A DNA stretch of 64,000 nucleotides, taken from the IMG/VR virus record IMGVR_UViG_3300046167_000825, positions 186,001 through 250,000 of that record; one strand, 5' to 3'. The notes under the pieces were generated by a model. That model saw only the letters and a program-made list of their open reading frames with translations, searched no databases and had not been told where the DNA came from. The position numbers and the translations under genes are program-made. This document shows positions 1 to 64,000 of this stretch, piece after piece (positions within the stretch are counted from its first letter, which is position 1; the number at the start of each line of letters is the position of its first letter).

Positions 1-281
1 TCGATATCCCCGTCAATCACGGCATCTGGAATGAAGATCCCTAGTTTGGATTCATCTGACATAACTGCGATGCCTTTGCGTTCAGAACCATGCACATCCA
101 AAGATACAGATTCTGTGAAAATGAAGTACTGATATGTGTCTTCTAGGGCTTTTTTCATGACCTTGTACGCACCACCTAATGCTGCATGGCTGTTTTGATA
201 CTGTTCTATGACTTGGTGGACTTCACCCGTTTCACGAGTAAACAACCAAGTGGTGGTGTTTAAATTAATTCGATTATCCAT
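1..281 (-). CDS. hypothetical protein, truncated at left window edge
   Basis: ATG at 281 overlaps the thyX stop; frame open to position 1 (MDNRINLNTTTWLFTRETGEVHQ...). Confidence 0.6.
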   Translation of the reverse strand, partial: MDNRINLNTTTWLFTRETGEVHQVIEQYQNSHAALGGAYKVMKKALEDTYQYFIFTESVSLDVHGSERKGIAVMSDESKLGIFIPDAVIDGDI

Positions 282-948
282 TTGAGATTCCTAATTTGAG
301 AGAGGTAGGGAAAAGAGGGGCTACAAGTTGCCGAATGGCTACGGCATACTCTTGTATCTCCTTTTGAGCGTGAGAATCCTCACGCAAAACTAAAAAGTGC
401 ATCAAGGCTTGGAGCGAACATGTCCAATAACATTCAGTGTAAAGAGATAAGGGTAACACACAGCGTGCTTGCTCTCTGCACACCCCTTTACTCAACAAAG
501 CACGATAAGAAGAGATGGCATTTAAGCAAGCCTCCTCAAAGATAGACTGGGCTTCCAACTCTTGAGCGAGTCCCAGTTCTCCAAACGACCCTTGTTTATT
601 ATCCTTACTTTGTTTTCGGAAGAACTCTGGTTGATGATAATCCCCATCGAACTCAATATATCTTAAACTAGCCTCATTCCAAGAACACCCAATTTGATGT
701 TTCATCCATTGGCGAAGCACAAAGATCGGTGCTTTGATGTGTATCTGAACTGTAGCGTGTCGGAAAGGCGAACTGTGTTTATGTTCCCAAAGGTATTTGA
801 TGAGTTTTTCATCACGAGGTCTAAGTTCCTCTGTTCGTTTCCCGAAAGAAACCCTTGCCGAGTTCACAACAGATATGTCACTACCCATGTGGTCAACAAG
901 TGACACGAATCCTTTATCCAAAACAGTTATTTGCATGATTCTCTCCAT
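274..948 (-). CDS. thyX: FAD-dependent thymidylate synthase
   Basis: VNSARVSF, HKHSSPFRHA, APIFVLRQWMKHQIGCSWNEASLRY, REQARCVLP, LREDSHAQKEI are ThyX motifs. Confidence 0.95.
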   Translation of the reverse strand: MERIMQITVLDKGFVSLVDHMGSDISVVNSARVSFGKRTEELRPRDEKLIKYLWEHKHSSPFRHATVQIHIKAPIFVLRQWMKHQIGCSWNEASLRYIEFDGDYHQPEFFRKQSKDNKQGSFGELGLAQELEAQSIFEEACLNAISSYRALLSKGVCREQARCVLPLSLYTECYWTCSLQALMHFLVLREDSHAQKEIQEYAVAIRQLVAPLFPTSLKLGISNG

Positions 949-972
949 CTTACAGAAAGAATACCCAAAAAC

Positions 973-1281
973 TTATTTCTTTGGGAAAGTTTTCATCGGG
1001 TCAAGGCTAGGGAGTTCGGTTGCTCTGATTGTTGGGATAGTGATAAGCCCGATCTCAACTCCTTCCCACCTCTCTGGTGTGAAAACCAAGTCTTTCAAAT
1101 TATCGGGGGATAACTTCAAGATATGATGGTCACCACCCCAGTGAACATAAGACTCTTGAACTGTTGCACCACCACATGCACCACAAGAACACCAACGACA
1201 GACATCCTCTAACTTGAAGATATCAAAACATTTACGACAGAATATTAACAGCATTGCAGCCTCCAAAACAGTTGGTAGCAT
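973..1281 (-). CDS. small Cys-rich (Zn-binding) hypothetical protein
   Basis: CRKC...CRWCSCGAC. Confidence 0.6.
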   Translation of the reverse strand: MLPTVLEAAMLLIFCRKCFDIFKLEDVCRWCSCGACGGATVQESYVHWGGDHHILKLSPDNLKDLVFTPERWEGVEIGLITIPTIRATELPSLDPMKTFPKK

Positions 1282-1377
1282 ACAATCTCATAGGGATACA
1301 CTTATTGGATTCTGAAATAGAGTCCTTATTGCAATACTCAATAAATAATCTCCTTCTATATGTAGGAGGAAAACCAA

Positions 1378-1734
1378 ATGTCTGATGAATTGCCCGATGG
1401 ATTAACGAACTTAATCTCACAGAATATGGAGAGGATGTTGGAATGGGAAATCCTCCTCAGTAAAACCCTCGACAACGGCAGTGTCTTGTCTATCCGAAAA
1501 GGGGACTTCATCGAAAAAGAATGGTGGGCTGTTTTTGTGGAAGCCCATGTCGACAATGAAGACCATCTCAAAGATATCCCCCCACAAGATGAATGGGGTG
1601 AGTTTGCACTGATGTCTTTCCAAATCGGTGATCGGGGAATGGTCTTATGGGTTTTTAGTTCAATCAATGAGTTGACCCTTGAACTGACGAGACTCTTTGG
1701 GATGTTCACAGCGAAAACAACCACCGAAATCTAA
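1378..1734 (+). CDS. hypothetical protein
   Basis: AGGAGG RBS upstream of ATG; 118 aa ORF. Confidence 0.7.
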   Translation: MSDELPDGLTNLISQNMERMLEWEILLSKTLDNGSVLSIRKGDFIEKEWWAVFVEAHVDNEDHLKDIPPQDEWGEFALMSFQIGDRGMVLWVFSSINELTLELTRLFGMFTAKTTTEI

Positions 1735-1863
1735 AAAAGATTCAAAAAAGTTGGCGTGTCAAGATAAAAGAGTGTATCTTTATTTTTGAGTCATTTCGCA
1801 CGATTTTTTCAGAGACCAATCACTTTGTGGTGTGGTTTCTTATGCTGTTTTTTGGGGGTTTTT

Positions 1864-2652
1864 ATGGTCGCTGTTGCTGGTGAGGTTTTATATACAAAGC
1901 AAAAACATGGTTCTTTACCGATAAAGATATTGGATTCGGGGTTTCTCTTGGGTGAGAAAAAGTACGATACAGAGAAAAGATTATTTGAAGAACTGTACGG
2001 AAAACGAACCCGTATGACCTTCAAGAAGTATTTCCCCCAAAGAACAACAAAGCCCTCTGTTGATTTGTTCCAAGAACTGTATCAAGAGTGCAAGATCAAA
2101 AAAGGAATTGATCTCGTGAATCGCTCTCACGAAGTTCGCAAGTTATTCTATGCGGGATTCGGTGCGAGATGTATTGCTTCTGGCTACAGTCCCGAAGATG
2201 TTCTCCAAGAAATCTATAAAGGGTTGATTGCTAGGAACAAAGGCATTTGCCCATTCGACCCTCGTAAGAGTTCCTTTGGGCATTATGTTCACATGGTCTG
2301 TGGCTGCATAATGGCGAACTATCACAGAAAGATGAAAAAGAGGCGGGAACGAGAACAAGTGGGTATCTACAACTGGGACTCAGATGAATATGGACTCCAA
2401 GATGTTTCGGCATATGCTGTGGAAGTCGAGGAAACCACTCCCGAGCAAGAATACATCAACAATGAAGCACAAGATTCTTTATATGATTATATCAGAGGCT
2501 ACGACCCCAAACTGATTGTAATCCTTGAGGGATTGATTCGGAAAGACACTCGGAAAGTGATGGCAGAGGAAACTGGTTGGAGTTCCAATGCCGTCACGCA
2601 AGCCGTGAAGAAGGTTCGTGAACTAACTCTTGAGTGGTCTGAAAAATACTGA
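1864..2652 (+). CDS. divergent phage sigma-70-family factor with N-terminal extension
   Basis: region 2-like SPEDVLQEIYKGLIARNKGICPFDPRKSSFGHYVHMV; region 4 HTH TRKVMAEETGWSSNAVTQAVKKVRE; ATG 1864 preferred to TTG 1786. Confidence 0.7.
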   Translation: MVAVAGEVLYTKQKHGSLPIKILDSGFLLGEKKYDTEKRLFEELYGKRTRMTFKKYFPQRTTKPSVDLFQELYQECKIKKGIDLVNRSHEVRKLFYAGFGARCIASGYSPEDVLQEIYKGLIARNKGICPFDPRKSSFGHYVHMVCGCIMANYHRKMKKRREREQVGIYNWDSDEYGLQDVSAYAVEVEETTPEQEYINNEAQDSLYDYIRGYDPKLIVILEGLIRKDTRKVMAEETGWSSNAVTQAVKKVRELTLEWSEKY

Positions 2653-2669
2653 GAATAACATGAGTGAAT

Positions 2670-2828
2670 ATGAAGATCGATGATGTGATGAACTGGGCGA
2701 GAGGAGAGGAACACGGTCTTATGGGTTTCTTACAGCAGTTCACTGAGGCTGACCTTGAACTGTTTGTCGATGAAGACCCTAGTTGCGTTCGATGGGATAT
2801 GTGCAATATAGAAGCCCCGTTGAAATAG
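2670..2828 (+). CDS. 52-aa hypothetical protein (not in ORF track)
   Basis: MKIDDVMNWARGEEHGLMGFLQQFTEADLELFVDEDPSCVRWDMCNIEAPLK fills the gap after the sigma gene. Confidence 0.55.
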   Translation: MKIDDVMNWARGEEHGLMGFLQQFTEADLELFVDEDPSCVRWDMCNIEAPLK

Positions 2829-2838
2829 TTTATTTATA
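2826..2838 (+). promoter_or_regulatory. class B (putative late) promoter TAGTTTATTTATA
   Basis: TA[AG]T-N5-TATA motif 30 bp before the Cys-rich peptide. Confidence 0.6.
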
Positions 2839-2867
2839 TCAGACCCCTTATAGATAGGAGGTGCTGT

Positions 2868-2948
2868 ATGTGTGAAAAATGTGAGTGTAAAGACAAATCT
2901 TGTTGTGATAGTTGTGATTGTTGTTCCAAACATTGTTGTTGTGAATAG
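2868..2948 (+). CDS. 26-aa metallothionein-like Cys-rich peptide (not in ORF track)
   Basis: MCEKCECKDKSCCDSCDCCSKHCCCE*, 11 Cys; AGGAGG RBS; own promoter motif. Confidence 0.8.
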   Translation: MCEKCECKDKSCCDSCDCCSKHCCCE

Positions 2949-2958
2949 TCTTTCTATA
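2946..2958 (+). promoter_or_regulatory. class B promoter TAGTCTTTCTATA
   Basis: motif overlaps the upstream stop codon, just before thioredoxin. Confidence 0.6.
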
Positions 2959-2974
2959 TAGAGCAGAGATAAGT

Positions 2975-3289
2975 ATGGAACGAATAACCGATGCAATATT
3001 TGACGAGAAAGTCCTTGATGTGGCACACACTGTGGTCGTGAAGTTCACAGCCTCTTGGTGTGCTCCTTGTAGGGCTTTCAACCCCATTTTACTTGAAGCC
3101 GAGAAAGACCATCCCCACATCTCTTTTTACGAGGTAGATGTAGAGGAGAACGAGGGGCTTACAGAGGATTTTGAGATCCGTAGTTTACCTACCACGCTCA
3201 TTTTCCATGAGGGTCAACAAGTGGGTGAGGCGAAGGGTCTCGTCAGTAAAAATGTTCTGTATGCAGTACTCTCAAAGTTTGGAGAATGA
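2975..3289 (+). CDS. trxA: thioredoxin
   Basis: FTASWCAPC active site; IRSLPT cis-Pro loop. Confidence 0.93.
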   Translation: MERITDAIFDEKVLDVAHTVVVKFTASWCAPCRAFNPILLEAEKDHPHISFYEVDVEENEGLTEDFEIRSLPTTLIFHEGQQVGEAKGLVSKNVLYAVLSKFGE

Positions 3290-3290
3290 C

Positions 3291-3464
3291 ATGGCTTTTA
3301 TGAAAACATCTGTCGGCTTAACCCAAGCCAAAGAAATCAATGAAGAAACCTTATTGTCTGGGATGACAAACGATCAGATCAAGAATCTTCTGAAACGATA
3401 TCTCGATGGTAAGAACATCGGATTCAAACCCTCAGCAGACCTCTTGAAGAAGTATGGTTTTTAA
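3291..3464 (+). CDS. hypothetical protein
   Basis: GGAG RBS, ATG 3291 (MAFMKTSVG...). Confidence 0.6.
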   Translation: MAFMKTSVGLTQAKEINEETLLSGMTNDQIKNLLKRYLDGKNIGFKPSADLLKKYGF

Positions 3465-3692
3465 TTGCAGATGTTATCTGTGACATTGTCGTCTGACAAT
3501 GTGAAATCAACTTCCTCACAACCCCTTTGTTCGGTAGTATCCTTTTTATTGGGTTCTTGTTTTGGGTACTCTAAGGCATCCAGATATAAATGCAGTTCTT
3601 CCATAATCACCTCCACAAAAAATTGTGTGGTCTTATTTGAGAACTATTGAGTAATCCATAAATAAGTTAGTCTAAATAGTGGGGGTGTAAAT

Positions 3693-3998
3693 ATGTGGGA
3701 CTTGAGTACTATGAAAAAAAAGAATGAAGAATGGTCTGAAAGAATGAGAAGACAATGGCGAGGGGCGGTTCTGATATCAAGTTTGGAAAATATCTCACAC
3801 CTATGTCCTTTCACCTACTATGACCCAGAGGTTGAACGCAAGGTTTTTTTTGCAACCAATGTAGGGGAACTTCTGCCAGTGCCAGAACACTCAGTGTCAG
3901 AACAACTGAAAAAAGTTTTTAATTATAATGGTGCTTTCACCCTCTCTTTACACTCTGCGAGCCGATATGAGGTTCGTTTGGTTTTGTGGATCGGCTAG
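3693..3998 (+). CDS. hypothetical protein
   Basis: 101 aa ORF with GGGGG RBS-like element. Confidence 0.6.
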   Translation: MWDLSTMKKKNEEWSERMRRQWRGAVLISSLENISHLCPFTYYDPEVERKVFFATNVGELLPVPEHSVSEQLKKVFNYNGAFTLSLHSASRYEVRLVLWIG

Positions 3999-4008
3999 TT
4001 CTTTTATA
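3996..4008 (+). promoter_or_regulatory. class B promoter TAGTTCTTTTATA
   Basis: motif before the 4036 gene. Confidence 0.55.
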
Positions 4009-4035
4009 TGTGTCTCCAATTGAAAAGGAGCATAG

Positions 4036-4431
4036 ATGGGACAAAGTGTTCACATAGAGATAGAGGTTCTAGCCACCAAAGATTTAGCGAGTGTCTTCAA
4101 AAGGGTCACTCAACTAGGGTCTTGGTCTTGGGTGATGTCTTATTCCCCTACGCAAAGAGAAGCGTTGGGCTTCAATGCTATGATTGAACAAATCAGACCT
4201 CTCCCGAAAACACTATCTAAGTCCATTCAGAAGAAGATTGACAGTTGGTCACACCAACAGACCACTTGGTGGTGTGACCTAAAAGATTTTTTAGATTTAA
4301 TTGAACTACACGGTGTTCCAGTAGAGGTCAGTGAATGGTATCTCAATTGGGGTTCAGCCCATTTAGGGTTGATAGGGAAACCACACCAGTTACGCATCAT
4401 AATTTGGATAGCAGAGGGGTCTTATGATTAA
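4036..4431 (+). CDS. hypothetical protein
   Basis: AAGGAG RBS; overlaps the next gene. Confidence 0.7.
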   Translation: MGQSVHIEIEVLATKDLASVFKRVTQLGSWSWVMSYSPTQREALGFNAMIEQIRPLPKTLSKSIQKKIDSWSHQQTTWWCDLKDFLDLIELHGVPVEVSEWYLNWGSAHLGLIGKPHQLRIIIWIAEGSYD

Positions 4432-4987
4432 GAAGCACGCAGCAATTTTTGTGACAGAAAGAACCTCCTTGATAGCCCTTGAAGAAACAGAGTATTCTTG
4501 GGTGACTTTCTCGTGGTTCACAGATAGAGATTTTCTGGAGTTCATTTCAAAGGAATTAGAACGAAGACCCATGCCTAAGATTAAGATGGCTTGCGACAAT
4601 GCCCAAATCCCTAGCAAGTGGTTGAGGGGTACTCATTATTTCTTCACCTTCCACGAGTGGATTGCTCTTTGTCAAAGATTCTTGAGAAACTCCCGTAGCC
4701 CAGACGGGGAGGATTCCTTCTCGGAGTTCCGTAGAGGCTGTCTCCAACACTCAAAAGAAAGTGTCTTGGGGTGTATTGAAGACTTGAATGGTTTGTTTCG
4801 AGTCGTGGACTTTGATGTTTATGTGGTATTATCCACAGTGCTTCCCCATTGGGATACTAAAGGGGCTAGTGTGACGAGTCTTGAGAGTATGAAGCAAAAA
4901 TGGGAAGATATCTTCCTTGAAATAGAGAACACAATAAAAGATTTAACGAGAACAGACAATGCGATTGACACTGATACCTCCGAATAA
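4424..4987 (+). CDS. hypothetical protein
   Basis: 187 aa ORF, coupled to upstream gene. Confidence 0.7.
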   Translation: MIKKHAAIFVTERTSLIALEETEYSWVTFSWFTDRDFLEFISKELERRPMPKIKMACDNAQIPSKWLRGTHYFFTFHEWIALCQRFLRNSRSPDGEDSFSEFRRGCLQHSKESVLGCIEDLNGLFRVVDFDVYVVLSTVLPHWDTKGASVTSLESMKQKWEDIFLEIENTIKDLTRTDNAIDTDTSE

Positions 4988-5240
4988 ACTACAACATTTT
5001 GAGTGGATACCTTATCTCTATGGAGATGAGTTCGATATTAAAAGTGTGGAAGAGATACTACACCAGCAAATCACAGACAGAGGCTTGAACAAAACACAGT
5101 TTGTGGGTTTCCTTTTTCAGTTCTGTCTAACGATAGCCACGAAGTTCAACAAGAAACTCGGTTATGAAGAAGACACACTCCAAATAGGGGCTGTTGTTAT
5201 TCATGAAGCATTGCTATACAGAGCATTGGATAAGATGTGA
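4959..5240 (+). CDS. hypothetical protein
   Basis: ends in GTGA overlap with the sigma gene. Confidence 0.6.
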   Translation: MRLTLIPPNKLQHFEWIPYLYGDEFDIKSVEEILHQQITDRGLNKTQFVGFLFQFCLTIATKFNKKLGYEEDTLQIGAVVIHEALLYRALDKM

Positions 5241-5989
5241 TTTACAAACGAATAACCCCCGAAGAAGAAATCGAACTATCCCGAATAATTCAAGAAGGTG
5301 GTGAGGATGCACCTCTCGCAATTGAAAGATTCTTGCACGCCAATCTGAGATTAGTTCATTACCAAGTTTCGAAGATGCCTTCGGTAGACCCAGAACAGCA
5401 ACAAGATTTAATTCAAGAGGGGAACATCGGTTTAATCACTGCCATCAAAAAGTTCGACCCAAAATATGGCTGTCGGTTCTCGACTTACGCCATTTGGTGG
5501 GTTCGACAAAGTATCCAACGGTCACTAGAGAAAGATCGTACCATCAAAGTACCCTCTTACCGTCAGAGTATGAATCGAAAGATAGTCATTCTTTACGAGG
5601 AAATGGGTGAGAACCCTCAGAGTATCTCACACCTATGTGATTACTTCGGTTTAAGCAGAGAAGATATCATGTTGGCTCTTCAACCTTGCAGTTGCACCTC
5701 ATTAGAAGCCGAGATCGCTGAGGGCTTATCTATCCTAGAAACCATTGGTGTTGATGACAATCCCGAAGAACATTTTTTTGAGAAGGAGAGGGAACAAGTA
5801 TTGATGGATCTTCTAGCGAAACTCAATGAACCCGAAAAAATATTGCTTGAAATGCGATTCGGTTTGAAAGGTCAGAATCCGACATCTTATCGGGAGATTG
5901 CTGAAGTGCTCGGATTGAGCCGTCCTCAAGTATATCAGACTCTAACTAGACTTCTAGGTGAACTCCGAAAAAGTGTGTCAAAGCCCTAA
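5237..5989 (+). CDS. compact RpoD/RpoS-like sigma-70 factor
   Basis: ANLRLV, DLIQEGNIGLITAIKKFDPKYGCRFSTYAIWWVRQSI, RTIKVP, region 4 SYREIAEVLGLSRPQV. Confidence 0.92.
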   Translation: MIYKRITPEEEIELSRIIQEGGEDAPLAIERFLHANLRLVHYQVSKMPSVDPEQQQDLIQEGNIGLITAIKKFDPKYGCRFSTYAIWWVRQSIQRSLEKDRTIKVPSYRQSMNRKIVILYEEMGENPQSISHLCDYFGLSREDIMLALQPCSCTSLEAEIAEGLSILETIGVDDNPEEHFFEKEREQVLMDLLAKLNEPEKILLEMRFGLKGQNPTSYREIAEVLGLSRPQVYQTLTRLLGELRKSVSKP

Positions 5990-5996
5990 TTTTCGC

Positions 5997-6009
5997 TACT
6001 CTGCCTATA
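5997..6009 (+). promoter_or_regulatory. class B promoter variant TACTCTGCCTATA
   Basis: one mismatch to TA[AG]T-N5-TATA, before the 6051 gene. Confidence 0.45.
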
Positions 6010-6050
6010 AAAAACCTATATAGGTAGTCGTGTTATTGTGGAGGCATGTT

Positions 6051-6314
6051 ATGACGTGGGATAATGTAAAAGATGGTCTTACCATACTGGTAATTCCAAT
6101 GGTTTTATGGGGTGTTCGGTTGGAAACCACTCTTGCTGTACAAGAGGAAAAGATTGATACACTTGAAGCAAAAATTGCTATGACAGAGCAAAGTATCAAG
6201 CGGGTTGAAGATGCCGTCCAAAAGAACAGTCTGGAATTGGTGAAAGTGTCTGGGAAACTAGACTCAGCCAACGAGAAGATAGATGTCATCAAAGACATTC
6301 TCACAAGTCCCTAG
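6051..6314 (+). CDS. single-pass membrane coiled-coil protein
   Basis: GGAGG RBS; hydrophobic LTILVIPMVLWGV followed by heptad repeats. Confidence 0.65.
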   Translation: MTWDNVKDGLTILVIPMVLWGVRLETTLAVQEEKIDTLEAKIAMTEQSIKRVEDAVQKNSLELVKVSGKLDSANEKIDVIKDILTSP

Positions 6315-6540
6315 AGTTCTACTTGGCATATTATTCATTTTATTCGGTCTGATTCTATCCTTAAATGCCTCCCAAAAAGATATCGTCATAACCGAAGTTG
6401 AAGAGTATCGCCTAGAAACAAGGCTAAAAGAAGAAGCCCCTATTGTAGTAATGGAGAGTTATCCCTCCGAAGATAGGCTTTGTGATAATCTCGATGAAAT
6501 AATTGAGATTCTTGAAGAGAGTGGGATCGATAAAGAGTAG
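6283..6540 (+). CDS. small membrane-anchored or secreted acidic protein
   Basis: VLLGILFILFGLILSLNA hydrophobic segment. Confidence 0.55.
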   Translation: MSSKTFSQVPRVLLGILFILFGLILSLNASQKDIVITEVEEYRLETRLKEEAPIVVMESYPSEDRLCDNLDEIIEILEESGIDKE

Positions 6541-6552
6541 TGTTTCCGTATA
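6524..6552 (+). promoter_or_regulatory. class A promoter GGATCG-N17-CGTATA
   Basis: exact bipartite motif upstream of the ABC-GNAT gene. Confidence 0.8.
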
Positions 6553-6578
6553 TTTCCTACACAATTTAGGAGGTGTAT

Positions 6579-7682
6579 ATGTCAATATTTGACGAACTAC
6601 AAAACAAACCGAAGAAGAAAGTCTTTGTGTCTGTTGACCGTGACGAGTTCACGGAAACAATATCAAACGCTTTCGATTATGAGTTCACTGGTCGCTCCGA
6701 GTTCACAACTTGGACAATGCCCACAGTACCTAGCAATTTTGGTGTGGGTGTTATCGTGGGGGACAGTGGCACGGGTAAATCCTTACTTCTGAAAGAGTTT
6801 GGTGACCCCGAAACAGTGAAATGGCAGAAACGAAAAGCAGTGGCTTCTCATTTCAAAAACCCCGAACAAGCCCAGAAAAAACTGATGAGTGTGGGATTCA
6901 ATACCATCGAGTCTTGGCTGAAGCCCTACCATGTGCTTTCTATGGGTGAGAGATACAGAGCCGTAGTCGCTCGGACTGTGAGGTCGGGGGCAGTGTATGA
7001 TGAGTTCACGAGTGTCGTTGACAGAGACACCGCTAAAAGTTTGTCTGTGTCTTTACGGAGGCTCATAGACGATGAGGGATACACCAACATTGTGGTGGCT
7101 ACTTGTCACGATGATATTCTTCAATGGTTACAACCCGACTGGGTCTTCAATTCCAATACGGGTGAGTTGTCCGTTGGGAGGTCACTTCGGACACCGTGCG
7201 AACTTCAAATCTTCGGAACAGATTCATCTGCTTGGGGAATGTTTGCTCCGTATCACTATCTAAATCACTCTATCAATGCGGCTGCAAAATGTTTTGTTGC
7301 CACTTGGGAGGGGAAACTGGTTGGGTTCTCTGCCGTCTTGCCTTTCCCTTCTGCCATAAAACATGCTTGGCGTGGTCATCGGACAGTCATCTTCCCTAAG
7401 TTTCAAGGGATGGGTTTCGGGGTTCGACTCAGTGATGCCATTGGTGAGATTATGAAAGGAAGAGGGAAAAGGTATTTTTCGAGAACGGCTCATCCGAGAA
7501 TGGGTCAATATCGGGAAAACTCAACCCTTTGGAGAGCCACTTCAAAAAATCTTGTTTATCGCACAGACAATCGGGGAACTATTCGGGAATCCATGCGATA
7601 CAAAAAAGGTGAGGTAGTGCCGATGGATGAGAGAGATAGACGGAGAGTTTGCTATTCTCACGAATATCTAGGTCAAGTCTGA
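6579..7682 (+). CDS. ABC-type ATPase fused to GNAT acetyltransferase
   Basis: Walker A GDSGTGKS, signature LSMGE, Walker B VYDEFTSVVDR, H-loop ATCHDD; acetyl-CoA motif RTVIFPKFQGMGFG; no TM domain. Confidence 0.85.
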   Translation: MSIFDELQNKPKKKVFVSVDRDEFTETISNAFDYEFTGRSEFTTWTMPTVPSNFGVGVIVGDSGTGKSLLLKEFGDPETVKWQKRKAVASHFKNPEQAQKKLMSVGFNTIESWLKPYHVLSMGERYRAVVARTVRSGAVYDEFTSVVDRDTAKSLSVSLRRLIDDEGYTNIVVATCHDDILQWLQPDWVFNSNTGELSVGRSLRTPCELQIFGTDSSAWGMFAPYHYLNHSINAAAKCFVATWEGKLVGFSAVLPFPSAIKHAWRGHRTVIFPKFQGMGFGVRLSDAIGEIMKGRGKRYFSRTAHPRMGQYRENSTLWRATSKNLVYRTDNRGTIRESMRYKKGEVVPMDERDRRRVCYSHEYLGQV

Positions 7683-7743
7683 TGATTTGAATAATCATTT
7701 TATTCGATGTTGCATAGTGAAACCAACACTAGGAGTATTCACT

Positions 7744-9252
7744 ATGCAATTCATCGACATCTGGCAAAAACTAACAGAAGTACAAAAAGATCGAACATTG
7801 ATACGAGCGAAATATCGTGAGTGGAAACGATTAAACAAGACGATAACAAAGGCTTTCGGTTTGGATTACGCCCAAACGAAAGCCTTTGGTTTATGGGCTA
7901 TGTCTCGTGAGTGGGATGCGACTGAGGACATCTCTGAAGAAATCTCTGAAGGTTTTTCAGAAGAAGACACACTTGATATTCCAGATGAGCCGTTGCTCGT
8001 AGATTCTTGGGCACACAACCAGACTTATTGGTACGACAAAGACCGAAAGTTGTATGTCGTGCATCTGCCTTCCCAAAAGAAACCTCTTGCCATTCCAGAA
8101 AGTAAATGGAAATCCATTCGAGAAGCCTATTCCAATTGGGATGGGACACCATCAAGTGTCAATGAGATTTGTCGGAAGCAAGGTTTATCTCGTAGAACAG
8201 TTGTAGAACTATTGCGAGTGATGGGTGTGACTCATGATAGTTCACCTTACACAGACGAGGAGTTCTCAGAAAGGGGGGAAGGGGAACTTATAGAAGACCT
8301 TCTCCGTAAGAAGGAAGAAAAAGTCTTGATGAAAGCCCAACAGAAAGAGTGGAGTCGAGTCAAAAAAGATGCTGACAAATATCGTTCGGCTTCAATGATT
8401 GCCAATGATACCTTCAATCGTTTGCTTGACAGCACGAAAAAATACAATGTCCCCAAAGCCAAATGGAAGAAACCCACAAAAGAATCCTATTCGATTGTCA
8501 TATCTCCCACTGATTTCCACTGGGGTAAATATGCACCCGTTTATGGTGGTGACCCCTACAATCGAGATATCGCCAAAGAGAGATTGTGGGAAGCAACTCT
8601 AGGTATCCTTTCTCAAGTCAAAGAAAGAGGAGCACCCGATTATATTTATCTCGCTCTCGGGGGCGATGGCTTACACATTGATAACCAAAACAAAACTACA
8701 ACTCGTGGAACACTCCAAGATTGTGATGGGACACCAGAAGAACTGGCTTGGACTTGGGTTGAGATGTGTCGTGAATATGTTGATTTAGTTCGACAGTTCG
8801 CACCCGTAAAACTCTTTGTGGTTGCTGGTAATCATGATTATTATACTGCAACACTTCTCCGTGCAGCGATGAAAGGTTGGTTTCATCGAACAGAGGAAGT
8901 TGAGATTTGTGAGAGCATGTTGAATCGTCAATACGATGTTTACGGAACGAACTTGATTGCTTTCCTACACGGTGATATTGGTTCAGTGAAAGATTGGCCC
9001 GCTATCATTGCTGGGGAAGAGCGAGAGAAATGGGGTATCACCAAGAACAAGTTCATATTCACGGGACACTTCCACACAGAAAGAGAACTGCCGACCTTCG
9101 GTAATGTGACTGTGTATCGTATGCCATCCCTCGCTGGAACTGATGCTTGGCACGCAAGTAAAGGATACAAATCCCGTAAAGCATTGGTTGGGTATGTTGT
9201 ATCAAAGACACGAGGCGTTGTCGGTCAGATAATAGAACCCGTTGAGGAGTAA
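7744..9252 (+). CDS. calcineurin-like metallophosphoesterase with N-terminal HTH region
   Basis: DFHWG, GGDGLH, GNHD, HGD, GHFH; HTH-like SVNEICRKQGLSRRTV; AGGAG RBS before ATG 7744. Confidence 0.85.
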   Translation: MQFIDIWQKLTEVQKDRTLIRAKYREWKRLNKTITKAFGLDYAQTKAFGLWAMSREWDATEDISEEISEGFSEEDTLDIPDEPLLVDSWAHNQTYWYDKDRKLYVVHLPSQKKPLAIPESKWKSIREAYSNWDGTPSSVNEICRKQGLSRRTVVELLRVMGVTHDSSPYTDEEFSERGEGELIEDLLRKKEEKVLMKAQQKEWSRVKKDADKYRSASMIANDTFNRLLDSTKKYNVPKAKWKKPTKESYSIVISPTDFHWGKYAPVYGGDPYNRDIAKERLWEATLGILSQVKERGAPDYIYLALGGDGLHIDNQNKTTTRGTLQDCDGTPEELAWTWVEMCREYVDLVRQFAPVKLFVVAGNHDYYTATLLRAAMKGWFHRTEEVEICESMLNRQYDVYGTNLIAFLHGDIGSVKDWPAIIAGEEREKWGITKNKFIFTGHFHTERELPTFGNVTVYRMPSLAGTDAWHASKGYKSRKALVGYVVSKTRGVVGQIIEPVEE

Positions 9253-9254
9253 CA

Positions 9255-9689
9255 ATGAACATTCCAACTCAAGAAGAAATCTTTGCTCGCTTCCCTAAGT
9301 TGTTCTCTCAGAAAGACCTCTCCATACAAGAATCTTGTATGGCTTGGGGTCTCTCTCATGGAGAAGGTTGGAATCATATCATTGTTGAACTCTGTGAAGC
9401 CATCGAAGCCCATTATAAAGAACTAGCCGAAACTGGGAGGAAGATTATCCCCATCGGAGGAGATGTCCCAGAAGAACTAGAAGAAGACCAATACACTTAC
9501 GAAGTGGAGTTCGCACAAGTGAAATCAAAATGGTATCAGTTGAGGGTGTATTACATTGGTGGCGATAAAAAAGTTGCGGGTTTGGTGAGTGCCGCCGAAG
9601 AGAAATCTCTCGTGATTTGTGAGGGTTGTGGGAAGGATTTCCCCGATGAAAGGATGTCATGGTGTGACCCATGTCGAACTAAGAGATGA
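9255..9689 (+). CDS. conserved phage hypothetical protein with C-terminal Zn ribbon
   Basis: FAQVKSKWYQLRVYY, CEGCG...CDPC. Confidence 0.7.
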   Translation: MNIPTQEEIFARFPKLFSQKDLSIQESCMAWGLSHGEGWNHIIVELCEAIEAHYKELAETGRKIIPIGGDVPEELEEDQYTYEVEFAQVKSKWYQLRVYYIGGDKKVAGLVSAAEEKSLVICEGCGKDFPDERMSWCDPCRTKR

Positions 9690-9844
9690 TTTTGAGATAG
9701 AAATCTGAGGGTTTTTCTATTGATCTGAACATCCTAGTTCTGCGACACAAAATGAATATCAAATAAAAGGTTTTACCACTAAAAAAGTCTATTCTTATTA
9801 CATCCCAATATAGAAGAATTACATAGTAATCTTTAAGAAAAGTG

Positions 9845-9873
9845 CGGTTGCGTTTTTTTAAGAGACCCGTATA
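9845..9873 (+). promoter_or_regulatory. class A promoter CGGTTG-N17-CGTATA
   Basis: bipartite motif before the SWIM gene. Confidence 0.75.
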
Positions 9874-9909
9874 GATAGTGTCAATCAATCACTACTATCG
9901 GAGAATACT

Positions 9910-10458
9910 ATGACATTACTTGAAACTTTGAACACAATCGCCACTTCAACACTTGACAACGCTCGCATGAAAACCCACAAGCGAGTGTGGGAAGTTCTTC
10001 CTCACCTTGTCAATGTGCGTGCAGACCGTTCAGAGAACGCCCTCAAAGCAGAGTGTGTTGGTGCTGACGGCAGTACTTACGAAATCACTCTCACCCTTGA
10101 GGGCAAGGTTGCCAAGCACGAATGTACTTGTGAGGCTTCTAAGAAAGACACCAATGCCCCTTGCAAGCACGCTCTTGCCGTTGCTTGGCGATGGGAGAAC
10201 CGTCAGACTGAAGACAAGGGTCAAGACCTTGCACAATCACAAGGTCGTCCTAGCCACCACATTGTGCGTGGTACAGTTGAACGAGAAACAGCCAAAGCCG
10301 TTCTGATCAAGGACGAGAATGGTAAGAGCGAGTTCTTCCCAAAACGCTTTGTTGAGGGTAACGAGGTCGATGGCTTTGCTATCCCATATTTCCTTATGGA
10401 AGGCAAGGAAATCACTTCAGAGCCTACTTACATTGTGCCAGTACGAAAAGCCTCATAG
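9910..10458 (+). CDS. SWIM zinc-finger protein
   Basis: CTCEASKKDTNAPCKHALAV (CxC...CxH). Confidence 0.85.
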   Translation: MTLLETLNTIATSTLDNARMKTHKRVWEVLPHLVNVRADRSENALKAECVGADGSTYEITLTLEGKVAKHECTCEASKKDTNAPCKHALAVAWRWENRQTEDKGQDLAQSQGRPSHHIVRGTVERETAKAVLIKDENGKSEFFPKRFVEGNEVDGFAIPYFLMEGKEITSEPTYIVPVRKAS

Positions 10459-10474
10459 GGAGGCTTCTCGCTCA

Positions 10475-10522
10475 CGAGAAAAGCCACCCCGATATTACAT
10501 CGTGGGTGGCTCTCGTTTTTTT
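10475..10522 (+). terminator. rho-independent terminator
   Basis: CGAG-AAA-AGCCACCC...GGGTGGCT-CTCG stem followed by a T run. Confidence 0.7.
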
Positions 10523-10553
10523 GTTTGTTGGTTTCAAGAATCTGATGAACGGT

Positions 10554-10910
10554 TCAAATCTCCTCAAAGACCTCGTACAGAAAGACCTCCGTCCCTTTGT
10601 ACCAGAAAGACATCACAGACTTATCAAAGGTTTTCAGATGGACATCGTCATTTTTAACCTCTGTTATTGAGTGGTAAATGAGTTTGTTGTCCTCTACCCT
10701 CAAAGAGGTGGTGATGGGTGGGGAGTGCCGTTCAAAAGACACAGAATCCTTACGTTTAAGTCCCAAGCCATCGACATAACTTTTGATGAACCCAGACAGA
10801 GATGTGAATGGTATCATCTCCTTCTTTTGTTCAAGGGGTTCTTCCCAGTTGTGTCCGTAATTGACAAAGGCGTTTCCTTTGCTCACTTCAATGAAGACTT
10901 CAATTTCCAT
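10554..10910 (-). CDS. hypothetical protein
   Basis: GAGGAG RBS; part of a minus-strand operon. Confidence 0.7.
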   Translation of the reverse strand: MEIEVFIEVSKGNAFVNYGHNWEEPLEQKKEMIPFTSLSGFIKSYVDGLGLKRKDSVSFERHSPPITTSLRVEDNKLIYHSITEVKNDDVHLKTFDKSVMSFWYKGTEVFLYEVFEEI

Positions 10911-10912
10911 GT

Positions 10913-11275
10913 TTATTCTCCTCGTAATGATGCTTTGAGATAGCAGACGGGATTACTCCCTCGCCAGAGGTGGGTGTGTTCAGTTCGCCCACAGAGTTCG
11001 GGGTTTTCTTCAAATGTGATTTCAACACGATTGCCTTCTATGAGAGTGAAGCCCGTTATCACCCCACCAATGTATGACGGTTCGGCTTTACTCTCAACGA
11101 GAATGAGGTTTTCCCCCACCAAGTCTAAAGTCTTATCGTGGTTCATCGCCCACAAGCCCGTTTTCCAAGTAGACGGTATAGACTGTTGTAGATTTCCATC
11201 GACTACTGTCCATTCAGTGGTTTCCATACGAGTGAGTTTGTGGGCATTTCTGCACAGTAAGGCTAGGGCTATCAT
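10913..11275 (-). CDS. hypothetical protein
   Basis: AAGGAG RBS; tightly packed. Confidence 0.7.
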   Translation of the reverse strand: MIALALLCRNAHKLTRMETTEWTVVDGNLQQSIPSTWKTGLWAMNHDKTLDLVGENLILVESKAEPSYIGGVITGFTLIEGNRVEITFEENPELCGRTEHTHLWRGSNPVCYLKASLRGE

Positions 11276-11718
11276 TGGGTTGCTCCTTGTAAGAGGTTGG
11301 TTAGTTGTTGATGTTCTTTAGGGACATTCACCCAACGGGTTTTTTTCCCGAAGGATAATTCATTCACAATGGCTCTGATGCCATATCCAATACCGAACTT
11401 AATGACGAGTTTGGATGAGGTTATAGAAGTTTCCATCATACTCATCTCGTAAAAGGATTCACCTTCACTAGTGTCCCCCCAAACTCTTGAAAGACTAGAA
11501 AGGGCTTCATCTAAAACATATCCAACCAGTCGGGGCTGGCAGACTTGAATGAGGGAATAATTATCGAAAGTCACATCTTCCAAACAATGGAGATAAAGAA
11601 ATGATGTGATTTTATCCTTCGTAAGCGTTCGCCCATGATTCTTCGTGAAGAAAGTTTCTGGGGCAGTAACGAGGTATTTGTTCAGTTCTTCAATTAGAAC
11701 TCTTGTTTCTTCAGTCAT
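11272..11718 (-). CDS. hypothetical protein
   Basis: AAGGAG RBS. Confidence 0.7.
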   Translation of the reverse strand: MTEETRVLIEELNKYLVTAPETFFTKNHGRTLTKDKITSFLYLHCLEDVTFDNYSLIQVCQPRLVGYVLDEALSSLSRVWGDTSEGESFYEMSMMETSITSSKLVIKFGIGYGIRAIVNELSFGKKTRWVNVPKEHQQLTNLLQGATQ

Positions 11719-11737
11719 AATAAACTCCTTGTTCTAG

Positions 11738-12697
11738 TTACACGGTTTTCTTGTGTTGAGTCGATCCCAATTTGGTCTGTAAATCCTCTGTTTTCACTTG
11801 TATGATTGTTCGTTTGTCTTGTGTCCAAGACACTTTCTCCAAACCCAATGCTTTTAATATCCGTTTCGTGTTCTCCCATAATTGATCTTCCACGCTGAAA
11901 GACACTGCCCCTTGTTGTTTCAAATGGGTGGCGACAAGATATGCTTTGTGTATCTCACATAAAATGGGGTAGTAGTTTATATGATTCAAACCAGAGGTTT
12001 GAATGACATCGTACCAAGCCTTGTTTGCGAGGTAAGGCACACAGTGTTCCATAAACCGTTTGAGGACACCCTCTCTACCAACGGGGGCATCAATATAATG
12101 CTGTTCTGTTCTCGTGGTGTAGATATACATTTCTTGGCATAATGAGGGGTATTTGATTGTTGCTTGAGGGTCACCAAAAGTTTGGAAGAAATGGTTATGA
12201 ACATAGTCTTCCAGAACAGTCTTAGAGAACCTTTGTAGAGGTCTCTCGCTCTCAATCTCCCACACTTTGTCGGCAAAGCCTTGTACTGATGGGTGGAACT
12301 CCCCAAAAGAGCCATTGTGGTGAACTCTATTATAGGGGTTGGCTAGAAAAAGTCTTACGGGATATCGTTGAAGTTCAATTCGGTTGTTCTTTATGAGGGG
12401 ATGAACAACACCAACTTTAGGGACGTTTTTAACTGGAAAGGTCAGTTCTGTTTTAGGTTGGAACGATGTTGGGAATCGCTCTGGGTTTTCCGAGTAATCC
12501 CTTTGATCAAAGTGGTGGTGAACCCATTTCGTTGAGAAGGATTCAATGTCACCATACTTAACACGAACGCCTAGATGATTACTTTCTTGTACGATGGCGG
12601 GGAAGTTGTATTCCCCCGATTTGTAAAAAAAGCAAACCCAAAGAAGGTCGCCTTTCGCTATTTCATTGTATGACAATCGCATTGCTTGTTTTGGCAT
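11738..12697 (-). CDS. hypothetical protein
   Basis: 319 aa ORF, first gene after the class A promoter at 12738. Confidence 0.75.
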   Translation of the reverse strand: MPKQAMRLSYNEIAKGDLLWVCFFYKSGEYNFPAIVQESNHLGVRVKYGDIESFSTKWVHHHFDQRDYSENPERFPTSFQPKTELTFPVKNVPKVGVVHPLIKNNRIELQRYPVRLFLANPYNRVHHNGSFGEFHPSVQGFADKVWEIESERPLQRFSKTVLEDYVHNHFFQTFGDPQATIKYPSLCQEMYIYTTRTEQHYIDAPVGREGVLKRFMEHCVPYLANKAWYDVIQTSGLNHINYYPILCEIHKAYLVATHLKQQGAVSFSVEDQLWENTKRILKALGLEKVSWTQDKRTIIQVKTEDLQTKLGSTQHKKTV

Positions 12698-12737
12698 GGG
12701 GTATTCCTTTTTTTTGTGAGAAGTGCTAGACTTTTCT

Positions 12738-12766
12738 TATACGGAAACCCAGAGGAGAAACAACTG
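12738..12766 (-). promoter_or_regulatory. class A promoter CAGTTG-N17-CGTATA
   Basis: minus-strand bipartite motif. Confidence 0.7.
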
Positions 12767-12768
12767 CT

Positions 12769-13017
12769 ATGTCTTTAATCACACTGAAGGAACAAACAGA
12801 AGACACCTTTTACGGGTGTCTTGGGTCGCTAGAGATACTTGTCCAGTATAGGAAAGACCGATGGTCATACACTATGCTTGAAAAAGAAATCGGTGGGGGA
12901 TGGGGGCGACACGCCTCAGCATCCAATTTAAAAGAGGTGTTGCACAAACTCGCACAACACCTCCCGAACATGAGGATCTTCTTATTATTAGAAAATAGAG
13001 AACTTGATGAAGTCTGA
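12769..13017 (+). CDS. hypothetical protein
   Basis: GAGGAG RBS. Confidence 0.6.
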   Translation: MSLITLKEQTEDTFYGCLGSLEILVQYRKDRWSYTMLEKEIGGGWGRHASASNLKEVLHKLAQHLPNMRIFLLLENRELDEV

Positions 13018-14160
13018 AAGATGCTTGAAAGTTCCTTCCTTGTAGCCCTTTGAACTTGATTTCAAAGAACAAGAGATATTGACTGTGATGGTTTCCTCTT
13101 TTGGCAAACCATCCAACAAAGGACGATATCGCTCACCCAACATATAAATTAATTTATGGATTTGATCTTCAGAGGGAGTACCACCTTGCCAATCAAGAGA
13201 TTGCCACATCTTGAGACGATCTTTGTCATTAGCACTATAAAGTTGTTCAAATTGAACTCTTGCTTGGGACAAAAGCCCTTTTACTTTGTCTGCTGACTCT
13301 TTTTGCTTACGATAATCCTTGAAGACTTTCTTGGCTTCCTCAGAAGATTCTTTCCAAGATTTCTCCATTTGAACCCAAGCCTCGTTGTCTTCACCATTCA
13401 TCTTAGGAGAGATGTTTTCAAGTTCTTGTTCTATTCTCGTAGCCTTGGCTCTCAGCACTTGATGTTCTTCCTCTTTTTGTTGAACATTCAACTGAGCCTC
13501 TTGGAGTTCCGATTCTAGTTCGTTTATCTTATCTTGCAAGATATCCAAGCGTTCCAGTTCGACTTCTTCGTTCTTCATTGCACTTGCCAAAGATTGAGCA
13601 TCTCCCAACATCTCAGCCAGAAGCCTCTTTTGGTCTTTATCTGTTTTCTGACTGATTAACTCAAGAGAGTTCTTACCAGCCTTAATCTCGAAGGGGGCTT
13701 GCAAACCAACTTTCTGTAAATAGGCTATGAGGGAAGGCATGTCATTGTAGAAGCCTTGTGGTTTATTACTTTGCTTTGTTTCAGAGGTTTCATCCCAATG
13801 AATGACTGTGTGTTCCAAAGAGATCACGGCAAAAGGAACAGTCGCTGGGAAGAACTTTTGGAAGTCACGAATGAAGTTCGGGTGCGATTGTATCACAACA
13901 CCTTTTGGGGCTTTACCACTAGAGGCTTTTTCAACTGCCTTCAGAAACATTGCTGCACCACCACGATTGGTGTTCATGGCATATAGATTCTCTAAATGTC
14001 CATCATCAATTCCCACCAACACCTCGGCTGTTCGGTTCATGAGAGTGGCTTTCTTCAAGACGGCACGAATCTCTGGGTTCGTTTTTGCTTGTTTGATAAG
14101 TTCCGTGATAAACGCAAGGCTTTTTTGTGAATCCATTGTAGTTCTCCGTAAGTTTTTCAT
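12988..14160 (-). CDS. coiled-coil protein, possible internal virion protein
   Basis: long heptad region; LKKATLMNRTAEV motif; class B promoter immediately upstream. Confidence 0.7.
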   Translation of the reverse strand: MKNLRRTTMDSQKSLAFITELIKQAKTNPEIRAVLKKATLMNRTAEVLVGIDDGHLENLYAMNTNRGGAAMFLKAVEKASSGKAPKGVVIQSHPNFIRDFQKFFPATVPFAVISLEHTVIHWDETSETKQSNKPQGFYNDMPSLIAYLQKVGLQAPFEIKAGKNSLELISQKTDKDQKRLLAEMLGDAQSLASAMKNEEVELERLDILQDKINELESELQEAQLNVQQKEEEHQVLRAKATRIEQELENISPKMNGEDNEAWVQMEKSWKESSEEAKKVFKDYRKQKESADKVKGLLSQARVQFEQLYSANDKDRLKMWQSLDWQGGTPSEDQIHKLIYMLGERYRPLLDGLPKEETITVNISCSLKSSSKGYKEGTFKHLSDFIKFSIF

Positions 14161-14171
14161 TATTAAAAATA

Positions 14172-14184
14172 TATAGGAAGATTA
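14172..14184 (-). promoter_or_regulatory. class B promoter TAATCTTCCTATA
   Basis: exact motif 11 bp before the ATG, which has no obvious RBS. Confidence 0.6.
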
Positions 14185-14228
14185 TTCTGCTGGTGTGACT
14201 CTAACCGTAGTTCAAGAATCTTTGAGGG

Positions 14229-14567
14229 CTAGATGAGATAAGGCTTGGCGAAACCTTTCTCAATGAGCCATTGATTGATATTGGTATCTCCCACAAATAT
14301 CTCACAGAGCCATCGACCATATTTACCCTTCCCGTAAGACTTCAGAGTGACCTCTTGATTGAGGACTTGTTTTTTGAGTTCGTCACGGGAGTTCTGGGCA
14401 GCCAGTTTCAGTTCGGGATTCTTATCCCGTAGTTCGGGAGTGTCTATCCCGTACAGACGGATCTTGACCTTTTTCTGAATCATATAAAAACCCAAATCAA
14501 CATCGGCTGTTACGGTATCCCCGTCATAGACAGCCGTTATCAAGGCTTTATAATTATAGAGTTCCAT
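14229..14567 (-). CDS. thermonuclease (staphylococcal nuclease family)
   Basis: VYDGDTV, IRLYGIDTPE, GKYGRWL, INQWLIEKGFA. Confidence 0.92.
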   Translation of the reverse strand: MELYNYKALITAVYDGDTVTADVDLGFYMIQKKVKIRLYGIDTPELRDKNPELKLAAQNSRDELKKQVLNQEVTLKSYGKGKYGRWLCEIFVGDTNINQWLIEKGFAKPYLI

Positions 14568-15571
14568 TACTTTAACTCAACAGCACAGACCCATTCACCA
14601 TCGCCATACCATTGAACAGAGATGCCCTCGATGTATTTTTTGTAGGGCTTTAAGGCACGTTCAAACCGTGCTTCAATGGGCCAACCAGCACCGTCACCAT
14701 CGTATTCCTCATAGTGACCAGAATCTCCCGTGTAGCATCGAATCGTCTTCCCACTCACAAACACATCATTGGGATTGCCGTCATAGTATCGAATAACCGA
14801 CTTGAAAACATCCACAATTTCTTGTCTTTTGTTGACGAACTCTTGATTGGGGTTGTTCTTTATAGTTACGCCACTCATCTCACCATTCTCCAAGAGCCAC
14901 TCTCTTGCTGGTTTGAGTGTCGTAAACCGCTGTATCCATCCGTCATGCACAATGATGTGTTTATATTCGCCCGATGTCTCTAACACAATGCCGAAAGACA
15001 AGTTGTCTGTCAGAGCCAGCATCATTCTCCATTGTCCATTCGTGCGGTGTCTTTTTGAAGCATCTCGGAGAGGGGGTATATTCGAGATGTACTTTTTCAT
15101 CTCTTTGTAGAAAGGCTTGAAATTATCTACAACTGTTTTCGGAAATGCTTTTGCTTCTACCCTTATGAGGGTTTTTCGCAACTTCTCTCTATTTTTCGAT
15201 GCTTTCTCGGCTTGCTTCTCGGCTGACACCAATGCAGATTGGATTTTTTTCGCTAACGATGTATTCCCAGTCTGTTGAACTAACTCCAAAGTAGCCTTCA
15301 AGTTTTCGATCACTTTATCAGCATTATCTCTGACTTTTTTTGATTCATTGAACTTTGCTAGTATCTCTTTGAAAGTAGTCATCGCTTCAGCGGCAAGACG
15401 AAAACCAAAGAAATCCTCTACCACCTCTGTGTAGTCCTCTAATTGGTTGTTCTTGACTTCAATTTGCTTCATCTGTCTGAGTATGTTCTTGAACTCACGG
15501 TCAAGGTTTGATTGTTTCAAATAACGATGGGCTATTCTTTCTGTACTTGATTTTGACATAGTGTTCTCCAT
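14567..15571 (-). CDS. hypothetical, possible internal head protein
   Basis: N-terminal STERIAHRY motif, coiled coil; start may be the second Met (MSKSS). Confidence 0.7.
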   Translation of the reverse strand: MENTMSKSSTERIAHRYLKQSNLDREFKNILRQMKQIEVKNNQLEDYTEVVEDFFGFRLAAEAMTTFKEILAKFNESKKVRDNADKVIENLKATLELVQQTGNTSLAKKIQSALVSAEKQAEKASKNREKLRKTLIRVEAKAFPKTVVDNFKPFYKEMKKYISNIPPLRDASKRHRTNGQWRMMLALTDNLSFGIVLETSGEYKHIIVHDGWIQRFTTLKPAREWLLENGEMSGVTIKNNPNQEFVNKRQEIVDVFKSVIRYYDGNPNDVFVSGKTIRCYTGDSGHYEEYDGDGAGWPIEARFERALKPYKKYIEGISVQWYGDGEWVCAVELK

Positions 15572-15579
15572 AAGGATAA

Positions 15580-15756
15580 TCAGTTCATCTCACGAACTAT
15601 GAGATAAGAGAGAGGTAGGTAGAACCCAAAGAAAATTGCAAAGACAACCCATGCACTTTCAAAGAGGTACAAAAACAAGCCCACTGCTAGTGCCAACAAG
15701 AAAGAAAGCACCGTGAGAAAGAAAGAAACTAGGAATGTTTTCAATAGACGGTTCAT
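15580..15756 (-). CDS. 58-aa two-TM membrane protein (not in ORF track)
   Basis: MNRLLKTFLVSFFLTVLSFLLALAVGLFLYLFESAWVVFAIFFGFYLPLSYLIVREMN. Confidence 0.65.
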   Translation of the reverse strand: MNRLLKTFLVSFFLTVLSFLLALAVGLFLYLFESAWVVFAIFFGFYLPLSYLIVREMN

Positions 15757-15769
15757 ACCGAACTAGAAA

Positions 15770-15782
15770 TATAAAAGGGCTA
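15770..15782 (-). promoter_or_regulatory. class B promoter variant TAGCCCTTTTATA
   Basis: 13 bp upstream of the 58-aa ORF. Confidence 0.45.
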
Positions 15783-15829
15783 TTGCAATAATGCTCTGAT
15801 AAATAATGGTAAGAAAATACGAGGCGACT

Positions 15830-16453
15830 ATGGACATCAACGACATCACCTACGGGCATCCCATTAAGAAGGCATTGAAAGACCTAGATAAAATTAGAGA
15901 ACTAGGTGTGACGGAACAACTATTTTTATTGCTCGTGGAAGCCATCAAACCACCTCGCAATGACAGTGCAGAAACCCTAGAGGAGTTGGAGTATCTTTAT
16001 GAACTCCAAGAGGAAGAAAGACCTTACATGGAACGAATCATTAAACGAGCCGATGACTCTGTGTCGGGCGTGTTTTTTGATATGTGTGGTGAATGGCAGA
16101 TTGACACATATGAAGAAGAAGCAATCGAACTCATGAAAAAATGGGGGTCATTGGCTGGAGTGATGAAGTTGTATTTCAATAGGGCTAGACCATATCAGTT
16201 AGCCCCACATCATGGTATTCCTCTATTTCCTATGCCCTCTATTTCAGCGTGGTCTGGAGCATTTCCCAGTGGACACACCATCCAAGCAGAAGCCCTCTCA
16301 AGATTCTATGGGGAAAAATACCCAGAGATTGCAGAGGCGTTTGAAGATTTAGCGAAAGCCATCTCTCACACGAGATTGGTGGGTGGTTTTCATTTCCCCT
16401 CAGATATTTTGGCATCTGAAATGTTGATGGATATCTTATGGGGGCGTTTATAA
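15830..16453 (+). CDS. PAP2-family (acid phosphatase / haloperoxidase-like) protein
   Basis: KLYFNRARP, FPSGH, SHTRLVGGFHFPSD. Confidence 0.88.
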   Translation: MDINDITYGHPIKKALKDLDKIRELGVTEQLFLLLVEAIKPPRNDSAETLEELEYLYELQEEERPYMERIIKRADDSVSGVFFDMCGEWQIDTYEEEAIELMKKWGSLAGVMKLYFNRARPYQLAPHHGIPLFPMPSISAWSGAFPSGHTIQAEALSRFYGEKYPEIAEAFEDLAKAISHTRLVGGFHFPSDILASEMLMDILWGRL

Positions 16454-16825
16454 GAAGGACTGCTGTATGTGAGGGATTTCATCCTCAAAGACAAGCCAGA
16501 ACTTGAACCCCGAGTTAGCCACTGCCCCTATCTTGCGAATGAACTCGGGATCTGTCACATCTGAGCCGTAAGGCAAAGACACTGTAAACTCATTGTGGAG
16601 AAAATGAAAGAACATGATAGTTTGGTTCAACTCTTGTATCTCTAGGGTGTTTTCCCCGTCATTGATTAAGGTATATTCTGAATATATTTCTGACAGAAAA
16701 CATTCCAAATGCCACTGGAACTCCTCTAGCATTTTGTCATCAATATTAAGTGTCACCCCTTCAGTCAAGAACTTTAAGAGTTTCTGCTTATGTCGGTACA
16801 ACACAAGATCGATAACCTCAGCCAT
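16448..16825 (-). CDS. hypothetical protein
   Basis: likely start MAEVIDL after GGGGGTGG. Confidence 0.6.
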   Translation of the reverse strand: MAEVIDLVLYRHKQKLLKFLTEGVTLNIDDKMLEEFQWHLECFLSEIYSEYTLINDGENTLEIQELNQTIMFFHFLHNEFTVSLPYGSDVTDPEFIRKIGAVANSGFKFWLVFEDEIPHIQQSFL

Positions 16826-16884
16826 AAACCACCCCCAGCAATCTCTTAATTGGGGCTTGGTATTAAATAAAAAACGGAGAGAAC

Positions 16885-17073
16885 GTGAAAAATAAGGTTT
16901 TCGTAGTGACAAGGACACTTGCTTCTTTCCTCGAAGAGGGCACGATAGTTCGGGTGGTAGAGATTCTTGAAGACAGTGTTGTCATCGAAAAAGCCGATAC
17001 TGAAGGGCTGCTAACAACCATTCAAATATCGGCTTTAATGACGAGGCATCTTTACGAGGTCTACGAAGAATAA
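16885..17073 (+). CDS. small hypothetical protein (SH3-like beta pattern)
   Basis: GGAG RBS, GTG start. Confidence 0.55.
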   Translation: MKNKVFVVTRTLASFLEEGTIVRVVEILEDSVVIEKADTEGLLTTIQISALMTRHLYEVYEE

Positions 17074-17933
17074 ACCTCATTGATTTTTTCTAGGGCTTCC
17101 AAACCACCAAGAGGGATACAGTAATCACCCCCGTGCGACTCTCGTGGGTTGATACGAACTAAAGTCGCACCTTGTCTTTGAAACTGTTCTGAGGTTCTTC
17201 TCACAGATGGGATGGATGTCCCCGCCCCAACTTCAATGACAACAGTCTTTCGGAGGTTGACATTTCTGAGCCACTTATCCATTTTTTTGTATTGCTTGTC
17301 AGTTCGAGAACTATCCCAACCCCAGTCACCAAACATAAGGATATTGGGTCGGAGAAGATTGCCTTCACTGTCACGAGGGAGAGGGTTTTGGGCTTGGAGA
17401 TTTTCATTGACGATGACCTCGTAAGGGTCAGCCGAAACTATTGATCCCTTTCTAGTCCCATAACGGGAGTCTATTGGCTGTAAGTGGTGGATTGACCCGT
17501 GACATTCATTGATCTTGTCAGAATTGAAGCCAGCCTTCTGAAAAGCACCATCCACATTGGAGGTGTAGATGAAGTAGTCCCCTTGTTTTTCTTTTGCCCA
17601 TTGGCGAAGGATGTTGAAACCCTTGTGGGGTGTGGTATCACGGTAGAGATTCAAACGGTGTCCATAGAAACCCCAACCGACTTTAGGGTTGGTTTGGAAG
17701 TGTGTGGGGTTCGCCATGTGAGCGAATCCTCCTTGTGATTTCAACATTGGGTAGGCTTTCCAGAAGCCATTGTTCCCACGAAAGTCGGGGAGTCCAGAGT
17801 CGACACCCATACCAGCCCCAGCCGTGAAAATAAGGTGGTTTGCCTCGTAAATTGCTTGTGCTATTTCTGCGAAGTCTGATGTTGTTGTGTGTGTCTTTAA
17901 TGTGTTGTGTGTATATCGCATTTTCAGTTCCAT
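17061..17933 (-). CDS. Sir2-family NAD-dependent deacylase
   Basis: FTAGAGMGVDSGLPDFRG, YTSNVDG, ECHGSI, LRPNILMFGD, EVGAG, RINP. Confidence 0.93.
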   Translation of the reverse strand: MELKMRYTHNTLKTHTTTSDFAEIAQAIYEANHLIFTAGAGMGVDSGLPDFRGNNGFWKAYPMLKSQGGFAHMANPTHFQTNPKVGWGFYGHRLNLYRDTTPHKGFNILRQWAKEKQGDYFIYTSNVDGAFQKAGFNSDKINECHGSIHHLQPIDSRYGTRKGSIVSADPYEVIVNENLQAQNPLPRDSEGNLLRPNILMFGDWGWDSSRTDKQYKKMDKWLRNVNLRKTVVIEVGAGTSIPSVRRTSEQFQRQGATLVRINPRESHGGDYCIPLGGLEALEKINEVYSS

Positions 17934-17936
17934 TTG

Positions 17937-18623
17937 TTATTTGAGATGACGAGCAAGTACGGGATGAAAGTTTATCGGGGTGGGATGTGTGTTCATATAA
18001 GACTTAGTTCCTAGAAGGATTTCAGAACATATCCCTTGTAAGAGAGTCAGAGTGGCATTCTCTGCCTTTTTGAGTTGAGGATGGCATTGTTGCCGAAGAG
18101 TATATTGATTTAAGAGGAAGAGTAACACTCCTTGAAAGGAAGATTTAGATGCTTTTATGTGGTCATAGTAAAGTTTTTTGAAAGAGTCCTCTACTTGTAC
18201 TTGAGCCGCATAGGGGGGTCTAGGCTGTAAAAGAGAAGAAGTATTGATGTCTTTCTGAGGGATATCCCAATGGGATAACTTGCTCATGAGCAATTCATAC
18301 TGATATCGATCTAGATGGGCCTTGATCTCTCTAACGTACGAGGGGTTCATTTGAAACACAAGTGTGTGTGTCTTACCGACAATTTCATCCAACTGTACGG
18401 CATACCACAGACAATCGGTAAATGAGGCAATCACAATTTTCTTGACACCCCTCTGGAGGGCTGCCTTTGTAAGGGTCATTTTCAGTGTGAACTGAGTGGG
18501 TAGATCCCCCAATAAGGTTTCAGACCTTCGTTGTGGGTGAAGATGGCAACAACGATTTGCGTTGATGTTATAGGTTGCATCGCAGAGCATTTGGATGAAA
18601 TTGGGTTGTGGAGGTAGTGTCAT
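17937..18623 (-). CDS. hypothetical protein
   Basis: 228 aa ORF in the operon ending with Sir2. Confidence 0.65.
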   Translation of the reverse strand: MTLPPQPNFIQMLCDATYNINANRCCHLHPQRRSETLLGDLPTQFTLKMTLTKAALQRGVKKIVIASFTDCLWYAVQLDEIVGKTHTLVFQMNPSYVREIKAHLDRYQYELLMSKLSHWDIPQKDINTSSLLQPRPPYAAQVQVEDSFKKLYYDHIKASKSSFQGVLLFLLNQYTLRQQCHPQLKKAENATLTLLQGICSEILLGTKSYMNTHPTPINFHPVLARHLK

Positions 18624-18633
18624 GAGGTTTGTC

Positions 18634-19236
18634 CTATGTGTGTGTTTTGATAAAATTAGTGAAAAAGTTGAACTGTCCAGTAGGAGGGCTGTCGTTGATG
18701 TAATCCATTAAGTGAAGATATGTTCCGTAATTGACTTGGGCTTCAATCTCTCTCAAGAACTTTGGGGTGTCGGATCTCAGTGCAGTGTTACTTTGTTGAA
18801 GAAGCCATTGAAGTGCTTCCGAAGTTGAAGAACACTTGCGTAGTTGAATGGCATAACAGTTCTTGCAGTAGTTCCGATAATAGTCGTTGGAAGTCTTATC
18901 CATTTTCTTTTCTGTGAAATAACGGTCGATACTCCGAAGGGATTGTTTATTGAAAGACATCTTGGCTACGACTTTTTTGATGAAAAGTTGATAGTTATAA
19001 TAAGCCTTGTTTGCCTCGACACAGTTGATGAGTTCGGGGCTTGCCACAAAAGAACAAACAGTATTCTCACCCACTTCAGTCTGTTGGAATAGCCCGTAGT
19101 CCTCGAAAGTAGGGGTTGAAAATGATTGTGTGGGAACTACGACCTCAAACTGTCGGGGGATGCCCCCCACAAGTTCAAAAGAACATGTGAAAGTTGCAGA
19201 CTGGCATTTGTTTGGTGATTTCTGTTTGGAGTTCAT
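18634..19236 (-). CDS. hypothetical protein
   Basis: 200 aa ORF. Confidence 0.65.
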   Translation of the reverse strand: MNSKQKSPNKCQSATFTCSFELVGGIPRQFEVVVPTQSFSTPTFEDYGLFQQTEVGENTVCSFVASPELINCVEANKAYYNYQLFIKKVVAKMSFNKQSLRSIDRYFTEKKMDKTSNDYYRNYCKNCYAIQLRKCSSTSEALQWLLQQSNTALRSDTPKFLREIEAQVNYGTYLHLMDYINDSPPTGQFNFFTNFIKTHT

Positions 19237-19276
19237 GGGTTATATATTTATTTGGGGGCATTTTCGTTCCTATTTG

Positions 19277-19756
19277 TCAAAGTTGATAGTTTGTGGGTTC
19301 GGTTTGGTCAATGAAGAAAGCAATTGCAAGTTTACGGATGAGTTCCTCGTTCGGGAAAACTTTCGCATAAGTGTCGGGTAAGACATGTGGTAGCCATTCG
19401 TAGGCAGCATCGCATATCTCTGGGGTGTTATAGTCCTCGTCAATATTGAACTCGTCAATGAGAGTGGTTTCCCAAAGAGCATCCATTTCGTCTAGCACCC
19501 AATCGACCCAATCTTCACGATGTATATATGCCACCATTTCAAGGAAAATCGGTGAGGTGATATCGTGATAGATAGGGAGTCCTTTTGCACCGATTTCAAA
19601 CAGACCTTGCCCATCTGAAAATAGAAGCCAATCCTCCCTCCCATCTATTTCCCAACAGAAAATCCCTTCGACTGTATAAGCATTCTGAAAGCGATTTGAA
19701 AAGGTTTTGACACCACCAAATTGCCACCAAGCACATTGCATTAAATCCATTTTCAT
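19277..19756 (-). CDS. hypothetical acidic protein
   Basis: AAGGAG RBS, first gene after the class A promoter. Confidence 0.75.
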   Translation of the reverse strand: MKMDLMQCAWWQFGGVKTFSNRFQNAYTVEGIFCWEIDGREDWLLFSDGQGLFEIGAKGLPIYHDITSPIFLEMVAYIHREDWVDWVLDEMDALWETTLIDEFNIDEDYNTPEICDAAYEWLPHVLPDTYAKVFPNEELIRKLAIAFFIDQTEPTNYQL

Positions 19757-19772
19757 TCTCCTTGTTGGTTCT

Positions 19773-19801
19773 TATACGGAAAGAGGGCTTAGAAGCGATC
19801 C
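19773..19801 (-). promoter_or_regulatory. class A promoter GGATCG-N17-CGTATA
   Basis: exact motif on the minus strand. Confidence 0.8.
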
Positions 19802-19824
19802 TACTCCCAAGCCCTCTATAAAGG

Positions 19825-20010
19825 TCAGCCCCATTTGCCCCGACAAGCACCTTTGTCTTTCTTCTTTTTCTTGTCTGGGATGACGGTGTGTGTTCCTCTC
19901 CAAGAAGCCATGTCACCACCATTTTCAAAGTGGCTTCTTCGCATTTCACCACGAACTCCAGAGAGTTGCTTGAGTTGTTGTTTGAGAGATTTTTTTTCTT
20001 TCCTAGTCAT
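19825..20010 (-). CDS. small very basic protein
   Basis: AGGAGG RBS; ...TVIPDKKKKKDKGACRGKWG. Confidence 0.7.
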   Translation of the reverse strand: MTRKEKKSLKQQLKQLSGVRGEMRRSHFENGGDMASWRGTHTVIPDKKKKKDKGACRGKWG

Positions 20011-20043
20011 AACGACCTCCTATCTTTTGATTGCTTCCTCATA

Positions 20044-20072
20044 TATACGGAAAACTTAAAAAGATGCAACCG
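20044..20072 (-). promoter_or_regulatory. class A promoter CGGTTG-N17-CGTATA
   Basis: bipartite motif on the minus strand. Confidence 0.75.
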
Positions 20073-20122
20073 CACGATTCTATCAATAATCGAGTTAGGG
20101 TAAAGCATAGGGAGGCAAGCCA

Positions 20123-20593
20123 ATGATTTTAGAACCAGATGATTATTTATATCTTCAAGATGGAACATACTTACACACAAAGGAAAGAAGTTCTTCGGCT
20201 TGGCTTTCTGTTTACAATGAATTGCAGAAGGCACTCAAAGCAAGAATCTTCGACAAAGTCGTTCTCGTTACGGGATTACCAGCATCGGGCAAAACGACAT
20301 GGGTCAAGATGCACAACAAAGAGTGGGTCATTTACATTGTGGATGCTGACCTTGTTGGGAAGGAATTGCGAAAAGAAGTTATCCACCAAATCCGAGAACA
20401 CGACAGTAACATCCCTATTGGGATTGTCTTCTTGGATACAAATAGAGATGTGTGTCTGGAAAGAAATGCTAAAAGATCGGCTGACAGACTTATCCCTTTG
20501 TCGGCTTACGCTGACATGACATCTGTGTTTTGCTACCCCTCGACACTTGAAGGTTTTGACCACATACATTTTAAGTGGAACTTTTCTGTATAA
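20123..20593 (+). CDS. P-loop kinase (polynucleotide kinase / AAA_33-like)
   Basis: VTGLPASGKTTW, LDTNRDVCLERNAKR. Confidence 0.8.
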   Translation: MILEPDDYLYLQDGTYLHTKERSSSAWLSVYNELQKALKARIFDKVVLVTGLPASGKTTWVKMHNKEWVIYIVDADLVGKELRKEVIHQIREHDSNIPIGIVFLDTNRDVCLERNAKRSADRLIPLSAYADMTSVFCYPSTLEGFDHIHFKWNFSV

Positions 20594-20634
20594 TTTTTCT
20601 ATTCTCTCTCCCTATATTAGAAAGAGGGGGAATC

Positions 20635-20784
20635 GTGTGGGAAATGTTCATCAAACTTCAAACTGAAATCCGAAAAGCAGAACGAAGGGTAAAAGAACTA
20701 GAGAACGAACTAGAGAAGACAACCAGAGAACTAGATAGGGTTAGAGAAGAAAACAAAGCCCTCCGAAAAGACAACGGAGATTAA
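20635..20784 (+). CDS. small coiled-coil protein
   Basis: GAGGGGG RBS, GTG start at 20635. Confidence 0.6.
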   Translation: MWEMFIKLQTEIRKAERRVKELENELEKTTRELDRVREENKALRKDNGD

Positions 20785-20785
20785 A

Positions 20786-21760
20786 ATGTATAATCCTTTA
20801 GGAAATCTCAGAAGAAGGATCTCGGAAAGTGGTGGGTTCTTCAATGCTCACGCACACCTAGATAGAGCCTTCACGGTGACTGAGATGGATATGATTCTCA
20901 CCAAGCAACCCCTCATGAAAAAATGGGAACTGGTTGATGAGGTGAAGAAGAACAGCAGTGAAGAAGATTACTATCAAAGGATTTGCTACGCCCTCCGAAC
21001 ACAACAAGAAAAAGGGGTTAGTTCGGTGACGACCTTTGTGGATATCGACCCCATCGTGGAGTTGCGAGCCATCCGAGGAGCAGTCCGAGCAAAGAAGTTC
21101 GCAAAAGAAATCGGAGTGGAACTCTCTATCGCTTCCCAAACATTGAAAGGGATTGTCCCAAACTACCCTAGAAGATTATTGGAAAAATGCCTCACAGAAG
21201 GTTGGTTGGATGTCATTGGGTCACTCCCAAAAGCAGATAAAGATACAGATAGACACCTTGACACCGTCTGTTCAATGGCTCGTGCCGCTCATTTACCTCT
21301 CCATGTTCATGTCGACCAAAACAATAGTCCGACCGAAAAGGAAACCGAGCAGTTGGCTCGGAAGACAATCCAGTTCGGTATGGAAGGTTGGGTCACGGCT
21401 GTCCACTGTATTTCCCTCGCAACACACCCAAAAGCATACCGACAAAGGGTTTATAACCTAGCGAAGGATTCGGGCTTGATGTTCGTGGCTTGTCCTACGG
21501 CTTGGCTTGATCACCCTCGCAATGAAACCCTAATGCCGTTCCATAATGCTCTCACCCCAGTCGATGAACTCATTGCCAATGGTTTGGTGGTAGGGATAGG
21601 TTCAGATAACATACACGACATCTACAAGCCTTTCTGTGATGGGGATATGCTCACAGAGTTGAGGGTGTTGTTGGAGGGTTGTAAAATCTATGATTCAGAG
21701 GAGTTGTTTTATATCGCCACTGTGAATGGTAGGAAAACCATAAAAAAAGCCCTTCGGTAA
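20786..21760 (+). CDS. amidohydrolase-superfamily deaminase (cytosine deaminase CodA-like)
   Basis: NAHAHLD, LHVHVDQ, TAVHC, GIGSDNIHD. Confidence 0.85.
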   Translation: MYNPLGNLRRRISESGGFFNAHAHLDRAFTVTEMDMILTKQPLMKKWELVDEVKKNSSEEDYYQRICYALRTQQEKGVSSVTTFVDIDPIVELRAIRGAVRAKKFAKEIGVELSIASQTLKGIVPNYPRRLLEKCLTEGWLDVIGSLPKADKDTDRHLDTVCSMARAAHLPLHVHVDQNNSPTEKETEQLARKTIQFGMEGWVTAVHCISLATHPKAYRQRVYNLAKDSGLMFVACPTAWLDHPRNETLMPFHNALTPVDELIANGLVVGIGSDNIHDIYKPFCDGDMLTELRVLLEGCKIYDSEELFYIATVNGRKTIKKALR

Positions 21761-21771
21761 AGAAGGGCTTT
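21746..21771. terminator. hairpin between convergent genes, likely bidirectional terminator
   Basis: AAAGCCCTTC-GGTAAA-GAAGGGCTTT. Confidence 0.65.
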
Positions 21772-21791
21772 CGCTGTGTGAAAGTTACAGA

Positions 21792-21935
21792 TTACTCTGC
21801 TGTGTCAGAACCAGTGTCTTCACCTTCTGCACCCGAATCAGATTCTTCGGCAGTGTCGGTGGTTTCAGTTTCTTCAGCAGCAGTGTCTTCTAATTCTTTC
21901 TCGCCACAAGCAAGAGTGAGTAAAAATAGCAACAT
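21792..21935 (-). CDS. 47-aa acidic lipoprotein (not in ORF track)
   Basis: GGAGG RBS; MLLFLLTLA|CGEKELEDTAAEETETTDTAEESDSGAEGEDTGSDTAE with lipobox LAC. Confidence 0.75.
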   Translation of the reverse strand: MLLFLLTLACGEKELEDTAAEETETTDTAEESDSGAEGEDTGSDTAE

Positions 21936-22045
21936 AAGTCACCTCCATGAAAGTTATTACTTTGGCAAGTATAACACATTTATCCCTTTGTGGTTTTTTT
22001 CATTGAGAGACTGTCTAGGAGGTGATCTGAGAAAAAGTCAAATGG

Positions 22046-22058
22046 TTGTTTGCCTATA
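22046..22058 (+). promoter_or_regulatory. class B promoter variant TTGTTTGCCTATA
   Basis: before phoH; followed by CAGACCCTT as at the 2826 site. Confidence 0.45.
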
Positions 22059-22098
22059 CAGACCCTTAATTGTTGTAACCCCCAAAACGGAGAATCTT

Positions 22099-23421
22099 TT
22101 GAAAAAATTGTATGTTATTGACACATCGGTGTTAATCCACGACCCCGATTGTATTTACAAGTTCATCGGAAACGATATCGCCATACCTATCTTTGTCATT
22201 GTCGAACTAGATGATTTGAAAGAGAAGAAGAACAAGCCCAATGTGGCTTATGCTTCGAGATGTGCCTCACGAACTATCCAGAATATTCATGCACTAGGAA
22301 ACATTCGTGAAGGAGTTCATCTGGAAACTCAAGACATCAATGTCAAGGTGATTGGAACTACTGGTGGGGAAGGTGGAATAAAAGCCCTCCAAGAATCTAA
22401 CAATCCCCGAAAAATGGATCTGTGGATACTTCAAAGTGCCTTGAATGAACAAGTGAACTACGAGGAAGTTATTCTCGTATCGAAAGACTTGAACTTACGC
22501 TTGCTTGCAGAGGGAGAAGGTTTAATCGCAGAAGATTACGAAACCAATAAAGTCTTGGTCAGTGAAGTCTATAAAGGCTTCCGTGATTTGGGTGAGATAG
22601 AATACTCTGCCGAACTGTACATCCCAGAACTGGAAGTTGAAGCAGATGAGTGGGTTGATGACCCCTTAGAAAATGAGTTTTACATTTCACATGCTGAGGG
22701 CAAGACATTTTTATCAAGAAACCTTGAGGGAGTTCTCGTGCCAGTGGCTAAAGAGTTCAGTACAACAATCCAGCCTAGAAACATCGAACAGAGAATGGCT
22801 CTTGATATTCTGCTTGACCCCGACATCAAACTTATTTGCCTTGTAGGGAAAGCGGGGACGGGGAAAACCATCTTGGCTCTCGCTGGGGCTTTAGCCCAAC
22901 TGCATAACCCCTACGATAAAATCATGTTGTCGAAACCCATCATAGATATGGGGAACTCCATCGGCTTCCTCCCTGGCGAACTAGACGATAAACTAGCCCC
23001 GTGGATGGAATCCTATTTTGACAACTTGTCTCAGTTAATCCCTAGCAAGACAAAACTGCAAGGGAAGTATGCCTCTAAAGAAGTACCTCACTGGAGATAT
23101 CTCCTAGATACGGGAAGCATCGTCATGCAACCCATAAACTCTATCAGAGGGCGTAGTATCTCAGATGCTTATATGATTATAGATGAGGCTCAGAACTTGA
23201 CTCCTCACGAAGTCAAAACACTCATCACTCGTGCTGCTGAAGGAACGAAAGTCATTCTGATGGGTGACCCATTCCAAGTGGATAGTCCTTTCCTTGATCA
23301 GAACTCAAATGGTTTGACTTATGTGTGTGATAAAATGAAAGGCTCAAAAATCTTTGGGGCTGTTTTCTTCTCACAAGGTGTTCGATCTCAATTGGCAGAG
23401 GAAGCCGCTACGAGATTGTAG
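22099..23421 (+). CDS. phoH: PIN-PhoH ATPase (PhoH2-like)
   Basis: PIN YVIDTSVLIHDP; Walker A GKAGTGKT; RGRSI, IIDEAQN, GDPFQ; GGAG RBS before TTG 22099. Confidence 0.92.
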   Translation: MKKLYVIDTSVLIHDPDCIYKFIGNDIAIPIFVIVELDDLKEKKNKPNVAYASRCASRTIQNIHALGNIREGVHLETQDINVKVIGTTGGEGGIKALQESNNPRKMDLWILQSALNEQVNYEEVILVSKDLNLRLLAEGEGLIAEDYETNKVLVSEVYKGFRDLGEIEYSAELYIPELEVEADEWVDDPLENEFYISHAEGKTFLSRNLEGVLVPVAKEFSTTIQPRNIEQRMALDILLDPDIKLICLVGKAGTGKTILALAGALAQLHNPYDKIMLSKPIIDMGNSIGFLPGELDDKLAPWMESYFDNLSQLIPSKTKLQGKYASKEVPHWRYLLDTGSIVMQPINSIRGRSISDAYMIIDEAQNLTPHEVKTLITRAAEGTKVILMGDPFQVDSPFLDQNSNGLTYVCDKMKGSKIFGAVFFSQGVRSQLAEEAATRL

Positions 23422-23531
23422 GGCGAACTAGAGATACTCACGTTGCGAAAAAACGTGATTACCCCTAAGAGTGAAGTCGGATTTTTTTTACGAAAAAGAT
23501 ATTTTTTAATGGGATATTCAAGGTTGAACCT

Positions 23532-23891
23532 ATGATTGCGTGGTATATATTTTTGTTGATGTTGTTGGAAATAACGATATTTGTTCGAGGGAACGCCAAG
23601 TTTGTTTGGGGTTTGGAACTCCATCCTTTAGAGTGGTGGTTATATGTAGGCTGGTTTAGTTCGCTCGTAGGTTTAACCTCTTGGTGGGGTTTGGTTAACA
23701 TGTTGGGAGTCTGGAAAGCGACTGTCCTTGTGATGGCGTTATCTATGTCGATGAGTTTCTGTTTGAAATGGTACTTTTTTTATCCACCTTCCATCAGAAA
23801 CTTTCTCGCACTAGGTTTGTGTTGGGTGGCGGTATTCGTTGCTGAGGGTGAAGTGACCCCTCCAACGGAACAAACCATTGAGGAGAAGTGA
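23532..23891 (+). CDS. small multi-pass membrane protein
   Basis: about four hydrophobic segments. Confidence 0.65.
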   Translation: MIAWYIFLLMLLEITIFVRGNAKFVWGLELHPLEWWLYVGWFSSLVGLTSWWGLVNMLGVWKATVLVMALSMSMSFCLKWYFFYPPSIRNFLALGLCWVAVFVAEGEVTPPTEQTIEEK

Positions 23892-24205
23892 TGCTGTGGG
23901 CAGTAATAAAGACATTTGGTTGGAAGTTCGGACTTGAGAACTGGGGGCTAGGTCTTTTTTGGAGATGGCATCACCGAAACCAAAAAGATATTTATCGGAG
24001 CAACTGTCGTCAAGATATCCGAGATATGGTTCAGAGGTGGTATCTCTTTGAAAAAGAAGAACCTCGTGATCACGAAATGATTGTGGTTGGTGTCTTATCC
24101 TCGTGGATTGTTTTGAGGGCATACGAGGAAGACCAAATGGCACTGGTGTCTTTAATGAAAGATGAACTATCAAAAAGAGTGATGTGGCTTGAAGGTGGCT
24201 TGTAG
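23888..24205 (+). CDS. hypothetical protein
   Basis: GTGA overlap with the previous gene. Confidence 0.6.
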   Translation: MMLWAVIKTFGWKFGLENWGLGLFWRWHHRNQKDIYRSNCRQDIRDMVQRWYLFEKEEPRDHEMIVVGVLSSWIVLRAYEEDQMALVSLMKDELSKRVMWLEGGL

Positions 24206-24232
24206 GGTATAGTGAGCCTCAAGGGAGGGCTT

Positions 24233-24490
24233 ATGATAGCAAGAGAAGATTACGGCACGGTGTTAATCACGCAAGGGGAACACGCTGGCACAATTGGCTA
24301 TTATGATGATGACATAGATGAGTTGGAGGCAGTGGTCTATATTGGGAAGGCTCTCTTCCAAGAGGGATTAACGATTCTGAGGGAACACCTAGAACCGACA
24401 GATGAAAAGATCATCTTGTTATCCCTCCATAGGCTCTTGAATAAGCATCCAGAGGTGAAGGATTACTTTGGTCTTGTCCTAAGAGGATAA
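24233..24490 (+). CDS. hypothetical protein (KOW-like N-terminus)
   Basis: GGGAGG RBS; VLITQGEHAGTIG. Confidence 0.6.
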   Translation: MIAREDYGTVLITQGEHAGTIGYYDDDIDELEAVVYIGKALFQEGLTILREHLEPTDEKIILLSLHRLLNKHPEVKDYFGLVLRG

Positions 24491-24492
24491 AA

Positions 24493-25341
24493 CTACTTGA
24501 TCAAGCCTTTCCCAACAAGTTGAAAGAAGATACCGAATCGTAGTTTCTTGCTCAAACGGATTTTGTTGTCGTTGGAATCCATTACGGGGTGCTTGACCAT
24601 TCTCATTCGCCCAAAGGCTTTCAAAGAATCTTTATTGGCTTTGAGTCGTGCTGCTTGTGCTTCTTTGAGAGCCGACAACAGAACTGCCTCTTGCTCTTGT
24701 CGGGATAAGCCCATTTCAGCGAACTGTCCTCGCATGATATTGACACCGTAATCTGACATCTCGGTGAGAAGTCTTTTCTTTTCAGAACCAGAAGCGAACT
24801 CCAACTGGTCAAATAGAGAAGGAGATGCCTTCTTTTCGGAAGCAGATTTCATCCCACCGAGATGGTCGAACTTGCCTTTATTGATACGACTGTCGAGCCA
24901 ACTCTGGAAGCCCCTCCAAGAGGGATGAGTGCCAAAAGACTCAACGACCTCCCGTCTGTCGATATCTATCAAATACATGTCATAAGTATCTCGCCAAGAT
25001 TCTTCCCACTGCTCATTTCGGAGAGCAAGGAAACCATACCCGTCAGCGACCTCTTTGAGGAATATCGACTGGGTTCTATCACCCTTGTCACCCATAATGA
25101 TGACTTTGGCTGGAACTCGGTCACCCTTTTTCATTTGAGGGAAAGAGGGCTTACTAGAAGCAGTTCTACGGCTATTTTGCCATTCGTTATTGATTGCTTT
25201 CAGAACCTTGTGCCGTTTGATAAGATCGACAGAATCCTCCAAACCTTCTCGGTTGAGGACTTTCATTAGTTGACTCATCAGTTCGATAGGGTTCTCTTTG
25301 TTAAATGCTTCTTTTTTCATAGGGGTCTCCTTCAAAGTCAC
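24493..25341 (-). CDS. hypothetical, possible internal head protein
   Basis: RRTASS, MKSASEKKASP motifs; class B promoter upstream. Confidence 0.7.
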   Translation of the reverse strand: MTLKETPMKKEAFNKENPIELMSQLMKVLNREGLEDSVDLIKRHKVLKAINNEWQNSRRTASSKPSFPQMKKGDRVPAKVIIMGDKGDRTQSIFLKEVADGYGFLALRNEQWEESWRDTYDMYLIDIDRREVVESFGTHPSWRGFQSWLDSRINKGKFDHLGGMKSASEKKASPSLFDQLEFASGSEKKRLLTEMSDYGVNIMRGQFAEMGLSRQEQEAVLLSALKEAQAARLKANKDSLKAFGRMRMVKHPVMDSNDNKIRLSKKLRFGIFFQLVGKGLIK

Positions 25342-25352
25342 TATCTCTTGAG

Positions 25353-25365
25353 TATAGAGAGATTA
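25353..25365 (-). promoter_or_regulatory. class B promoter TAATCTCTCTATA
   Basis: exact motif overlapping the upstream stop codon. Confidence 0.6.
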
Positions 25366-25686
25366 TTTCTTCATGATATCTTTGGTGTCTGAACCCTCTG
25401 GGAGTTTTTCAACAGCCAAATCAATCAGAGAGGTATTAGCGAGAACAGACTTCAGTTCGTGGAAAGACCTTTTCCAATCTTGTTCGAGGAGTACCTCTGT
25501 TTTCCCTTCGTGACCATGAATGGTACGAACATCCCCAATGCTATCATAAACACCCGTAGAAGGAGTGTCACTCAACCAAGTGAGGGCTACCTTCCCGTTA
25601 TCGAATATGACTCCTTGTGCTATTCTCCCAGTGCCACTGACCCCACTGTCATCTTCGACACGGTGTAAATAAAATAACTTTGCCAT
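25363..25686 (-). CDS. conserved phage hypothetical protein
   Basis: LHRVEDDSGVSGTGRIAQG...HGHEGKT; GGAG RBS before ATG 25686. Confidence 0.8.
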   Translation of the reverse strand: MAKLFYLHRVEDDSGVSGTGRIAQGVIFDNGKVALTWLSDTPSTGVYDSIGDVRTIHGHEGKTEVLLEQDWKRSFHELKSVLANTSLIDLAVEKLPEGSDTKDIMKK

Positions 25687-25697
25687 AAAAAATCTCC

Positions 25698-26060
25698 TTA
25701 GCCATTCAACCAGTCTTGGAAAGCGGCTTCCCATTCGGGTTTCATTTGAAAATGATGATATCCACATTGAGGTTCGTATTGAACAATTAGTTGTCGTACT
25801 CTTTGGAAATCGGGGGGATTGGTTGTTGTCCTTTCAAGAAGCCCATAAGGTCTCCCCGTCAGAAAAGCATAAGCAAGATGATGATATCTTGCATTTTCGC
25901 TAACAAACATATGTTCCTTCTGGAAGAAGGCTTTGTTGCTTGCTATCTTTTTTGCTTTTCTATTCAAGCGAGCCGAATAAGAAAGAACCTTGACACTCAA
26001 CCTCAACCTTTCAAGAGCAAATCGACTAACAGAATCCTTGCTCAACTTATTGACCGTCAT
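25698..26060 (-). CDS. conserved phage hypothetical protein
   Basis: ARYHHLAYAFLTGRPY; start overlaps the HU stop. Confidence 0.7.
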   Translation of the reverse strand: MTVNKLSKDSVSRFALERLRLSVKVLSYSARLNRKAKKIASNKAFFQKEHMFVSENARYHHLAYAFLTGRPYGLLERTTTNPPDFQRVRQLIVQYEPQCGYHHFQMKPEWEAAFQDWLNG

Positions 26061-26328
26061 TGAGATCCTCTTTGAAAGCCCTAGAACATCTAAAAGAAGC
26101 AATCTTTCTATTTGGGATCTCTAAGGGTTCTCTTGTTCTAGGGTCAACCCCTTTGAATCCTTTTCTTTCAGAGGGTGTGAATGAACCAAATCCCGACAAG
26201 GTCACTCTATCCCCATCCTTAATAGATTCTTTGATAGCCCCAATGAACCCATCAATCAGAATAAGGACTTCCTTCTTTGATTTTCCGTGTTCTTTCGCCA
26301 ACCTTCTAATTATTTCTGTTTTGTTCAT
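26047..26328 (-). CDS. hup: HU/IHF-like DNA-binding protein
   Basis: MNKTEII, VTLSGFGSF, GVDPRTREPLEIP, FRCS; AGGAG RBS. Confidence 0.93.
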   Translation of the reverse strand: MNKTEIIRRLAKEHGKSKKEVLILIDGFIGAIKESIKDGDRVTLSGFGSFTPSERKGFKGVDPRTREPLEIPNRKIASFRCSRAFKEDLNDGQ

Positions 26329-26399
26329 ATATACTCCTATTCTCACAAGAGTCATCTCATTGAAAGATTAACGAACCTTTCAGATATAATCTTTGATTT

Positions 26400-27100
26400 T
26401 AGGTAATAGAATCCCCATACCCATTTAAGGGTTGGTGTTATTTTCGGTTATTCCTTCCCAAAGGAATTGAGTCATGGGCAAGTAGTTTTTTATTTCCGTA
26501 GAAGTCTTTGTGTTTGTCTATGTAGAACTTGTATTCTTATTCGTATTCTCATTGTTATTTGGTTTCTTATTTTTCTTGGGTTTCTTGGGCTTGGTTGTAA
26601 TTTGATACAAACCAATTCTATATACTAATTCTAATTCTAATTACTATATACAATTAAGAACTTATAGAAGATCCCTCTATTATCTTCTTTCCGTTCTCTT
26701 TCTGACTGGTGAGGCTTCTATTCTTTCTTTTCATCTCTCAAAGAAATAGAACTCGGATTTCTTGGTCATCAGAAAGGTCACTCTTGAGATTGGGACGGAT
26801 TTGTTTTCCATACCGAACCCTTATCAAGAAGTGGCTTCCCTTTCGGGAAGGTATCGTGGTTATTTTTAATGTTGGAAAAGAACATATCTAAATCGGGTGG
26901 AACTTTTAACCACCTCACCCTATTAAGGGATTATAGTTCTATCAGAAACAAAAGAGACACCATAGAGATATGGGATCAATCAATCTATCTGGGAAGAAAC
27001 TATCAGAAGACTCAGACGGTTTTGAGAATACTCTATTTTGTTAGGGATTGCAAAACTTTTCTATCTCGGTATCTTTGATAGGAAGAAAAACAACGGAGGA
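26400..27100. other. AT-rich, largely non-coding strand-switch region, candidate replication origin
   Basis: TATATAC-(TAATTC)2-TAATTA-C-TATATAC core at 26619-26651; several ATCAGAA-like repeats; gene direction diverges here. Confidence 0.4.
26638..26650 (+). promoter_or_regulatory. class B motif TAATTACTATATA
   Basis: exact motif, but inside an AT-rich core so it may be chance. Confidence 0.3.
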
Positions 27101-27105
27101 AAGGG

Positions 27106-27426
27106 ATGCAGAACCAATTATTTTTTTCAAGAGAGAACGCACATCTGTTAGCAGAAGAAGTCTTTAAGATTATATCTGGGAAATCGAACCCAGTGTTCCC
27201 TCATTCATCGAAGGGGATGCCCTCCCTTTATGTTTTGATGGGAAATACCAAAATAGACACCGATCAATATCATCGGTGTGTCCTACCCGTAATAGAGAAG
27301 GAGGATTTGCAAATCCTCCGAACCCCTAGATCAAGGGAGTTCCTAAAGGATCGAACACGAACTCAGATATTCATTGATCGGATAGGAGGCTATCTGACAG
27401 ATTCTTTTATTGCAGAAGGCTTCTAG
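27106..27426 (+). CDS. hypothetical protein
   Basis: GGAGG RBS. Confidence 0.65.
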   Translation: MQNQLFFSRENAHLLAEEVFKIISGKSNPVFPHSSKGMPSLYVLMGNTKIDTDQYHRCVLPVIEKEDLQILRTPRSREFLKDRTRTQIFIDRIGGYLTDSFIAEGF

Positions 27427-27454
27427 GGTTGATTGGGCTGTGGGTTTCCGTATA
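27426..27454 (+). promoter_or_regulatory. class A promoter GGGTTG-N17-CGTATA
   Basis: motif before the clamp-loader operon. Confidence 0.75.
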
Positions 27455-27484
27455 TGTGCTACATAATCAAAAAAGGAGATACAA

Positions 27485-27646
27485 ATGAGTAAGAAAGGCG
27501 ATACGGCTTGGGTCTCATGTCGGGCAAGAGAAAAATGTGAGGGTAATCAATCAGTAATTGTTTCTCACAAGAAACGAGAAGGTGGTGGGCATAAGACCGT
27601 TTATCGTTGTAAATCATGCAATCATCTTTTTGTTTTGTGGGTGTGA
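27485..27646 (+). CDS. 53-aa zinc-ribbon protein (not in ORF track)
   Basis: AAGGAG RBS; MSKKGDTAWVSCRAREKCEGNQSVIVSHKKREGGGHKTVYRCKSCNHLFVLWV. Confidence 0.75.
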   Translation: MSKKGDTAWVSCRAREKCEGNQSVIVSHKKREGGGHKTVYRCKSCNHLFVLWV

Positions 27647-27647
27647 T

Positions 27648-28235
27648 ATGACAGCGATGTTGGTACATGGGGAAGGGGCATTGGAATATGCCCTTAAAGA
27701 AGCCCTCAAGTTTTCCACCCATTACGAGTTTGGTGGTGATGCCCTCACAACAGAGGAAGCCAAGAGTGCCATAGAGAAGATGTCTTTCCCTTTGGTGGGA
27801 GTGGATTCCTTTGCTGTGGTTGTTGGTGCAGTGGATAGTGCTAGGGGTCGAGCCACAGATGCTCTCTTGAAAGGTATTGAGGAGCATGAACCCTTTGTGA
27901 CTCCCATCCTTTGGGCGACCTCTCTGAATGAAGTACCGAAAACCATTCGTTCCCGTTGTAGGGTTGTTTGGTCGTATGCTTCCTCACCAGAACCCAAAGA
28001 GGAGTATCTACGCCTTGCTAGAAATTGTGTGGGGGGTAATCACGCCAATGTAATTATTCAACTTAACGAACTGAAAGCAAAGCCCCTTGAGGTTTTATTT
28101 GAACTGGGGAATGCCTTGTCCCAGTTGGACTTCACGAAAGAGAGGGTGGTCACCCTTTGGGTCGAAATCCGTTTGGCTCTCCGACAAGTCCACCCAATAT
28201 CCAAGAATGAACTGTTGGGGGTGCTATGCTTCTAG
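27648..28235 (+). CDS. holB: DNA polymerase III delta-prime-like clamp-loader subunit (degenerate)
   Basis: ATDALLKGIEE, EVPKTIRSRC (SRC motif); no P-loop. Confidence 0.7.
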   Translation: MTAMLVHGEGALEYALKEALKFSTHYEFGGDALTTEEAKSAIEKMSFPLVGVDSFAVVVGAVDSARGRATDALLKGIEEHEPFVTPILWATSLNEVPKTIRSRCRVVWSYASSPEPKEEYLRLARNCVGGNHANVIIQLNELKAKPLEVLFELGNALSQLDFTKERVVTLWVEIRLALRQVHPISKNELLGVLCF

Positions 28236-29149
28236 TTCATGGCTCAGACGATTTCCTATGTCGTAAACAAATTAAGACCGTTATTTCAAAATGGTTGTCC
28301 GAGGAATACAGTGTTTATACCGTAGTGGGAACACCCGAAAGCATAGAACCCCATATATCACCTCTGTTGGGTTTCTTTGGTGGGAGTGGTGGTAAGCCAG
28401 CCTTTTACATTGAGGATGCCTTGTCGTGCGATATCGCTTATCTCAGTGACCTTCCTTACCCCATTCTGTTGTACATTGATGGGTCACTCCCCCGAAGCAA
28501 GAAACACCCCATCCACAAGATAGCCAAGAGGAACATTAAAAAGTTCAATAAGGTTTCGGTTTTTCAAGCAGAGGAGAAAGCGATAGAGTTTGCCATCTCT
28601 TCGTGTGACGAGTTGGGTTTACATCTCAGTGTTGGTTTGGCGAAGAACTTCGTTAAGATTGTCGGTGTAGATTATGGTGTCATCACCCACGAGTTGTTTA
28701 AGGTTCAGATGTTGCTTGGGTCTGAGAAGGAAATCAAACCCACCCACTTCCGTGCCATTGCTCAAGTGACCGAAATGTCTGCACAAGATATCATCACTTC
28801 TGTTCAAGATAGAAACATCAGAGGTCTTTTGAAATCTTTAGTGACGGTCAAATCCACACACAACAACGATCCGACTCTTATGGTTTGTGGTTGGCTCGGA
28901 TCAGAGGCGAGAAAATGGTTATTGTGTTCGTCTCTGTCGAAACAAGGTCGCCCAATAGATCAAAAGACAACGGGCATCCATCCGTATGTTCTGAAAAAAA
29001 AGTTGATCCCAAATATAAAAAAATGGGATGTTTCACGATGTTTGAGATTGGTACATTTGATCTCACAAACTGAACGGTATGTTAAGACTGGTGGGAAGAA
29101 CGCTTGGACAAGATTTGAGAGTGACCTTGTGATCTTGATTCAAATGTGA
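28226..29149 (+). CDS. holA: DNA polymerase III delta-like clamp-loader subunit
   Basis: LLVHGSDDFL N-terminus; VGVDYGVITHELFKVQML; C-terminal collar. Confidence 0.7.
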   Translation: MLLVHGSDDFLCRKQIKTVISKWLSEEYSVYTVVGTPESIEPHISPLLGFFGGSGGKPAFYIEDALSCDIAYLSDLPYPILLYIDGSLPRSKKHPIHKIAKRNIKKFNKVSVFQAEEKAIEFAISSCDELGLHLSVGLAKNFVKIVGVDYGVITHELFKVQMLLGSEKEIKPTHFRAIAQVTEMSAQDIITSVQDRNIRGLLKSLVTVKSTHNNDPTLMVCGWLGSEARKWLLCSSLSKQGRPIDQKTTGIHPYVLKKKLIPNIKKWDVSRCLRLVHLISQTERYVKTGGKNAWTRFESDLVILIQM

Positions 29150-29245
29150 ATCCCTTTGGAAGTTCAATAGATTTTTGATAAAGACTGTAATAGTACCTCC
29201 TACCTTGAGAGGGTCTTTACACACTAATAAGAATAAGGAAAACGT

Positions 29246-31201
29246 ATGAGTACAATAGCAAAAACGGTTGAAGAACCTAAACTTATGCAAACATTCCCGA
29301 ATATGCTTTCGGAGTTTGTTTATAAAAGAACCTATGCCAAATGGAATGGCGAAAGACGAGAGAACTGGACTGAAACAGTCGACCGTTACATAGAGTTCTT
29401 GAAAGAGGAATGTCCTCAAACTCCTAATGAGATTTTCTCTCAGATTCGAGAGCAGATGATTGGCATGCAGATTATGGGATCAATGAGAGCCTTGTGGTCG
29501 GCTGGATATCCAGCAAGACGGGATAACACATGTATCTACAACTGTTCCTTCATCCCTCTTGATAATCTCAGAGCCTTCTCTGAAGGTTTATATATCCTTA
29601 TGCAAGGGACGGGCGTGGGTTTCTCTGTTGAATCCCAGTTCGTGAATAACTTGCCAAATGTAGCAAGTTTTGGGGATGTTATCATCAATCATGAAATTGT
29701 CGACTCGGCTGAGGGTTGGGCAGATGCTTTATATCTGGCTTTGGTTGAAGGCTACAAAGGACACAAGGTTCAGTTCGATTATTCTCTAGTTCGTGCTGCT
29801 GGTGCAGTTCTGAAAACTAAGGGTGGTCGTGCAAGTGGGCCAGAACCTCTCAAGAATCTTCTTGATTACGTTCAAGAATTGATGCTTGGGGCACAAGGTC
29901 GCAAACTGAAATCTCTTGAGTGCCATGACATCATGTGTAAAGTGGGTGAGATTGTCGTGAGTGGTGGTGTTCGTAGATCAGCCCTCATCTCTTTTTCTGA
30001 TCCAGAAGATGAAGAAATGCGGCACGCAAAGAACTGGAAGCGAGGCGAGTTCCCACAGCATCGCTATATGGCTAACAACTCGGCATACTATCAAGAGAAA
30101 CCCTCCCCAGAAGTTTTTTGGGCAGATTGGGATGCTTTGGTTGAGAGTATGAGTGGGGAGCGTGGTTTTTCGATTGGTAACTGGCACGAACGAGCAGACA
30201 GACCAACTAAAGATGTCCGTTCAAACCCTTGTCACGAGATTGGTCTGAGATTCTTGAGAGCGACTGACCCCATTACTGGTGAAAATGGTGGTGGTCAATT
30301 CTGTAATCTCAGTGCAGCCGTCATGCGTTCTGAGGATACCATAGAAACCTTTGCTGAAAAGGTACGCTTGGCGACTTGGATTGGTGCTATGCAAGCCACA
30401 TTCACACACTTCCCTTATCTCAGAAAGGGTTGGGTTCAGACTTGTGATGAAGACCGTCTGTTGGGTGTCGATATCACGGGTCAGTGTGATAATCCCGAAT
30501 TGTCTCAAAATGACGATGCAATGAATTACTTCAATCAAGTGGCTGTCGAAACAGCAAGGCTTGCTTCTCAGACTTTGGGTATCAATATGCCAGCGGCTGT
30601 CACTTGTGGGAAGCCTAGTGGTAATACCTCTCAGTTCGTTGATTGTGCTAGTGGTTTTCACCCTCGATACAGTAAGTTCTATTTCCGTCATGTCAGAATT
30701 GCCTCCCATGACCCTCTCTGTAAAATGGTTCGTGATTCGGGTTTGCCTATGTTCAAGGAAACGGGTGAAGAAGACAAAGCAGATGCAGATGTCACAACTT
30801 GGGTTGCACGATTCCCCGTGAAGTCCCCAGAGGGTGCAATGCTCCGTGAGGATGAAACGGCACTTGAACAGTGTGAACGATATCTTCAAGTTATGAACAC
30901 TTGGTGTTCCGAGAAGGGTCATAACCAATCTTGCACGATTTATCCCAAAGATCATGAGTGGCAAGAAGTGGGTGAGTGGGTCTATGAGAACTTCAATAAG
31001 ATCACGGGCGTTTCTTTTTTACCGTACGATGGTGGGAAATACCGTCTTGCCCCTTACGAAGAAATTGATGAAGCAACATACTTGGAAGCCGAGTCAAAAA
31101 TGCCTCAGATTGATTTCGGTATGCTTTCTGTGTATGAAAAAGAAGATCGAGGGGAAGGTGCGAGAGAACTGGCTTGTGTTGGTGGTTCTTGCGAACTCTA
31201 A
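29246..31201 (+). CDS. nrdJ: class II (adenosylcobalamin-dependent) ribonucleotide reductase
   Basis: YNCSF, GGVRRSALI, NPCHEI, FCNL, KPSGNTS, C-terminal CVGGSCEL; no small subunit adjacent. Confidence 0.92.
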   Translation: MSTIAKTVEEPKLMQTFPNMLSEFVYKRTYAKWNGERRENWTETVDRYIEFLKEECPQTPNEIFSQIREQMIGMQIMGSMRALWSAGYPARRDNTCIYNCSFIPLDNLRAFSEGLYILMQGTGVGFSVESQFVNNLPNVASFGDVIINHEIVDSAEGWADALYLALVEGYKGHKVQFDYSLVRAAGAVLKTKGGRASGPEPLKNLLDYVQELMLGAQGRKLKSLECHDIMCKVGEIVVSGGVRRSALISFSDPEDEEMRHAKNWKRGEFPQHRYMANNSAYYQEKPSPEVFWADWDALVESMSGERGFSIGNWHERADRPTKDVRSNPCHEIGLRFLRATDPITGENGGGQFCNLSAAVMRSEDTIETFAEKVRLATWIGAMQATFTHFPYLRKGWVQTCDEDRLLGVDITGQCDNPELSQNDDAMNYFNQVAVETARLASQTLGINMPAAVTCGKPSGNTSQFVDCASGFHPRYSKFYFRHVRIASHDPLCKMVRDSGLPMFKETGEEDKADADVTTWVARFPVKSPEGAMLREDETALEQCERYLQVMNTWCSEKGHNQSCTIYPKDHEWQEVGEWVYENFNKITGVSFLPYDGGKYRLAPYEEIDEATYLEAESKMPQIDFGMLSVYEKEDRGEGARELACVGGSCEL

Positions 31202-31225
31202 AATCTTTCGCTAGTTCGATTATAG

Positions 31226-31254
31226 TCCCTCGTAATATTACGGGGGATTTTTTT
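31226..31254 (+). terminator. rho-independent terminator
   Basis: TCCCTCGTAA-TA-TTACGGGGGA plus T7. Confidence 0.7.
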
Positions 31255-31566
31255 ATGCAATACATCGACTGGGAACTGATGCAGTTCATTGAACGACCCG
31301 ATATCTCTAAGATTCTTGACCATTGGGTTTCTATCTGGGAGTCAACTCTCGATTCTAAGTTTATGTTGGGGGCATATGGCTCGAAAATAAAGCATCAGAT
31401 AAGGATATTGGGTTCACAGATTGTGGTCTTGACGACAAGTTCGACCGTGAAAGACCCTATTGAGATGCGACTCTGTTTGATAGAACGCAATTTTGACAAC
31501 CCTCAGTTCAAACCTATTCCACCAGAAGATTGGTATCATCCTAGAGAGGATGATGAATTAAACTAG
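31255..31566 (+). CDS. hypothetical protein
   Basis: likely start MQYIDWE. Confidence 0.55.
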   Translation: MQYIDWELMQFIERPDISKILDHWVSIWESTLDSKFMLGAYGSKIKHQIRILGSQIVVLTTSSTVKDPIEMRLCLIERNFDNPQFKPIPPEDWYHPREDDELN

Positions 31567-31573
31567 CCTTTTA

Positions 31574-31602
31574 GGATCGGTTCAGACCTCTTATTTCGTA
31601 TA
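31574..31602 (+). promoter_or_regulatory. class A promoter GGATCG-N17-CGTATA
   Basis: exact motif before recD2. Confidence 0.8.
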
Positions 31603-31622
31603 GAAATGACAAGGAGGTCTGT

Positions 31623-33983
31623 ATGGCTGTTTATAGTGGAAATGTGGAAACTATCATCTTCTCTAACGCAGAAGATAATTATTATATTTTAAGGATGAAA
31701 CTGGATAAGTCACCGATAGGTATTCCAAACTCCCTCGTGGTTCGTGGGAAGGTATCGGGTTTGTCTATCAAAAAAGGGTCTTGGTTTTCGTTTGATGGTG
31801 TTTTGGATAGTCACCCAAAACATGGCAAGCAAATGAAGATACGGAAAGCACCCGTACAGAAGAAGAACTTATCGGGTTCTGAAACAAGAGCCATCTTACG
31901 GTCACATGGTGTTTCTGAATTGATTGCTGATCAGTTGTTTCTCAAGTTCGGGGATTTGACCTATTCAAAATTGAACTCACCCGATGCTCTCAAGCATTTG
32001 AGTTCCTTGAAGAATGTCACTCAGATCACAGCAGAGTTCATTCTTCAAAGGTGGCGGTCTTACATCGCTTTCTTTGAAGCCGTAGAGTTCTTTGAGGAAG
32101 TGGGGATACATCAAAAGAAGTATGACTTGGTATGGAAAACCTTTGGGGATAGAGCCAAAGAAATCCTTTCGACCAATCCTTGGCGATTGACGAGAATTGA
32201 GGGGATTACCTTTGAACATGCCGATGCCGTTGCTAAGAAACTCCATCTCCCTTTGAGGGGCGTTGAGAGGGTACAAGGGGCTATTTTATCGGCTTTGAAC
32301 TCTTGGAGAGGTGGTATGGGTCATCTGTACCACACCGTCAAGGAAATCCAAGATAGCATAGAGAAGATGATGGGTGTTTCGATTCGTAGGGATACCGTCA
32401 TTGACTGTTTGAAAAAACTAGACGAGGATGGTGATTTGGTTTTTGAATCTTATCTCACTTGTGGGGGTGAACTACACGAATGTGTTTACACGAAGTGGAA
32501 TCATCGAATGGAGCATAAAGGGTCTGAGATGCTTTATCAAAGACACAAGTCAGCCCAAGTGAGCAAAAGCCTTTCGGAATTGGAGCGGTACAAGTACTCT
32601 CTTATCCGTTGCGAACACCCCGATATTGAGGCTCATAATCTCAAGGTCAGTTCGTTGGAAGATTGTGTTCGTGTGGCTTTGGACTTTGAGTGTGAGGTCA
32701 ATTCTATCTCGTTATCGAAAGCCCAGTACCAAGCCGCAATTAATGCTCTTATCTACCCCGTGTCGATTATTACGGGGTTGCCAGGGACGGGTAAGACGAC
32801 CACTTTGCGTATCGTTGTGAAGGTTTTTCAACGGGCTGGTGTGACTTTCAAGTTGGTTTCGCCAACGGGTATCGCTTCCAAACGCCTTCATCAAGTCACT
32901 GGTGTCGAAGCCTCAACCATTCATAGAGCCTTTGGTTCAAAGGGTGGTAAAGGGGATGATGAAGAAAGAGAACAGACTTATTATGGTGTGGTCGGTGAGT
33001 CTGTTGCTAGTGTGAAGGCTGGTGAGAATGAGAAATGGACTAATGTTCTCCCCGATCAAGTTCTCATTTGTGATGAGGCATCTATGGTCGATCAACACTT
33101 GCTTTATCGTATGCTAACGGGAACGAATGGGGACTGTCGTCTAGTGCTTGTAGGTGACTCGGCACAGTTGCCGAGTGTGGGTGCTGGGAATGTCCTCCGA
33201 GAAATGATTCAAGCGAACTTATTTCCAACCAGTTCTCTCACAGAGATTTTCCGTCAGAGTGATACAAGTGACATTGTTTATGCTGCTCACGATATCTATA
33301 AAGGGAATGTCCCCGAACTGAAAGCATCCACTGATCTAGACTTCGTGTTCCTCCCTATCTCTAGTGAAAGCCAAATACTTGATGCGATCAAAAAACTTTC
33401 TCTCCGTATCTTCAAGGCGAGGGAGAGGTTTCAAGTGATGTCTCCACGACACAGTGGCACATTGGGTGTAACCAACCTCAACACACACCTCCGAGAAATC
33501 TTGAACCCAGAGAAGCACAATCAGAATTACATCCGTGTGGGTGACCAAATACTCCGTGAAGATGACCGTGTCATGATAATCCGTAACGATTACGGGAAAG
33601 GGGTCTTCAATGGCGATACGGGCAAGGTGTATCGTATCCAACCCGATAAGAAGGTCATTGTGAAGATACACGGAGAGAACCCCTTCTATGTAGATTTCAC
33701 GCCCAAAGAGGTCTATCAGTATCTCCGTTTGGCTTATGCCACCACTGTCCATAAAATGCAAGGACAAGAAACAGATATGATAATCCTTCCAATGGTACAA
33801 GGGTTTCGCTCCCAACTCCAACGCAACCTATTCTATACGGCTATCACACGAGCCAAGAAGCGTGTCATTCTGTTGGGTCATGCTTCAGCCATTGAGAGGG
33901 CTGTGATGAACTCTCGTGAAGATGTTCGCAACACTCTTTTGAAAGAACGCTTATTTTCCCAAGCCGAAAGGGATCGAGATTGA
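31623..33983 (+). CDS. recD2: RecD2-like SF1B DNA helicase
   Basis: N-terminal OB/HhH region (STNPWRL, FEHADAVA); ITGLPGTGKTT, CDEASMVD, VGDSAQLPSVGAG, EIFRQ, LAYATTVHKMQG, YTAITRAK. Confidence 0.93.
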   Translation: MAVYSGNVETIIFSNAEDNYYILRMKLDKSPIGIPNSLVVRGKVSGLSIKKGSWFSFDGVLDSHPKHGKQMKIRKAPVQKKNLSGSETRAILRSHGVSELIADQLFLKFGDLTYSKLNSPDALKHLSSLKNVTQITAEFILQRWRSYIAFFEAVEFFEEVGIHQKKYDLVWKTFGDRAKEILSTNPWRLTRIEGITFEHADAVAKKLHLPLRGVERVQGAILSALNSWRGGMGHLYHTVKEIQDSIEKMMGVSIRRDTVIDCLKKLDEDGDLVFESYLTCGGELHECVYTKWNHRMEHKGSEMLYQRHKSAQVSKSLSELERYKYSLIRCEHPDIEAHNLKVSSLEDCVRVALDFECEVNSISLSKAQYQAAINALIYPVSIITGLPGTGKTTTLRIVVKVFQRAGVTFKLVSPTGIASKRLHQVTGVEASTIHRAFGSKGGKGDDEEREQTYYGVVGESVASVKAGENEKWTNVLPDQVLICDEASMVDQHLLYRMLTGTNGDCRLVLVGDSAQLPSVGAGNVLREMIQANLFPTSSLTEIFRQSDTSDIVYAAHDIYKGNVPELKASTDLDFVFLPISSESQILDAIKKLSLRIFKARERFQVMSPRHSGTLGVTNLNTHLREILNPEKHNQNYIRVGDQILREDDRVMIIRNDYGKGVFNGDTGKVYRIQPDKKVIVKIHGENPFYVDFTPKEVYQYLRLAYATTVHKMQGQETDMIILPMVQGFRSQLQRNLFYTAITRAKKRVILLGHASAIERAVMNSREDVRNTLLKERLFSQAERDRD

Positions 33984-33999
33984 ACTCCAACTCCGTATA
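33971..33999 (+). promoter_or_regulatory. class A promoter GGATCG-N17-CGTATA
   Basis: exact motif. Confidence 0.8.
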
Positions 34000-34016
34000 A
34001 AACACAAGGAGGTTTT

Positions 34017-34367
34017 ATGAAAAGTATTTCACAGATTCGCTCGGCTATGCGTATTACAAAAATCGTGGCGACTCGATCAATCAAAACTAAAACGGGGGAC
34101 ACCTACACGGGCTTCACAGCCAGTTGGGATAGTGTCCAAGACGATGACCCTAGTGGGGAAGCCCCTTCTATGCCTTTGACCTTGAATGAGGGTCGTATTG
34201 CTCACCTACTGCTCGCTATGGAAACAGATGTCGCTTCCTATACCTCAGCCATCGCAAATGGCTCTGTGGGCTTAGAGGAGGGTCAGAGAATCATAAAAGG
34301 TATTCAACAACGATACCAACATATCATACAACAAAACTACAAGGAGAACTCCAATGACAACACCTAA
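34017..34367 (+). CDS. hypothetical protein
   Basis: AAGGAGG RBS. Confidence 0.75.
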   Translation: MKSISQIRSAMRITKIVATRSIKTKTGDTYTGFTASWDSVQDDDPSGEAPSMPLTLNEGRIAHLLLAMETDVASYTSAIANGSVGLEEGQRIIKGIQQRYQHIIQQNYKENSNDNT

Positions 34368-35052
34368 ACAAAAACCCGACTTGAAAATCCAAGAACCCGT
34401 ATTGCCAGAACTTCCCTCCATTGACCAAGAGTATATCGACAAGGTCTTTGAAGAAATATCTGCAATGCAGATTGGGTTGGATTCAGACCCTCTTCGTTTT
34501 GGCCCCTCAAGGCTTAATCAGAAGGTTGCTGTGACTCGGAATCTATTGACTCGTTGTGAGCAGTTGTTCAATGCCATTACACACTCGTTACAGATGTATT
34601 CTTCTCGCAACCGATTGTTGGATCTAGAGTTTGAACTTTTGGAGAAGGATCTACTTGCCAATGACCCAGAGGTTCGTGCTGGTCGGAACTTGAAATCACA
34701 AGAAGCCGTAGCCCATTTGAAACTACGGAAACACTTGCTCGAACTGAACTCTTTGAAAACCACCATAGCGAACTTGGAAACTTTGGTTTCTGTGGTGAAA
34801 ACCAAGAGAAGCGACCTCCGTGATATTCAGAACCGTTTGAAAGACCAAATGAAACTGTGCCAAGAGGATTTATCTATTGGTAGACGATGGGGTAATGAGG
34901 CAGCAAAGGCAGTACAAAGAAGTGCTCCAGCCAAGTCACTCGTCAGTCCTTTCGACACGGATGCACTGGATCAACATAAAGTTTCTGAAAAAGATTTAGA
35001 TGATGATCTTCCCGATCTAGACGCAATCTTACGGGATCTTGACAATGATTGA
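34354..35052 (+). CDS. coiled-coil hypothetical protein
   Basis: AAGGAG RBS; acidic C-terminus. Confidence 0.75.
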   Translation: MTTPKQKPDLKIQEPVLPELPSIDQEYIDKVFEEISAMQIGLDSDPLRFGPSRLNQKVAVTRNLLTRCEQLFNAITHSLQMYSSRNRLLDLEFELLEKDLLANDPEVRAGRNLKSQEAVAHLKLRKHLLELNSLKTTIANLETLVSVVKTKRSDLRDIQNRLKDQMKLCQEDLSIGRRWGNEAAKAVQRSAPAKSLVSPFDTDALDQHKVSEKDLDDDLPDLDAILRDLDND

Positions 35053-35082
35053 AAACTTATTTCAACTTTTCTTTCCGAATAG

Positions 35083-35111
35083 GGATCGCTTTGCAATCTT
35101 CTATTCGTATA
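35083..35111 (+). promoter_or_regulatory. class A promoter GGATCG-N17-CGTATA
   Basis: exact motif. Confidence 0.8.
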
Positions 35112-35177
35112 GTAGGTGGCACTCAAACAAATCAATAACTTGTGCCTATACAATAACCCCAACCCTAGAGGTGAACC

Positions 35178-35912
35178 ATGAGTGGATTTAGTGAATTTAC
35201 TCTTAACGACACTAGCAGTGTCATTCGTGAAAAATCAAACCGTTTCAAAGTGGAGGATGGTAAGTCTTATCGTCTGTCACTTGTCTGGTGGGATGACTCA
35301 GCAAACTTTGCAGAGGATGCCCCCAGATTTATAAAAGCGGCTCGATACTACAAGGAAGGCGTTGGATATGTAATCCATGACAACGACAAAGACCAAGAGT
35401 ATCGTGACTTGATGAAAGACCGTCCTCGTGATGTATTTGCTACTATCGTATGTGTGTGGGAAACAGATGATGGTATTCTTGACAATAAGGCTTTTGTCAA
35501 AGGAAAAGGCTACAAGGTAATGCCTTGGATCATGTCGCAAGATAAACTATCTACCTTGCTCCGTGCTCACAAGTCTTTCGGGCTTGGTGATGTTGATATC
35601 TCTATCACTTGCCCTAAAGGTGGTGGTCAGTATCAGAAGATGGAAATCATGCCTATTGCAAAGAGTTTCAAAGGTGTTGGACACGGTAACTTGTTCCGTT
35701 ATGCCCTTGAACAAAGCAAAGACGAAACTGTTTCTGAAATGGCAAAGAAGATTCAGAAAGTTGTTTCGGGTGAAGAAGCAAACATTCGTGACTCACTTGG
35801 TCGTCAGTTCACAATCGCTGAACTGAAAGAAAAGTTGGGCATTGTAATGGCTTCTGACACCACTGGTAATGTCGCTGACGAAGGGGACTTGGATAGTATC
35901 ATCCCTTACTAA
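35178..35912 (+). CDS. putative single-stranded DNA-binding protein
   Basis: aromatic/basic body, acidic tail DEGDLDSIIPY; lies between helicase and ruvC/recA. Confidence 0.55.
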   Translation: MSGFSEFTLNDTSSVIREKSNRFKVEDGKSYRLSLVWWDDSANFAEDAPRFIKAARYYKEGVGYVIHDNDKDQEYRDLMKDRPRDVFATIVCVWETDDGILDNKAFVKGKGYKVMPWIMSQDKLSTLLRAHKSFGLGDVDISITCPKGGGQYQKMEIMPIAKSFKGVGHGNLFRYALEQSKDETVSEMAKKIQKVVSGEEANIRDSLGRQFTIAELKEKLGIVMASDTTGNVADEGDLDSIIPY

Positions 35913-35934
35913 TCCTTAATCCTTTTCCTTTCCC

Positions 35935-35973
35935 ATAGCCCCTCTGACCTCTTTGTTGGGGGGGCTATTTTTT
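35935..35973 (+). terminator. rho-independent terminator
   Basis: ATAGCCCC...GGGGCTAT plus T run. Confidence 0.65.
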
Positions 35974-36657
35974 ATGAGGCTAACTATGACAACACTTGGG
36001 CTAGACCCCTCTCTCACGAACTTTGGCTGGTGCTTAATCGCTGACGATGGTTTTACTGTTATCGAGCGAGGTCGCTTTCAGACAAATGCAAAACAGATTT
36101 TCATTGAGAGGTATGTTTATCTTCGTGAGGAGTTGAGAAACCTCGTTAAAACACATAAGCCAGATTACATTGGTATCGAAAGCCCTATCTTCAATGACTT
36201 GTACTCAGAGGGGATGTATGGGCTTTTCTTATTTTGTAATGATGTGTTTCTTGTGGAAAAGCAAGATGCCGTTTTCTTCACGCCCCCACAAGTCAAGAGT
36301 CACGCTTTCGACTGTTTGGGTCGACCGAAAGGTTGGAAGATGAAGAAAGCCGATATGGTGGAAGCAAGCAAGAAGAAATCAAACACAAATGTCCGTTGGA
36401 ATCACAATGAAGCCGATGCCTACTGGGTGGGTGTTATAGCCCATCGCTTCTGGCAGTTCTACAAAAAAGAAATCACTCTCGATGACCTTTCAGTCAAAGA
36501 GAAACATCAGTTCGCAAGAAAGCATACTTACACACGAGGAAAGAAGGCTGGTAAAACCGAAGCCACTGGACTCATTTATCGTCAAAATGACCGATTTTTC
36601 ACATGGTCACAACAAGGAGCAAACACCCATGCCAAGAAAAGCAACAAAAAAACCTAA
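35974..36657 (+). CDS. ruvC: RuvC-like Holliday junction resolvase
   Basis: LGLDPSLTNFGW, IGIESP, FTPPQVK, HNEADA. Confidence 0.85.
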   Translation: MRLTMTTLGLDPSLTNFGWCLIADDGFTVIERGRFQTNAKQIFIERYVYLREELRNLVKTHKPDYIGIESPIFNDLYSEGMYGLFLFCNDVFLVEKQDAVFFTPPQVKSHAFDCLGRPKGWKMKKADMVEASKKKSNTNVRWNHNEADAYWVGVIAHRFWQFYKKEITLDDLSVKEKHQFARKHTYTRGKKAGKTEATGLIYRQNDRFFTWSQQGANTHAKKSNKKT

Positions 36658-37849
36658 CGCAAAGAAAATCACACCAGCAAGTGCCTTGTCCAAAGCAATG
36701 GGCAATATCACAAAGCACGGTCTTGATAGCAATGTTCAAGTCAAACTAGATTCCAAACGATTGAAAACCTCATTGGAACACATCCCAACGGGTGCTTTGG
36801 CAATCGACTATCTCATTGGAGGTCGTCCAAATCAATTCGGTGTTTCCCCATGCCCTGGCATCCCCAAAGGGCGTATCATGAACCTTTATGGACACGAGGG
36901 TAGTGGTAAGACAACCCTTGCTCTGACAACCGTAGCCCAAGTCTGTGCCACTGGTGGGACAGTTTGCTATATCGACTTTGAGAACGCCATCGTTCCCGAT
37001 TATGCTCAAGCATTGGGTGTTCCCATTGAGGATGAAAGCAAGTTCGTCCTTGTAGCCCCCGAAACCCTAGAAGATGGTCTGAAGATTATGTTCTTGATGA
37101 TCACAGAAGGTGTTGATCTCATTGTTATCGACTCTGTTGGTGCTGGAGTTCCGAAGATTGAGTTCAATAAGACGGGTAAAGACATTGAGAAACACGCAAA
37201 GGTCGGTGAGATCGCTCGTTTGTGGTCGGGTCACTTACCCAAGATTAAGCAGTTGGCTGCAAAGAATGACGTGACCATCATTGGGATATCCCAAATCCGA
37301 GATAAGATTGGTGGTATGGGCTACGGTGCAGATGCGACTACCACTGTTCAAGGTGGGAAGGCTTGGCGTTTCTATTCGGCACTGCGTATGCGTTTGAAAC
37401 GAGTTCAGACAGTGAAGGGAAAGGTTTACAATGCCATTGCGGGTAAGTACGAAGATCAAGCCATTGGTAGCAAGACCCGAGCGAAATTGGATAAATGCAA
37501 GGTTTCTAGTTCGCAAGGACAAGAGATTGACTTTCATCTTCGTCAAGGTGAGGGCATCGACAATGAATCTACAATGATTGACATTGCTATTGCCAATGGC
37601 ATTATCAAGAAATCGGGTTCTTGGATCACTTGGGTTCGTGCCGATGACTCAATCATTAAGGTACAAGGAGTTGAACGTATCCGAGAGCAGTTGAAGAACG
37701 ATGATGCTCTTTGTAACGAACTTTGGGAAATCTGTATCCCTATCCTCAGTGGCTCTATGGTTGATAGCACCGAAACTGAAGAAGAGGATAGCATTGACAA
37801 CTCTAACGAAGTCGATGTAGCCAAAGCCCTTGCAGATTTAGATAAGTAA
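36629..37849 (+). CDS. recA: RecA recombinase
   Basis: IPTG, YGHEGSGKTTL, YIDFENA, IVIDSV, SQIRDKIG, GGKAWRFYSALRM; AAGGAG RBS before ATG 36629. Confidence 0.95.
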   Translation: MPRKATKKPNAKKITPASALSKAMGNITKHGLDSNVQVKLDSKRLKTSLEHIPTGALAIDYLIGGRPNQFGVSPCPGIPKGRIMNLYGHEGSGKTTLALTTVAQVCATGGTVCYIDFENAIVPDYAQALGVPIEDESKFVLVAPETLEDGLKIMFLMITEGVDLIVIDSVGAGVPKIEFNKTGKDIEKHAKVGEIARLWSGHLPKIKQLAAKNDVTIIGISQIRDKIGGMGYGADATTTVQGGKAWRFYSALRMRLKRVQTVKGKVYNAIAGKYEDQAIGSKTRAKLDKCKVSSSQGQEIDFHLRQGEGIDNESTMIDIAIANGIIKKSGSWITWVRADDSIIKVQGVERIREQLKNDDALCNELWEICIPILSGSMVDSTETEEEDSIDNSNEVDVAKALADLDK

Positions 37850-37852
37850 CTG

Positions 37853-37881
37853 GGATCGTTTTGAGGGGCTTTTTCGGTATA
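37853..37881 (+). promoter_or_regulatory. class A promoter GGATCG-N17-GGTATA
   Basis: one mismatch in the -10 box. Confidence 0.7.
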
Positions 37882-37898
37882 ATGTCTAGGAGAATATT

Positions 37899-39098
37899 AT
37901 GACAACCAAAGTAAAAATAAAAGACTTCCAAAGTATCGAAAAAGCCGATCTCGAAATCAGTGGTTTCACTGTTATCACTGGAAAGAACAATAGTGGCAAA
38001 AGTGCCGTCCAACGGGCGATACGGGGCGTGTTCCAAAATACAAGGGGACACGCCTTTGTTCGTCACGGAAAACCTCACAGTGAGGTTTCTGTTTCATTTG
38101 AGGATGGGAATGAGGTCACTTGGTTGAAAGGAAAGAAAGAAAACAAATATATCATCAATGGCAAAGAGTTCGATAAAGTGGGTTCTGGCACACCCGAAGA
38201 ACTAGATGACTTTATGGTGCAGCCCATAACGGCTGGTGGTCGGGAGATATGGTCGCAGTTCGCACCACAGTTCACGGGTCAAGTGTTCCTATTGAGTGAA
38301 ACTGGCTCAGTCCTAGCCGAAGCCATCTCCGATGTTGAGCGAGTTCAGACCCTCAATAATGCTATGAAGCAAAGCGAACGAGATAAACGATCAGCCAACA
38401 GTACTCTGAAGGTGCGTAAAAAAGACGAGAAAGCCCTCCAACAAGACCTAGAGCATTATGTCGGGCTAGAGGCTTTAGGATTGCTCCTAGATACCATAGA
38501 GAGGCTAGAGGAGAAAGTAGCAACCCTCACTAATCAAATTGCTACTCTTATTTCTTATCAGAATAAACGAGGTTCTTTGTTATCGGAGATATCTCTTTTG
38601 GATGGTGTCACCTCAATAACAATCCCTAACACGGATAAAGTGTCCTCTTTATCAGAGGGTCTTTCCTCGCTACTTGAACTAAGGGGCGAATATGCTGAGG
38701 CTTCTCAGACAGTGTCTTTTTTACAAGGCATCTCATCCGTGTATGTTCCAGATGAAGGTGATTTGCTCACACTGACAGCAACTTTGAAAACATTGTCGGA
38801 TTTACAGACAGATAGATTACGGGCTATGACTGGCACTAGAGTTATGTCTCAGATGTGTACCACCCTATCCAATGACCTTGTACCTCTCCATAAAGTGGAG
38901 TTCCTTTCAAAGACAGAGAACACACTAGAAACCCTAACCTCTTTGCATACCGAGAGGTCTATCAGTATCGAACTGCTAGAGGACTTGGAGAAGGATATCC
39001 AACAGAATAAACGGGATCAAGTGGCATTACAAAGACATTTGAAAGACCACATTCATGCTCAAGGCTCATGTCCTTTATGTGGTAGCACTGTATGTTAG
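37899..39098 (+). CDS. SbcC/Rad50-like ATPase, N-terminal half
   Basis: IKDFQS, ITGKNNSGKS Walker A, Q-loop, coiled coil ending in zinc hook CPLCG; no Walker B. Confidence 0.85.
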   Translation: MTTKVKIKDFQSIEKADLEISGFTVITGKNNSGKSAVQRAIRGVFQNTRGHAFVRHGKPHSEVSVSFEDGNEVTWLKGKKENKYIINGKEFDKVGSGTPEELDDFMVQPITAGGREIWSQFAPQFTGQVFLLSETGSVLAEAISDVERVQTLNNAMKQSERDKRSANSTLKVRKKDEKALQQDLEHYVGLEALGLLLDTIERLEEKVATLTNQIATLISYQNKRGSLLSEISLLDGVTSITIPNTDKVSSLSEGLSSLLELRGEYAEASQTVSFLQGISSVYVPDEGDLLTLTATLKTLSDLQTDRLRAMTGTRVMSQMCTTLSNDLVPLHKVEFLSKTENTLETLTSLHTERSISIELLEDLEKDIQQNKRDQVALQRHLKDHIHAQGSCPLCGSTVC

Positions 39099-39225
39099 TC
39101 CTCAAGTTTTTTGCTCTAGTTTTTCTGCTGTTTTTTTCGGGTTCTTTGCTTGGGTATCTCTATGCCGATTATCGTTGGAAATCGGGGACTTGCTCCTTAT
39201 GCAAAGAGAAAGGGAATGATTGTCA

Positions 39226-40137
39226 ATGTTTGTGATAACAAATGCAAGGGTGTATAAACCCGTCAATCTCCGAAATGTCTTATCGCTATTCGATGGGATT
39301 TCTTGTGGTCAATTGGCTCTCAATCGCTTGGGGCTTTCTTACGGAACTTATTACGCTTCTGAAATAGATAAGACAGCCATATCCATCACTCAGTCGAACT
39401 TCCCAGAAACAGTTCAGTTGGGAGATGTTCAGAAAGTGGATTCCAAGAATCTTACAGACATCGATCTGATATTTGCTGGGTCACCATGTCAAGGCTTTTC
39501 AAAAGCGGGATACCGTCAGAACTTTGGTGACGAGAGATCAAAGTTGTTTTGGGAGTTCATTCGTTTGAAAGAAGAACTTAACCCCCGTTTTTTCTTGCTT
39601 GAAAATGTTGAGATGGATTCCTTTAGTGAGGGGGTCATCACAAAGACATTGGGAGTCACCCCCATCCGTATTGATTCCGTAGCCTTTTCAGCCCAACAAC
39701 GAAAACGGATCTATTGGACGAACCTCCCCGTTCGATTGTTGCCCGTAATTCCTTGCTCTGACACTTTGGGAGATGTCCTTGATATGAGTGCCTCACGAAA
39801 GTGGGTGAAGGTGTCCTCCATCAAAGGTTGGAGGTATGGTCGGAATTATCTTCAATATGATTTGACGGGAAAGGGTCATAACTCACAAGATCAGAGAGCC
39901 ACCTATCTCATTAAGAAATCCCCTACTGTTCTTCATAGCAATGGACACAGCAAAATTAAGTTCCTCAGAGAAGATGGTGAGATAGGGTTATTGACAGTGG
40001 AGGAGTTCGAGAAACTTCAAACACTTCCCCTACAGTATACAAATATACAAGGGGCTTCTGATGCCAAGAGGATTTCAGCCATTGGTAACGGTTGGACAGT
40101 GTCTGTGATTGCTCATTTGCTCTCGGGGATAAAATGA
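39226..40137 (+). CDS. dcm: C5 cytosine DNA methyltransferase
   Basis: VLSLFDGISCG (I), GSPCQGFS (IV), LLENV (VI), QQRKRIYW (VIII), ERLQT-like EKLQT (IX), IGNGW (X). Confidence 0.93.
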   Translation: MFVITNARVYKPVNLRNVLSLFDGISCGQLALNRLGLSYGTYYASEIDKTAISITQSNFPETVQLGDVQKVDSKNLTDIDLIFAGSPCQGFSKAGYRQNFGDERSKLFWEFIRLKEELNPRFFLLENVEMDSFSEGVITKTLGVTPIRIDSVAFSAQQRKRIYWTNLPVRLLPVIPCSDTLGDVLDMSASRKWVKVSSIKGWRYGRNYLQYDLTGKGHNSQDQRATYLIKKSPTVLHSNGHSKIKFLREDGEIGLLTVEEFEKLQTLPLQYTNIQGASDAKRISAIGNGWTVSVIAHLLSGIK

Positions 40138-41081
40138 ATATCCCCTATGCGATTATCAACACCGACCTAGATGGTTTTCTCTCTGGGTTGCTTCTCCACC
40201 ATTTTCTCGGGACAGAGATTGTGGGTTTCACTGACAGTGGTAAGACCGTTTGGAAAAGGGAGGGAGTCGCTTGGGAAGATTGTACTTTCATAGATATGTA
40301 TGTCGTACCCCCCAAGATAAAAACACTTTGCAACCACATGGTTGCTGTGGATGAAGACCACGCCAAAGAGTTGTTTTGGAACACCAACAAGAGAAATCCC
40401 AACCTAGAAATTGCCACGAGGTCATTCCTAGATTCTTATACCACCAAGTTCTCCCTTGCGACTGTCCATTACATCATTGCACTTCTTGAGCAGCATGATT
40501 ACCCAGTTCTAAAAGACCTCAATCTCCGAAATACCTCTATGGGTTATCGGTGTATTGATATCATTCTCCGTGCAGATGATGTGATGAATAACTCCGTTCA
40601 TGCCTATCGTGAGAACTGTCTTTTTTGGTGGGATAAAATGTACGAGATAGCCTCCGTGAATCTGCAAGGTTTGGTCACCAAATCTTTCATGAATTACACA
40701 GATGCTATTCATCGTGGAGATATTCGATTGGATGTTGAGAGATTCAAGAGGCTTTTTGCGAACTTCGTGAAGAATCGTTTTGGTTGTGATTCCCCAGATG
40801 GGGGATACAAGAATCTTGGCTTTGGTGACACAGCCATCGGGGATAATGCGGTGCGGTTTATCAGTTGGTTGTCAGAACTAACGGGCTTGAAAGGCTTTCC
40901 TCTCCACGAGAGTCTAGTTCGCTATGAGGGGGAAGCCCACCGAACTAATGTTTCCATTGAGGAACTTCAAGAAATCAAGGGTGGGACATACCGAGGACAG
41001 AAGTTATTCTCGTATGCGTTTGTGTGTCGTCCATCAAGCGAAAATCATTTCAGTTACACCATCAATTTGGAGAGAAAATGA
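40134..41081 (+). CDS. DHH-like phosphoesterase of unknown function
   Basis: NTDLDG, FID, NH at the DHH position, RADD; ATGA overlaps at both ends. Confidence 0.55.
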   Translation: MNIPYAIINTDLDGFLSGLLLHHFLGTEIVGFTDSGKTVWKREGVAWEDCTFIDMYVVPPKIKTLCNHMVAVDEDHAKELFWNTNKRNPNLEIATRSFLDSYTTKFSLATVHYIIALLEQHDYPVLKDLNLRNTSMGYRCIDIILRADDVMNNSVHAYRENCLFWWDKMYEIASVNLQGLVTKSFMNYTDAIHRGDIRLDVERFKRLFANFVKNRFGCDSPDGGYKNLGFGDTAIGDNAVRFISWLSELTGLKGFPLHESLVRYEGEAHRTNVSIEELQEIKGGTYRGQKLFSYAFVCRPSSENHFSYTINLERK

Positions 41082-41203
41082 TTATTACACGAGGCAAGGT
41101 TCGGAAGCCAATGCGTATTCTCATCGCTTGTGAATACGCTAGAAGTGAAACCTTTGACGGCATCGCCCAAGCGATGGCAGACCAATGGGGTTGGATTCCG
41201 TGA
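41078..41203 (+). pseudogene. internally deleted remnant of a phage methyltransferase-like gene
   Basis: 41 aa: MRILIACEY joined directly to ARSETFDGIAQAMADQWG, matching the remembered N- and C-termini of a common phage MTase-like family. Confidence 0.6.
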
Positions 41204-42148
41204 TTACTGTTTCCGTCAATAGAAAGGTTGAGCCGATACGGAATGTTCTCTCTTTGTTTGATGGGATTTCATGTGGGCAACTCGCACTCCAAAGAGCCAA
41301 AGTTCCCTATGAGAACTACTACGCTTCTGAGATAGAAGATGCCTCCATCAAGGTCACCCAAGAGAACTTCCCTAAGACAAGACAACTCGGTGATGTGACC
41401 AAGATAACGGATTTCCCAAAGGTGGATTTACTCATCGCTGGGTCACCGTGTCAAGGCTTTTCAAAATCTGGGAGCAAACTGAACTTCGATGACTCTCGAT
41501 CAGTTCTGTTTTTTGAGTTCTTACGGGTTCTGAAACTCACGAAACCGAAGTATTTCTTGCTTGAAAATGTCATTATGGATCAATGGGCTACCAATGTGAT
41601 TTCATATTTTTTGCGAACCAGCCCCTACGAACTGAACTCCTCTTTGGTTTCAGCCCAGAACCGTCCTCGATACTACTGGACAAATCTCCCACGCCCCTCC
41701 ATAACCGAAAAGAGTTTGTGCCTAGATGACATCGCTGGTCAAAGTTCCAAGAATCTCCTCTCGGATTCTTCTCTGGACTTCATTCCGTGTCCGTCTTCCA
41801 ACACAGATACGGGGTTGATTTTTGTAGGGGGGTTCAAGACACGGAATCAGACCATGTGGATAGAGAATGGCAAACTGTTATCACGGAACTTTCGACAAGG
41901 CTATCGTGTGTATTCGAGTAAAGGTAAGTCTAGCACTCTCACAGCCAGTGGTGGGGGTCTAGGGGGGTGCAGTGGCTTTGTACCAGTTCGGAGATGCGAT
42001 ACGCCCTTTGACACGATTGGAATGTGAAAGATTGCAGACCGTTCCCGACAACTACACCAAATCTATTTCTGAGGGTCAAGCCAAGAAAGCATTGGGGAAT
42101 GGCTTCACGGTAGATATGATTGCTGAGATTTTTAAGGGGTTGGTTTGA
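41200..42148 (+). pseudogene. dcm: second C5 cytosine methyltransferase with a +1 frameshift near 41977
   Basis: motifs I-VIII in frame; removing one T from GGCTTTGTAC restores GLYQFGDAIRPLTRLECERLQTVPDNYT...ALGNGFTVDMIAEIFKGLV* (motifs IX-X). Confidence 0.85.
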
Positions 42149-42165
42149 CCCCCACTTTCCGTATA
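42137..42165 (+). promoter_or_regulatory. class A promoter GGGTTG-N17-CGTATA
   Basis: motif before sbcD. Confidence 0.75.
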
Positions 42166-42181
42166 CGCATTGGAGGAAGAT

Positions 42182-43138
42182 ATGATTAAACTACTATGGC
42201 GAACTGATATACACATGAGTGACAAGACCCCCGTATCTCGAACAGATGATTGGAGGGCGACACTCACAAAAAAATTGAAGAAGGTGGGGGAACTAGCAAA
42301 GGACTTCGATGCCGTTCTCGATGGAGGTGATTTCTTTGATATCAAGTCCCCTACAAGGAACTCCCACTCTTTGGTGAGGGAGATGATTGATATTCATAAT
42401 GACTATCCCGTTCCCGTGTATGCCAATGTGGGCAACCACGATTGTGTCTATGGGGATTACACCTTTCTACACCAACAACCTCTTGGGGTTCTTTTTTCAA
42501 GTGGGTGCTTCAAGAGATTGTATGATGAACACGAGGTCATCTTCGAGAAGGATGGCTTGAAGGTTCGTGTGGTTGGTATCCCTTATCATGGTGTTCATTA
42601 TGATATGGAACGGTTCAAGAGTATCACCAAAGGGGATGAGGACTATCTTGTGTGTGTCGCCCATGTGCTTGCTTCTGAAAAGGGTGGCTCAATGTTTGAG
42701 GGGGAGGATATCGTCAAGTATTCTGACTTGGAGAACCTCGCCCCCGATGTGTGGTGCTTTGGACACTGGCACAAGGATCAAGGCATCACAGAGATTGCCC
42801 CAAACAAATGGGTTGTGAATATTGGTTCTATGACGAGAGGTTCGCTCACACAAGACAACATCGAACGGATACCTTATCTTGGTTCATTGTGTTTTGACGA
42901 GAATGGCATCCACTTGAAGAAAATCCCACTTGAAGTTCAGCCCTCAGAGGAAGTCTTTGACCTTGCGAAGAGAGAGAAAGAAGAAATCCGAGAGGACACA
43001 ATGACGACTTTCGTGGGTTCATTAAAGGAAAGCCTAGCCACTTGTAGCGAAACGGATTTGCGTGAGTCTGTGATGGCTTTGGAAATACCAAACTCCATCA
43101 AAGAGAGAGCCTTGTTGTATTTGGAGCAAGTGCAATAA
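42182..43138 (+). CDS. sbcD: SbcD/Mre11-like nuclease
   Basis: TDIH, GGDFFD, VGNHD, AH, GHWH, NIGS. Confidence 0.88.
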   Translation: MIKLLWRTDIHMSDKTPVSRTDDWRATLTKKLKKVGELAKDFDAVLDGGDFFDIKSPTRNSHSLVREMIDIHNDYPVPVYANVGNHDCVYGDYTFLHQQPLGVLFSSGCFKRLYDEHEVIFEKDGLKVRVVGIPYHGVHYDMERFKSITKGDEDYLVCVAHVLASEKGGSMFEGEDIVKYSDLENLAPDVWCFGHWHKDQGITEIAPNKWVVNIGSMTRGSLTQDNIERIPYLGSLCFDENGIHLKKIPLEVQPSEEVFDLAKREKEEIREDTMTTFVGSLKESLATCSETDLRESVMALEIPNSIKERALLYLEQVQ

Positions 43139-43208
43139 ACCCCACTCCCTAGATAAAACCTTAACTTTTTCTTTCATGGGTATTGTGTTGTAAAAACGGA
43201 GCAACACG

Positions 43209-44138
43209 ATGGGAAGAAAAGTTAAGGTTCTCTATTGGTCAACAATGGAGAGATATGAGAAATGCCCCCAGATGTTTTTGTGGGGTCGTGGTTGGGAAGG
43301 CATCGACTTGGGTTACGGTGTGGGTGAGCCTATCCCCCCACCTAAGCCGTCTTCTATGCACCATGCCGTGATGGGCATTGTGATTGCGAAGGCAATGGAG
43401 GATCTCTATAACGATGAGTTGTGGCGAGACCCCACCAATCTCAAAGAAAATCTTGAGAAGAGCATTAGGAAAGAGTTCAAGTTTCTGACACACACGAAAT
43501 ACATTGATTGGGAAAAAGCCCCTAGCGAAGAAGAAATGCTCACGGTTTGCTTGGAAGGTATTCGTGGGTTTCTTCCCACGATGAAACACCACAAACTGTT
43601 GGGGCAGTATTCACGGAGTGAAGTGAATATGATAGCCGAACTAGACGGTGGAGTGAAGGTGGGTGGTAGAGCAGACCTCGTGATTATCCGAAATCAAGAA
43701 GTAGGCATCTACGATGGGAAGAACTCTTTGAGCAAAGGTAAATACACCTCTCCAGACCAGTTGAGATGGTATGCTATGTTATATCGGGCAACCACTGGTG
43801 ACACTCCTCACAAACTGGGCTTCATCTATTATAGATATCCTTACGGTATGGACAATGAGGGTGAGATGGAACAAGGGGTTGATTTCGTGGAGTTCACCCC
43901 CCACCATTTAGATTCTTTAGAGGAGCGAGCCAAAGAAACAATGATGGGTATGCACTCAAAATCTTTTGACCCCACTCCAAAAGCAAAACATTGTCAGTTC
44001 TGTGATTATGAATCCATCTGTGATGCTCGTAAAGAGCAGAAGGCAGTAAACTCGGAGAAAAGAAAGAAGAACTTCGATAAGAAATTGGGCATTGAAGGGT
44101 CGACCGAAAAGTTTGTTCAATTTAAATTGCCGAAGTAG
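43209..44138 (+). CDS. PD-(D/E)XK exonuclease (RecB/Cas4-like)
   Basis: GRADLV, IYDGK, QLRWYA, CQFCDYESIC. Confidence 0.85.
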   Translation: MGRKVKVLYWSTMERYEKCPQMFLWGRGWEGIDLGYGVGEPIPPPKPSSMHHAVMGIVIAKAMEDLYNDELWRDPTNLKENLEKSIRKEFKFLTHTKYIDWEKAPSEEEMLTVCLEGIRGFLPTMKHHKLLGQYSRSEVNMIAELDGGVKVGGRADLVIIRNQEVGIYDGKNSLSKGKYTSPDQLRWYAMLYRATTGDTPHKLGFIYYRYPYGMDNEGEMEQGVDFVEFTPHHLDSLEERAKETMMGMHSKSFDPTPKAKHCQFCDYESICDARKEQKAVNSEKRKKNFDKKLGIEGSTEKFVQFKLPK

Positions 44139-44166
44139 GATCGTTCTTGGGAAGTCTTTTCGTATA
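44138..44166 (+). promoter_or_regulatory. class A promoter GGATCG-N17-CGTATA
   Basis: exact motif. Confidence 0.8.
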
Positions 44167-44183
44167 GTAAAAAGGAGGTGTAT

Positions 44184-44435
44184 ATGACACTTGATGAAGC
44201 ATTGAAAAGAAAACAAAAACTTGAGAAAACACTCCAGCGATTGCAAGGTCGTTTGGATGTCGCTAAATCAGATAAGCAAAAACTTGATACGGAGATCCGA
44301 GATAAGGGTTATGACCCAGAAGACCTTGAAAATGTTATTGAGAGGTTATCTTCTCAGAAAACAAAATTACTAGAACAACTCGAAATCCATCTGCACGAAG
44401 CAGAAACTAACTTACTCACCTATATGGAGAAATAA
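44184..44435 (+). CDS. small coiled-coil protein
   Basis: AAGGAGG RBS; heptad repeats. Confidence 0.75.
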   Translation: MTLDEALKRKQKLEKTLQRLQGRLDVAKSDKQKLDTEIRDKGYDPEDLENVIERLSSQKTKLLEQLEIHLHEAETNLLTYMEK

Positions 44436-44437
44436 CT

Positions 44438-45583
44438 ATGAAAATGACTATTGCAAAAACAGACCTTGAAAAAGCCATCGGTATCACGGCTTATTCACTA
44501 GGCTCAGACGGCACAGCCGATTGGACGAAAAATTACTTCCTTCGTCAAACAGAGACTGGCATGGATGTTCACACCACCAACCATCGTTACTGCTCAAGTA
44601 CAAGTATAAACACTTGCACAGTCAATGGTGATATTGTGAATAGTTTCAATCTTCCAGCCTCCCGTTTCAAAGATATGTTCAACTACATGGAAAACAATGT
44701 GGTCACCTTGACTGTCAAAGACAGTATTGTGACTGTCCACAACAGTCGTGGGAATGTTCGTTTCCCGTGTAACAAGCAAGACTTCCCTTACTGGGATAAA
44801 TCGGTTTCGTCTGCAAAATCTATGTTGACCATCAAGGCAGAGGCATTGTACGAACTAATCAATCATCACAAAAAGTTTGTGGCAAAGCCAGATGCTAAAT
44901 CGGTTGTCTATCGCTATATCTCTTTTCAGAATGGTGGTGTCCTCAGTGGTGACGGTCTTAATATGTGTTTGACTGTTTCGGATGATTTGAATGATGCCGA
45001 CTTTTACTTGACCAAACTAGATGTCAATCCTTTGCTTGGCTTTTTGAAATCTTGTGACGGGGATATTGCTATCACCCATTGTGATAAAATGGTTTATTTC
45101 AAGTCGAACTCCGATGCCGTGTTCGGTATGGTGAAGCCCCCTAAACGAGTGTGTGCTGGTTTAACGGGTATTGATGTTGGGATGATGAAAAACAGCCTTA
45201 CAGATGTGTTAGCCGAGTGGTCTACCTCTAAAGCGAACTTGATTAACTCCTTTGGTATGCTTGGTTTCACTATGTCAGAGGACGACAAAGTGGTCAAGTT
45301 TGAGTTCAAGGACGGGTCACTGTTCTTTAATGGTCGTTCTATGGCTGGTGGTGTTGATACTCTTGAGGTAGGTTTGACAACCTTCAAAGATGACACAAAG
45401 GTGCTTGAAAATGCTTCCTACTTCAATCGAGAGGTCTTCACAAAGGTTCTGAAACTCATTGATGGGGATGATATCACTATCAAAACACTGAAGTCCTTGA
45501 ATAACTCACCCGTAGTAGATCACACTGTTTCGGGGTATTCCACCTATTCTTTGGTCGTTCCTATCCAATCTGCGAACTTTTAA
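44438..45583 (+). CDS. dnaN: DNA polymerase III beta-like sliding clamp
   Basis: 381 aa, three-domain pattern; MKMTIAKTDLEKAI, TTNHRY, QDFPYW, SLVVPI. Confidence 0.75.
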   Translation: MKMTIAKTDLEKAIGITAYSLGSDGTADWTKNYFLRQTETGMDVHTTNHRYCSSTSINTCTVNGDIVNSFNLPASRFKDMFNYMENNVVTLTVKDSIVTVHNSRGNVRFPCNKQDFPYWDKSVSSAKSMLTIKAEALYELINHHKKFVAKPDAKSVVYRYISFQNGGVLSGDGLNMCLTVSDDLNDADFYLTKLDVNPLLGFLKSCDGDIAITHCDKMVYFKSNSDAVFGMVKPPKRVCAGLTGIDVGMMKNSLTDVLAEWSTSKANLINSFGMLGFTMSEDDKVVKFEFKDGSLFFNGRSMAGGVDTLEVGLTTFKDDTKVLENASYFNREVFTKVLKLIDGDDITIKTLKSLNNSPVVDHTVSGYSTYSLVVPIQSANF

Positions 45584-46212
45584 TGTCTCAAGACCTCCGA
45601 AATAAATACCAAAAACTGGTAGGGAAACGAGATAGTCTACAAGATAGGCTATCTCAAATCCTTTCTCAAATCTCAAGTTTAGAGAACGAGATAGACACCC
45701 TAGATTATGTTTCTAGTGTGTTTCGCCAGTTATTGGATAGAGAGGTGGTCAGCAGTGTTCAAAGTGTTGAGAGGTTGCTCACAGAAGCCTTACAAGCCGT
45801 ATTCACAGACCAAGACTTAAAGGTTGAATCAGAGGTGGGTGAAAGTCGAGGGAAGGTTTCGGTTAATCTCACCACCGTGCAAGATCATGGTGGTGGGGTT
45901 ATTGTGGGGGGTGATACCACAGAAGGGTTTGGTGGTGCAGTTTGTACTGTTCAAAGTGCTATTCTCCGTATCTTTGTGACTCTCAACAGAGGTCTTCGTC
46001 CATTGTTATTGATGGATGAAAGTCTGCCCGCTTTCGATAACAACTATGTTCAGAATATGGGCAAGTTTTTATCTTTGTTATGTGAACGACTTGACCTAGA
46101 TATTTTATTGGTCACTCACAACCAATCTCTGGTGGACTCGGCAGACAGAGCCTATCGCATAGACAAGAAGAACGGTAAAGCCATTTTCACGGAGATAACT
46201 CATGCCAATTAG
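45583..46212 (+). CDS. SbcC/Rad50-like ATPase, C-terminal half
   Basis: short coiled coil, signature-like EGFGG, Walker B LLMDES, H-loop VTHN. Confidence 0.82.
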   Translation: MSQDLRNKYQKLVGKRDSLQDRLSQILSQISSLENEIDTLDYVSSVFRQLLDREVVSSVQSVERLLTEALQAVFTDQDLKVESEVGESRGKVSVNLTTVQDHGGGVIVGGDTTEGFGGAVCTVQSAILRIFVTLNRGLRPLLLMDESLPAFDNNYVQNMGKFLSLLCERLDLDILLVTHNQSLVDSADRAYRIDKKNGKAIFTEITHAN

Positions 46213-46432
46213 ACGAAAACCCAAGAAGCAAGCCATGAGAAAAGTTGAGGTTGAAGTTGGGGGTAAGACCTACACTCTCAAGTTCTCCTCAGATATCGAT
46301 CAGATTCTCAGTGGTCTTGGTATAGCCTTGTTAAGTTTGAATGATCCAAAAGTGAACCTCATATTAAAGCAGTTCGGCTTACAGTTTTATGATGTTGAGG
46401 GTAACAAGATAGAGGCGAGCGATGAAAACTAA
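46202..46432 (+). CDS. hypothetical protein
   Basis: GGAG RBS; overlapping neighbours. Confidence 0.65.
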   Translation: MPIRRKPKKQAMRKVEVEVGGKTYTLKFSSDIDQILSGLGIALLSLNDPKVNLILKQFGLQFYDVEGNKIEASDEN

Positions 46433-46814
46433 GGGACAATTAATTCAGAAGATAAAACAAGTTCGATTTCGTTATTTGAAAAAGTTCATAGATAAATGTC
46501 TAGCGAAATCTTCTAGCAACTGCGTTTACAATCGCCCCTCTTCTTTTGAAATGTCGGGTGTTCCTAGCGTGGGTCTGTGTGGACACAATATGGAAACACG
46601 GGACTGGGTTGCTATGCCGTGTGATAAACGAATCAACCCCTTGAAGGCAGATGATTGCCCCCATTTCGTGCCTTTGAATACGAAGGAAGAACTGAAAGAG
46701 GAGTTCAACTCTTCTATTGATGCTCTTCCCATTTCTACCATTGCTTCAAAGTTCCCCGATATGGCAGCCTTGCTTTGGGTTTTATCCGAAGATTTGGAGG
46801 ATGATAATGGCTGA
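46422..46814 (+). CDS. Cys-containing hypothetical protein
   Basis: C...CVYN...LCG...PC...CPHF. Confidence 0.65.
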   Translation: MKTKGQLIQKIKQVRFRYLKKFIDKCLAKSSSNCVYNRPSSFEMSGVPSVGLCGHNMETRDWVAMPCDKRINPLKADDCPHFVPLNTKEELKEEFNSSIDALPISTIASKFPDMAALLWVLSEDLEDDNG

Positions 46815-47323
46815 TTTATTGAAGGTTTTGAAGTTTCAGAGTCTTAAAAAAAACCCTTTGCTTTTTGAGTTCAAGGTGAATGGAGAACTAGCCCCCTTTC
46901 TTGTCACGAACTCTAAGTCTATCTTGTGGGTCGATGCCCAAAATGATGTAGTTCGTGCTGGCGTTCGATTAAATACTCATGTGAAAGATTTCTTTATGGA
47001 GATTCTTGATGAGGTGGACAACTGTTGGTTCAGAAGCGGGTTGGGGGAATGTCCATGAGTTTTCAAAAGAGGGTGTCATGTCAGCCATCTCTTATGTTGA
47101 GGGTTACGATGTCGGTGATTTAGAGATTCTCGTTCACCCAAAATCTGCTGACAAACTAGATGTCAAATTGAAAGTTGTCAATACACATTGGCTTCCAGAG
47201 AACTGTGCTGTGGTTGTTCCTCAGAACAGAGATTTTATAGGTTTCATTGGGATGATAGGGAAGAACTTCGTGGGTGTCATTCACAATCCCTCAAGGGGTC
47301 TTTCGATTGCGAGGTCAATGTGA
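46807..47323 (+). CDS. hypothetical protein, apparently split by a +1 frameshift near 47020
   Basis: ORFs 46807-47058 and 47006-47323 overlap by 53 nt, the second has no RBS, and the join reads ILDEVDTVGSEAGWGNVHEF. Confidence 0.5.
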
Positions 47324-48033
47324 ATTGGCTTGAGGAATCCATCTCTTTCAATCTCCCTCCTCAAGGGGAAGATTATCTTTTATCTAGGGGTGTTTCTCGA
47401 ACCTTGATAAATGAACTTCGTTTTGGTTGGTGGGATCAAATTACAGAGCCGACAGACAAGTTGGTTCTAGGACGATACCAATCAATGCTGCGTAAGTTTG
47501 ATGGTCGTATAATCGTGCCTATCTTTTCCCCACAAGGTCGTATCGTTGGGGTGGAATCCCGTTGCCTAGAAGGGAAACACCCAAAATCTTTAAGGTTGCT
47601 CACGACCCAAGCCCAGTGGAATCCCTTGTTTGTGGGGCTATCCCCTTACGCTATGGAGCGAATCTGGAATGGGGCAAATGTTTGGATAGTGGAGGGCATC
47701 TTTGATGTCACAACACTCCAAAGGCTCTTGGGTAATGGCTCTGTGGTTCTAGGGACAATGCGAGCCTCCGTCACTAGAAAGCACCTAGACTTTTTGAAGA
47801 GAACCGTGAAGGGTTCGGTCTTTGTGGCATACGACAATGATAAGACGGGTCAAGACTCCATGAAGGGGTTCATTGATGATCAAGGTCGGAGTCGTAAAGG
47901 TGTTGTCGATAAGATATCGGGCTTGGGCTTGTCGTGTTCCCCCGTTTATTATCGTGGTGGGAAAGACCCCAATGAGATTTGGGAGAAGGGTGGCGACCAA
48001 GCCTTGAAAAAAGCCTTCTCTCTTTATGTGTGA
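47320..48033 (+). CDS. dnaG: DnaG-like primase (TOPRIM core, no zinc-binding domain)
   Basis: YLLSRG, RIIVPI, WIVEGIFD, AYDNDKTG, KDPNE; GTGA overlap. Confidence 0.85.
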   Translation: MNWLEESISFNLPPQGEDYLLSRGVSRTLINELRFGWWDQITEPTDKLVLGRYQSMLRKFDGRIIVPIFSPQGRIVGVESRCLEGKHPKSLRLLTTQAQWNPLFVGLSPYAMERIWNGANVWIVEGIFDVTTLQRLLGNGSVVLGTMRASVTRKHLDFLKRTVKGSVFVAYDNDKTGQDSMKGFIDDQGRSRKGVVDKISGLGLSCSPVYYRGGKDPNEIWEKGGDQALKKAFSLYV

Positions 48034-48036
48034 GTG

Positions 48037-48065
48037 CGGTTGTGTCTTTCGATTAGATCCGTATA
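48037..48065 (+). promoter_or_regulatory. class A promoter CGGTTG-N17-CGTATA
   Basis: bipartite motif. Confidence 0.75.
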
Positions 48066-48098
48066 CCTAGCAACAATCACACCCTTCGGAGAATAACA

Positions 48099-48290
48099 AT
48101 GAACTACAAAGTAATCACACAAAATGTTTCGACAGACCGACCCTATGACAAGGGAGAGTTTGAGAAGAAAGTCCTAGAACACTTACGAGAGGGGTACACT
48201 CTTGTTGGTGGTGTCACTGTCACAGTTGTGGCATTTAGCACAAATCAACCCAAAACATTACAATACACACAAGCCGTTATCAAACAATAG
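48099..48290 (+). CDS. DUF1737-like small protein
   Basis: KVLEHLREGYTLVGGV. Confidence 0.55.
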   Translation: MNYKVITQNVSTDRPYDKGEFEKKVLEHLREGYTLVGGVTVTVVAFSTNQPKTLQYTQAVIKQ

Positions 48291-48299
48291 GAGGATACA

Positions 48300-48788
48300 A
48301 TGGCAGATATCTACAAAGCAAACGAGGACATCGTACTGCGAGTGAAAAACATCATCAAGGACAACCACCCAGAGTTGTTCTTGATCCAAGATGAAATAGC
48401 AATTCTCATCCGAGAAAAGGCTGGTAAGCGTGGTGGTCGTATCACTTACGCAAAGACAATGAAAGCCCCCAAGATTCTTGAAATCTTAGGGGACACAGAC
48501 TACAAGTTTATCCTTGAGATCGCTGGTGATGAATGGCAAAACTTGTCATCCCCACAACAGACAGCATTATTGGATCATCATCTGTGTGCTATGCGAGCCG
48601 AAGAAGAAGAAGAAACGGGCGAAGTGAAATACTTTGTTGCTCCACCAGATATTGGGTACTACTATGACGAACTAGACCGTCATGGGAACTGGCGACCCGA
48701 ACTGGATGGGGAAGACCCAGATGAACTAGAGGGGATACCTTCTATTGATATGGCATCTATCGTCACGGGTGCTACCACAGAAGCCTAA
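48300..48788 (+). CDS. putative phage metallopeptidase-like protein
   Basis: YKFILEI...WQNL...ALLDHHLC...PPDI; HExxH degenerate. Confidence 0.65.
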   Translation: MADIYKANEDIVLRVKNIIKDNHPELFLIQDEIAILIREKAGKRGGRITYAKTMKAPKILEILGDTDYKFILEIAGDEWQNLSSPQQTALLDHHLCAMRAEEEEETGEVKYFVAPPDIGYYYDELDRHGNWRPELDGEDPDELEGIPSIDMASIVTGATTEA

Positions 48789-48810
48789 TTTTCATATAGG
48801 GTTTCTTGGC

Positions 48811-48847
48811 AAGGCTTCGTCAGATTTTTGTCGAAGCCTTTTTTTTT
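48811..48847 (+). terminator. rho-independent terminator
   Basis: AAGGCTTCG...CGAAGCCTT plus T run. Confidence 0.8.
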
Positions 48848-48852
48848 GTTTG

Positions 48853-48881
48853 CAGTTGAAATCCTTTTCATTTTTCGTATA
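48853..48881 (+). promoter_or_regulatory. class A promoter CAGTTG-N17-CGTATA
   Basis: motif before dnaX. Confidence 0.75.
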
Positions 48882-48898
48882 AGGGTTAGGAGGATATT

Positions 48899-50182
48899 AT
48901 GTCACTAGATACAAAATACAGACCAATGGTATATGCCGATGTGATCGGTCAGCAAAGTAATGTTGAGGTTCTCACCAACATTGTGAAGAAGGAAGCGGGG
49001 TTTCATCAATCCTATGTCTTCTGTGGCCCACACGGTACGGGGAAAACAACACTGGGGCGAATACTCGCTAGGGCTTTATTGTGTGATTCCCCCGTGAATG
49101 GCGAACCATGTGATGAATGTTCCTCGTGCAAGACTATCCTTGAACACGGTAATAGCGAATGTTTCATTGAGATCGATGCTGCCACGAACAGTGGGAAAAG
49201 TGACATCAAGGATATCGTGGACTCCCTTGAGTATGTGGCTGTGAGTGGTCGTAAGAAGATTTACCTTTTTGATGAGGCACATGAACTTTCTCGTCAAGCC
49301 CTTGATGGTCTCTTAAAACCAATGGAAGACACCGTCTATGGAACACAAGAGAAGAAACTCATTTGTATCTTCTGTACCACAGAGCCAGAGAAAATGAGGA
49401 AAACGATCTTCTCACGATGTGCTCCAGCATTTGTTGTGCGTTCTCCGACACCTCAAGTGATCGCAGATCGCCTTCAGTATATCTGTGAGCAAGAGAAGAT
49501 TGAGTTTGATTATCCAGCCCTCACAGCCATAGCAGAATATGGTGAGTGTCATGTCCGTGATGCCATCAAAGCAGTGGAAGGGGTTTCAATGGTTGGGAGG
49601 GTGTCCTCTGAATCCGTGAACCACTATTTAAGGCTAGATACAACCTTCAAAGCCCTAGACATCCTTGAGAACCTACACGGAGATTTCAGCAAGGTTTTGG
49701 AAACCCTAGACACTTTATCCACGATGGCTTCAGCCAGTGCAATGTACGAGATGTTGGCAAAACTTTCAATGACGGCTTTTCGTTATTCAATGGGTTTCCA
49801 AAAGTTACCCTCTTATTTGAACGAAGAAAGAGTGTCGAAAATTGCAGAGAAGAAAGGGGTTTTACTGCAATTAGTGAAAAGTTTATTGTCACCTCCCTTC
49901 AATCCGACATATAATATGTTGATTTGCGACTTGGCAAACTATTATCATAACCAACACACTATCAGCACTCCACAAAAAAACGAAGCATTCCCGAACCAAG
50001 TCCAGTCTTCAACGGTATCATACACCGAAGATACGACAAAGGTACTAAATGGGGTCTATCGAGAGCCAAAGGCTGTCAATAATGCCCCAAAAAAAGACAT
50101 TCCTTCAATGGGGTTGTCTTTGGATCAATTCCGTTCCTTTGTCCTCACAAGATTAAAGGAACTGGAAACCAATGGCAGATGA
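48899..50182 (+). CDS. dnaX: DNA polymerase III gamma/tau clamp-loader ATPase
   Basis: KYRP, GPHGTGKTT, PCDECSSC, EIDAA, LFDEAH, TIFSRC, VRDAI. Confidence 0.93.
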   Translation: MSLDTKYRPMVYADVIGQQSNVEVLTNIVKKEAGFHQSYVFCGPHGTGKTTLGRILARALLCDSPVNGEPCDECSSCKTILEHGNSECFIEIDAATNSGKSDIKDIVDSLEYVAVSGRKKIYLFDEAHELSRQALDGLLKPMEDTVYGTQEKKLICIFCTTEPEKMRKTIFSRCAPAFVVRSPTPQVIADRLQYICEQEKIEFDYPALTAIAEYGECHVRDAIKAVEGVSMVGRVSSESVNHYLRLDTTFKALDILENLHGDFSKVLETLDTLSTMASASAMYEMLAKLSMTAFRYSMGFQKLPSYLNEERVSKIAEKKGVLLQLVKSLLSPPFNPTYNMLICDLANYYHNQHTISTPQKNEAFPNQVQSSTVSYTEDTTKVLNGVYREPKAVNNAPKKDIPSMGLSLDQFRSFVLTRLKELETNGR

Positions 50183-50705
50183 TAGAGACCAAAAAACTTG
50201 GGTTGTCCTAGAACTCACTTCAAAAGGTGAATACCTTGTTCGTGAGGGAACACTAGAGAAATATCTCAGAAGACATCTAGGTATAGATGAAGATCACTCC
50301 ATCTATATTCCTCTCCATACTTATAAAAAGGGTGGGAGAGAAATCCAACTAGAAGGGATACAAGGATACGCCTTTATAGCCAGTGGTTTGATGGATTATG
50401 ATTATTTCGCTCTTGAACAACATGACTACACTCGCAGTGTTCTTTCGATAGATAGAGGTAAATACAGAACAATCACAACACTACCAGATAGTTCCATTCA
50501 ACATATCCGAGATAAGATTCGAGAAGAAATCTCGACAGACCTTGATGAGGGTATGTTTATTCGTGTCATTCTAGGGAACTACATCTCCTTAGAAGGTGAA
50601 ATTATTGGGTTCGATGGTGATAAAGCATTGGTGGAAGTCGGTCTGAGATCGATTCACGCTATTGTTCCAATCCCAAGAATCTGTTGTGACCCTATTAAGG
50701 AGTGA
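50172..50705 (+). CDS. NusG-like transcription elongation factor (NGN + KOW)
   Basis: WVVLEL...IYIP...QGYAFI; KOW GMFIRVILGNYISLEGEI...VEVGL. Confidence 0.75.
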   Translation: MADDRDQKTWVVLELTSKGEYLVREGTLEKYLRRHLGIDEDHSIYIPLHTYKKGGREIQLEGIQGYAFIASGLMDYDYFALEQHDYTRSVLSIDRGKYRTITTLPDSSIQHIRDKIREEISTDLDEGMFIRVILGNYISLEGEIIGFDGDKALVEVGLRSIHAIVPIPRICCDPIKE

Positions 50706-51310
50706 ATATGTGGTGGAGTGGACATAAAATACTAGAGCCTCACGAGTTGGAGAATCGCTTTTCTACTGAGGATTGTATCTTCAATAATGGGATTACCTTC
50801 ACAGAGGTGATGTCTGAGGAGATGAAAGCACAAGTTGATAAGATTAAATCGTTTTTGGATATGATTCCTAGACGGGAAGCCGATTTTGTTGAGTTGTACT
50901 ACTTCCAACACATGAAGCAAACGGATATCGCAAACTTGTTTTGTGTGACCCAACCGACTGTCTGTTATCGTCTTCAAAGGGCTTCTGCTCGGATTAAGTT
51001 CCTTGTAGAACTCCCCGATTTAACCATAGCACAGATTCAGAATGACCTTGAAGAAGTCTTGGTTGACCCTCTCGATGTGAAGATCATGGTGCAAATGTAT
51101 CAAACGACATGTCAATCAGAAGTGGCGAAGAATCTCAATGTTTCTCAAGGGCTAGTTCGACATAGATTTATTAGGTCTATCAAACGATTGGGTTGTGACG
51201 GCTACGATGAACTGGTTGCCGTTTATAAAAAAATCTCCGAAAACTTGAACATCCTCAGAGAAGTGCAACGACCCTCTCTTTCCGAAACTTCTTTCATTGT
51301 CTTACACTAA
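50702..51310 (+). CDS. tandem sigma-region-4-like HTH protein
   Basis: LYYFQHMKQTDIANLFCVTQPTVCYRLQRA and TCQSEVAKNLNVSQGLVRHR. Confidence 0.7.
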   Translation: MNMWWSGHKILEPHELENRFSTEDCIFNNGITFTEVMSEEMKAQVDKIKSFLDMIPRREADFVELYYFQHMKQTDIANLFCVTQPTVCYRLQRASARIKFLVELPDLTIAQIQNDLEEVLVDPLDVKIMVQMYQTTCQSEVAKNLNVSQGLVRHRFIRSIKRLGCDGYDELVAVYKKISENLNILREVQRPSLSETSFIVLH

Positions 51311-51320
51311 TCCGTTTATA
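51308..51320 (+). promoter_or_regulatory. class B promoter TAATCCGTTTATA
   Basis: at the start of the structural block. Confidence 0.6.
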
Positions 51321-51347
51321 GACGGACACATTTATTGAGGGACACAA

Positions 51348-51659
51348 ATGTCAGACAAGAAAGAACATCGTATTTTAATGACCAAGCGACTGGCTAGGCG
51401 GTGGGTGTTATCCCATATTCGTCCAGAGAGCCGTATTACGGTTTATTATGGTGCAACGGATGTTAGCCGTATCCCTTCTCTTTTGCGTAGTTTCCGAGAT
51501 GGGAAAGTGAAATTGACGGGTGTTGATATCAAGATTCCCGATTTGGGTGTTCAAGAACGCTTTGATGCCTTTGAGGTTTGGTCTTCCGATAAAGAGTCTA
51601 TGATTGTTCTTAATAAATGGCTTGAAGATCGTGGATTTCAGACATCGGGAGTTTGGTAA
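51348..51659 (+). CDS. hypothetical protein
   Basis: GAGGG RBS. Confidence 0.7.
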   Translation: MSDKKEHRILMTKRLARRWVLSHIRPESRITVYYGATDVSRIPSLLRSFRDGKVKLTGVDIKIPDLGVQERFDAFEVWSSDKESMIVLNKWLEDRGFQTSGVW

Positions 51660-52090
51660 TGTCATCACAAAGAATTGAGAGTGCCTTCAAATATAAGTAT
51701 GTGACGGTAACGGCAGACACTTATTATTACGAAATTGTGGCAGACACCCAACTTAATATCTCAGTTCGAGATATCGTAGCCCCCAACGGTCAGTTGATAG
51801 ACTCCATGACACTTCTCCCAGCAGAAGTTGTTTCTGATATAGCCGCAAGTATTCTTGTGGTGAAAGATTTATTAGGTCTTGCTACTCGTCTTACGGGTGA
51901 GGCAGATTTCGTTTCGGCTACCTCCGTTACGGTGGAGTTCGCAGAAGCCCAGAACTCCACAGATTATTCTGTTCTTCTTGACCCTTCTGTTTTCTTAGAT
52001 TTTCGTGTCACAGCGAAAACTACGGTGAGTTTCACTATTGAATCCTCGACAACATATACGGGTTCAGTTCGCTGGTCTTTATTTGTGTAG
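51659..52090 (+). CDS. putative virion structural protein
   Basis: beta-rich, Thr/Ser/Val-rich. Confidence 0.6.
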   Translation: MSSQRIESAFKYKYVTVTADTYYYEIVADTQLNISVRDIVAPNGQLIDSMTLLPAEVVSDIAASILVVKDLLGLATRLTGEADFVSATSVTVEFAEAQNSTDYSVLLDPSVFLDFRVTAKTTVSFTIESSTTYTGSVRWSLFV

Positions 52091-52099
52091 GGAGTTGAT

Positions 52100-53296
52100 A
52101 TGGGTCAAAGTAAGTTTTCAAAATTAGATGGGGTGTCGTTCGACCCAGAGAACTACGCCAATACTCAGATAACCATCAATCATGTTGATGGGACATTGGT
52201 GTTTCAAGACGAAGAAATAACCGCTTTGAAACTATCTCAATTGGTGGGCTTCGAGAATATTGATAATGTTTTTCTCGTGGGCAAAACGGGTAGTGGTGCT
52301 AGATATAAGACCATCCAAGATGCTGTTGATGCAGTTTCCGTGACGAGTTCTTATTTAGAACCGTCTGTTATAATCGTTACGGCTGGTGTTTATCAAGAAT
52401 CTTTGACTATCCAGAAGGATGGGCTTCACATTATTGGAATGGGGCGAGTCGCTCTCAAAGGTGACGATGGTTCTCCCTCTGTTTTGATTGATGACTTGGG
52501 TGTTGTTATCCCTCAAGTTCTCCACATAGAAAATCTTATCATTGAGAAAGACCAAGACGGTGAATCTTGTGTCGAAGTATCTGGTTCGTTGGATTCAACT
52601 CTCCTTCAAAAAGGGTTGACTCTTAAAAATTGTTCTTTAGAGGCTACTGGGATTGGGTCATACCCAATCAAAGCCGATAAAGTCAATTCTATCACTGTGC
52701 TTGACGGTACTTGGGGGGCTAGTCGCCTAGACTCCATTTGCTTTATTTCACAAGTGGCATATTTCCATTGTGTTGGTTTGCAACAAGGTACGGCTTTTCA
52801 GATGTCTTATGATGACTCTGCTGATGCTCCCCTCACAAAAACCTCCGAGTATATTATTTCTAGTATGCTTGGGAGTGGTAACTTCTTGATTTCTTTGTTG
52901 GGGACGGGTTCTTTGACTGTCAACCGTAGCACCATTGGTGATTTATCCATTACGGGAGATAGACTACTGTCAGTGTCGGACAGTAAGACAATGAACCTTA
53001 CGGTACAAGGGACGACAGCGTGTTCTGTGGATGCGACAAAGCATGGGACAATCGGTGGAGATATCACTGCCACTCTTTCCCTCAGTGAACTTAGGGATTC
53101 TGTGGATTTAATAGGAGTGGTCAGCGTTAGCGTGCCGTTGCCTTTGCCTTACCCCAACTCTTTTTATATGGTCAATCTCGATGGCTATGATGGGTCAGCC
53201 CCTTATGTCACCAATAAGACTACCACGACTTTTGATGTGGTCTTTCCCGATGGGTTGGTTCACACCACAACAGTGCAGTATCAAGTTATTCTTTGA
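52100..53296 (+). CDS. putative fibre/spike protein with parallel beta-helix region
   Basis: YKTIQDAVDA...IIVTAGVYQE pectin-lyase-fold entry motif. Confidence 0.6.
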   Translation: MGQSKFSKLDGVSFDPENYANTQITINHVDGTLVFQDEEITALKLSQLVGFENIDNVFLVGKTGSGARYKTIQDAVDAVSVTSSYLEPSVIIVTAGVYQESLTIQKDGLHIIGMGRVALKGDDGSPSVLIDDLGVVIPQVLHIENLIIEKDQDGESCVEVSGSLDSTLLQKGLTLKNCSLEATGIGSYPIKADKVNSITVLDGTWGASRLDSICFISQVAYFHCVGLQQGTAFQMSYDDSADAPLTKTSEYIISSMLGSGNFLISLLGTGSLTVNRSTIGDLSITGDRLLSVSDSKTMNLTVQGTTACSVDATKHGTIGGDITATLSLSELRDSVDLIGVVSVSVPLPLPYPNSFYMVNLDGYDGSAPYVTNKTTTTFDVVFPDGLVHTTTVQYQVIL

Positions 53297-53302
53297 TCGT
53301 GG

Positions 53303-53315
53303 TAATATGCCTATA
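53303..53315 (+). promoter_or_regulatory. class B promoter TAATATGCCTATA
   Basis: before the head-protein/terminase operon. Confidence 0.6.
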
Positions 53316-53343
53316 TTTTCAACAAAGATAATAGAGGTGTCTT

Positions 53344-53928
53344 ATGAGTACGGATAAATATGACTTTTGGAACGGCTTGATGTCGGGTGCATACATGAAT
53401 GTGAAAGGTGCATCTGACGGGGTCGATATGTTTTTAGAGGAAAGCCTTGATAAAGAAGCAACCGATAGAACCTTATCAGATTTGACTGATAAAGGTAGAG
53501 CCAACAATGCTTTGAGTTTGCCCGTTTCCGATGGAACACGGGTGGCTTTCGTAGCGAACTTGGGTTCGATTCTGTCTTTAGATGACGCTCCCGAAAACAA
53601 TGCCAAAGGGACAGTTGTTACTGTTAAGTCTGCTGGAGGGGCTATCACTTCCCACGATGGTCGTGTTTTTGTGAAATGGGATGATGGTCAGTTTCGTGCA
53701 GTCCACCAAAATCATCTTCGTTTGGCGAGTGGACACTCCAAGACACAAAAAGCCGCTGGTAACACAATGCGAGTTGCTTCTCTTGGTGACTTGACAGACT
53801 TCTTGAGAATTAGTTCGGATACTCTTATCCATAAAGCCACAGAAGATATCTGGTCATTCAAAAAAGATGCTGACGGTTTCGTCATAGAGCGTTTGCTCGG
53901 TGAAGACGGTAAGCCTTTGAAATTATAG
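53344..53928 (+). CDS. putative head-associated protein
   Basis: KEAT, RLAS, KAAG, RVAS motifs. Confidence 0.65.
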   Translation: MSTDKYDFWNGLMSGAYMNVKGASDGVDMFLEESLDKEATDRTLSDLTDKGRANNALSLPVSDGTRVAFVANLGSILSLDDAPENNAKGTVVTVKSAGGAITSHDGRVFVKWDDGQFRAVHQNHLRLASGHSKTQKAAGNTMRVASLGDLTDFLRISSDTLIHKATEDIWSFKKDADGFVIERLLGEDGKPLKL

Positions 53929-53937
53929 GATTGTATA

Positions 53938-54576
53938 ATGAAGAAAATATCATTTAAGAAGAAGCAACGGTCTTTTCTGGAAGAAAAGTGGGGGGCATCC
54001 TTAGAACCGAAAAGTCAAATGACTAGAACGGCTGGTGAAGTTCGTTTCGTTAAGGATAACTCGAATGATGCTAGTTCGTGGGCTTGGAAACAAGGCCCCT
54101 CCGAACGCTCAATGCAACCCGATTACAACTTTAAGCCAAAGCGAAAGAAAGCATTAGCCAAAGTTCTCAGAAGCACAACTGCTTCTATGGGACACGCTAT
54201 GAGTGCCTACAACTCTTTCACGAAAATCAAGAGTGCTGATGTATCCCCCGATGGGGCATTGGGTGGGAAAGGGTACATACAAAAGATTATGGATATGCGA
54301 AAGCAGTACATGAATGTCGTTGAGGCGTTATCTGCTTTGAGTGACACCATTTATGACGAGATTCAAGCCCCACATTGGGCTGCGATTTCCCGTCAAGAAA
54401 CGCCCGAAGACAAAGCAGAGGTCACCCAAATCATACAAGATGCCGAGAGCATTAAAGAAGACCCAGAGAGTTGGGCAGAAGAACAAGAGGAAACAATGGA
54501 TGAAGATCACACCCCAATGGGCAAGACTGCTTCTTCAAAATCTATTCCTAAAAAGTATTTAAGAGGTGACAAATGA
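53938..54576 (+). CDS. putative head-associated protein
   Basis: RTAG, KTAS motifs. Confidence 0.65.
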   Translation: MKKISFKKKQRSFLEEKWGASLEPKSQMTRTAGEVRFVKDNSNDASSWAWKQGPSERSMQPDYNFKPKRKKALAKVLRSTTASMGHAMSAYNSFTKIKSADVSPDGALGGKGYIQKIMDMRKQYMNVVEALSALSDTIYDEIQAPHWAAISRQETPEDKAEVTQIIQDAESIKEDPESWAEEQEETMDEDHTPMGKTASSKSIPKKYLRGDK

Positions 54577-56645
54577 GTTCAAAAATACCATCAGACCATC
54601 TAGTTCCTAGAGGTCTAAACGGCTTGATCGATACCTACCCCGATATGAACTACGGCTTGGGGACATTGGAGAAGACTTTCATGACAGATGGCACAGCCGA
54701 CTTCACTTCGGGACTCCCCGATGGGATAGTTCGTGGTGAGGATGAAGGTCTTGGTGATCTTGGTGATTTTATGAAAGAAGGGAACATTGCTGATATGTCT
54801 TTCATTGATATTGAAGGCGATGCTCACATCCAAAGTCTGCCCGAATATGGTGAAGCAGACAGTTCGCTCGAATCTGCTTGGGGAGAACTACAAACTCCAG
54901 CCATATATGCTGAACACCAAAAAGATTTGACAGCCATTCCCCGTGCCATAACTCAGACTGAAGTAGAAGAAGATGTCCTAGAAGAAGTCGCCATGAAATG
55001 TGCGAGGTTGTTGCATAATGGTGCGAGCATGAAGAATCTCCAGCGAATCGCTTTCGACCGATTGGGTTCTGATGTTACGGAACTTCGTGAGGATTTTGAA
55101 TACCTCACGGAAGAAAGAGGCTTGATGGGAAATGTTTATGTCCTTGCGAGTGCTTACCCACAAATCGAAACGGGGCATTGGAATAAAGCCATTAAGAAGG
55201 CTTCCCCACACGCTCAGTACTTGTTGATTGATGACGGTCACGCTCTATCAAGCCAAGAGACATTCAATGGAATGAAAGTGGTTTTGGATGTTCCTTACAA
55301 GCAAGCCTTTGAGGTCTATAAGCCTTTACTTGAAGCCTCTGGTCGTAAACTAGCCTCTGGTGATTCAAGGGCTGTCCTCAAACAAGCCTTCCTAACTACG
55401 CCTCAGAAGAAAATCCAAGAGGTATTCCATGAGAAGGCATACAGAGTCGTTGACACTGTTTCCATGAAGGAAGCCCAACAACAGTTCGGGGAATACACCC
55501 CAGAAGAACAAAGAGTTTATCAAGATAGTGAACGCCAAGATAGAATCGCACTCAAAAAAGCCCACAAGAAACTAGCCAGTGCTTACCGTGCTGGGATGAT
55601 GAGCCGAGATGAATTGAAGAAATTGGCGGGTCTGCGTAGTCACACTCAAATCGAACTAGAACTACATAGGCTGAAACTCAAGAGTCACGCTGCCTCTGAA
55701 TCTTATTCTGGTGCAAAAAACTCTATCGCCAATCAAGAATCTTTGAAGCATGAACAAGGAGATATCACTGGGCGAGTTAAGAAAGCGAAAGAAGAAAAAC
55801 GAGTTGCTTCCGTGAGGGCAAAAGTTGCTGTTATTAAACAAGCAATCGACAGAGGTGTTCGTGGGAATGAACTAGCCCGTATCATTAAGCAGAAACTCAA
55901 CAAAGCAGACCTCCGTATTGCTTCTCCGATATTAAATCCCATCTTGAAAGAAACCAATGCACTCGCTCTCCCTTCTGCTCAGACGGAAGAATATAGTGGT
56001 GCTTCTTTCACAGCCCACCAAGAACATCGAAGAACCGCCCATGTCGAGAAGTTATCTCAAACTGAGATAGCCATCGGTAAAATGGCTCGTTGGACTAGAC
56101 AACAGATGACAGAAGGGACAATCGGAAAAACTCTCACGGCTATGCTAAAGACCAAGTTCGCTTCCCCCTTCTTGAAGAAAGCCTCAACCACAATCCAAGA
56201 AATCCGAACATCCCATGAAGGCTTGTCTGGGCATCTTTATGTGGATGCTGAGGCGTATGCCTCTCCCGTTGGGACAAAAGGTTGTGATGAAGGTGGCTTG
56301 AAGCACCGAGCCAATCAGTTGCCTTTCGTTATGGGGATGGACAGATGTGGTTCTTGTTCTTTTGCCAGTCGTAAAGCCGATGGTACTTCTGTTTGTCAGA
56401 AATACAACAAGCCGATTATCACCGAACTCCCTTCTGAGTCTAAAGACTACCAAGCAGAGAATATCCGAATGGCAGATGCCAGTGATGCTGAAATAACGGC
56501 TTCTATTTTTGCTTCTCGATACGAACCCTCAGAGTTCAATCTAGCGAACTCCGAACTAGATAACTTTTCCTTTGAAGAAATGGCGACAGCAGAAACTCTC
56601 TCAAATGTCTTTTTCGGTGGGATGGAGATACACGATGACGAATAA
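54573..56645 (+). CDS. large putative head-associated protein with Cys cluster
   Basis: multiple [KR]xA[S] motifs; C...CGSC...C near the C-terminus. Confidence 0.7.
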   Translation: MSSKIPSDHLVPRGLNGLIDTYPDMNYGLGTLEKTFMTDGTADFTSGLPDGIVRGEDEGLGDLGDFMKEGNIADMSFIDIEGDAHIQSLPEYGEADSSLESAWGELQTPAIYAEHQKDLTAIPRAITQTEVEEDVLEEVAMKCARLLHNGASMKNLQRIAFDRLGSDVTELREDFEYLTEERGLMGNVYVLASAYPQIETGHWNKAIKKASPHAQYLLIDDGHALSSQETFNGMKVVLDVPYKQAFEVYKPLLEASGRKLASGDSRAVLKQAFLTTPQKKIQEVFHEKAYRVVDTVSMKEAQQQFGEYTPEEQRVYQDSERQDRIALKKAHKKLASAYRAGMMSRDELKKLAGLRSHTQIELELHRLKLKSHAASESYSGAKNSIANQESLKHEQGDITGRVKKAKEEKRVASVRAKVAVIKQAIDRGVRGNELARIIKQKLNKADLRIASPILNPILKETNALALPSAQTEEYSGASFTAHQEHRRTAHVEKLSQTEIAIGKMARWTRQQMTEGTIGKTLTAMLKTKFASPFLKKASTTIQEIRTSHEGLSGHLYVDAEAYASPVGTKGCDEGGLKHRANQLPFVMGMDRCGSCSFASRKADGTSVCQKYNKPIITELPSESKDYQAENIRMADASDAEITASIFASRYEPSEFNLANSELDNFSFEEMATAETLSNVFFGGMEIHDDE

Positions 56646-57411
56646 AGAAGCGGGTATGCCTCAGAACCCAGAAATACTAGGTCAAGTTTTGCATGATGTC
56701 CTTTGTACTTTGCGAACTATGTATGTTCATTATCAGAACTTACATTGGGAGAGTAAAGGCGATTCCTTTTACAGCGACCATCTTTTGTTCCAACGCTTGT
56801 ATGAAGGCGTGGCAGAAGAAACAGATGCACTCGCTGAGAAGATTCTTGGCTTGACGGGACAGACCAAATGGGTTTCTGACCTCCATACTTTCCAACACGG
56901 TCATGATACTTTACAGATATGGTACGAGTTCACTAAAGGTGACGATTCAACTAGCCGTGCTTTCTTCTCTGAGATGTACTTCCAAGAACAACTCGATTAT
57001 GCTCGTGCTGTCCTAGAAGAAAGCAACAATATGACTTACGGTTTGGATGACTTTCTAGGAGGTCTGGCTTCAAAACACGAGGAACATGTTTATCTTCTCC
57101 GTCAAAGATGGGGCAAAGTAGAACATGAATCACGAGTGGCAAGTGGTGCTGGACATCATTTCCATGACAACCCCGAAAAGAGAGAGGTTCGTCAACTTCA
57201 GCAGAGCAAAGCGAAAGGCAATGCCATCACAGACAAACCCTCCGATGCACCACCGACTCCCTCTGATATCTTGGAAGATAAGGGTAAAGAGTTCTCTACT
57301 CTATCTCGTTATGTTATTAACACGGCTCAACCGACCAAGAAGCCGATGCCCTCATCTCGTGCCGAACTCCCAAAACAAGCCAAGCGAGTTCGCCTAACAA
57401 GGAGTAAGTAA
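56635..57411 (+). CDS. Dps/ferritin-like protein with C-terminal extension
   Basis: HYQNLHWESKGDSFYSDHLLFQRLYE...DALAEK...KHEEHVYLL; GGAG RBS before ATG 56635. Confidence 0.8.
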   Translation: MTNKEAGMPQNPEILGQVLHDVLCTLRTMYVHYQNLHWESKGDSFYSDHLLFQRLYEGVAEETDALAEKILGLTGQTKWVSDLHTFQHGHDTLQIWYEFTKGDDSTSRAFFSEMYFQEQLDYARAVLEESNNMTYGLDDFLGGLASKHEEHVYLLRQRWGKVEHESRVASGAGHHFHDNPEKREVRQLQQSKAKGNAITDKPSDAPPTPSDILEDKGKEFSTLSRYVINTAQPTKKPMPSSRAELPKQAKRVRLTRSK

Positions 57412-58013
57412 TGAAAATCATTAAACCACCCTTCACACAAGTAGTTGCTGGTGTTGTTAAATCGGGTGACCCTTCTGTTGGTGTGAATCCAACTGTTCAA
57501 GGTCAACTGCGAACTACCCAATGGATTATGGATGGGGCGAATAAGAACCCTAAGTCTTTCCCTCCAAATGCCAGTCATTTTACGGGTTTCAATACCAATG
57601 GGCATGTCGTAGGAGGATTCAATCCTTCTGTTGCTACATTGACATTTGACCTTGTGACTTACAATAAACTGTTTGAACTACACATCGGAAGTCATGTTTT
57701 GAAAGCGGGCAACTCCCTCACTTACACATCTTCTGCTGTCATCGTGGGTGACTTCTTGAACAATGTGGGGATACTCATAGCAGATATGTTAGATAATCTT
57801 GTGGATGCCATCAATCGTATCCCAGAGTTCTCAGCCACCAATGACGGTGCTGCTATCATCACTATTGAACATAAAGCCCAAGTGGGAATCAATTCAGATT
57901 CTCTTGCCATCTCGTATCGAAATATCGACCCGACTGTCACAACCTCACCTTTCGTAGAAATAATAGGGTTTGATGGTGGCTCTCCTACTGTTGGTTCGGT
58001 ACTAATTAACTAG
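57411..58013 (+). CDS. putative structural protein
   Basis: AAGGAG RBS; beta-rich. Confidence 0.65.
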   Translation: MKIIKPPFTQVVAGVVKSGDPSVGVNPTVQGQLRTTQWIMDGANKNPKSFPPNASHFTGFNTNGHVVGGFNPSVATLTFDLVTYNKLFELHIGSHVLKAGNSLTYTSSAVIVGDFLNNVGILIADMLDNLVDAINRIPEFSATNDGAAIITIEHKAQVGINSDSLAISYRNIDPTVTTSPFVEIIGFDGGSPTVGSVLIN

Positions 58014-58023
58014 GGGGTGATAA

Positions 58024-58764
58024 ATGAGTTCTGGAATACCTAAACCAAATGTCAACAAACAAGAGATTCTTGAAGCCTTACCTTTGGAGATCAGCCGAAT
58101 TGCGGTGACGACCAAAGAAGGGGAAGTCAAGTATCGGAAAGTCGAAGAAGTCGAACTAGAAGACATCTTGATGTTCAACAAGAGCAATCAACCCGTTGTG
58201 ATGAGAGGCAAGGCTGGGAGACCCTCCGATCTCCCCACATTGGATTTGCCCTCTCTCCAAGACACAAGCAACTTTGTCCCTCTGCCAAATCGTCTGCAAA
58301 AACGAAAAGACTTGGCTGTTGCACAAACACCTCAGCCAACGGCTCTGAACTATCAAAATGATAGGGTTCTCGCACAAGTGAGTCAAGACCCCGAATCCTT
58401 AGATGTCCTCCATTCCGTGATGATGGGCTTGGCAGAAGAAGCAGCCGCTATGGCTCAAGCGAGAGTTTCACTTGAAGCACAAGGGAAGAACACCTCCAAT
58501 GTGTCATCAAAGCGTGTATCGGCATTGCGAGCCATTGGTGATACATGGATGAAGCGAAAGGAACAGTTGGGGGGTAAGGGAATCGACTTGGAGGGTTTGG
58601 CTTTCAAGAGAGTTTTCGGATTCACAATGGAAACTTTTCGTAAAGCACTCACTCAATCCAACATTCGTCCAGAACAGATTGAGGTTATCTTCGCAAAACT
58701 AGCGAACTTGATGGGTGATGATTGGGTAACTGAAGCGAAGAAAAGAGCAGATGGGGATGACTAA
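58024..58764 (+). CDS. putative terminase small subunit
   Basis: directly upstream of and overlapping terL; helical. Confidence 0.5.
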   Translation: MSSGIPKPNVNKQEILEALPLEISRIAVTTKEGEVKYRKVEEVELEDILMFNKSNQPVVMRGKAGRPSDLPTLDLPSLQDTSNFVPLPNRLQKRKDLAVAQTPQPTALNYQNDRVLAQVSQDPESLDVLHSVMMGLAEEAAAMAQARVSLEAQGKNTSNVSSKRVSALRAIGDTWMKRKEQLGGKGIDLEGLAFKRVFGFTMETFRKALTQSNIRPEQIEVIFAKLANLMGDDWVTEAKKRADGDD

Positions 58765-60602
58765 TGTCTGGATTTCTTTCCGACATCGTGATGGGTGCTG
58801 GTCGTGTAAAAGGGACTGAAAGTCGCTCCGTTGTTGACATCATCACTTTCATCGAAAGTGCATGGGGTTTGCAAATGCGATTATTCCCCGTTCAGAAAAT
58901 CATACTGAAAGCACATTACGGTATCCCCCTAGATGACACAGAAAAGACAGTCCCTTATTCCGATTGGAGAAGGGAGAATGTCCAGATGCTGACAGAAGCC
59001 GAATACCTCCGATTATTGCATAAAGAGGGTCGGTGTAATATCTCTGAGGTGACGGAAGGACACGAAAGACGAGAGATGATTTTATCTGTGGGGAGACGGA
59101 GTGGGAAGACAACAATATCTGCTTGTATCGCTGCCTATGAAACATACAAGTTGATTTCCAAAGGTGACCCACAAGGGTTCTATGGTTTGCCTAGTTCCAA
59201 CGTTATTCAGTTAATAAGTGTTGCGACAGACAAAGACCAAGCGGGATTACTCTACAACGAGGTGAGTGGTCACTTTCGCAATTGCTCTTTCTTCACTCCC
59301 TACTCTGCTAACAACACCATGTCCTATGCGAGATTTCAAACCCCTATGGACATTGAAAGATATGGCTCTTATTCAGAGGACAACAGTGCCAACGCCAATA
59401 TCAAAGTGACCTTCCGTTCTTGTGTTGCGAAGGGGCTTCGTGGGGCTGGTAATATCTGTGTTATCCTTGATGAGGTCGCTCACTTTACAGACAAGGGACA
59501 AAGTGGTGCAGAAGCCGTATATAACGCTGTGACACCTTCTACCTCAGCCTATTCACAGAAAGACCCCAACAATAAATCAAAGCCCATAGGTGAGGTTGAG
59601 GGGCGTATTATATCCATCTCCTCTCCATTGGGGAAACAAGGGTTGTTCTACAAATTGTTTAATACAGCATTTCGTGGTGGAGCAGCCAGTGCTAATATGT
59701 TGGCTGTTCAAGCACCCACTTGGGAAGTGAATCCCACTGTTCCAGCCACCGAGTTCGCTAAACATTATGTTAAAGACCCTCGTGTGTTTTTCACGGAATA
59801 TGGGGCTGTGTTCTCTGACCGAACAAGAGGTTGGATAGAGGATTCCAAAGACCTCTTGGCGTGCGTGGATGACTCCCGAAAAGAAGTTAAAAAAGGCAAA
59901 ACACGAGTTCCCTATTTCATGGGAATCGACTTGGCTCTTGTTGGTGATGGCACGGCTGTGGCTATTGGGCATCTCGAAGAGATTGATGGGGAGAATAAGA
60001 TAATCCTCGATCTCATAGCCCATATTAAGGCTGGAGAAGGGGATTATGCTGATAGGGAACGCTTGGAGTTCGATGATGTGGCTGATTGGATACTCGGTTG
60101 GACAAAGAAGTTCTATGTGAAAGAAGGTATCTTCGATCAATGGGCTGGGATTCCTTTTGAGCAAGCCCTCGCCAAAAGAGGTTTGAAGAATATCAAGTCT
60201 ACACACTTCACCAAGAATCTCACATCACAGATATTTCAGAACTTCAAAGATTTGATGTTCGACAAGAAAATGATTCTCTATAATGACCCAGTACCCAAAG
60301 ACGGTGAACTGTGTCCCTACTTAGAGGAAATTATGGAACTCCAAGCCGAGATCCATAGCAAGCACATCATCACGGTGGCTGCCCCTCAAGTCGAAGGAAA
60401 GCATGACGATATGTCGGATGCTTTAGTTCGGATGGTTTGGTCGGCTTCCCAGAATATCACAAAGCAACTGCGTGTTTCTATGGCGAATGGTCGTAATGCC
60501 TTCGGTCATCAAACCACCACAAGTGACCTAGTTCGTAGGCGAACTAGAGCCTTACAAAAGGGGTCACACCCATCCCGTCAATCACGCAAATGGCGAAAAT
60601 AG
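58764..60602 (+). CDS. terL: terminase large subunit
   Basis: LFPVQK Q-motif, GRRSGKT Walker A, VILDEVAHF Walker B, ISSP, nuclease MGIDLA...HDDMSDAL. Confidence 0.92.
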   Translation: MSGFLSDIVMGAGRVKGTESRSVVDIITFIESAWGLQMRLFPVQKIILKAHYGIPLDDTEKTVPYSDWRRENVQMLTEAEYLRLLHKEGRCNISEVTEGHERREMILSVGRRSGKTTISACIAAYETYKLISKGDPQGFYGLPSSNVIQLISVATDKDQAGLLYNEVSGHFRNCSFFTPYSANNTMSYARFQTPMDIERYGSYSEDNSANANIKVTFRSCVAKGLRGAGNICVILDEVAHFTDKGQSGAEAVYNAVTPSTSAYSQKDPNNKSKPIGEVEGRIISISSPLGKQGLFYKLFNTAFRGGAASANMLAVQAPTWEVNPTVPATEFAKHYVKDPRVFFTEYGAVFSDRTRGWIEDSKDLLACVDDSRKEVKKGKTRVPYFMGIDLALVGDGTAVAIGHLEEIDGENKIILDLIAHIKAGEGDYADRERLEFDDVADWILGWTKKFYVKEGIFDQWAGIPFEQALAKRGLKNIKSTHFTKNLTSQIFQNFKDLMFDKKMILYNDPVPKDGELCPYLEEIMELQAEIHSKHIITVAAPQVEGKHDDMSDALVRMVWSASQNITKQLRVSMANGRNAFGHQTTTSDLVRRRTRALQKGSHPSRQSRKWRK

Positions 60603-60611
60603 GAGTTTTTT

Positions 60612-60875
60612 ATGTCATCCCCACACAGAGCAGACTATCGTTTAATTCATCGTTTTATGTTGCAATACTCAAAGAGTAAAGCCTCAAAAAATAACCTCGT
60701 GTCACCCACTGATGCTGACATTGAGAAAGTTCTCCGTGCTTTCCATCATTTTGGGGGTTCTTGGGAGAGATTGTTCAAGGGAAGCATTAAAGATATGGTT
60801 GTCTTGAAGAAGATTGTCAAAGTTGGGGTCAAAAAGAAACTCTTCAACCTTGCTCCATCTTGGGATAGGGTATAG
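60612..60875 (+). CDS. hypothetical protein
   Basis: AGGAG RBS. Confidence 0.7.
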   Translation: MSSPHRADYRLIHRFMLQYSKSKASKNNLVSPTDADIEKVLRAFHHFGGSWERLFKGSIKDMVVLKKIVKVGVKKKLFNLAPSWDRV

Positions 60876-60884
60876 TGATTCACT

Positions 60885-61184
60885 ATGGGAAGATACAGAG
60901 CAAGAAACACAGACCCCGTTGAAAGGGATGTTCATAAGAACATAGCCGAAGCCGAGCGTTATCTGAAAAGAGCGTTGTCGGTTCTTTCTTCTGTTCGTGG
61001 GAATCCCTCTATACGGAAAGCACGGTATAATCAACTAGAGCAAATGCTCCAAGAATCCGTGAAGGTTTTATCTTCTCCTCCTCGATTGACACATGCTCAT
61101 GATAAAAACGACCCCGACTTGAATCCAAAGGTCGCAGAGGAACAACGGAAAAAACGAATGGAACGGAAAAGAGGTGATAAATGA
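60885..61184 (+). CDS. hypothetical basic protein
   Basis: ATGA overlap with the portal gene. Confidence 0.65.
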   Translation: MGRYRARNTDPVERDVHKNIAEAERYLKRALSVLSSVRGNPSIRKARYNQLEQMLQESVKVLSSPPRLTHAHDKNDPDLNPKVAEEQRKKRMERKRGDK

Positions 61185-62863
61185 CAAAAAAATCTGGTGT
61201 GGCAGTCGGTAAAGTTCCTTCTCGTGCGAAAGTACACACGGGAAAACCTCGTAAAGTTGTGGCTAGTTCAATGAAAGTTGGTGGGTTACAGACCTATTCT
61301 GGTGGCGAAGGGTCTGGTGGGAACTTCTATTCTCCCGAACTGAGTACCGATTTCCTTGAACTCCCACAGAGTATGCACGAGAGATGGAATTACTTCCGTT
61401 TCTTCTATCGTTCAGAACCTTTCGTGGGTCAAGCGATTGATCTTCACACCGAACTTCCCCTTTCAAAAATCCGTCTGGGTTTCCCGAACTACATCAAAGA
61501 CAGAGAGATGGCGAAGGAGGCATTGGACTTCTGTCAGAAGTGGTCTAGGAAAATCGGATTACTTCACCGTTTGATTGAGATCGTCCATGAATACAATCTC
61601 ATTGGTGAAGTGTTTATCTTCATGGAAGATGTGACTTCAGACCCACCCGATGATCTTAAATATGAAGTCAGACGAGAACTGCTTGATGATGGGACAGTCC
61701 AAGAGGAACTTGTAGAACGAGAGGATGCCAAAGAACTGCAAGTGAAATGGTTGAAAAAGAACTACAAGGGTTGGACAGCCCTCCGAGTTCTCCCCCCAGA
61801 GCAAACCCATGTTCAATCGTTTCCATTCACGGATGAGAAGATTATTGAACTTATCCCCGATTCTAAAACAAAGGACATTATCTCACAAGCAGATAGTGGT
61901 GACCCAACAGCAAAGCGTATTGTGGACTCCATGCCTAGAGGTGTGGTGGAAGCCGTCCTTGAAGGGAAGAATATCCCCTTGAACACCGATCCAGATGCGG
62001 GTTCTTTCGTCTGCTATCTCGCTCGTAAGAAATCACAGTATGAGGACAGAGGGCATTCCATCCTTGAGAGATGTATCCGAACTCTCGTGTTCCGAGATAA
62101 ACTTCGTCAAGCCAACACTTCTATCGCTTCAAGGCACATGACCCCCATCCGTTTGGTCTATGGTGAAGATATGGATCAAGCCGATGTGGAAGCATTGAGA
62201 GAGCAAGTGGATTTGGCTCTTGCTGATCCCGACTTCTCTATCATAGCGAACTTTGAAATCCGATGGGAGGAAATGGGTTCTGACCAACGCCTCCTTGATC
62301 TTGGTTCTGAATATGACCTCACTGATCGTCAGTTGTATGCTGGTCTTGGTGTGACAGAAGGCTTACTCTCTGGTGAGAGTTCTTATAGTGGTGACCGTAT
62401 CAACTTGGAAGTCATCAACACGAGGTACATGCTTCTCCGAGAAATCCTACAAGACTTGGTTGAGGAGAAAATGCTCAAACCAATGTGTGCTAGGATGGGT
62501 TTCATTGAGGAAGATGAATACGGAAATGAACATGTGGTTTATCCCACACTTTCTTTCACAAGACTTGCACTCAGAGATAACAATGACACTTTCGATGCCT
62601 TGTTCAATCTCTATCAGAAGGGTTCATTGGATGTGGATATCATCTTGGAACTCTTGAACATTGACCCAGTAGCAACCAAAGAGAAACTAGAACGAGATAT
62701 GTTCACACTCAACGATAGTCAGTTCAATGAGGTTCTACGAGGTATCTATGGTGAGGCTGGTCGTGCATTAGCCGAGAACTCAGATGCCCTTGAAAAGATA
62801 GCCGAGAATCTAGGTCTGACCTACGAGAAGCCCGAAGAAGAAGGTGGCGGTGGTAGATTCTGA
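61181..62863 (+). CDS. portal protein
   Basis: 560 aa after terL; RFFYRSEPFVGQAIDLH, EYNLIGEVF, RGHSILERC. Confidence 0.75.
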   Translation: MTKKSGVAVGKVPSRAKVHTGKPRKVVASSMKVGGLQTYSGGEGSGGNFYSPELSTDFLELPQSMHERWNYFRFFYRSEPFVGQAIDLHTELPLSKIRLGFPNYIKDREMAKEALDFCQKWSRKIGLLHRLIEIVHEYNLIGEVFIFMEDVTSDPPDDLKYEVRRELLDDGTVQEELVEREDAKELQVKWLKKNYKGWTALRVLPPEQTHVQSFPFTDEKIIELIPDSKTKDIISQADSGDPTAKRIVDSMPRGVVEAVLEGKNIPLNTDPDAGSFVCYLARKKSQYEDRGHSILERCIRTLVFRDKLRQANTSIASRHMTPIRLVYGEDMDQADVEALREQVDLALADPDFSIIANFEIRWEEMGSDQRLLDLGSEYDLTDRQLYAGLGVTEGLLSGESSYSGDRINLEVINTRYMLLREILQDLVEEKMLKPMCARMGFIEEDEYGNEHVVYPTLSFTRLALRDNNDTFDALFNLYQKGSLDVDIILELLNIDPVATKEKLERDMFTLNDSQFNEVLRGIYGEAGRALAENSDALEKIAENLGLTYEKPEEEGGGGRF

Positions 62864-62876
62864 TAATCTATCTATA
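62864..62876 (+). promoter_or_regulatory. class B motif TAATCTATCTATA with no downstream sense gene
   Basis: exact motif right after the portal stop. Confidence 0.45.
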
Positions 62877-62921
62877 TCGTCTTATAGATGAATAAGAGAG
62901 AAGTCGTCAAAAACTTCAACT

Positions 62922-62955
62922 AAAAAAGAAAGGGGAGTCCCTCAACTCCCCTTTC
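62922..62955 (-). terminator. rho-independent terminator for the minus-strand genes
   Basis: GAAAGGGGAGT-CCCTCA-ACTCCCCTTTC with an A run on the left. Confidence 0.75.
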
Positions 62956-62978
62956 AACCACAAACTTGGCTTAATGTA

Positions 62979-63233
62979 CTACTTGGGTTTCCCTCCCCGA
63001 CAAGGAGTACACCAACTTTGTGGAATCGTTTTACCCTTGATAACTCGCAAACCAAAAGACTCTACAACTTTCCCTATCTTTTTACATTTGGGGCATGCCT
63101 TGTATTCTAGTTCATATTGGTCAATGGCTTCAATGAGCGTGTTTTTCGATATTTTCCCGTTGCCAATTCGGTGATCAAGTACAAGCACCATACCATTGGG
63201 TGTGTTTATCCTTTTACATATTTCGTCACTCAT
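62979..63233 (-). CDS. small zinc-finger protein
   Basis: CPKC...FGLR...PQSWCTPCR. Confidence 0.7.
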   Translation of the reverse strand: MSDEICKRINTPNGMVLVLDHRIGNGKISKNTLIEAIDQYELEYKACPKCKKIGKVVESFGLRVIKGKTIPQSWCTPCRGGKPK

Positions 63234-63241
63234 GTCTTCTC

Positions 63242-63625
63242 CTATGCAGATTTGCGTTGTTGTGAAATGATTTGATGAGTACCAACTAGGGAGTTGTTGA
63301 GGGCATGCTCTATGGCTCTTTGGTCTATATCAAGACGGTCATCAAGCCATCGACCTAAAGCGATGGTGTGCTTACATAAGCGACCGAAACCACCAGCCTC
63401 ACAAGTGCAACGAACACTCTTTGTTTTGAGATTCACTCTCGTGGTATAAACTTCCGAGCCAGATATGGGTGTGTGGGTCATCCCCGTAATCAATCCCGCA
63501 TCGACATCGAATGACGGTGACATCACAGCCACCTTTGATGCTTTTATTCGGGTGTCCTTTGACACTTTGCTCTCAAGCCGTTGGATGGTTTCTCGTAATA
63601 TCGTAGTTTGGTTCAGTATATTCAT
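63242..63625 (-). CDS. SWIM zinc-finger protein
   Basis: CTCEAGGFGRLCKHTIAL; AAGGAG RBS. Confidence 0.85.
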   Translation of the reverse strand: MNILNQTTILRETIQRLESKVSKDTRIKASKVAVMSPSFDVDAGLITGMTHTPISGSEVYTTRVNLKTKSVRCTCEAGGFGRLCKHTIALGRWLDDRLDIDQRAIEHALNNSLVGTHQIISQQRKSA

Positions 63626-63645
63626 AGCAATCTCCTTGTGCTTTA

Positions 63646-63674
63646 TATACGGAGAAACCTTTTCGATGCGATCC
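63646..63674 (-). promoter_or_regulatory. class A promoter GGATCG-N17-CGTATA
   Basis: exact motif on the minus strand. Confidence 0.8.
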
Positions 63675-63696
63675 CTTTACGGCATTATTTTATAAA

Positions 63697-64000
63697 TTAG
63701 TTCTCTCGGTTTTCTAGTTCCATCTCAAAGAGTTCAACGGCTTCTGTCAAGCCATGCTTTTTCAATAGTTCGATGGCGTACTCATCACACATATCTTCAT
63801 TGAGAGAACGGAAGTGTATATGCCCTAGTTCGTGTGCTAAGATAATAAAGAGGTGGTCAGCCGAGAACCAGTCACTGCTAAATAATCTCCTATCAAGTAA
63901 TATCAGAGGCTGAGGTACATCTTCCCAAGCAGCAAAAGCGTGAGAGGTTTCAAACATCGACATTTCAAAGTGCCACTTGGAATCTTCGGGGAGGACGAAG
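63697..64000 (-). CDS. HExxH zinc metallopeptidase-like protein, 5' end beyond the window
   Basis: ILAHELGHIHF...DMCDEYA; frame stays open to position 64000. Confidence 0.7.
   Translation of the reverse strand, partial: FVLPEDSKWHFEMSMFETSHAFAAWEDVPQPLILLDRRLFSSDWFSADHLFIILAHELGHIHFRSLNEDMCDEYAIELLKKHGLTEAVELFEMELENREN

What the first reader, a model, noticed from the sequence alone, without database searches (positions are those of the whole stretch)
39226..42148. Translationally coupled DNA-modification cassette: MTase - DHH-like enzyme - collapsed MTase - MTase, between sbcC-N and sbcD
Seen: four ORFs linked by ATGA, ATGA and GTGA overlaps. The three MTase-related ORFs share an unusual leader before the catalytic start (MFVITNARVYKP, MIITRGKVRKP, VITVSVNRKVEP). 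The middle 315-aa protein has DHH-superfamily-like motifs (TDLDG, FID, NH, RADD) but not the canonical DHH. Established: phage orphan C5 MTases protect against restriction, and DHH proteins are phosphoesterases. Inference: an undescribed module in which a phosphoesterase acts with methyltransferases (further base modification, or removal of defence signals or nucleotides), with MTase copies turning over. The shared leader might be a docking peptide.
Basis: partly seen in the sequence, partly recalled or inferred. Interest (0 to 1): 0.65.

Follow-up and report, generated by a model that had tools for sequence, protein, structure and literature searches.

The report
Phage methylase cassette with DHH-like enzyme
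A marine jumbo phage carries cytosine DNA methylases translationally coupled to an uncharacterised, DHH-like phosphoesterase that in bacteria sits inside restriction-modification operons, so it looks like a new accessory enzyme of cytosine methylation whose job is still unknown.

Summary
Four + strand ORFs between the sbcC N-half and sbcD are joined by ATGA, ATGA and GTGA overlaps.

- **M1 (39226-40137)** and **M3 (41200-42148)** are paralogous C5 methylases.
- **The 41-aa ORF** is an in-frame 504-nt deletion remnant of a 209-aa small methylase (M2).
- **M3** looks frameshifted here, but the extra C at 41976 is absent from five other assemblies.

The 315-aa protein X matches no Pfam, PHROG, NCBIfam or PADLOC model. 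It folds confidently (pLDDT 95.5), and all 18 top structural matches are DHH/DHHA1 enzymes (Z 5-7). D11, D13, D54 and H68 are invariant and D148 is 99% conserved in 110 homologues.

X is not phage-specific. In 23 of 46 bacterial species it lies beside a C5 methylase, often in an M-(C)-R-X operon with a HinP1I/MspI-like nuclease, and once it is fused to a methylase. Solitary copies are under purifying selection, and all 10 genomes tested held a C5 methylase elsewhere (45% background).

X is therefore a methylase-linked accessory phosphoesterase, probably not the restriction enzyme. Its substrate is unknown. The "docking leader" is better explained by paralogy and duplicated 5' ends.

The parts
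37899..39098 (+). SbcC/Rad50-type ATPase, N-terminal half (399 aa), ending at the zinc-hook CPLCG; the upstream border of the cassette
   Evidence: Matches AAA_15 at 8e-11, AAA_23 and SMC_N, and phrog_16465 exonuclease at 1e-28. Sequence.
39226..40137 (+). M1: orphan C5 cytosine DNA methylase, 303 aa, with a 13-residue N-terminal leader
   Evidence: PF00145 at 4e-38 and phrog_116 at 3e-55. Motifs I, IV, VI, VIII and X are present. The target-recognition region differs between relatives.
40134..41081 (+). X: 315-aa divergent DHH/DHHA1-fold phosphoesterase; its start overlaps M1's stop (ATGA)
   Evidence: No hit in Pfam, PHROGs, NCBIfam or PADLOC. Model pLDDT 95.5. The 18 best VIA matches are all DHH-family chains, Z 4.8-6.9. 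D11, D13, G14, D54 and H68 are invariant in 110 homologues. dN/dS is 0.07-0.11 between phage copies.
41078..41203 (+). M2 remnant: 41-aa relic of a 209-aa phrog_757-type small methylase, with an in-frame 504-nt internal deletion
   Evidence: Equals nt 1-63 plus nt 568-630 of the intact gene in L008 and L059. The intact gene matches phrog_757 at 2e-60. The remnant is present unchanged in contigs of four runs.
41200..42148 (+). M3: C5 cytosine DNA methylase, a paralogue of M1 (43% identity). It reads as two frames here because of one extra C at 41976; without that base it is 315 aa
   Evidence: PF00145 at 8e-31 (N part) and 4e-9 (C part). All four runs lack the base. It is intact at 315-320 aa in relatives.
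42170..43138 (+). SbcD/Mre11-type metallophosphoesterase, the downstream border. The likely true start is the ATG at 42182, which gives 318 aa as in relatives
   Evidence: Metallophos at 3e-13 and phrog_100 SbcD-like. Relatives are 318 aa.
45583..46212 (+). Candidate C-terminal half of the split SbcC (209 aa). Context only, not part of the cassette
   Evidence: Weak SMC_N match to the C-terminal end of the profile, E 1.3e-3. The same 209-aa gene sits in the same place in relatives.

Best explanation
The cassette looks like a restriction-less, phage-borne version of a bacterial cytosine-methylase module, carried in a marine jumbo phage (a 289-kb record).

M1 and M3 are active orphan C5 methylases; a further one lies outside the window. 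They presumably methylate the phage genome so that host type II restriction enzymes cannot cut it. M2 is a dead relic.

X is co-translated with them. It is a very divergent DHH/DHHA1-fold, two-metal phosphoesterase whose architecture (DHH domain, helical insert, small DHHA1-like domain) is closest to RecJ, GAN and Cdc45-type exonucleases.

In Bacteroidota and some Bacillota the same protein is a companion of C5 methylases. It sits in M-(C)-R-X or M-X-R operons, in M+X pairs, fused to a methylase, or alone in genomes that keep C5 methylases elsewhere.

My reading is that X is not the restriction nuclease. It is an accessory enzyme that handles a DNA-level consequence of cytosine-5 methylation, most likely exonucleolytic processing of nicked, mismatched or otherwise damaged methylated DNA. 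That would make it a damage-control role comparable in logic to Vsr or Mig.

Shown: the gene structure, the fold class, the conserved metal-ligand-like residues, the linkage to methylases, and purifying selection. Inferred: catalytic activity, DNA as the substrate, and the damage-control role.
For: - Structure of the locus.
- Fold: pLDDT 95.5 and pTM 0.93. All 18 best of 48,161 chains are DHH-family (RecJ2 Z 6.9, PAP phosphatase 6.7, RecJ 6.2, Cdc45 6.2, GAN 5.8). The weak Foldseek rows in PDB and BFVD name the same family.
- Active-site-like residues: D11, D13, G14, D54 and H68 are 100% and D148 is 99% conserved in 110 sequences. The family consensus at motif III is D-Q-H.
- Linkage: 23 of 46 species loci carry a PF00145 methylase next to X, and 2 carry an N6 methylase. 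P0161 is an N6_N4 methylase-X fusion.
- Another nuclease is already present: R3 folds like HinP1I and MspI and follows a C protein. R7 matches PADLOC REase_II at 5e-57 and Pfam MTaX1.
- M+X pairs nest inside the M+R3+X clade, which indicates loss of R.
- Solitary X copies are interspersed in the X tree and have dN/dS of 0.07-0.16.
- 10 of 10 solo-X genomes have a C5 methylase elsewhere, against 55 of 121 Bacteroidota.
- In phages X is the constant element between the sbcC N-half and sbcD, while the methylases vary.
Against: - No sequence-level membership in DHH: Pfam gave no hit. hhalign against NrnA and RecJ aligns only motif I, at 2% probability. The structural Z scores are middling.
- No activity or substrate is known.
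- One phage relative (L007) has X with no adjacent methylase.
- Vsr is present in 5 of 10 X-bearing genomes, once 2.3 kb from the module, so X is not simply a Vsr replacement.
- In R3 systems X starts right after R's stop, which would also fit a role in restriction itself.
- One fusion homologue (P0093) lies in a defence island.
- Co-folding X with M1 gave no answer.
Confidence: 0.45

Rival explanations
1. X is part of the cutting arm. Either it is itself a methylation-sensitive nuclease, or it is an end-trimming enhancer that makes cuts by the neighbouring restriction enzyme irreparable. In the phage it would degrade unmethylated host DNA while the phage's own DNA is protected by M1 and M3.
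For: - X is translationally coupled to R3 (its start directly follows R3's stop) and overlaps R7.
- It lies behind the C protein together with R.
- M+X two-gene modules are flanked by housekeeping genes.
- A methylase-X fusion resembles fused R-M enzymes.
- P0093 lies in a defence island.
- 9 of 10 solo-X genomes hold a 44-61% identical relative of the X-linked methylase elsewhere.
Against: - The triads already contain a HinP1I/MspI-like nuclease or a REase_II-type protein.
- At least 12 loci have X with no methylase or nuclease nearby and with both flanks sequenced. These copies are under purifying selection.
- M+X pairs arise by loss of R while X is kept.
- From my own knowledge, no DHH-fold enzyme is known to cut double-stranded DNA internally.
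- L007 has X without an adjacent methylase.
Confidence: 0.2
2. X acts on small nucleotides, not on DNA. It would be a NrnA or pAp-phosphatase-like enzyme that clears short oligonucleotides or methylated mononucleotides such as 5-methyl-dCMP, or degrades cyclic signalling nucleotides.
For: - Its size and two-domain plan equal those of NrnA, PAP phosphatase, PggH, DhhP and TmPDE, which are among the structural matches.
- Correlation with genomic C5 methylases would also be expected for a scavenger of methylated nucleotides.
- Solitary conserved copies fit a housekeeping-like enzyme.
Against: - The genomes tested already have canonical NrnA and RecJ.
- Fusion to a DNA methylase and position inside R-M operons point to DNA.
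- The helical insert resembles the RecJ2, GAN and Cdc45 type rather than NrnA.
- Bacterial R-M operons are an odd place for an anti-signalling enzyme.
- No PADLOC or PHROG anti-defence match.
Confidence: 0.2
3. In the phage, X is simply a recombination exonuclease of the RuvC-RecA-SbcCD-Cas4-like operon, a RecJ analogue. The methylases are unrelated insertions into a permissive spot.
For: - X keeps the same position between the sbcC N-half and sbcD in all six related phage contigs, including L007, which has no methylase there.
- Neighbouring genes are RuvC-like, RecA, SbcD and a PD-(D/E)XK nuclease.
Against: The bacterial homologues' association with methylases is independent of any recombination operon and is far above chance. 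The start-stop overlaps tie X to M1 and M2.
Confidence: 0.08

Closest known systems
DHH/DHHA1 phosphoesterase superfamily (RecJ, archaeal RecJ2/GAN/Cdc45, NrnA, PAP phosphatase)
   Same: Two-domain plan with a DxD right after strand 1, a second Asp after the next core strand, an invariant His after a third, and a small C-terminal domain carrying a DGG(Y/F) motif. All best structural matches belong to this superfamily.
   Different: No Pfam DHH or DHHA1 hit, and only 2% profile-profile probability. Motif III is D-Q-H in most members and C-N-H in the phage, not DHH. There is a long helical insert. The family-specific invariant residues P89, K105, N161 and W165 have no counterpart that I could map. 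The gene context (R-M operons) is unlike any DHH enzyme I know of.
Vsr (very short patch repair endonuclease) and Mig-type T/G glycosylases as accessory genes of C5 methylases
   Same: X has the same kind of distribution: inside C5 R-M operons, paired with a lone C5 methylase, or elsewhere in genomes that have C5 methylases. That Vsr and Mig accompany C5 methylases is from my own knowledge.
   Different: Unrelated fold, and no PF03852 match. Vsr co-occurs with X in 5 of 10 genomes, so there is no complementary distribution. X is usually coupled to R rather than to M in the R3 systems.
Type II restriction-modification systems with C protein (M-C-R), HinP1I/MspI type
   Same: The bacterial relatives of the module have a C5 methylase, an HTH controller protein and a PD-(D/E)XK-like nuclease whose best structural matches are HinP1I and MspI.
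   Different: They carry X as an extra conserved gene. The phage cassette has methylases and X but no nuclease gene.
Multi-methylase anti-restriction loci of phages (orphan C5 methylases)
   Same: Several orphan C5 methylases with different target-recognition regions, gained and lost between relatives.
   Different: A conserved non-methylase enzyme is the constant core of the locus and is translationally coupled to the methylases.

Membership tests
DHH superfamily (Pfam PF01368 DHH + PF02272 DHHA1) | Significant match to the family profiles | tested here: not met
   No Pfam hit at E <= 0.01. hhalign of a 110-sequence X profile against NrnA and RecJ alignments gave 2% probability, with only motif I aligned. 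The PDB sequence search gave no DHH hit.
DHH superfamily | DHH + DHHA1 two-domain fold | tested here: met
   The 18 best of 48,161 chains are all DHH-family, with Z 4.8-6.9 and 143-206 residues aligned (one row, 7d62_B, aligns only 103). Foldseek PDB, BFVD and Atlas list the same family at weak scores. The Z values are middling, so this is fold-class evidence only.
DHH superfamily | Motif I DxD and motif II D (metal ligands) | tested here: met
   D11, D13 and G14 directly follow strand 5-9, and D54 follows strand 50-53. All are 100% conserved in 110 homologues. hhalign places the X motif on the NrnA and RecJ DxD.
DHH superfamily | Motif III D-H-H | tested here: inconclusive
   H68 is invariant. 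The two preceding residues are D-Q in about 70-75% of the family and C-N in the phage clade. Only one His is conserved.
DHH superfamily | Motif IV Asp and the DHHA1 GGGH substrate motif | tested here: inconclusive
   D148 (99%) and D222-G223-G-(Y/F) are candidates by order along the chain. I had no coordinates to check their geometry.
DHH superfamily | Mn2+/Mg2+-dependent phosphoesterase activity | not testable with these tools
   Needs enzyme assays.
C5 cytosine DNA methylase (PF00145): M1 and M3 | Profile match and motifs I (FxGxG), IV (PCQ), VI (ENV), VIII (QxRxR), X (GNG) | tested here: met
   M3's motif X lies in another frame only because of the extra base at 41976.
Complete type II restriction-modification system (phage cassette) | A restriction nuclease gene next to the methylase | tested here: not met
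   Between the sbcC N-half and sbcD there are only M1, X, the M2 relic and M3. The bacterial R3 and R7 families were not found among the cassette's ORFs.
Restriction endonuclease (X itself) | Always accompanied by a cognate methylase; toxic without it | tested here: inconclusive
   At least 12 loci with both flanks sequenced have no adjacent methylase, and X there is under purifying selection. However, all 10 such genomes tested have C5 methylases elsewhere. Toxicity was not testable.
Vsr family (PF03852) | Profile match, or failing that a complementary distribution with Vsr | tested here: not met
   X has no Pfam hit. Vsr is present in 5 of 10 X-bearing genomes and absent from the phage record.

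The most novel reading that the evidence does not exclude
X founds a third kind of dedicated companion enzyme of cytosine-5 DNA methylation, after Vsr and Mig. It would be a DHH-fold nuclease that travels with C5 methylases through bacterial R-M operons and phage anti-restriction cassettes, and that repairs or processes methylation-derived DNA lesions. Even more unusually, it could be the first DHH-fold nuclease acting in restriction.
Probability: 0.3. Interest if true: 0.75.

Novelty: new variant of a known kind. Interest (0 to 1): 0.58.

Why it matters
Type II restriction-modification systems are usually thought of as methylase plus nuclease, sometimes with a controller or Vsr. Here a conserved enzyme family turns out to be a regular extra gene of such operons. 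It has about 490 clusters at 50% identity and no model in Pfam, PHROGs, NCBIfam or PADLOC.

The family survives loss of the nuclease and even of the adjacent methylase. It is also the stable core of a multi-methylase locus in a widespread marine jumbo phage.

If it processes DNA in a methylation-linked way, it would add a component to the biology of 5-methylcytosine in bacteria and phages, and possibly a new enzyme tool. The hypothesis is directly testable in culturable hosts such as Chryseobacterium, Kaistella and Prevotella.

Tried and rejected
- **Cultured phages:** megablast of the locus and tblastn of X against 50,697 phage records found nothing. No cultured relative is available.
- **Family libraries:** Pfam, PHROGs, NCBIfam and PADLOC have no model for X.
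- **PDB sequence search with the X profile:** only a chance plectin hit.
- **X and R3 as paralogues:** rejected; hhalign probability 0.4%.
- **The C-terminal 300 aa of fusion P0093 as an R3-like domain:** rejected.
- **The Atlas neighbour cluster named DUF4435 (the PARIS AriB Toprim nuclease family):** treated as a lead only. The name is automatic and no Pfam family is common in that cluster. No Toprim chain appears among the 50 best PDB matches. The DxD sits after strand 1, as in DHH.
- **Vsr-replacement idea:** no complementary distribution.
- **Leader as a general N-terminal signal:** a motif scan of all 8,039 candidate starts in the 289-kb genome found it only on M1 and M3, plus two unconvincing hits. 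The scan skipped ORFs under 60 aa, so the 41-aa M2 relic was not covered.
- **Leader as a docking peptide:** co-folding X with M1 gave "no answer" (score 0.01), which is neither support nor evidence against.
- **M3 as a pseudogene or programmed frameshift:** rejected in favour of an error or rare variant in this record.
- **Literature:** searches for MTaX1, for DHH with restriction-modification, and for DUF4435 found no description of this family. The search is limited to the held library.
Full report
**Where the window lies.** The window is bases 186001-250000 of a 289-kb linear IMG/VR virus record that is estimated to be 66% complete. It is a jumbo phage. Near-identical DNA occurs in seawater and marine metagenomes from more than twenty studies. 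GC content is about 0.44 and even across the locus. No cultured phage in a 50,697-record collection resembles the locus or the central protein.

**Checking the observation.** The sequence shows four + strand ORFs joined by ATGA (40134-40137), ATGA (41078-41081) and GTGA (41200-41203).
- **M1 (39226-40137, 303 aa)** and **M3 (from 41200)** match PF00145 and phrog_116. They share 43% identity and all C5 motifs.
- **The 41-aa ORF** is the first 63 nt plus the last 63 nt of a 630-nt gene that is intact in related phages, where it matches phrog_757 at 2e-60. It is therefore an in-frame 504-nt deletion that removed the catalytic core.
- **The flanks** are an SbcC-type ATPase N-half that ends at the zinc hook, and an SbcD-type phosphoesterase. 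A candidate SbcC C-half follows 6 kb downstream.
- **The frameshift in M3.** The cause is one extra C at 41976. The 99.94% identical contig L056 lacks it. So do contigs of four runs from four studies, two of which may be the source samples. I take it as an assembly error or rare variant, so M3 is a normal 315-aa gene. The M2 relic, by contrast, is present in all of these assemblies.

**What the central protein X is.** X (40134-41081, 315 aa) has no match in Pfam, PHROGs, NCBIfam or PADLOC.
- **Family size.** A word search found 23 relatives. A profile search of 1.84 billion representatives found 487 clusters, 101 of them below 1e-30.
- **Fold.** With the 23-sequence alignment AlphaFold gave a very confident model, pLDDT 95.5 and pTM 0.93. 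In an all-against-48,161-chain structural search, the 18 best matches are all DHH-superfamily proteins: RecJ2, PAP phosphatase, an uncharacterised Helicobacter protein, RecJ, Cdc45, GAN, PggH, DhhP, exopolyphosphatase and TmPDE. Their Z scores are 4.8-6.9. Foldseek against PDB and BFVD, and the Atlas shape search, give the same family at weak scores.
- **Conserved residues.** In 110 full-length homologues D11, D13, G14, D54, H68, P89, K105, N161 and W165 are invariant and D148 is 99% conserved. Most members read D-Q-H where the phage reads C-N-H. Along the predicted strands these residues sit where DHH motifs I, II and III sit.
- **Limits.** At the sequence level membership is not demonstrable. 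hhalign aligns only motif I, at 2% probability.

**Neighbourhoods in phages.** Five related phage contigs keep X (52-87% identical) at the same place between the sbcC N-half and sbcD, while the methylases change:
- M1-X-M2-M3 in L008, L009, L059 and L060.
- M1-X-truncated M2-M3 in L057.
- M0-M1-X-M3 in L058.
- X followed by an unknown 172-aa gene, with no methylase, in L007.

The M1 slot carries at least three different target-recognition regions. X evolves under strong purifying selection, with dN/dS of 0.07-0.11. Methylase turnover around a constant X is thus confirmed.

**Neighbourhoods in bacteria.** A scan of one genome per species returned 46 loci. Most are Bacteroidota, with a few Bacillota, Chlorobiota, Chloroflexota and Pseudomonadota.
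- **Methylases.** Profile searches of their ORFs show a C5 methylase beside X in 23 loci and an N6 methylase in 2.
- **R3.** Eleven of the 46, plus three loci from other assemblies, also carry a conserved ~300-aa protein, R3, directly upstream of X. X's start often follows R3's stop immediately. R3 has no family match. Its model (pLDDT 86.8) finds HinP1I and MspI as the best hits in both structural searches, followed by Hjc and other PD-(D/E)XK nucleases. Its invariant D98 ... S112-x-K114 fits the HinP1I/MspI variant of the PD-(D/E)XK motif; that comparison is from my own knowledge.
- **C protein.** In four loci an HTH controller protein precedes R3.
- **R7.** Five loci instead carry R7, which matches PADLOC REase_II at 5e-57 and Pfam MTaX1. 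One paper describes MTaX1 as possibly discriminating modified DNA (PMC10853773).
- **Consequence.** The bacterial modules are M-(C)-R-X or M-X-R operons in which a nuclease is already present.
- **M+X pairs.** Two-gene M+X modules flanked by housekeeping genes have methylases that nest within the M+R3 clade, so they arose by loss of R.
- **Fusions.** One homologue is fused to an N6_N4 methylase and stands alone among sugar-metabolism genes. Another is fused to an unknown domain in a defence island.

**Solitary copies.** About a dozen loci with both flanks sequenced have X among unrelated housekeeping genes.
- These copies are scattered through the X tree next to R-M-linked ones.
- Some are syntenic across species, and they have dN/dS of 0.07-0.16. 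They are functional genes, not decaying relics.
- All ten solo-X genomes tested have at least one C5 methylase elsewhere. Nine of them have a full-length 44-61% identical relative of the X-linked methylase.
- The background is 55 of 121 sampled Bacteroidota genomes. At that rate the chance of ten out of ten is about 4e-4. This is not corrected for phylogeny or genome quality.
- These genomes also have normal RecJ and NrnA, so X does not replace them.

**How it most likely works.** The shown facts are these:
- X has a DHH-class fold and conserved metal-ligand-like residues.
- It is tightly co-expressed with methylases and nucleases.
- It has been fused to a methylase.
- It persists and is conserved without an adjacent nuclease or methylase.
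- It is restricted to genomes with C5 methylases.

The best fit is an accessory phosphoesterase tied to cytosine-5 methylation and acting on DNA. The helical insert between the two domains resembles the RecJ2, GAN and Cdc45 type, which are nucleic-acid exonucleases. I therefore favour exonucleolytic processing of nicked, mismatched or damaged methylated DNA, a damage-control role in the spirit of Vsr or Mig. Its position in the phage's recombination and repair operon is compatible with this. That step is inference.

Arguments against:
- Vsr co-occurs with X in 5 of 10 genomes.
- X is coupled to R rather than to M in the R3 systems.
- No substrate is known.

Rivals:
- A role in cutting itself, as a methylation-sensitive nuclease or an end-trimming enhancer. 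This is weakened by the conserved solitary copies and by the presence of R3 or R7.
- A small-nucleotide hydrolase.
- A plain recombination exonuclease in the phage.

**The leader.** The N-terminal peptides are real and conserved in relatives. In the whole 289-kb genome they occur only on the cassette's methylases (the scan did not cover ORFs under 60 aa, so the M2 relic was not included).
- M0, M1 and M3 are paralogues, so they share the leader by descent.
- M2 belongs to another family and has an internal Met (MRIL...) after the leader.
- In L058, which lacks M2, the M3 leader is a hybrid of the M2 and M3 leaders. This suggests that the leaders are duplicated 5' ends at which cassettes are inserted or lost.
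- Co-folding X with M1 gave no verdict. The docking-peptide idea remains untested rather than refuted, but it is no longer needed to explain the similarity.

**Comparison with what is known, and novelty.**
- M1 and M3 are ordinary orphan C5 methylases, and multi-methylase phage loci are known.
- The bacterial relatives are ordinary C-controlled type II systems, apart from X.
- X resembles DHH enzymes in fold but fails profile membership.
- X resembles Vsr and Mig in distribution but not in fold, and its distribution is not complementary to Vsr.
- I found no description of the family in the held literature, and no library has a model for it.

I rate it a new variant of a known kind: a new, very divergent DHH-class family with a new, consistent association. 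Its mechanism is unresolved.

**Constraints.** No step had to be referred.

Noticed in passing
window 37899-39098 and 45583-46212: SbcC appears split at the zinc hook. The N-half ends in CPLCG, and a 209-aa ORF 6.5 kb downstream (after sbcD, a PD-(D/E)XK nuclease and a 381-aa gene) weakly matches the C-terminal end of SMC_N. Related phages have the same layout.
   Followed up: partly
window 41976: One extra C splits M3 into two frames in this record only. L056 and contigs of four runs from four studies lack it.
   Followed up: yes
G000:C1:267023-268156 (outside the window): A further, larger C5 methylase (408-aa open frame, PF00145 at 3e-64) is in the same phage record. No Vsr match was found in the record.
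   Followed up: partly
L058:6948-6990 compared with L059:4267-4300 and L059:4893-4930: In the relative that lacks M2, the M3 leader (MITHALNRKVEP) is a hybrid of the M2 leader (MIITHA...) and the M3 leader (...NRKVEP). It looks as if M2 was lost or gained by recombination between duplicated leaders.
   Followed up: partly
L005:5077-5982, L002:7014-7952 and 10 other loci (alignment A3): A conserved ~300-aa bacterial protein with no family model folds like the restriction enzymes HinP1I and MspI and follows a C protein. It is probably an undescribed restriction enzyme family in Bacteroidota.
   Followed up: partly
L032:5938-7956 and L042:4284-6320: Two X genes lie in tandem behind R3 in two Bacteroidales/Prevotella loci. 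In L032 the two copies fall in different branches of the X tree. Only one of the two L042 copies was actually placed in that tree.
   Followed up: no
L074:5001-6866 (P0093): X fused to an unknown 300-aa C-terminal domain sits in a defence island, beside a NERD/UvrD-like helicase, a reverse transcriptase and an RloB/AAA_21 pair.
   Followed up: no
L012:2973-3428, L021:5532-5951, L026:5516-5962, L027:2904-3323: In four Flavobacteriales loci, solitary X is preceded by a conserved 140-150-aa protein with no match in Pfam, NCBIfam or PADLOC.
   Followed up: partly
window 36482-37849: The RecA-like ORF is 455 aa from its first ATG and overlaps the RuvC-like ORF by 176 nt. Relatives are 401-408 aa, so the true start is probably the ATG near 36629.
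   Followed up: no
G003:C1:914706-914918 (L023 locus, about 2.3 kb upstream of X): A Vsr-like frame with an internal TAG lies close to the M-R3-X module of Kaistella rhinocerotis.
   Followed up: no
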